20,000 bases of DNA from an uncultured virus (IMG/VR IMGVR_UViG_3300015371_000023) (IMGVR_UViG_3300015371_000023), one strand, 5' to 3'. Shown: positions 1-20,000, counted from the stretch's first letter. Program-made: numbers and translations. Notes: generated from the sequence alone by a model not told the origin.

Positions 1-387
1 GCCGAGAACGCCGACAAGTTCGACGACGAGGACGAACCGATCTTCACGGCGCATACTCGCGCCATCGCAGAGCAGATCGTCTTCGATCACAACGCGCTGC
101 ACCTGCACCTCGCCAACGACGGCCGACCGGCGGACATCGAGGTTGGCGGCTTGCTGCATGAGATCGCCAAACTCAAGCGGAAAGCCGAACGCCTGGAGCG
201 CCGCAACGAGGACTTGCAGGAGCGCGGGCTGCGCCTGGCCGGTCAGCTGCTGCGGGCCAACGGCGAACTACACGAATTCCGTGTTCGGCTGGTGCAACTG
301 GCCGGTGGGGATGCCTCCCAGATGCCCCGAATGCTGGAGGCCACGACCGCGGAGGACTACGGGGTCGACGGGGCGGACTGCGCATGA
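1..387 (+). CDS. Hypothetical phage protein, 5'-truncated, coiled-coil C-terminus
   Basis: Frame 1 is open from base 1 (AENADKFDDED...) to the TGA at 387, which overlaps the next ATG (ATGA). Confidence 0.75.
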   Translation, partial: AENADKFDDEDEPIFTAHTRAIAEQIVFDHNALHLHLANDGRPADIEVGGLLHEIAKLKRKAERLERRNEDLQERGLRLAGQLLRANGELHEFRVRLVQLAGGDASQMPRMLEATTAEDYGVDGADCA

Positions 388-752
388 ACAGCACGCAGGC
401 CCGCCGCGTGGTTGCCGCGCGTAGCGACGGACTCTGCGAGGTGTGCGGTAGAGCCAAGGCGACGAACATCCAGCACCGGAAGAACCGTTCGCAGGGTGGC
501 ACGTGGGACATCTCGAACCTGTTGCACGTCTGCGGGTCGGGTACCACCGGATGCCACGGCTACATCCATGCGAACCCGCTCAAGGCCTACGCCAACGGGT
601 GGAGCGTGCGCGGAGCACTCACGCCCGCCGACATGCCCGCGTTGCTGTGGAAGCACTTCGGCCGGATCTACGTCTGGTTGAGCGACGACGGCAGCTGGAA
701 CCCCGTCGACTTCACCGAAACCGCCTGTAGGCAGGGAAAGGACATCGCGTGA
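384..752 (+). CDS. HNH endonuclease family protein
   Basis: CEVC...HRKNRSQGG...SNLLHVCGSGTTGCHGYIH, a Zn-binding HNH pattern typical of actinophages. Confidence 0.85.
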   Translation: MNSTQARRVVAARSDGLCEVCGRAKATNIQHRKNRSQGGTWDISNLLHVCGSGTTGCHGYIHANPLKAYANGWSVRGALTPADMPALLWKHFGRIYVWLSDDGSWNPVDFTETACRQGKDIA

Positions 753-1615
753 CGGCCCTGGTGTGGCGCCCCGAAGACGCAATCGCGCATCCCGCGGCGG
801 AGCTGTTTCCCCTGATGTCCGAGGACGAGTTTCACGAGCTGACCGAAGACATCCGTACGAACGGGCTGCTGGAAGCAATCGTCCTGACCCCGTCCGGGCA
901 GGTCCTCGACGGCCGACACCGGTTGATGGCGTGCCGTGAGGCGGGCATTGAACCGACCTTCTCAACGCACGCCGGCGACCCCTGGATTTTCGTCATCAGC
1001 GCCAACCTGCACCGCCGCCACCTCACCGACACTCAGCGGGCCGTCGTCGCGGGAAAGATCGCGAGCCGCGGCCCCGGGGAACGTGAACGGGATTCAAATG
1101 CCTCACCTGAGGCATTTGAACACCCCGCCCCGGCACAGAAGGAGGCGGCAGACCTGCTCAAGGTCTCGCGCTCAGCCGTCCAGCGTGCCCGCAGCGTGCT
1201 CCAGCGGGGCACACCCGCGATGGCGGCGCTCGTCGAGGAAGGGAAGGTCCCGCTCGCCACCGCGGACCGCGTTGTCCGGCTGCCGGCTGCCGAGCAGGAC
1301 GAGTTCGTCAAGAAGGTCAGCGGCGGAATGCGCCCCCGCGGCGCTGCGCCACCGGAGAAGGAGGGCCTCGAAGGGACCCGACGCCTCCGCACACCGGCCA
1401 AGAAGGACACAGGCGTCATTGCGCGAGACGCGCTCCAGGCCATCGCCAGCGACATGAACGGCCTGGAGCTGGCGGTCAAGGGCATCACCACCGCCGACCC
1501 CGGTCTGTCCGATGAGGACAGGAAGGCGTTCGACCGCGCGTTGACGAAGGGGATTCGCGCACTGTCAAAGATCCGCAGGTGCCTGCGGGTTGTCAACGAA
1601 GAAGGGCAGCCATGA
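749..1615 (+). CDS. ParB/Srx N-terminal domain protein with HTH
   Basis: HPAAELFPLM...EDIRTNGLLEAI...VLDGRHRLMAC...SANLHRRHLT; HTH QKEAADLLKVSRSAVQRA. Confidence 0.85.
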   Translation: MTALVWRPEDAIAHPAAELFPLMSEDEFHELTEDIRTNGLLEAIVLTPSGQVLDGRHRLMACREAGIEPTFSTHAGDPWIFVISANLHRRHLTDTQRAVVAGKIASRGPGERERDSNASPEAFEHPAPAQKEAADLLKVSRSAVQRARSVLQRGTPAMAALVEEGKVPLATADRVVRLPAAEQDEFVKKVSGGMRPRGAAPPEKEGLEGTRRLRTPAKKDTGVIARDALQAIASDMNGLELAVKGITTADPGLSDEDRKAFDRALTKGIRALSKIRRCLRVVNEEGQP

Positions 1616-2409
1616 AAGAACCCAAGATCGAGGCCATTCGGGTGGACCACCTCACGGTGGACCGCCGCGTGCAGCGCACCATCGACACCGGCCGAGCGCG
1701 CAGCATCGCCGCGGAGCTCGACTTTGCGGCACTCGGAACCCTCATCGTCAGCCACCGCGAGGACGGCACCTACCACGTGGTGGATGGCCAGACCCGGGTG
1801 GCAGCGCTGAAGGAGGCCGGCCACGGCGAGTACGAGGCGGACTGCAAAGTTTTCACCGGCCTCACGCTCGCCGAAGAGGCCCGGTTGTTCCGCCTGTACA
1901 ACAACACCAAGACCGTCAAGCCCACCACCAAGTTCATCATCCGGGTGGTCGAAGGCGAGGCGAAGGCCGTCGCCATGAACCAGGTACTGGAGCGCAACGG
2001 CTGGAAGGTCACCGGCGCCGTCAGCCGGGGGCATTTCAGCGCCGTGAGCGCCTTGGAGTGGGTCTACGAGGGTGCCAAGATCTACGAGAGCGGCAACCTC
2101 GATGCCTGCGAGACCGTGGTCAACGTGCTCACCGTGGCGTTCGGTATGAACGAGAACGGCGTCCGGGCCGAACTGATCAAGGGCTTGGGTCTGGTGGTTC
2201 TCCGGTACGGGGACGAGCTCGACTTGCGCAAGTTGGCCACGGACCTGTCCACCCACGACGGCGGACCGCTCGGCGTCATCGGCGACGCCCGTCAGATGCG
2301 CCGGTTGCGCAGCGCCAACATCGCCGACGCCATGGCCGAGGTTCTCGTGGGCATGGTGAACAAGGGGCGGCGAACCAAGCGCATCCCCGAGTGGCGCGAG
2401 GCCGCCTGA
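1612..2409 (+). CDS. ParB-like (DUF6551-type) protein
   Basis: LTVDRRVQR...YHVVDGQTRVAA...EEARLFRLYN; ATG 1612 overlaps the previous stop, RBS GAAGGG. Confidence 0.75.
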   Translation: MKEPKIEAIRVDHLTVDRRVQRTIDTGRARSIAAELDFAALGTLIVSHREDGTYHVVDGQTRVAALKEAGHGEYEADCKVFTGLTLAEEARLFRLYNNTKTVKPTTKFIIRVVEGEAKAVAMNQVLERNGWKVTGAVSRGHFSAVSALEWVYEGAKIYESGNLDACETVVNVLTVAFGMNENGVRAELIKGLGLVVLRYGDELDLRKLATDLSTHDGGPLGVIGDARQMRRLRSANIADAMAEVLVGMVNKGRRTKRIPEWREAA

Positions 2410-2467
2410 ACGGGCGCACAGATGTTCACACAGCCGCCTTAGAGGCATCGAGGATGAGGTACGTCGG

Positions 2468-3262
2468 GTGGTGTGGTTCAAGGTTGACGACGGGTTTTAC
2501 GACCACCCCAAGGTCTTCGATCTATCGGACAGCGCTGTGGCGCTCTGGACTCGGGCCGGCAGTTGGGCTTCGCGAAACACCACTGACGGTTTCGTCCCGT
2601 CCAACCTGCCCGCCCGTTTCTGCGGCGACCCCGAGACAGCTGTTCGAGAACTCGTAGATCGCAGGTTGTGGCGACGAACCCGCGGAGGCTTTCAGTTCCA
2701 CGATTGGCAGGATTACAACCCGCTCGCGGAGACCGTGACCGACAAGCGCGAGAAGGCGCGCAAACGGATGCGAAAACTCCGCGAAGCCCGCCGCGAAGAA
2801 ACGATAATTGCTGGTAGTGACGCAGATGGTTCGCGCGAACTTCGCGAGAACTTCGCCGTCACAACCCGCGAACGTTCGCGCGAACTTCGCGACCCCCGAC
2901 CCGTACCCGTACCCAAAGGTTCTTCTGACGAAGAACCTTCACCACCGATCCGGCGGACGACCAAGACCCGAGGAGACCCTGAGTTCGAACTGTTCTACGC
3001 CGCCTACCCGAAGCACGTGGGGCGCAAGGCGGCAGAGACGGCCTGGAAGAAGGCCACCCACTCAGCTGACCCACAGGCCATCATCGCCGGCGCGAAGCGC
3101 TACGCGGACGAACGAGCGGGCCAGAACCCGCAATACACGAAACAGCCCGCGACCTGGCTCAACCAGGGCTGCTGGGAAGACGACCCACAGCCCCGACCAA
3201 CCCAGGGACACCTCGGGTTCCGCAACCCCACCGACCCCAACGACTACTACGGAGAGCTCTAG
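2468..3262 (+). CDS. Phage replication initiator
   Basis: N-terminal WFKVDDGFYDHPK...FHDWQDYNP; C-terminal FELFYAAYPKHVGRKAA...PATWLNQGCWED; followed by a DnaC-like gene. Confidence 0.8.
   Translation: MVWFKVDDGFYDHPKVFDLSDSAVALWTRAGSWASRNTTDGFVPSNLPARFCGDPETAVRELVDRRLWRRTRGGFQFHDWQDYNPLAETVTDKREKARKRMRKLREARREETIIAGSDADGSRELRENFAVTTRERSRELRDPRPVPVPKGSSDEEPSPPIRRTTKTRGDPEFELFYAAYPKHVGRKAAETAWKKATHSADPQAIIAGAKRYADERAGQNPQYTKQPATWLNQGCWEDDPQPRPTQGHLGFRNPTDPNDYYGEL
2829..2892. repeat. Iteron-like repeats, putative replication origin inside the initiator gene
   Basis: 19-nt direct repeat GTTCGCGCGAACTTCGCGA at 2829 and 2874; palindromes GTTCGCGCGAAC and CGCGAACGTTCGCG. Confidence 0.65.
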
Positions 3263-3918
3263 TGATGACGATGCCCGTGCCGAGCTTGCCGGCCGCGCTG
3301 GGCGCCGACCCCGCGATCGTGGCCGACAACATCAGCGAGGCCGAGGCGCGACTGGCGAAGACCATCCCGAGCCGCTACCAGACCGCCGAGCCCACCGACC
3401 CCGCGGTTCACCGGTGGGTGACGGACGTCGTGGCCGGCGCGAAGCAGCATCACTACCCGGTGCTTCGCGAAGGCCCGTCGCTGCTGCTCCTCGGGCCGAC
3501 CGGAACCGGCAAGACATTCCAGGCCTACGGCGCGATCCGATACCTGGCGCTGGCCGGCGCGCGGTTCTCCTGGGCGTTCACCACCGCCGCCGACGCCTAC
3601 GCCCGACTCCGGCCCCGCCCGACCGTCGACCAGGAGGAGACGTTCCTCCGCCTGGCCAACGTCGCTGTCCTCGTCCTCGACGACCTGGGCGCCGCGAAGG
3701 CGAGCGAGTGGACCGAGGAAGTCAACTACCGCCTGATCAACCACCGCTACGAACGTCAGCTGGCGACCCTCATCACCAGCAACGTCCCTGCGGGACAGCT
3801 CAGAGCCGACCTCGGCGACCGGGTCGCGTCCCGGCTCGTCGAAATGGCTGCACGTGCTGTCCTCGCCGGCCCCGACCGGCGCCGCAACATCCACCGAGCA
3901 GAACAGGAATCAGCATGA
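3262..3918 (+). CDS. DnaC/IstB-like AAA+ ATPase (helicase loader); start 3262 or 3265
   Basis: Walker A GPTGTGKT, Walker B VLVLDDLG, LINHRY, TLITSN, LGDRVASRL. Confidence 0.9.
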   Translation: MMTMPVPSLPAALGADPAIVADNISEAEARLAKTIPSRYQTAEPTDPAVHRWVTDVVAGAKQHHYPVLREGPSLLLLGPTGTGKTFQAYGAIRYLALAGARFSWAFTTAADAYARLRPRPTVDQEETFLRLANVAVLVLDDLGAAKASEWTEEVNYRLINHRYERQLATLITSNVPAGQLRADLGDRVASRLVEMAARAVLAGPDRRRNIHRAEQESA

Positions 3919-4106
3919 AGTTCATCAAGAACGCCACCGACGTCGTTCGCCTGGCCACGGCCGTCCTCATGGGCATCAGCGCCGGCCTGGCCCTGGCGCG
4001 CAATACCCGCGAACTCGTCCGCGACGTCGCGGAGGACGACGGCCTCATGGAGAAGCTCGTCCACGCCCAGCGTGCGCGCCGCAAGGCCGGGGAGGAAGCC
4101 AAGTGA
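3915..4106 (+). CDS. Small hypothetical protein (MKFIKNATDVV...)
   Basis: ATGA/GTGA coupling at both ends, RBS AGGA. Confidence 0.7.
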   Translation: MKFIKNATDVVRLATAVLMGISAGLALARNTRELVRDVAEDDGLMEKLVHAQRARRKAGEEAK

Positions 4107-4387
4107 GCACGGTCTACGTCTCCATCGGCAACTCCGATGATCGGCTGCCACAGCTGAAGTGGGCGACCTACGTCCAGGAGCTCCGCCACATCATGCGACT
4201 GCTCGCCACGGAGATTCACGGCGACTGGTACTCCGCACCGGACTCGCCGTACCAGAACGCGTGCATCGCCGTGGCGGTCTCGGACGAGGCCCGCGGCACC
4301 CTCCGCGAGAAGCTGGAAATCCTGCGCGCCCTGTACGACCAGAAGGTGATTGCCTGGGCCGAGTGCCCCGAGACGGAGTTCCTGTAA
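4103..4387 (+). CDS. Hypothetical protein ([15 protein letters not shown]...)
   Basis: GTG start coupled to the previous stop, RBS GGAGG, GC3-rich codons. Confidence 0.75.
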
Positions 4388-4806
4388 TGGCCGGAGAAAC
4401 CAAGATCACCATCGTTGGAAACCTGACCGCCGACCCGGAAATCCGCTTCACCGCAGGGGGTTCGGCGGTGGCGAACTTCACCGTCGCGTCGACGCCGCGC
4501 ACCTTCGACAGCCAGGCCGGCAAGTGGAAGGACGGCGAACCGCTGTTCCTCCGATGCAGCATCTGGAACACGGCCGCTGAGAACGTCGCTGAGTGCCTCG
4601 CCAAGGGCGCCCGCGTCGTTGTCCTCGGCAGCATCGTCCAGCGCTCCTACACCCCCTCTGAGGGCGAGAAGCGGACCGTGGTGGAGCTGCGCGCTGACGA
4701 AGTCGGCCCGTCGCTGCGTTACGCCACCTGCAAGATCCAGAAGGCAACGCGCTCCGCGGGCGCAGCCGGATCGGATCAGTGGGCGAGCGACGACCCCCCG
4801 TTCTGA
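4387..4806 (+). CDS. ssb: Single-stranded DNA-binding protein
   Basis: [22 protein letters not shown]...[11 protein letters not shown]; acidic DDPPF tail of actinobacterial SSB. Confidence 0.95.
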
Positions 4807-5057
4807 TGGCCTTCATCCGGATCTGGTTCGTGCCTCGGTCCCACACGTGGGGCAACCGGGGGGCGGCCTACCGCTGGCGCTGCGACATTTGTCCGCACAG
4901 CACGGGGACGCACCACTTCGACCGCTTCACCGACCGCATCCGGTACCGGCCCGACACCCACCCGTGGCGACGGTGCATCGACGCCGTGGATCGCCACATC
5001 TGCAACTACCACCGCGGCCTGATAGGGCCGCTGACGAAACGAAAGGAGCCGACGTGA
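4806..5057 (+). CDS. Small Cys/His-rich hypothetical protein
   Basis: TGATG coupling; WRCDIC...HICNYH. Confidence 0.65.
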   Translation: MAFIRIWFVPRSHTWGNRGAAYRWRCDICPHSTGTHHFDRFTDRIRYRPDTHPWRRCIDAVDRHICNYHRGLIGPLTKRKEPT

Positions 5058-5245
5058 GCTCCGCAGGCTCCACCCCGGAGTCTCCAACCGCGATCCTCCG
5101 CCAGATCCAGGTGGATACCCGCATGACCGTGACGATTCTTCAGCAGATCTACAGTGCGCTGCTGTACATGAACAAACGCGGCGACCGCGTGGCCGGCGAG
5201 ATCCTGAACGTGCTCGCCGAAGCACAGGAAGAGCCCGAGCCGTGA
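5054..5245 (+). CDS. Small hypothetical protein
   Basis: RBS AAAGGAG, GTG start, coupled to both neighbours. Confidence 0.65.
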   Translation: MSSAGSTPESPTAILRQIQVDTRMTVTILQQIYSALLYMNKRGDRVAGEILNVLAEAQEEPEP

Positions 5246-5784
5246 CCCCCGAGGCGATCGGCCGGGCAGCTCGGATCAAGGGCATCAAGGCCGAGCGGGA
5301 CCTGGCGGCATACCTGCGGACCTGGTGGCCCGACGCCGAGCGCGCCGTGGTCACCGGCTTCCGCTCCGGCGAGCACGTTAGCGCCGACCAGGGCGATATC
5401 CGCGGGGCCGGGAACGTGGTCTGGCAGTGCAAGCACGTCGCCACCCTGTCGGACACCCAGGTGATCGAGATCCTGGAGCAGACCCGCAACCAGACCTACG
5501 CGGCGGGCGCGGCCTACGGGATCTTCGTCCAGCGCCGCCAGGGCAAGACACACCCCGGCCACTGGTGGGCCTGGCTCAACCTCGACGAACTCAGCCAGTT
5601 GGCCAGCTCCGGCCGCTACAACCTCGGGCCGGGCCGGCACCCATACCGCTACCCGTTCACCGGTCGGCGGATGCCGCCCGTGCGGATGCTGCTCGCCGAC
5701 GTGGTCGAGCTGCTGATCGACGCAGGATACGGAGAGGAGGACACGTGGACCCGCATTGCCCGGGATGTGAATCAGGCGACGTGA
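5242..5784 (+). CDS. PD-(D/E)XK Holliday junction resolvase-like protein
   Basis: KGIKAERDLAAYL...AER...DQGDI...VWQCK, an Hjc-like motif order. Confidence 0.75.
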   Translation: MTPEAIGRAARIKGIKAERDLAAYLRTWWPDAERAVVTGFRSGEHVSADQGDIRGAGNVVWQCKHVATLSDTQVIEILEQTRNQTYAAGAAYGIFVQRRQGKTHPGHWWAWLNLDELSQLASSGRYNLGPGRHPYRYPFTGRRMPPVRMLLADVVELLIDAGYGEEDTWTRIARDVNQAT

Positions 5785-5915
5785 TCGGCGTGGAGGTTCG
5801 AGGCGTCTACGACGGCGTCCTCTACTGGATGTGCGAAGCGTGCGGCCTGAGGTACCACCGATTCCCCGAGGGGCACTGGCTCCGCCCGCGAGCTGAAAGG
5901 CACATCGACGAATGA
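5745..5915 (+). CDS. Small zinc-ribbon protein
   Basis: RBS GAGGAGG then GTG; CPGC...GVYDGVLYWMCEACG. Confidence 0.7.
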   Translation: MDPHCPGCESGDVIGVEVRGVYDGVLYWMCEACGLRYHRFPEGHWLRPRAERHIDE

Positions 5916-6058
5916 CGCGAACTGGCTTCTACGCCAGCCTCGGCTTTGTCCTATGGGTGTTGTGCCTGTTCCTCTGGACGGTATTCGGTGGCGTGTGGTG
6001 GCTCATCTTGGGAGGAATTGCGTTGATGCTGTGCTTTCTGCGATGCGAGAGGTACTGA
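5912..6058 (+). CDS. 48-aa two-TM membrane protein (not in the ORF track)
   Basis: MTRTGFYASLGFVLWVLCLFLWTVFGGVWWLILGGIALMLCFLRCERY; ATGA overlap with the previous gene. Confidence 0.65.
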   Translation: MTRTGFYASLGFVLWVLCLFLWTVFGGVWWLILGGIALMLCFLRCERY

Positions 6059-6072
6059 GAGGACGACCTGCG

Positions 6073-6216
6073 ATGAACAATGTTGAGCCGCGAGCGGAGA
6101 TCCGCATGGCTGCGCACGAGCTTCGAGAGCTGTACGTTGCACTCCTGGCCGCAGGGTTCGACCAGGCCCAAGCGTTGACGATTCTCGGACACCTCGTCGC
6201 CACAAAGAAGGCGTGA
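6073..6216 (+). CDS. Small hypothetical phage protein
   Basis: RBS GAGGA; MNNVEPRAE...LYVALLAAGFDQAQAL. Confidence 0.7.
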   Translation: MNNVEPRAEIRMAAHELRELYVALLAAGFDQAQALTILGHLVATKKA

Positions 6217-6220
6217 CACA

Positions 6221-6256
6221 GCGAACCCCCCGGGGAAGGGGGGCCGGGGGGTTCGC
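6221..6256. promoter_or_regulatory. Perfect 13-bp inverted repeat (terminator/attenuator or translational hairpin)
   Basis: GCGAACCCCCCGG-10nt-CCGGGGGGTTCGC abutting ATG 6257. Confidence 0.5.
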
Positions 6257-7033
6257 ATGAAGGGGATTATCGGCAGCCAGCCAATGAACCATTTCGGAGC
6301 CTACCCTACGGAGGACGAAATGGACCACCGGTGCCGCCGAGGACAGTACTGTGACAACCGCGAAACAGTCGACGGCGCGGTGGTGGGCCGCGCCATCCAC
6401 GCCGAACACGGCTTCTGCGACGCCTGCACCCGGCAGGGGGAGCGCGCCGTCCACGACCTACCCCAGGACTACGTCCGGCTCAACCTCATCCTCGGGAAGG
6501 GCCGCACCGTCGGCGGCGAACCGGTCCGAATGACCAAAGAACTCCCGGTACCCATCCGGCTCCACATCGAAGCCCTGCAACGGAACATGGTCGACGAGAC
6601 CGACGCGTGGGCGCACAGCTTGTCCCGCGTCCTCAACGTCGACTGGCAGGCTGGCGGCACCCGGCCGAGCTGGCGCCTCGATCGGGGATGCCGGCTCATC
6701 TGCGGTGCACTGACCGCGTTCCTTTCCCTCCGCGACGAGAAGCACATCATCTGGGAATACGGCCACCGCTACGTTGCCGCGCGCGACGGCCTCGACGGCG
6801 GCCTGAAGTTCATGTCGCTCAGCCACAAAGCCCAGCTCTTCCTCGGGCAAACGAAGCTCATCCACCGACTCCCGGTGCCGTGCCCCCGCTGCGACGCGAT
6901 GGACCTCGTGCGCGAAGACGGCAGCGACATCATCGAGTGCCGTGACTGCACCAAGAAGTACACATGGGACGAGTACCAGCACCTCTGCCTGATCCTCGTC
7001 GACCGCGAAGAGAAGGGCCTGAACGTCGCATGA
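6257..7033 (+). CDS. Zn-finger phage protein, possible late-transcription regulator (start uncertain)
   Basis: CRRGQYC...FCDAC and C-terminal PCPRC...IECRDC; near the end of the replication operon. Confidence 0.65.
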   Translation: MKGIIGSQPMNHFGAYPTEDEMDHRCRRGQYCDNRETVDGAVVGRAIHAEHGFCDACTRQGERAVHDLPQDYVRLNLILGKGRTVGGEPVRMTKELPVPIRLHIEALQRNMVDETDAWAHSLSRVLNVDWQAGGTRPSWRLDRGCRLICGALTAFLSLRDEKHIIWEYGHRYVAARDGLDGGLKFMSLSHKAQLFLGQTKLIHRLPVPCPRCDAMDLVREDGSDIIECRDCTKKYTWDEYQHLCLILVDREEKGLNVA

Positions 7034-7224
7034 ACCGACCACGGGAGATCATTCCAGGCTGGGAGGGAGCGGTTGGCCCGTTCCCCAGCGAATACGGCAA
7101 GCCCCACGTATATGCCCGCGATGTCCACTCGGGGGCGGGAAACTGCGTGTGCGGCTGGGACCTCGGCTACCGCCTGCACATCCAGGCGGCTCCGGGCATT
7201 CCCGTGCCAGAGGACATGCGGTGA
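7030..7224 (+). CDS. Small hypothetical protein
   Basis: ATGA coupling; HVYARDVHSGAGNCVCG. Confidence 0.65.
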   Translation: MNRPREIIPGWEGAVGPFPSEYGKPHVYARDVHSGAGNCVCGWDLGYRLHIQAAPGIPVPEDMR

Positions 7225-7388
7225 AGCGGCGCACCGTCTACGCCGCGGAGCGGGATGTCCACGGTCGTTGGCGCCGGCTCTACTGCTGGACACAGAAGGC
7301 CGGCGCCGTCCGGAAGATCAAGCGCATCGGCAACCGACGCGAACGTCGTGAAGGCCGCGCGCAAGCCCGCAGCGGAGGTGACGAATGA
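7221..7388 (+). CDS. Small basic hypothetical protein
   Basis: RBS GAGGA, GTGA coupling, Arg/Lys-rich. Confidence 0.6.
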   Translation: MKRRTVYAAERDVHGRWRRLYCWTQKAGAVRKIKRIGNRRERREGRAQARSGGDE

Positions 7389-7582
7389 AGATCCACGCCG
7401 ACTCGACGAACGACTACTACCTAATCAAGTACTTGTCGACCAGCCGAGGGCAAACCCCCCGGTACTTCGGGTTGCACGCCGCAGACCCGCGGGAGGCCGT
7501 AGCCGCGTTCCGGAGACTGTTCCCTCGCGGCATCGTCGTCGACGTGTTCCCCCCGCCGGTTCCCCCGCAGGCCTGGGCATGA
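7385..7582 (+). CDS. Small hypothetical protein
   Basis: RBS GGAGG, ATGA coupling at both ends. Confidence 0.65.
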   Translation: MKIHADSTNDYYLIKYLSTSRGQTPRYFGLHAADPREAVAAFRRLFPRGIVVDVFPPPVPPQAWA

Positions 7583-7947
7583 CCCAACGAGCATGGCCGT
7601 GGCCGGCCGACACGACCCTTGACCAATCTCGTCGGGTAGCACAGATGTACCGCCACCACCTGCACCGCGCCGACCCCGCCACCTGCGCATCCCTCGATGC
7701 GCAGTTGATCGCGATGGGGCAGCCCTGGGTTGTTCCCGGCGCGAGCGTGCACGCGGACGACGACCTACTGACCGCCGACCTCGCGGCCGACGAGATGCGC
7801 GTCGCCCGGCGCACCATCTACGCCTGGCGGGAGCGGGGCCTCCCCGTCGTCGCCACGCCGGATGGCCCGCGGTACCGGGTCGGCGACCTCCACCGGTTCG
7901 TCGCCGACCAGCGCCGGCAGCGGGCGCAGCGCCGCAAGCGGCAGTGA
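7579..7947 (+). CDS. MerR/excisionase-like HTH DNA-binding protein
   Basis: WPWPAD N-terminus; LLTADLAADEMRVARRTIYAWRERGL...RYRVGDL. Confidence 0.75.
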   Translation: MTQRAWPWPADTTLDQSRRVAQMYRHHLHRADPATCASLDAQLIAMGQPWVVPGASVHADDDLLTADLAADEMRVARRTIYAWRERGLPVVATPDGPRYRVGDLHRFVADQRRQRAQRRKRQ

Positions 7948-7948
7948 A

Positions 7949-8221
7949 TCACGTGCGGATGCCAGCCCACGTCTCCGCGGACAGCAGCAGCTGCACCCAC
8001 ACCTGCGCCTCGTTGATGGCCTCGCGGTGGTAGCCGTGAAACCCCAGTCCCTCCAGCGTCGCCGCCATCCGATCCGCAGACTCCGCCGCGCAGTACACCG
8101 AGACCGACCAATCCGCCGCTGGCGTCCGCTGGTACGCCACCGTGCGCGCCGAGACTTGAGCCACGATCCCCGCAACAGCCAACCTGGCCTTCACGAACTC
8201 CGCCGGGTTTCCGTCTCCCAC
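7949..8221 (-). CDS. Hypothetical protein
   Basis: RBS AAAGGGA before GTG; convergent with the 7579-7947 gene. Confidence 0.65.
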   Translation of the reverse strand: MGDGNPAEFVKARLAVAGIVAQVSARTVAYQRTPAADWSVSVYCAAESADRMAATLEGLGFHGYHREAINEAQVWVQLLLSAETWAGIRT

Positions 8222-8232
8222 GTCCGTCCCTT

Positions 8233-8475
8233 TCAGTTCGCGTCGTCCACTGTCGCTGCCAACATCCGGATCGCCTCGTCCACGCTGCGCGCCCCCACGG
8301 CCTCTGGGAGCGGCTCATAGGGTGGTGTCGTACACGCCGACACCCACCAGTTCGGTCCGGCGCTCGCAATGTTGCGATCTGCGAATCCGAGAAGGCGGGT
8401 TCCGTCCCAGATGTACCAGCGGCCGTTTCGGGGCTTGGCGTGGCCGACGCCGTAGCGGCTCCGATGGAGTCTCAT
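8233..8475 (-). CDS. Hypothetical protein
   Basis: ORF MRLHRSRYG..., RBS GGTGAG; start may be 8484. Confidence 0.6.
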   Translation of the reverse strand: MRLHRSRYGVGHAKPRNGRWYIWDGTRLLGFADRNIASAGPNWWVSACTTPPYEPLPEAVGARSVDEAIRMLAATVDDAN

Positions 8476-8614
8476 GCTGCTCACCTATTCCATGTCGGTT
8501 GGCCGGGACTCGGCGTCCCCCTGGACACCGAGCCCCGGCACCGCTCTACGACGCGCGAGGACAAGACCCACCCAATCCTCGTCGCCGCAGAACCCTTCTA
8601 CCCCCGCCCGGCAA

Positions 8615-8884
8615 TCACCGTTGCCGCAGGAGCACGCCGCTCAGAAAGAAGATCCCGCCGACCACGACCAGAAGCCAGAGCCACCACGTCGCCCCGCGGA
8701 CGGCCCATTCGCACAGCAGAACCCTGCTCTCATGCACCGAGCCGGAGAACAACACGCTGCCGCACGGCGCTCCCGCGTTGTCCTTGTGGGGCACAACTGC
8801 CACGATGGATCCGATGATCAGCAGCGCGACTCCGATCTCCAGCAACGGAGTCGACAGTTTAGACAGCTTCGAGGTTTCCGTCAT
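8615..8884 (-). CDS. Two-TM membrane protein with an extracytoplasmic Cys pair
   Basis: RBS GAAGGGG; hydrophobic LLEIGVALLIIGSIVAVV and WWLWLLVVVGGIFFLSGVLL flank PCGS...LLC. Confidence 0.75.
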   Translation of the reverse strand: MTETSKLSKLSTPLLEIGVALLIIGSIVAVVPHKDNAGAPCGSVLFSGSVHESRVLLCEWAVRGATWWLWLLVVVGGIFFLSGVLLRQR

Positions 8885-8886
8885 CG

Positions 8887-9216
8887 CTATCCCCTTCCCT
8901 TCCGGGCGGTCAACGCCCGCTCCATTTCTTTCAGGACGTTCTCGCCCTGCTCGGTGAGGAACATCCGGTGCATCTCGCCCAAAGGAGCGATATCCACCGC
9001 CATCTTCCACAGCTCGGGAACCTCAAGCAGCCAGGTAACAGTCCAGCTGTCTCCGTGCGGCATCCACGTCTTGACCGGCTGGCCGTTGCGCACGCTGTTC
9101 ACCAGGAACGCCTTCAGCTCGCCGGCGGCGATCGCTTGCAGTCGACGCAAGCGCGGCTCACTCGGGCGAAGGCGCTTCGGCGAAACGCAGAAGGGAACCA
9201 ACCGCAATTTGCACAT
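8887..9216 (-). CDS. Hypothetical protein, possible winged-helix C-terminus
   Basis: RBS GAGAGG; C-terminal MFLTEQGENVL. Confidence 0.6.
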   Translation of the reverse strand: MCKLRLVPFCVSPKRLRPSEPRLRRLQAIAAGELKAFLVNSVRNGQPVKTWMPHGDSWTVTWLLEVPELWKMAVDIAPLGEMHRMFLTEQGENVLKEMERALTARKGRG

Positions 9217-9309
9217 GCGAAAGCCTCTCGTTCTTGCGCCCCCGAATAGTGAATTGAGACAATATGCGTCAAGACACGCCGTTATGAGATGGCGCGGACG
9301 CGGAGTGGT

Positions 9310-9358
9310 GCGCAGGGGGTGTGCACGGTGGTAACGTTTCGCGCGGTACCCCCTGCGC
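9310..9358 (-). terminator. Inverted repeat downstream of the 9370-9831 gene
   Basis: GCGCAGGGGGT...ACCCCCTGCGC (11 bp). Confidence 0.45.
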
Positions 9359-9369
9359 GAAAACAGCAG

Positions 9370-9831
9370 CTAGCGCGACCTCGGCTTGCGCGTCGTGGAA
9401 GCGGCTCGGCTAGAGCCTCCGGCCTTCGGTGCAGCCGCCTTACCTGAGGCGCGGCGCTTCCGGGTGGCGAGCTTCCGCCGGTCCTCGGCCTCGCGCTCAA
9501 AGATCTCGTCGATATCCGCTTCCTTCGCATCGCGGGACGTGATCCGACCGCGCCTCGCGAGGTACGACTTATCCGTGTAGGCGCTGCGTCGCCGGATAAG
9601 AGTCTTCTCGCCCGTCTTAGGATCCCGGTACCACAGTTCGGCGACCTCGTAGCCACAGCCGCGGGTGCACCGGGCTACGTACTGACAGTTGGCCTCGGCG
9701 TCGTTGTACAGCCGTTCCCAGACCTCGTCACTCCAGAGATGTCCCCTGCGGCACCTGCGGAAGATCTTGTTCCGCAGGTACTCGGCCTTGTCGGTCACCT
9801 CGACGGGACGAGCGGTGCCCTTCGTGGTCAT
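9370..9831 (-). CDS. Cys/His-containing phage protein with a basic tail
   Basis: CRRGHLW...RCTRGC; RBS GGAGG; ATGA coupling to the upstream gene. Confidence 0.75.
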   Translation of the reverse strand: MTTKGTARPVEVTDKAEYLRNKIFRRCRRGHLWSDEVWERLYNDAEANCQYVARCTRGCGYEVAELWYRDPKTGEKTLIRRRSAYTDKSYLARRGRITSRDAKEADIDEIFEREAEDRRKLATRKRRASGKAAAPKAGGSSRAASTTRKPRSR

Positions 9832-10391
9832 CGTCGCCTCCGTGCTGGCTTCGGCGGCGCGGGGATCAGCGCCTGCTCGTCCTGCTCGTCCTCATCCGCC
9901 GGTTCCGGCGGGGCCCCCTGCGTCGGCAGCCAGACCTCGTTAGTCCAGGCGAACCCCACCTCCTTGGGGAGTGCCCCCACGCAGGCCTGTGACAGCTTCG
10001 GGAACCGCGGCTTCCCCTTGCCATCCTTCTGCGCGTGCCCCCAATCCCAGATCGGCCGGCGCGCGTCGGAGAACAGCTGTTTCTCCCGGCGGTTCGGGTC
10101 CGTCGGCGTCACCCACCAGGCAACCCCGGGTCGCGGATCGGGGAGGCGGTTACCGCCAGGGCCATAGACTCCGATCGCCGGGAACGGGTCGTCCGGCACA
10201 TCCAACGGGTTGAACACCCCGAGGATCTCCGCCCGCGCCGTGTACATGCTCATGAAGGTGGCCAGGGCGATCTGGCAACTCTCGCAGAGGTCGAATCGGT
10301 GGACCTTGCTGTAGATGCCTACCTGTTCCTCGTACACGGCGCCAGGTTCGCCGCACCTGTCGCATTTAGCACTTACCGTAATGACTTTCAT
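9828..10391 (-). CDS. Lsr2-like protein (Cys-containing dimerisation domain plus degenerate DNA-binding domain)
   Basis: MKVITVSAKCDRC...HRFDLCESCQIAL resembles the Lsr2 N-domain; PIWDWG...VGALPKEVGFAW resembles IREWA...RGRIPxxVxxAY. Confidence 0.65.
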   Translation of the reverse strand: MKVITVSAKCDRCGEPGAVYEEQVGIYSKVHRFDLCESCQIALATFMSMYTARAEILGVFNPLDVPDDPFPAIGVYGPGGNRLPDPRPGVAWWVTPTDPNRREKQLFSDARRPIWDWGHAQKDGKGKPRFPKLSQACVGALPKEVGFAWTNEVWLPTQGAPPEPADEDEQDEQALIPAPPKPARRRR

Positions 10392-10430
10392 GTTCTGCTG
10401 ATCTTTTCTCGCATGTTGGGTTGAGGGTGT

Positions 10431-10619
10431 ATGTGCGATTGCATCTCGCTAACTCGTGCCGCGACCCTCCTCAACGTCCGCGCCAAGCTACTCGCCGAGC
10501 TGGCACACGCCGGACACGTCGAACATCACCGCCACGGTGACCGGTATGCGATCACGCGGAACGGCCTGGCCGACCTGCGCTGGCAATTGCTGACATCCAG
10601 CGAGGGCGACGCCGCGTAG
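10431..10619 (+). CDS. Small HTH (excisionase or antirepressor C-terminal-like) protein
   Basis: RBS GAGGG; ISLTRAATLLNV...YAITRNGLADL. Confidence 0.55.
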   Translation: MCDCISLTRAATLLNVRAKLLAELAHAGHVEHHRHGDRYAITRNGLADLRWQLLTSSEGDAA

Positions 10620-10628
10620 CTGGATGGT

Positions 10629-10704
10629 TGGTACCGCCTGCGGGACTCGAACCCGCGACCTGACCCCTATAAAAGGCGCGCTCTGCCGACTGAGCTAAGG
10701 CGGC
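10629..10704 (-). tRNA. tRNA, anticodon UAU (Ile/AUA), CCA encoded
   Basis: GCCGCCT TA GCTC AGTCGGCA GAGC G CGCCT TTTATAG GGGTC AGGTC GCGGG TTCGAGT CCCGC AGGCGGT A CCA; 76 nt with canonical D and T arms and a weak anticodon stem. Confidence 0.85.
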
Positions 10705-10706
10705 TT

Positions 10707-10904
10707 ATGCGAATCGCTATCTACGTTCTCGGCGCCGAGCTCGTGGCCGTCGACTTCAGCGCCGAGGAGTCCGAGCCCATCACACCTGGGCCGGGCGCGG
10801 CCGGACCTCAGTTCGAACTGGGGTTCCGGCCGCCGCAGCCGGGCCCGGAATGCGCTTCCTCGCCGTTCAGGGCTCCACCAGCTTCACCGAACCGGACGCC
10901 GTGA
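10707..10904 (+). CDS. Possible small hypothetical protein
   Basis: MRIAIYVLGAELVAVDF...; GC3-rich 5' half, but it overlaps the neighbouring minus-strand gene. Confidence 0.35.
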   Translation: MRIAIYVLGAELVAVDFSAEESEPITPGPGAAGPQFELGFRPPQPGPECASSPFRAPPASPNRTP

Positions 10905-11211
10905 CCTCATCGACAATTGTCGACATAGGCCCGATCGTCACGCGGTACTGGCGCTGACGCGCCACCCCGGCAACCCGGAACCCCGCTCGACAAGGGCCGG
11001 TCCCGAGCACGATCCCCAGGTAAGGCTCACCGTCGAGGTGTCCACCCTGCACAGTGGATACCTCGGGCATCGGTCTCGCTTGCAGCGTCTCGCACGAGGC
11101 GACGACGGTCCCGGATACCTCGGCGAGGTCCGGCTCAGCGGCAGCGTGCACAACGACCACGCTGGCGGCGAGCAGGCCGGCCGCGAACATGACTGCCATT
11201 GCCGTACTCAT
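10867..11211 (-). CDS. Small secreted or membrane-anchored protein
   Basis: Signal-like MSTAMAVMFAAGLLAASVVVVHAAA; RBS AAAGGGG; two Cys. Confidence 0.7.
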   Translation of the reverse strand: MSTAMAVMFAAGLLAASVVVVHAAAEPDLAEVSGTVVASCETLQARPMPEVSTVQGGHLDGEPYLGIVLGTGPCRAGFRVAGVARQRQYRVTIGPMSTIVDEVTASGSVKLVEP

Positions 11212-11226
11212 GGGTTCCCCTTTCTC

Positions 11227-11730
11227 TCAGCCAGCCCGGCGATGCACACCGGGCTGGGCGTAGATGACTGCTTCCAGCTCGGCGAGCCGGGACGCCAGGC
11301 CGGCCAGCTCGGCCAGCTCGGCGACCCGGGATTCCAGAATCCTGATTTTGGCCTGCGCTACCCGGAGTTCGCGGTCCCGCGCCGCTTCCCTCGTCTCGGG
11401 AGTTGTCGCGGGTGGTTGCCACTTCTTCGGCTGAACCTTGCGGGTCTCCGGCTCCGGAAGGTCCTGCGGGTCGTCCGTGAACGAGTACGTGCCATCGAAA
11501 AGGCCGGGCAGCCAACGTGCGTCGAACCCGAGGGCTACGGATACGCTGGCCAACATCTTCGCGTCTGGCACGGCACCGGTCCGGTAGATTAGCTTGCTTC
11601 GCAGGGCCGAAGTTTCAAGCCCGACCGTCTGAGCCAGTCTTTCCTGAGTCATGCCTCGCAGCTTCAAGCACTCTCGCACGTACTCGGCTACTGCCTTCGC
11701 GCGGCGATCCCGCTGACACCTGCTCGTCAT
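11227..11730 (-). CDS. XRE-family HTH regulator with coiled-coil C-terminus
   Basis: VRECLKLRGMTQERLAQTVGL...PDAKMLASVSVALGFDARWL. Confidence 0.8.
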   Translation of the reverse strand: MTSRCQRDRRAKAVAEYVRECLKLRGMTQERLAQTVGLETSALRSKLIYRTGAVPDAKMLASVSVALGFDARWLPGLFDGTYSFTDDPQDLPEPETRKVQPKKWQPPATTPETREAARDRELRVAQAKIRILESRVAELAELAGLASRLAELEAVIYAQPGVHRRAG

Positions 11731-11970
11731 GCGTAAATTTCCGTTCTGACTCCGTAGAGGGCAATGCCCGGAGTCCGCTGTCCGTCAGTGTTCGAGCTAA
11801 CGCGTCGGGTTGCGACGTTCGGGAACGTTAGACCCGACACATGACAAATTCTACTATTTGCACTGCTCCATTCGGGCGTAATCGATCATGACGGAGCGTA
11901 GTATCCGCTGGCTATGCCGCCCGATCGAGGGAGTAACAGGAATAATCCACAACCGCTATCAGGGGGTGGG

Positions 11971-12267
11971 TCAAGTCGCGTCAGCGTCGTTCAATATGGT
12001 GCTGACCTGCTGTTGCTTCATGCCCGAGCGCTTCACGAGGTCCGTCACCCGATAGCTGGGACCCAAACGGCGTAGAACAGCTGCACGCTCGGCGAATGCC
12101 GCCCGTTCTTCTTCCAGGCTGTCTTTGTGTGCCTTATCGGCTCGCGCCTTTGCCTCTCGCGTCCGCTCGGAGGCCTCCTTTGCCCTGGCCACCCTCATAA
12201 CCGCACGGTCAAGGTCCTCCAGGGAGGCCGGCTCCGTCAGCACCTCCGGCTTCTCGGCGTCCGCCAT
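11971..12267 (-). CDS. Coiled-coil protein with C-terminal HTH
   Basis: RBS GAGGG; YRVTDLVKRSGMKQQQVSTIL. Confidence 0.7.
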   Translation of the reverse strand: MADAEKPEVLTEPASLEDLDRAVMRVARAKEASERTREAKARADKAHKDSLEEERAAFAERAAVLRRLGPSYRVTDLVKRSGMKQQQVSTILNDADAT

Positions 12268-12309
12268 AGCACCCTCACCCTCCGTCGAAACTGTCGAATA
12301 GGCGTGGTC

Positions 12310-13017
12310 CTACTCGACCGTGTCACCGTCCGTCTCGGTGCCCATCGTCCCGCGCCGGCCACCCGGGGTCCAGAGCCCGGCCGGCCACACCACCGCCGCC
12401 AGCGGCAGGTCCGCGCAGTAGTCGTACGCGTCGTCCTCGCACGGCGACGGCGTCCCCGTGTCCACCGCCACCGGGGGCGACGCGATGACCTCGGCGTCGC
12501 CCGGCCGGGACGGGTTCGCGCACACCCTGTACTCGTCCTGCCGCCACAACACCAGGTCGCCCTCGCCGGTGACGTCGGCGGTGCCGAGGTAGGTGTGGAC
12601 GTCGACCACGGCCCAGTGCTGGCTATCCGCCAACGGGGCGACGAACCGCCGGGAGTAGGAATCGCCGGCCTGGACATCCCCACCCACGTCACCCCCCGGC
12701 ATCACCTCCGGGTGGGGCTCGGTGAACACGGGTCTGTCTGCCGGGACCAGCACCTTCTGCGTGATGACCAGGTCAGCGGCAAGGCGGTTGTACGGCCCGT
12801 CCGCGGCCAGCTCGTCGGACTCCAGCACCCGGGCGGCCCACTCGTGCAGCGGCGCGAACTCCCCGCGCTCCAGCGCCACGCTGGCGGCCGCGCGGGTCAC
12901 CTCGACGTCGGTCGCGATGCCCTCGTCGGCGAGCGTGTCGGAAGCCCACAGTGTGAGCTCGGCCACGCCCAGCATGTAGCGCGCCCAGTCGGCCGCGTTC
13001 CAGTCGGCGGTGCTCAT
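12310..13017 (-). CDS. Acidic hypothetical protein
   Basis: RBS GAGAGGA; GC3-rich; roughly 40 D/E against about 14 K/R by manual count. Confidence 0.75.
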   Translation of the reverse strand: MSTADWNAADWARYMLGVAELTLWASDTLADEGIATDVEVTRAAASVALERGEFAPLHEWAARVLESDELAADGPYNRLAADLVITQKVLVPADRPVFTEPHPEVMPGGDVGGDVQAGDSYSRRFVAPLADSQHWAVVDVHTYLGTADVTGEGDLVLWRQDEYRVCANPSRPGDAEVIASPPVAVDTGTPSPCEDDAYDYCADLPLAAVVWPAGLWTPGGRRGTMGTETDGDTVE

Positions 13018-13046
13018 GGTCGGTTCCTCTCGGTTGGTGGGTTCGG

Positions 13047-13104
13047 CCGTGTGGCCGCGCCCGGGGCCACCGCGTGCACGGTGGCCGCGAGCGTGATCAC
13101 GCGG
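13047..13104 (-). ncRNA. Intergenic structured repeat, copy A (divergent)
   Basis: 26-nt imperfect inverted repeat starting (+) GGCCGTGTGG like the other copies. Confidence 0.55.
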
Positions 13105-13387
13105 ACTTCTTGAACGCTTCGGCGTACTCGCTGCGGAACTGATCGCAGAAGCAGACGAGGCACAGCTCCTCCGGCTTCACCCCGGCGAGCAGCAGCCGCC
13201 GGCGGGTTCCGGGGTCTTCGTCCAGCCGTGATCCCACTGGCAGCGTGCTGACCGGGTAGAGCGCTTGAAACTTGCGGAGGCACAGCAGCGCCCGGCCCTG
13301 CGTGTACGCGAAATGCACCTTCCGCGTGGTGTTCCGCGCGAGGAACATCCGTCCCGCCACCGGGGCCGGGAATTCCTGGCCGCTCAT
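13097..13387 (-). CDS. Hypothetical protein with H/C...CxxC motif
   Basis: MSGQEF...KVH...LLC...LCLVCF; ATGA coupling. Confidence 0.65.
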   Translation of the reverse strand: MSGQEFPAPVAGRMFLARNTTRKVHFAYTQGRALLCLRKFQALYPVSTLPVGSRLDEDPGTRRRLLLAGVKPEELCLVCFCDQFRSEYAEAFKKSA

Positions 13388-13758
13388 TGCGACACCACGC
13401 CGTCGGCCTTCCGGGTGGCACGGGCTTTTCTCGCAAAGTTGTCGTCGACGTCTTCGCGGATGCACTTTGCCAAAGCCGCGATGTGCACGTCGGCTCCGCG
13501 CTCTGCTTCTCCGTGAGACAGGCCGTGTACGTCGGTGCCGATCGCGATGGCTGCTGCCTTCATGCCGTCGAGCTGCAGGAGTGCGCGGTATCGGCCCTCT
13601 ACGTGCGGGACGTACATCTGATCGGTTGTTGTCGTCTGACTTGTCAGCGTCTGGTGCAGGTTGCCAGCGAGCCGGATCACGGCGGCGTACGACGCCCCGT
13701 GCTTTTCGGTCAGCTCGGCGGCGTACGCATTGGTCTTGTGGAAGTCCTTCGATTCCAT
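13384..13758 (-). CDS. Hypothetical protein
   Basis: RBS GAGG, helical-looking ORF. Confidence 0.7.
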   Translation of the reverse strand: MESKDFHKTNAYAAELTEKHGASYAAVIRLAGNLHQTLTSQTTTTDQMYVPHVEGRYRALLQLDGMKAAAIAIGTDVHGLSHGEAERGADVHIAALAKCIREDVDDNFARKARATRKADGVVSQ

Positions 13759-13779
13759 GCCTCATCCCTTCTCGGTTGG

Positions 13780-13855
13780 CCGTGTAGCCACGCCCGCGCC
13801 TGTTCGGTGTTCTGTCATGCCAGAACACCGAGCAGGCGCGAATGGGGTTACACGG
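13780..13855 (-). ncRNA. Intergenic structured repeat, copy B
   Basis: (+) CCGTGT AGCCA...20-bp stem...ACACGG. Confidence 0.65.
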
Positions 13856-13856
13856 A

Positions 13857-14117
13857 CTAGCTGACGACCCGGGCCCTACTTCGAGTCGCCGTCCACAGGT
13901 AGAAGTCGCGGTGCCCCGTCTTCCCGGCGTGCTCGTGCTGCCAGGCGTAGACCCCTTCCGCGACGCCGTCCACTTCCCGTTCCCAGGCGGACGACTCCGG
14001 GCAACCGCGACAGGTGCTCCGCGCAACGGACACGTGCGCCTCGTCGTCGGCGACCCCCGGCAGGATGCCCGGCACCGTGCCCCTCAGCCGCTTACGCGGG
14101 GTGCTGTTCCCTGTCAT
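13857..14117 (-). CDS. Small CxxC...HxxxxxH putative Zn-binding protein
   Basis: RBS GAAGGGAG; CRGC...WQHEHAGKTGHRDF. Confidence 0.7.
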   Translation of the reverse strand: MTGNSTPRKRLRGTVPGILPGVADDEAHVSVARSTCRGCPESSAWEREVDGVAEGVYAWQHEHAGKTGHRDFYLWTATRSRARVVS

Positions 14118-14135
14118 GCTTCTCCCTTCCGTTGA

Positions 14136-14197
14136 CCGTGCGGTCACGGCGCCGGCACGGGCCACTGTGGCCCGTGCCCCGCCGATGTCACGCGCGG
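14136..14197 (-). ncRNA. Intergenic structured repeat, copy C
   Basis: (+) CCGTGC GGTCA CGGCG...hairpin...CGCCG ATGTCAC GCGCGG. Confidence 0.7.
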
Positions 14198-14211
14198 GTT
14201 GGCGTGCGGGC

Positions 14212-14862
14212 TCAGAACACGGACGGGAGCCAGCCGTCCGTCCCGTTCTGATTGCGGATCGGCATGAGCCACGCGCGGTAGTCCGGACCGATGCGGATGT
14301 GCGCCGGGCGGTTGCCGGTCTCGCCCGCGAACATCTGCACGTACTCCTTGCGTCGCTTGCCGACCTTCGCGAAGTCCGCCAGGAACGCCGCGTTGAACAT
14401 GACGTGCGTTGCGGAGTCGGGCAGGGAGTCGACGGCGATGCGCGGGAGCATGTCCCCGAGGTCGTTGGAGGACTTCGGGCGCAGCTTGACGGCCAGCGTC
14501 ACCCCGAGGCCGGCGAATTCCGCGGTCATCTCCCCGGTGTTCACGGTGACCGTGACCGTCAGGGCCTGCCGGAACGTCTTCTCCAGGTTCGCGACGTCCT
14601 CCGCACCGATGGTCACGGCGTGGGGCAGCTCTCCGCCGTCCACGGCCGCGTGTGCGGCGCGGTACCGGTCGGAGGACCAGCCGTGAAGCCGCCCACCCTC
14701 GGTGTGCAGGCGAACGACCGTGAACTGTTCCAGGGCGCCTCGGCCCGTGTCGGCGGTAAGCGCCAAGTCGGCGAGCATCCCGACAAGCGCGCCCTTGCCG
14801 TTCGCCGTGAACGCGGTCACGGTGCCGGTTTCGGTGCTCGTCGTTTCCATCATGGCAGTCAT
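14212..14862 (-). CDS. DNA polymerase III beta-clamp-like protein (about two domains, 216 aa)
   Basis: FTVVRL...RLHGWSSDRYRAA resembles the DnaN ATDxxRLA motif; VMFNAAFLADF and YRAWLMPIR resemble the DnaN C-terminal FNxxYLxD...YLLMPVR. Confidence 0.65.
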   Translation of the reverse strand: MTAMMETTSTETGTVTAFTANGKGALVGMLADLALTADTGRGALEQFTVVRLHTEGGRLHGWSSDRYRAAHAAVDGGELPHAVTIGAEDVANLEKTFRQALTVTVTVNTGEMTAEFAGLGVTLAVKLRPKSSNDLGDMLPRIAVDSLPDSATHVMFNAAFLADFAKVGKRRKEYVQMFAGETGNRPAHIRIGPDYRAWLMPIRNQNGTDGWLPSVF

Positions 14863-14891
14863 GGTGAATCCCTTCGTCACGTTGGGGTTGG

Positions 14892-14948
14892 CCGTGCAGC
14901 CATGGCGCGCGGGCCGCCCGAAGGCGGCCCGCCACCAAGTGCGCACGG
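14892..14948 (-). ncRNA. Intergenic structured repeat, copy D
   Basis: RNA: CCGUGC GCACU UGGUG GCGGGCCGCC UUCG GGCGGCCCGC G CGCCA UGGCU GCACGG. Confidence 0.75.
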
Positions 14949-15968
14949 TCAGGCGTCGGCGAGCACCCGGTCGAGCGTCTTCACGGTTTCCAGGTCCAGC
15001 ACGTCGAACTTGCCGAGCACGGCGCTGGACATGTTCCGTTCGGCGCGCGAGGCACCCCGCACCGTGCCTTCGTGGTGCACGTAGGTGTTGACGGCCTGGA
15101 GCACGCCGTACGCGGTGCCCTTCCACGGCTCGACGCGGTTGTCGCTGTTCCAGAGCCGGGACAGCGCGGCGCGCTTGTTCGCCGCGGTGGTCTGCTTGGT
15201 TTTGCTGTCCGCGTCCGTCGTAGGCACGTGGACGTTGAGGAACTTCGACCATTCGCGCGGGGTGACCTCGATTTCGCACAGGGCCTTGACCTGCGCTGCG
15301 AAGTCCTCCGTGACGGTGTGCATGATGGCGAGTGCATCCCGTGCTTCGGCAAGCTTGAGCTTGCTGTTTCGGGAGTGCTTGATCTTGATCGCCTGGCCGT
15401 TCTCCGAGAGCCCGGCCGCCATCGTGTTGTCACACACGACGTTCGTCACGACGCGCTTGTACGTCGTCGCGATGCTCCCGTCGTGACTCGTGCAGGCCAG
15501 CAGGTTCGGGCGGAACTCGACACCCTCCGGGGTGCGGATCGTGTCGGGAACCTCGACGCTCACCCACGCCTGTGCGCCGTTCTTGAGCAGGCCGGCGGAG
15601 CCGATGCCCAACCCGTCGTCGAGGATGTTCCCGACCTGGGTAACCAGCCAGTCGCGATACTGGTGGATCTCGTATCCGTCCGCGAAGTACCCGAAGATGT
15701 CGCCCGTGTCGACTCTGCCGACGGGGAAGCGCTTGGTGTCCTCGCGGCTGGTGACGCCGTTCTCGGTGATCCACGTGGCCTTGGCGGTGCCCTTCGCGGC
15801 GCTCCAGTAGAACAGCCGGGAGAGCACGTCTTCCACGGGCACGGCGCCCGGGTAGTGGTTGGACTGCTCACCCTGGTCCGCGGCGCGGTAGTGCCACGCG
15901 TTCCCGCGTTTGGCGGTGTACCCGATGAGGGTGTTGTTGTTCAGCCACAGCTTGGTTTCCTTGGACAT
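14949..15968 (-). CDS. DUF932 family phage/plasmid protein
   Basis: AWH...YEIHQY...SAGLLKNGAQAW...LLACTSHDGS...VVCDNT...KIKHSRNS...GTAYGVLQAVNTYVHH. Confidence 0.85.
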   Translation of the reverse strand: MSKETKLWLNNNTLIGYTAKRGNAWHYRAADQGEQSNHYPGAVPVEDVLSRLFYWSAAKGTAKATWITENGVTSREDTKRFPVGRVDTGDIFGYFADGYEIHQYRDWLVTQVGNILDDGLGIGSAGLLKNGAQAWVSVEVPDTIRTPEGVEFRPNLLACTSHDGSIATTYKRVVTNVVCDNTMAAGLSENGQAIKIKHSRNSKLKLAEARDALAIMHTVTEDFAAQVKALCEIEVTPREWSKFLNVHVPTTDADSKTKQTTAANKRAALSRLWNSDNRVEPWKGTAYGVLQAVNTYVHHEGTVRGASRAERNMSSAVLGKFDVLDLETVKTLDRVLADA

Positions 15969-16004
15969 TTCTGCCTCTTTCTCTTGTGTGCCCGCATGGT
16001 TTGG

Positions 16005-16062
16005 CCGTGCGGTGACCGCGCAGGAACGTCCGGAGGGGACGTTCCCCACGGATAGCGCACGG
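16005..16062 (-). ncRNA. Intergenic structured repeat, copy E
   Basis: (+) CCGTGC GGTGA CCGCG...GGAACGTCC/GGACGTTCC...CACGG ATAGC GCACGG. Confidence 0.75.
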
Positions 16063-16079
16063 GCGGCCAGGTGCCCGCT

Positions 16080-16538
16080 CTACAGCTGGTCTCCGCCGTC
16101 CCACTCGCCCTTGGTGATCTTGAGGACGCACGTGCGTTCCGTCTTGGGACGCGCGATGGGTTTCGAGCTGTCCACGCGGAACGCGGCGACCCCTTCGGAC
16201 TTCGGGTCCGGCCACAGGTGGCCGATTCGCTCGCCGTCGCGGAACACGTGGACGGTGCCACTCAGTTCGTTCCGTTTCAGGGAGTACACCGGCCCCAGGT
16301 TGGCCCCGTCCGGGTCCACCGCGTAGGTGTCGACGTCCGACCACAACGGGGTGTCGGCGCCGACGTCTTCGGGGCGCACGTTCACCCATCGGCCGGACGT
16401 CCCGTACCGATACAGGGTGAACACGTGATCCCCGGCTTCGGTGAAAGCGTCCACCCGGTCCGCGCTCTGTTCGTCGTATGCGGGCGAGTTGCCGTCAATC
16501 TCCGCCCACCACTGCATAACCAGTTCAACCACTCGCAT
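16080..16538 (-). CDS. Hypothetical protein
   Basis: RBS GAAGGGG; GC3-rich ORF bounded by repeats E and F. Confidence 0.75.
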   Translation of the reverse strand: MRVVELVMQWWAEIDGNSPAYDEQSADRVDAFTEAGDHVFTLYRYGTSGRWVNVRPEDVGADTPLWSDVDTYAVDPDGANLGPVYSLKRNELSGTVHVFRDGERIGHLWPDPKSEGVAAFRVDSSKPIARPKTERTCVLKITKGEWDGGDQL

Positions 16539-16565
16539 TGGTGTTCCCCTTCCGTTGAGCTAGAC

Positions 16566-16616
16566 CTAGCGGTCACGGCGTGCGCGCACCCCCATGCGCG
16601 CCACCGAAAGCGCTAG
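16566..16616 (-). ncRNA. Intergenic structured repeat, copy F
   Basis: (+) CTAGC GGTCA CGGCG...GCGCGCA/TGCGCGC CACCG AAAGC GCTAG. Confidence 0.75.
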
Positions 16617-16618
16617 CA

Positions 16619-16879
16619 CTACTGCCAAGAACCGTTCGGCATCTTCGTTTTGACGATCACGCCGTCGGACGCGGGCAAGTGCAGCCCGTTCGCCGCCTCG
16701 CGGTTCATCTCCCCGATGCGGCGCACGGCCACGGGGAGGCACCGGGAGCACGCGCTCACGTTGACGCCGGACCTGAACGGCTCGACACCGATTTCGGGGT
16801 TCCCGGGGTGCTGGATCTCCCGGCGCGACTGCACCCAGAACAGGGCACGCCGCGTGCACCTTTCCGTGACTTCACACAC
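16619..16879 (-). CDS. Small Cys-rich hypothetical protein
   Basis: RBS AAAGGAG, GTG start; CEVTERC...ACSRC. Confidence 0.65.
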   Translation of the reverse strand: MCEVTERCTRRALFWVQSRREIQHPGNPEIGVEPFRSGVNVSACSRCLPVAVRRIGEMNREAANGLHLPASDGVIVKTKMPNGSWQ

Positions 16880-16899
16880 GGTTCTCTCCTTTCGTTTGG

Positions 16900-16950
16900 C
16901 CTAGCAGCCATGGCGCACGCGCGGTTGCCCGCGCGTCACCAAAGCGGCTA
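16900..16950 (-). ncRNA. Intergenic structured repeat, copy G
   Basis: (+) CCTAGC AGCCA TGGCG C ACGCGCGG TTGC CCGCGCGT CACCA AAGCG GCTA; the loop reads GCAA on the minus strand. Confidence 0.75.
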
Positions 16951-16952
16951 CG

Positions 16953-17444
16953 TCAGTAGCGCGGGTGCGACGGCTGCTGGCCGTAGAAGTGGAACCAGAA
17001 CGAGCCGCGTGCCATGTCGCGCCAGCACTCGTCTTTGAAGTGCCCGTAGCGGTTCTCAAGCACGTTCAGTGCCTCCCGCGGGTGCCGTTCGACCGTGTAC
17101 GCGGCAACCGCGCATGCCTCGAACCAGCACAGGCCCAGCCGGTACCCGAGGTCCCGCAGCGCGGCGAACTTCTCCGCGCCGTAGGCGGTCGCGTCCTGCC
17201 GGGTGCGCCCGTTCACCAGCGTTTCGGTGACCGGGGTGTCGCCCACCCACGGGAGCCGGGCCCAGCCGTCGGGCCCGTAGACCTCGTATGCGGCGGGGTT
17301 GATCCGTGCCGCGTATGCCTGCCCCTTGCTCGGGCCGTCGAGTGCTTCCAGCGTCCACGAGTCGGGCGACGTGTTGGCGTGCCGCACGTGGTACCGCCGG
17401 TCCGGGCTTCCCATGTGCCGGATGACGCGGTCGGTGATGTTCAT
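16953..17444 (-). CDS. Hypothetical protein (MNITDRVIRH...)
   Basis: RBS GGAGAG, GC3-rich. Confidence 0.7.
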   Translation of the reverse strand: MNITDRVIRHMGSPDRRYHVRHANTSPDSWTLEALDGPSKGQAYAARINPAAYEVYGPDGWARLPWVGDTPVTETLVNGRTRQDATAYGAEKFAALRDLGYRLGLCWFEACAVAAYTVERHPREALNVLENRYGHFKDECWRDMARGSFWFHFYGQQPSHPRY

Positions 17445-17455
17445 TTCCACTCTCC

Positions 17456-17554
17456 CTAGTGCGTTGCCGCGTACTGGATTGCCGCCGAGCCCGCCAACAG
17501 GACAAGCACGGTGATCGCCCAGGCGATGATCCGAACCGCGAAGCTTTCGATCAT
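17456..17554 (-). CDS. 32-aa single-TM peptide (not in the ORF track)
   Basis: MIESFAVRIIAWAITVLVLLAGSAAIQYAATH; RBS AAAGGGA. Confidence 0.6.
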   Translation of the reverse strand: MIESFAVRIIAWAITVLVLLAGSAAIQYAATH

Positions 17555-17572
17555 TTGCGTTCCCTTTCTGTC

Positions 17573-17625
17573 CACAACGGACACAGCAGGGGACGGACAC
17601 GCCGTCCCCCACTGAGAGCGTTGTG
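17573..17625 (-). ncRNA. Intergenic structured repeat, copy H
   Basis: (+) CACAAC GGACA CAGCA GGGGACGG/CCGTCCCC CACTG AGAGC GTTGTG. Confidence 0.7.
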
Positions 17626-17626
17626 T

Positions 17627-17812
17627 TCAGTTCACCGACTCGAACGGGTGCTCCGCCGGGTCGAACGGGCCCAGATCGGTGACCACGGCGCCGTCCCAGT
17701 TGCATCGGGCACGCCACATCGCGTGACCCGGGTTCAGTCCCTCGATCCCGTCAACGAAAGAGTCGTCGGCGAACTCGACGCGGACGCTCCGTGCGCAGGG
17801 GTAACCGGACAT
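17627..17812 (-). CDS. Small hypothetical protein
   Basis: RBS GAGGAGG; MSGYPCARSVRVEFADDS... Confidence 0.7.
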   Translation of the reverse strand: MSGYPCARSVRVEFADDSFVDGIEGLNPGHAMWRARCNWDGAVVTDLGPFDPAEHPFESVN

Positions 17813-17834
17813 TGTCTGCCTCCTCTTATGCGTC

Positions 17835-17890
17835 CCCAACGGACACGGCACGGCACGGACGTAGCCCGTGCTGCACCGTTGTTCATTGGG
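17835..17890 (-). ncRNA. Intergenic structured repeat, copy I
   Basis: (+) CCCAAC GGACA CGGCA CGGCACGG/CCGTGCTG CACCG TTGTTC ATTGGG. Confidence 0.65.
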
Positions 17891-17895
17891 CCAGC

Positions 17896-18144
17896 TCACG
17901 CACCACTTGCGTGCAAGACGGGTGCCTTCTGTCCAGGGTTCGCAACCCGCGCGTAGCGAGGAATGCGCTTCACCACCCGCGCGCTGGACAAAGTCCAGCT
18001 CTGAACGAGTCCCTTAACCCCGGGGAGCGTGATTCCGGTCGCGTTGTCCAGCGTCCGGCGCAACCCGACCATGTCCCAGGCCTGAACGAAAAGTACGATG
18101 CCGGGCCGCTCACCAGCGCACACCAACACTCTGTAAATTCGCAT
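17896..18144 (-). CDS. Small hypothetical protein
   Basis: RBS GAAGGG; MRIYRVLVCAG...; weaker codon bias. Confidence 0.5.
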   Translation of the reverse strand: MRIYRVLVCAGERPGIVLFVQAWDMVGLRRTLDNATGITLPGVKGLVQSWTLSSARVVKRIPRYARVANPGQKAPVLHASGA

Positions 18145-18689
18145 TTCATTGCCCTTCTTAGAACGTCTCACGAATGGGCACGGAAACCTAAGTTGCCGTG
18201 CCCAAACGTGAATCGTTGCCACTCTCTAACGGCCCTCTCACGATCCGTTCAGTGGCGCGTCACCCGCGTTGTTACTGGGGGTGCCCCAGCGGCGCCGTCC
18301 CGTTCCCTACGTGATCGCTGCCACGCGTGGTCGCCTGCGGATATCCGTGAGTCCGCAGGTCGGTAATATCTTCCGACGCACTCTCTATGTCGCGACTGAC
18401 GCACCCTGTGCACGACTCCGGGGATCCAACCGGTGCGCTACCTCGACATTGCTGCCGCGTATCTCGCCCGTGTGTCCGTATCCGGCCCGCTGGCGTTCTC
18501 GTCTCATCGCTTGTGCGCCCGGGGATTGGAGCCCTGGTGCGCATGGGGACCTGAACAACGACTCGGTTTCCGGGGGTCCTGGCCACTGTGTGCGGTGAGC
18601 CGACTTCCGTCTGCTGGTCCGCGCTGGTCCGCGCTTGGCCGTTCGGCCCGGAGTGTTGAGTTGGTGTTCGTTGGGGTAGTCGTGTTACG

Positions 18690-18748
18690 TCCACAACTCG
18701 TTTCATCCCAGTTGTGGAAGTTATCGGGCCGTTACTGATCAACAGTAA
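18690..18748. promoter_or_regulatory. Divergent promoter region with operator-like inverted repeats
   Basis: TCCACAACT-11-AGTTGTGGA and TTACTG-5-CAGTAA in an AT-richer stretch between divergent units. Confidence 0.45.
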
Positions 18749-18765
18749 AAGCGCAGGTGAGAGCC

Positions 18766-19143
18766 TTGCCCTGGGGCACCAGCGACCGCCACGACCGCCT
18801 ACCACCAGGCTGGTCAAGCAAGATCGTCCCCACCGTGCTCCGCCTACACAGGACCCGCTGCCACGTGTGCGGCAGGCAGGGAGCAACCGAGGTGGATCAC
18901 GTCATCCCCGGAGACGACCACCGATTCTCAAACCTGCGCCCGATACACACGGCCTGTCATAAGGCAAAGACGGCACGCGAGGCAGTAGCCGCCCGAGCCA
19001 AGCTCCGCGCACTCCGCCACCGCACACCCGAAGCGCACCCCCTCGACCGCCTCGGGGCCTCACACACAAGATCACCCGCCCCGCCGGGGTCGCCACACCC
19101 GACAGGCCACCCCGACCCCGGCAGGGGCAGCCCAGCGGCCTGA
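18766..19143 (+). CDS. Phage packaging-associated HNH endonuclease
   Basis: WGTSDRHDRLPPGW...CHVC...ATEVDHVIPGDDH...NLRPIHTACHKAKTARE; RBS AGGTG, TTG start. Confidence 0.85.
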   Translation: MPWGTSDRHDRLPPGWSSKIVPTVLRLHRTRCHVCGRQGATEVDHVIPGDDHRFSNLRPIHTACHKAKTAREAVAARAKLRALRHRTPEAHPLDRLGASHTRSPAPPGSPHPTGHPDPGRGSPAA

Positions 19144-19159
19144 CAGAGTCCACACACGA

Positions 19160-19345
19160 CACCACAGTGGTTGAAGATCAACCACCCGACGAACGATCCA
19201 GTGTGGACACTCAACCAAGATCAACAGGCCGCAAGCCCCCGACCAGCGCAAACAGCAGCAGCCCACCACCCTGGGGAGGGCCCCCACCTGCAGTTACCTC
19301 CAGACCGTTCGGCATAGCTGTTGATCTCCCGCCCGGGTTTTGAAG
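19160..19345. other. Probable cos/packaging-initiation region
   Basis: Non-coding DNA downstream of the packaging HNH with TGGGG-5-CCCCA and repeated GATCAAC motifs; inferred from position. Confidence 0.4.
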
Positions 19346-19361
19346 CCGACTTAGGACCTGC

Positions 19362-19823
19362 TTACTTGGAGTCGGGCCAGCCGTCGCGCACCCAGCGGCG
19401 GATCGAGAGCTCGCAGCCGCTGGTCAGGGCCAGGCCGTTGGCCTTTCCGACGTGGGTCTGTTTCCCGCCGCACCCGCAGGAGCAGCGGCTTCGGTTCCGC
19501 AGCCGCGAAGGGAGCGGCTCGACGTGGCGGGGGTCGCTGACCTTGCCTGTCTGGCCACAGCCGCCGGCCTGCTCCGCCTTGGCCACGGCGATGTCCACGA
19601 GTGCCTGCGCGACGAGCAGATCCAGGGCCGGCACACCCAGTGGCCCTTCGAGTCGGACGGCGACGCGGGCGGACATCCGGACTCCGCCTCGGACGATTTG
19701 ACTGAGGTGCTTCTCGGAGATGCCGGCCTTGCGCGCCACGTACTTCTGGCACATCCACCGGGGGCCGTCGGCGATGGCCTGGCGGATGATCTCGCCCGGC
19801 CCCCGGAAGGTCTCACTGGTCAC
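19362..19823 (-). CDS. HigA-like XRE HTH fused to a Cys-rich domain
   Basis: PGEIIRQAI...QKYVARKAGISEKHLSQIVRGGVRMSARVAVRLE; C-terminal RCSCGCGG..THVG.ANG...GC. Confidence 0.7.
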   Translation of the reverse strand: MTSETFRGPGEIIRQAIADGPRWMCQKYVARKAGISEKHLSQIVRGGVRMSARVAVRLEGPLGVPALDLLVAQALVDIAVAKAEQAGGCGQTGKVSDPRHVEPLPSRLRNRSRCSCGCGGKQTHVGKANGLALTSGCELSIRRWVRDGWPDSK

Positions 19824-20000
19824 TTGGCGCGCCAGCCTTCTGATGGCGACGGGTGGAGCGTCGCTGGCGGGCTTGCGCCAGTTCGCACACCAGCTGGTGC
19901 GCGTACCGGGCGCGGAGCCAGAATTCGGCGTCGATGCCGAGGGCCTCTTCGAGGTCGATCGCGGTGTCGGCCGTGATGGACTTCTTGCCTGTGACGATCA
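19813..20000 (-). CDS. HigA-like antitoxin/HTH, 5'-truncated (not in the ORF track)
   Basis: Manual translation: IVTGKKSITADTAIDLEEALGIDAEFWLRARYAHQL...SDQ*. Confidence 0.75.
   Translation of the reverse strand, partial: IVTGKKSITADTAIDLEEALGIDAEFWLRARYAHQLVCELAQARQRRSTRRHQKAGAPSDQ

What the first reader, a model, noticed from the sequence alone, without database searches (positions are those of the whole stretch)
13047..17890. Array of about nine covarying structured RNA elements punctuating a cassette of phage genes
Seen: almost every non-coupled gene boundary from 13.0 to 17.9 kb holds a 50-75 nt element between the upstream stop and the downstream RBS (starts 13047, 13780, 14136, 14892, 16005, 16566, 16900, 17573, 17835). 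On the mRNA (-) strand the consensus is P1 (5-6 bp), a 5x5 internal loop (approx. GCWHU / UGDCY), P2 (YGGUG/YGCCR), a small bulge and a variable P3 hairpin. P1 covaries (+ strand CCGTGC/GCACGG, CTAGC/GCTAG, CACAAC/GTTGTG, CCGTGT/ACACGG) and so does P2 (TGGCG/CACCA, CGGCG/CACCG, CCGCG/CACGG, CAGCA/CACTG). P2 has a C.A mismatch on + that is a G.U pair on - in six copies. Copy D has a C(UUCG)G loop and copy G a GCAA loop on -. No U-tracts follow. Inference: a functional RNA motif I do not recognise. It could be a processing site that cuts the polycistron into single-gene mRNAs (like T7 early RNase III sites), a binding site for a phage protein controlling termination or translation, or a hotspot for gene-cassette shuffling.
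Basis: partly seen in the sequence, partly recalled or inferred. Interest (0 to 1): 0.92.

Follow-up and report, generated by a model that had tools for sequence, protein, structure and literature searches.

The report
Intergenic RNA hairpin family in actinophage
A temperate virus of soil actinobacteria carries six clear and three decayed copies of an undescribed 60-base RNA hairpin between its small accessory genes, and related prophages keep the same hairpin, so it is probably a signal on the long messenger RNA whose exact job is still untested.

Summary
All nine gene boundaries named carry a hairpin on the coding (-) strand. Six of them (C, D, E, F, G, H) belong to one family. A covariance model built only from relatives in other genomes finds them at 27-60 bits. 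A, B and I are decayed copies at noise level (15-20 bits). Rfam has no match.

The family recurs in prophage-like loci of Amycolatopsis, Prauserella, Actinophytocola, Actinokineospora and one Streptomyces. All matches of 36 bits or more lie on the strand taken as sense, usually flanking a DUF932 gene.

Pairing covaries strongly (0 of 500 shuffles reach it). The U.G wobbles are one-sided: 130 G.U cells against 15 A.C cells. So the sense RNA is what folds. The "5x5 internal loop" is really half paired.

No U-tract follows any copy. The upstream stop codon usually abuts or lies inside P1.

Function is inferred, not shown. My best guess (about 0.35) is a double-strand-RNase processing and stabilising site that punctuates the operon mRNA. 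Rivals are a U-less attenuator, an operator for an RNA-binding regulator, and a recombination linker. Homology blocks among relatives do break at the element edges.

It is a new motif of a known kind.

The parts
17831..17881 (-). copy I, degenerate hairpin between the 108-aa and 61-aa ORFs
   Evidence: R1 17.7, R2 24.0 and R3 20.0 bits. Its 3' half aligns to copy H.
17568..17625 (-). copy H, canonical; P1 CACAAC/GUUGUG; starts 1 nt after the TGA stop
   Evidence: R2 45.0 and R3 27.0 bits; fold.
16895..16952 (-). copy G, canonical; GCAA loop; starts directly after the TGA stop
   Evidence: R2 62.9 and R3 59.7 bits; fold.
16560..16617 (-). copy F, canonical; P1 CUAGC/GCUAG; starts 1-2 nt after the TAG stop
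   Evidence: R2 62.2 and R3 52.4 bits; fold.
16000..16062 (-). copy E, canonical; lies upstream of the DUF932 gene, the same position as the upstream element of relatives
   Evidence: R2 54.6 and R3 34.4 bits; flanks compared.
14949..15968 (-). DUF932 / TIGR03299 gene flanked by copies E and D; the only gene shared with most relatives
   Evidence: Pfam PF06067 at 1.2e-48; TIGR03299 at 260.7 bits; tblastn.
14887..14948 (-). copy D, canonical; C(UUCG)G loop; starts directly after the TGA stop of DUF932
   Evidence: R2 55.1 and R3 44.7 bits; fold.
14131..14195 (-). copy C, canonical but with a shortened 5' loop and C-G in place of the U.G pair
   Evidence: R2 49.1 and R3 33.2 bits; pair table.
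13775..13855 (-). copy B, degenerate: P1 and the 3' loop are kept, the interior is replaced by a long perfect stem
   Evidence: R1 16.9 and R3 15.2 bits. It shares a 10-nt exact stretch and the aligned 3' half with D. Fold z = -7.45.
13041..13081 (-). copy A, degenerate and shortened
   Evidence: R1 16.0 and R3 16.4 bits; 3' half aligns.

Best explanation
The elements are a real, previously undescribed family of intercistronic RNA hairpins, 55-65 nt long, made from the sense strand of a polycistronic accessory-gene operon of a temperate siphophage-like virus.

Each is one long irregular helix of about 25 bp. From the base upward it has: P1 (variable in sequence, covarying); a small G-C / Y-R / U.G helix flanked by single mismatches; P2 with a nearly invariant U.G pair; a one-base bulge; and a variable P3.

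Most likely mechanism (inferred, not shown): the folded helix is recognised on the mRNA by a double-strand-specific endoribonuclease of the RNase III type. Cutting there separates the operon transcript into units that are stable and translated on their own, as at the intercistronic RNase III sites of phage T7. The hairpin remnants would cap the new ends, and the stable helix would insulate each RBS from the upstream cistron.

A by-product is that the shared core marks, and may help create, the junctions at which single-gene modules are exchanged between phages.
For: Shown:
- Location on the sense strand between stop and RBS at nine boundaries.
- Structure supported by covariation in the window, in 44 distinct members (94% of cells paired, 14 of 20 pairs changed on both sides, 0 of 500 shuffles reach it, slid controls 26-49% paired) and in relatives alone.
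- Strand specificity. G.U/U.G cells number 130 against 15 A.C/C.A cells, or 39 against 14 outside the three conserved wobble pairs. The sense fold is more stable in 35 of 41 members, mean -38.5 against -33.0 kcal/mol. All 43 matches of 36 bits or more lie on the strand taken as sense; the antisense of the same sites scores 17-29 bits.
- Conservation of the core across genera while P1 and P3 change.
- No U-tract and no sigma-70-like promoter at any element.
- No phage protein family co-occurs with the element, which fits a host enzyme.
Against: There are no RNA data of any kind: no cleavage, no transcript ends, no expression.

RNase III is not known to need such a conserved primary sequence. 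Yet the core (5' side YUUCGGUG, 3' side CGCCGUGRCCGC) is kept across genera, which points rather to a sequence-specific partner.

In most relatives only the two boundaries of one gene (DUF932) carry the element, not every boundary. That is odd for a general punctuation mark.

In L002 the upstream copy follows a canonical U-tract terminator, so there it sits at the start of a unit rather than between cistrons.
Confidence: 0.35

Rival explanations
1. The hairpin is a factor-independent terminator or attenuator without a U-tract. It stops or pauses RNA polymerase after each cistron, keeping the accessory genes quiet unless transcription is made terminator-resistant.
For: The hairpins are strong and GC-rich, at -28 to -49 kcal/mol. 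Where an upstream ORF end was recognised, they start -5 to +19 nt from the stop codon, and within 7 nt in 22 of 24 cases; the 11 copies downstream of DUF932 among these stand for one lineage. A paper titled as reporting U-less terminators in the early region of actinophage phiC31 exists (Ingham 1995). I saw it only as an entry in the reference list of PMC3993855; the paper itself is not held.
Against: No U-tract follows. The title and abstract of PMC3993855 state that mycobacterial RNA polymerase requires a U-tract at intrinsic terminators. A plain terminator does not explain the conserved core or the invariant U.G pairs. The upstream copy in L002 lies just after a canonical terminator and before the gene it accompanies.
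Confidence: 0.2
2. The hairpin is an operator for a sequence-specific RNA-binding regulator, of host or phage, that sets translation of the downstream cistron or loads an antitermination factor. This would be the structured counterpart of the start-associated repeats of other actinophages.
For: The primary sequence of the core is conserved around wobble and mismatch positions, while the outer and apical stems vary freely. The element lies 18-36 nt upstream of start codons in the window. It travels with the 5' leader of DUF932 in relatives. Cluster K ESAS, and the EF and EG motifs of Microbacterium phages, are similar in placement, and their function is unknown (PMC3203893; PMC7302621; passages read).
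Against: No protein family apart from DUF932 is shared by most element-bearing lineages within about 6 kb: the next best is found in 6 of 14. Three genomes have the element but no DUF932 match with this query. The distance to the start codon varies from 13 to 80 nt after the match end. The copy downstream of DUF932 in L002 is not followed by a recognisable gene start.
Confidence: 0.2
3. The element's main role is at the DNA level. It is a portable linker, running from stop codon to RBS, whose shared core lets phages swap single-gene cassettes in register by short-homology recombination.
For: Among 15 Amycolatopsis and Prauserella loci (105 pairs), the homology block over DUF932 begins within 4 nt of the first base of the upstream element in 38 pairs, and 5-12 nt inside it in 11 pairs. 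In all 14 pairs with L002 it also ends within -7 to +19 nt of the end of the downstream element. Flanking genes differ between lineages while the elements stay.
Against: Those 49 pairs all involve only four loci (L002, L008, L014, L017), so they stand for about three or four junction events. The same pattern arises if the element simply belongs to the gene's transcript. A linker needs no structure, no covariation and no one-sided wobble pairs. The longest exact identity between any two window copies is 13 nt, which is short for homologous recombination.
Confidence: 0.1
4. The element is an attC-like single-stranded DNA recombination site of an integron-like cassette array.
For: The layout resembles, from my recall of folded attC sites, a basal helix, an unpaired spacer, a second helix with extrahelical bases and a variable tip. 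The copies are co-oriented and sit after promoterless-looking ORFs, and the stop codon often lies in the basal helix.
Against: The conservation is the wrong way round. The basal helix, where attC keeps its core sites, is the variable part here, and the inner part is conserved. The only recombinase in the record is a generic tyrosine integrase about 20 kb away. It scores 22.8 bits against a cut-off of 265 on the integron-integrase model. Most genomes hold only 1-4 copies.
Confidence: 0.03

Closest known systems
Intercistronic RNase III processing sites of phage T7 early mRNA
   Same: Several paralogous hairpins lie between cistrons of one phage operon, on the sense transcript. Each is an irregular helix of roughly two turns with an internal irregularity, and none has a U-tract. 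Internal loops in bacterial RNase III substrates are described in PMC3074117. The T7 details are from my own knowledge.
   Different: There is no sequence relation, and cleavage is untested. The core sequence here is conserved across host genera. P1 abuts or contains the upstream stop codon. In most relatives only one gene is flanked.
Extended start-associated sequences (ESAS/SAS) of Cluster K mycobacteriophages, and similar intergenic repeats of Microbacterium phage clusters EC, EF, EG, EI and Cluster O
   Same: Both are repeated, co-oriented motifs in short intergenic gaps among non-structural genes of actinophages. Both involve imperfect inverted repeats with a variable spacer just upstream of the RBS. 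Both are conserved even where flanking genes differ, and in both the function is unknown (PMC3203893; PMC7302621).
   Different: The 13-nt SAS consensus is not enriched in the window: 5 matches at up to 3 mismatches against 6.7 expected, and none at an element. The helix here is longer, with a conserved inner core and variable outer stem. Covariation and one-sided wobble pairs are demonstrated here; I saw no such analysis in the passages I read.
U-less ('I-shaped') intrinsic terminators, such as those reported from the phiC31 early region
   Same: Both are GC-rich hairpins after stop codons in an actinophage non-structural operon, with no poly-U tail.
   Different: Terminator activity is untested here. 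A conserved core sequence is not a terminator feature. The requirement for a U-tract shown for mycobacterial polymerase (PMC3993855, title and abstract) argues against this. I could not read the phiC31 paper.
Integron attC sites
   Same: Both are arrays of co-oriented, strand-specifically folding imperfect palindromes after ORFs, with a variable tip.
   Different: There is no integron integrase, and the conserved and variable parts are inverted relative to attC. The attC features are recalled, not tested against an attC model.
REP elements and other host intergenic palindromes
   Same: Both are intergenic imperfect palindromes close to stop codons.
   Different: The element is not a host repeat. 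There are 1-4 copies per 6-10 Mb genome, all at prophage-like loci. It was found in 10 of 151 genomes sampled from the family.

Membership tests
Any Rfam 15 family | match to a curated covariance model | tested here: not met
   There is no match at any element in the window at E up to 1, only a chance mir-2011 hit of 26.6 bits against a gathering score of 80 on the opposite strand of copy B. There is none at the elements of L006, L079 or L242.
T7-type RNase III processing site | intercistronic position on the sense transcript | tested here: met
T7-type RNase III processing site | irregular helix of about 20 bp or more with an internal loop or mismatches | tested here: met
   20 consensus pairs plus the variable P3 extension.
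T7-type RNase III processing site | cleavage by RNase III in vivo or in vitro | not testable with these tools
   No RNA run is listed.
Canonical intrinsic terminator | GC-rich hairpin followed at once by a U-tract | tested here: not met
   The hairpin is present. No terminator-like site of the scan coincides with an element. Counts of T in the tail are given.
U-less actinobacterial terminator | measured termination at a hairpin without a U-tract | not testable with these tools
   Only the anatomy fits; the primary paper is not held.
Cluster K SAS/ESAS | 13-nt SAS consensus at the RBS | tested here: not met
   5 matches at up to 3 mismatches against 6.7 expected by shuffling; none next to an element.
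Cluster K SAS/ESAS | pair of imperfect 17-bp inverted repeats with a 4-13 bp spacer just upstream of the SAS | tested here: inconclusive
   The general plan is the same (inverted repeat with variable middle, upstream of the RBS). The arm length, sequence and conserved part differ. The ESAS consensus was not available to me as text.
Integron attC | conserved core sites in the basal (R) helix | tested here: not met
   The basal helix P1 is the most variable part, with at least six different fully complementary versions. The attC consensus is recalled, not typed or modelled.
Integron attC | integron integrase beside the array | tested here: not met
   The only recombinase scores 22.8 bits against a 265-bit cut-off on TIGR02249 and lies about 20 kb away.
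REP / MITE-like host repeat | many copies spread over the host chromosome | tested here: not met
   1-4 matches in each of five whole genomes, all at the known loci. Only 150 first-look candidates per genome were scored.
dsDNA operator of a repressor (stoperator-like) | fixed-length site or fixed spacing of half-sites, readable on double-stranded DNA | tested here: not met
   The two conserved halves are separated by a variable P3 (A4 aligns it with gap columns and a long insertion in L072). The mismatches are one-sided, G.U 130 against A.C 15.

The most novel reading that the evidence does not exclude
The hairpin is a self-contained, portable 'stop-to-RBS' punctuation module with two linked roles. 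On the mRNA it is a processing or insulation signal that lets any gene dropped between two copies be expressed. On the DNA its conserved core is the junction at which actinophages exchange single-gene cassettes in register. That would make the array a functional analogue of an integron cassette array that needs no dedicated recombinase and is maintained by selection on RNA.
Probability: 0.12. Interest if true: 0.8.

Novelty: new member of a known kind. Interest (0 to 1): 0.6.

Why it matters
Repeated intergenic motifs are reported from many actinophage clusters, and in the two papers I read on them (PMC3203893, PMC7302621) their function is given as unknown.

This family gives unusually clean evidence that such a motif acts as folded sense-strand RNA. 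It also comes with a usable covariance model, a defined set of wobble and mismatch positions to mutate, and cultivable relatives (Amycolatopsis and Prauserella strains) in which to test it.

If it proves to be a processing or insulating site, it would be a natural part for operon engineering in high-GC actinomycetes. If the link to module boundaries holds, it bears on the old question of whether phage mosaicism uses conserved linker sequences.

Tried and rejected
- **RNA evidence.** No RNA holder is listed for the stretch. The four runs laid are DNA contigs. They show no credible joint at the elements; all joint sides were 21 nt.
- **Whole genome.** None is held for the window. The nearest record, G001, was used instead.
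- **Pattern scan of viral contigs** with the two core halves. It gave at least 118 stretches, but R2 found no true member in the 80 fetched, best 26 bits. The pattern is too weak for that collection.
- **Closer relatives** sought with three other window proteins in viral contigs. Results were none, none and one weak match. A metagenome scan with DUF932 gave the source contig (L246) and 48 others, of which 2 carry the element. No relative is close enough to see cassette turnover.
- **Phage and plasmid collections.** Only the DUF932 gene matches (13 and 3 records).
- **Earlier notes of this scan.** Nothing found.
- **Partner protein by co-occurrence.** None found.
- **DUF932.** No related solved structure by sequence. 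No functional study appears among the 12 of 13 papers listed, of which I read titles and abstract beginnings only.
- **tRNA-like minihelix / RNase P substrate.** I considered this because several copies are followed by CCA within 4 nt of P1. By eye, only about half of the 44 members show it, and the 13 upstream-type copies lack it, so I dropped the idea.
- **Recoding signal after the stop codon.** Rejected, because each element is followed by its own RBS and start.
- **Single-strand promoter or oriT-like site.** Rejected as too short and lacking promoter hexamers.


Full report
**What is there.** From about 19.8 kb down to 10.8 kb every plausible gene reads on the - strand. Between 17.9 and 13.0 kb there are nine spacers of 71-111 nt between a stop codon and the next RBS. 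The other two junctions in that stretch are a 13-nt gap and an ATGA overlap. Each of the nine spacers folds into a hairpin on the - strand. Folding z-scores against dinucleotide shuffles run from -1.6 (E) to -7.5 (B) for the whole spacers.

**How many copies are real.** A covariance model seeded on six copies (A1 and R1) scores those six at 55-68 bits. It scores I, B and A at 16-18 bits, the same as unrelated places in the window. Because the six were seeds, I cross-validated. Model R3 was built from 39 matches in other genomes only, although those matches were themselves found through models seeded on the window. It finds G, F, D, E, C and H at 59.7, 52.4, 44.7, 34.4, 33.2 and 27.0 bits. It finds I, A and B at 20.0, 16.4 and 15.2 bits, among antisense matches and an intragenic match at 12430-12482 of 20.5 bits. 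The 3' halves of A, B and I align without gaps to those of the good copies. B shares P1 and the 3' side with D but has a different interior. So there are six members and three decayed ones.

**Structure and strand.**
- In the window alone, 94% of pair cells are standard pairs and 10 of 17 pairs change on both sides. None of 500 column shuffles reaches the covariation score, and sliding the partner by 1-3 columns drops pairing to 22-52%.
Again 0 of 500 shuffles reach any measure. The relatives alone give the same picture. These alignments were fitted to the model and the sequences are related, so the shuffle counts are not probabilities. The slid controls, and at least six different fully complementary versions of P1, do not depend on that.
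- The "5x5 loop" is in fact a small helix flanked by single mismatches. Pair 8-63 is G-C in 29 of 44. Pair 9-62 is C-G in 19, U-A in 18 and U-G in 4. Pair 10-61 is U.G in 34 and C-G in 6.
- P2 holds a U.G pair in 42 of 44 members, and its neighbour is G-C in 24 and G.U in 15.
- Wobble pairs are one-sided: 130 G.U/U.G cells against 15 A.C/C.A cells, or 39 against 14 outside the three conserved wobble positions.
- The sense strand folds more stably in 35 of 41 members. Many of these are orthologues and so are not independent.
- The two conserved halves are separated by a P3 of varying length, so they can only come together in a folded single strand.

I conclude that the sense-strand transcript is the selected form. 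The same strand as single-stranded DNA is less likely but cannot be excluded by sequence alone.

**Context.**
- The window is not in a held genome, but it shares all sampled words with a 41-kb linear viral record, G001.
- The rest of G001 encodes a tyrosine integrase, an excisionase-like protein, an endolysin, minor tail proteins and a head protein. The + strand of the window encodes ParB-like, replication-initiation, DnaC-like, SSB and RusA-like proteins. So this is a temperate siphophage-like virus, and "phage genes" is right.
- The genes between the elements are small and mostly without any family. The exceptions are a DUF932/TIGR03299 protein (14949-15968), a borderline DUF7848 match, a weak SPDY match and a weak clamp-like match.
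- In all of G001 the model finds only these six copies plus I.

**Relatives.** I used the DUF932 protein as bait, which biases the sample towards that gene.
- 20 of 80 genome loci carry matches of 36 bits or more, against 0 of 9 viral loci and 2 of 48 metagenome loci.
- All 43 such matches, and all 52, lie on the strand taken as sense: that of DUF932, or of the flanking ORFs at loci without DUF932 (checked). The antisense of the same sites scores 17-29 bits.
- The hosts named in the records are Amycolatopsis, Prauserella, Actinokineospora, Actinophytocola and one Streptomyces.
- In most loci there are exactly two copies, one 24-37 nt before the DUF932 start and one 6-7 nt after its stop. These are the positions of E and D in the window.
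- An Actinophytocola contig (L079) has four copies and two truncated ones.
- Five whole genomes hold 1-4 matches each, all at these loci. Only 150 first-look candidates per genome were scored.
- In a sample of 151 genomes of the family, 10 have a match at E up to 1e-4. Two of those (L234, L237) lie inside ORFs and are probably false. In a sample of the class, only 1 of 150 other genomes has a match.
- The element is not tied to DUF932. Three genomes have it without a DUF932 match, and in G069 two copies lie 5-6 kb from the gene with a third just upstream of it.
- Apart from DUF932, almost none of the window's proteins has a homologue at any of these loci.
- Rfam has nothing at the elements. 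The phage and plasmid collections match only the DUF932 gene.

**Position relative to translation signals.**
- In the window the element starts 0-2 nt after the stop in D, G, H, F and B, and 14-17 nt after it in E, C, A and I.
- Over 41 members my crude rule recognised an upstream ORF end in 24. The distance is -5 to +19 nt, and 7 nt or less in 22 of them. The 11 copies downstream of DUF932 count as one lineage.
- In L079, L233 and L231 the stop codon lies inside P1.
- The next start codon lies 13-80 nt beyond the end of the match.
- No U-tract follows. The terminator and promoter scan places nothing at an element: 7 terminator-like sites against 5.3 expected, and 0 promoter-like sites.

**Module boundaries.**
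- Among 15 Amycolatopsis and Prauserella loci, all 105 pairs share a block over DUF932. Its upstream end falls within 4 nt of the first base of the upstream element in 38 pairs, 5-12 nt inside it in 11 pairs, 5-80 nt upstream in 24 pairs and further upstream in 32 pairs.
- Its downstream end falls within -7 to +19 nt of the end of the downstream element in the 14 pairs that involve L002, and at least 630 nt further on in the other 91.
- The 49 "at the edge" pairs all involve L002, L008, L014 or L017, so they stand for about three or four events.
- The printed flanks show unrelated sequence right up to the element. In L002 a canonical U-tract terminator sits immediately before it.
- So the conserved unit is element, leader, DUF932, element. 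This fits either exchange at the elements or an element that simply belongs to the gene's transcript.
- The longest exact identity between two window copies is 13 nt. That argues against efficient homologous recombination within the array.

**What it most likely does.**
- Shown: a sense-strand, covarying, sequence-conserved irregular helix of about 25 bp, placed between cistrons, without terminator or promoter signals, confined to prophage-like loci of one bacterial family.
- Inferred: it acts on the mRNA.
- I put about 0.85 on "cis-acting RNA element". Within that, I rank first recognition by a double-strand-specific RNase (RNase III type) that cuts the operon RNA into separately stable units, as at the T7 early sites (0.35).
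- The helix length, the internal irregularities and the lack of any co-occurring phage protein fit this reading. The strong conservation of the core sequence fits it poorly.
- The rivals are a U-less attenuator (0.2), an operator for an RNA-binding regulator (0.2), a DNA-level recombination linker (0.1) and an attC-like site (0.03). The last fails on the integrase and on which part is conserved.

**Comparison with what is known.**
- Repeated, co-oriented intergenic motifs among non-structural genes are described for Cluster K (SAS/ESAS) and for several Microbacterium phage clusters, with unknown function (passages read). The SAS consensus is not enriched here, and the present helix differs in size and in which part is conserved.
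- My searches for later work found nothing relevant. These were 'ESAS, phage, RNAseq', 'actinobacteriophage, conserved, stem-loop, intergenic, repeat' and 'DUF932'. They cover only the held library.
- I therefore file the element as a new family of a known kind (phage intercistronic structured repeats), not as a member of any described family.

Noticed in passing
window 10629-10704 (-): A phage-borne tRNA whose anticodon is ambiguous. ARAGORN reads TTA and calls it tRNA-Stop. The Rfam alignment register (56.9 bits) would put UAU in the anticodon, which is my reading of the alignment. Either anticodon stem has a mismatch. So it is either a suppressor or a tRNA for a codon that is rare at high GC; this is unresolved.
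   Followed up: partly
L079 2687-2735 and 3497-3550 (+): Two truncated copies of the element. They have the stop codon, the 5' strand of P1, and P2 and P3, but no 3' loop and no 3' strand of P1. In the second copy the RBS follows P2 directly. This suggests P1 is dispensable in some contexts.
   Followed up: no
L002 about 5865-5905 (+): A canonical hairpin plus U-tract, terminator-like and readable on both strands, lies immediately before the upstream element of DUF932. This leaves little room for a promoter other than within or upstream of that region.
   Followed up: no
L079 6715-6774 (-): A partial match to the Y RNA-like family YrlA: 36.3 bits against a gathering score of 69, E 1.8e-4, model positions 24-84 of 114.
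   Followed up: no
window 16039: One contig of run X5 carries a 6-nt insertion in the apical (P3) part of copy E. This agrees with P3 being free to vary. The depth is low (2.4), so it may come from another organism.
   Followed up: no
window 19362-19823 (-): The first ORF of the - strand block has an HTH_3 domain and a sub-threshold HigA-antitoxin match of 28.2 bits against a 47.7-bit cut-off. A second repressor-like HTH protein lies at 11227-11730.
   Followed up: no
window 6218-6336 (-): A weak match to the alphaproteobacterial sRNA ar14 (32.5 bits against a gathering score of 58.8), with CCUCC-rich loops, in the gap between + strand genes. It is probably chance.
   Followed up: no
window 12430-12482 (-): An intragenic match to the element model (20.5 bits with R3, 16.1 with R1) inside the 235-aa ORF. 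It is either chance or a remnant.
   Followed up: no
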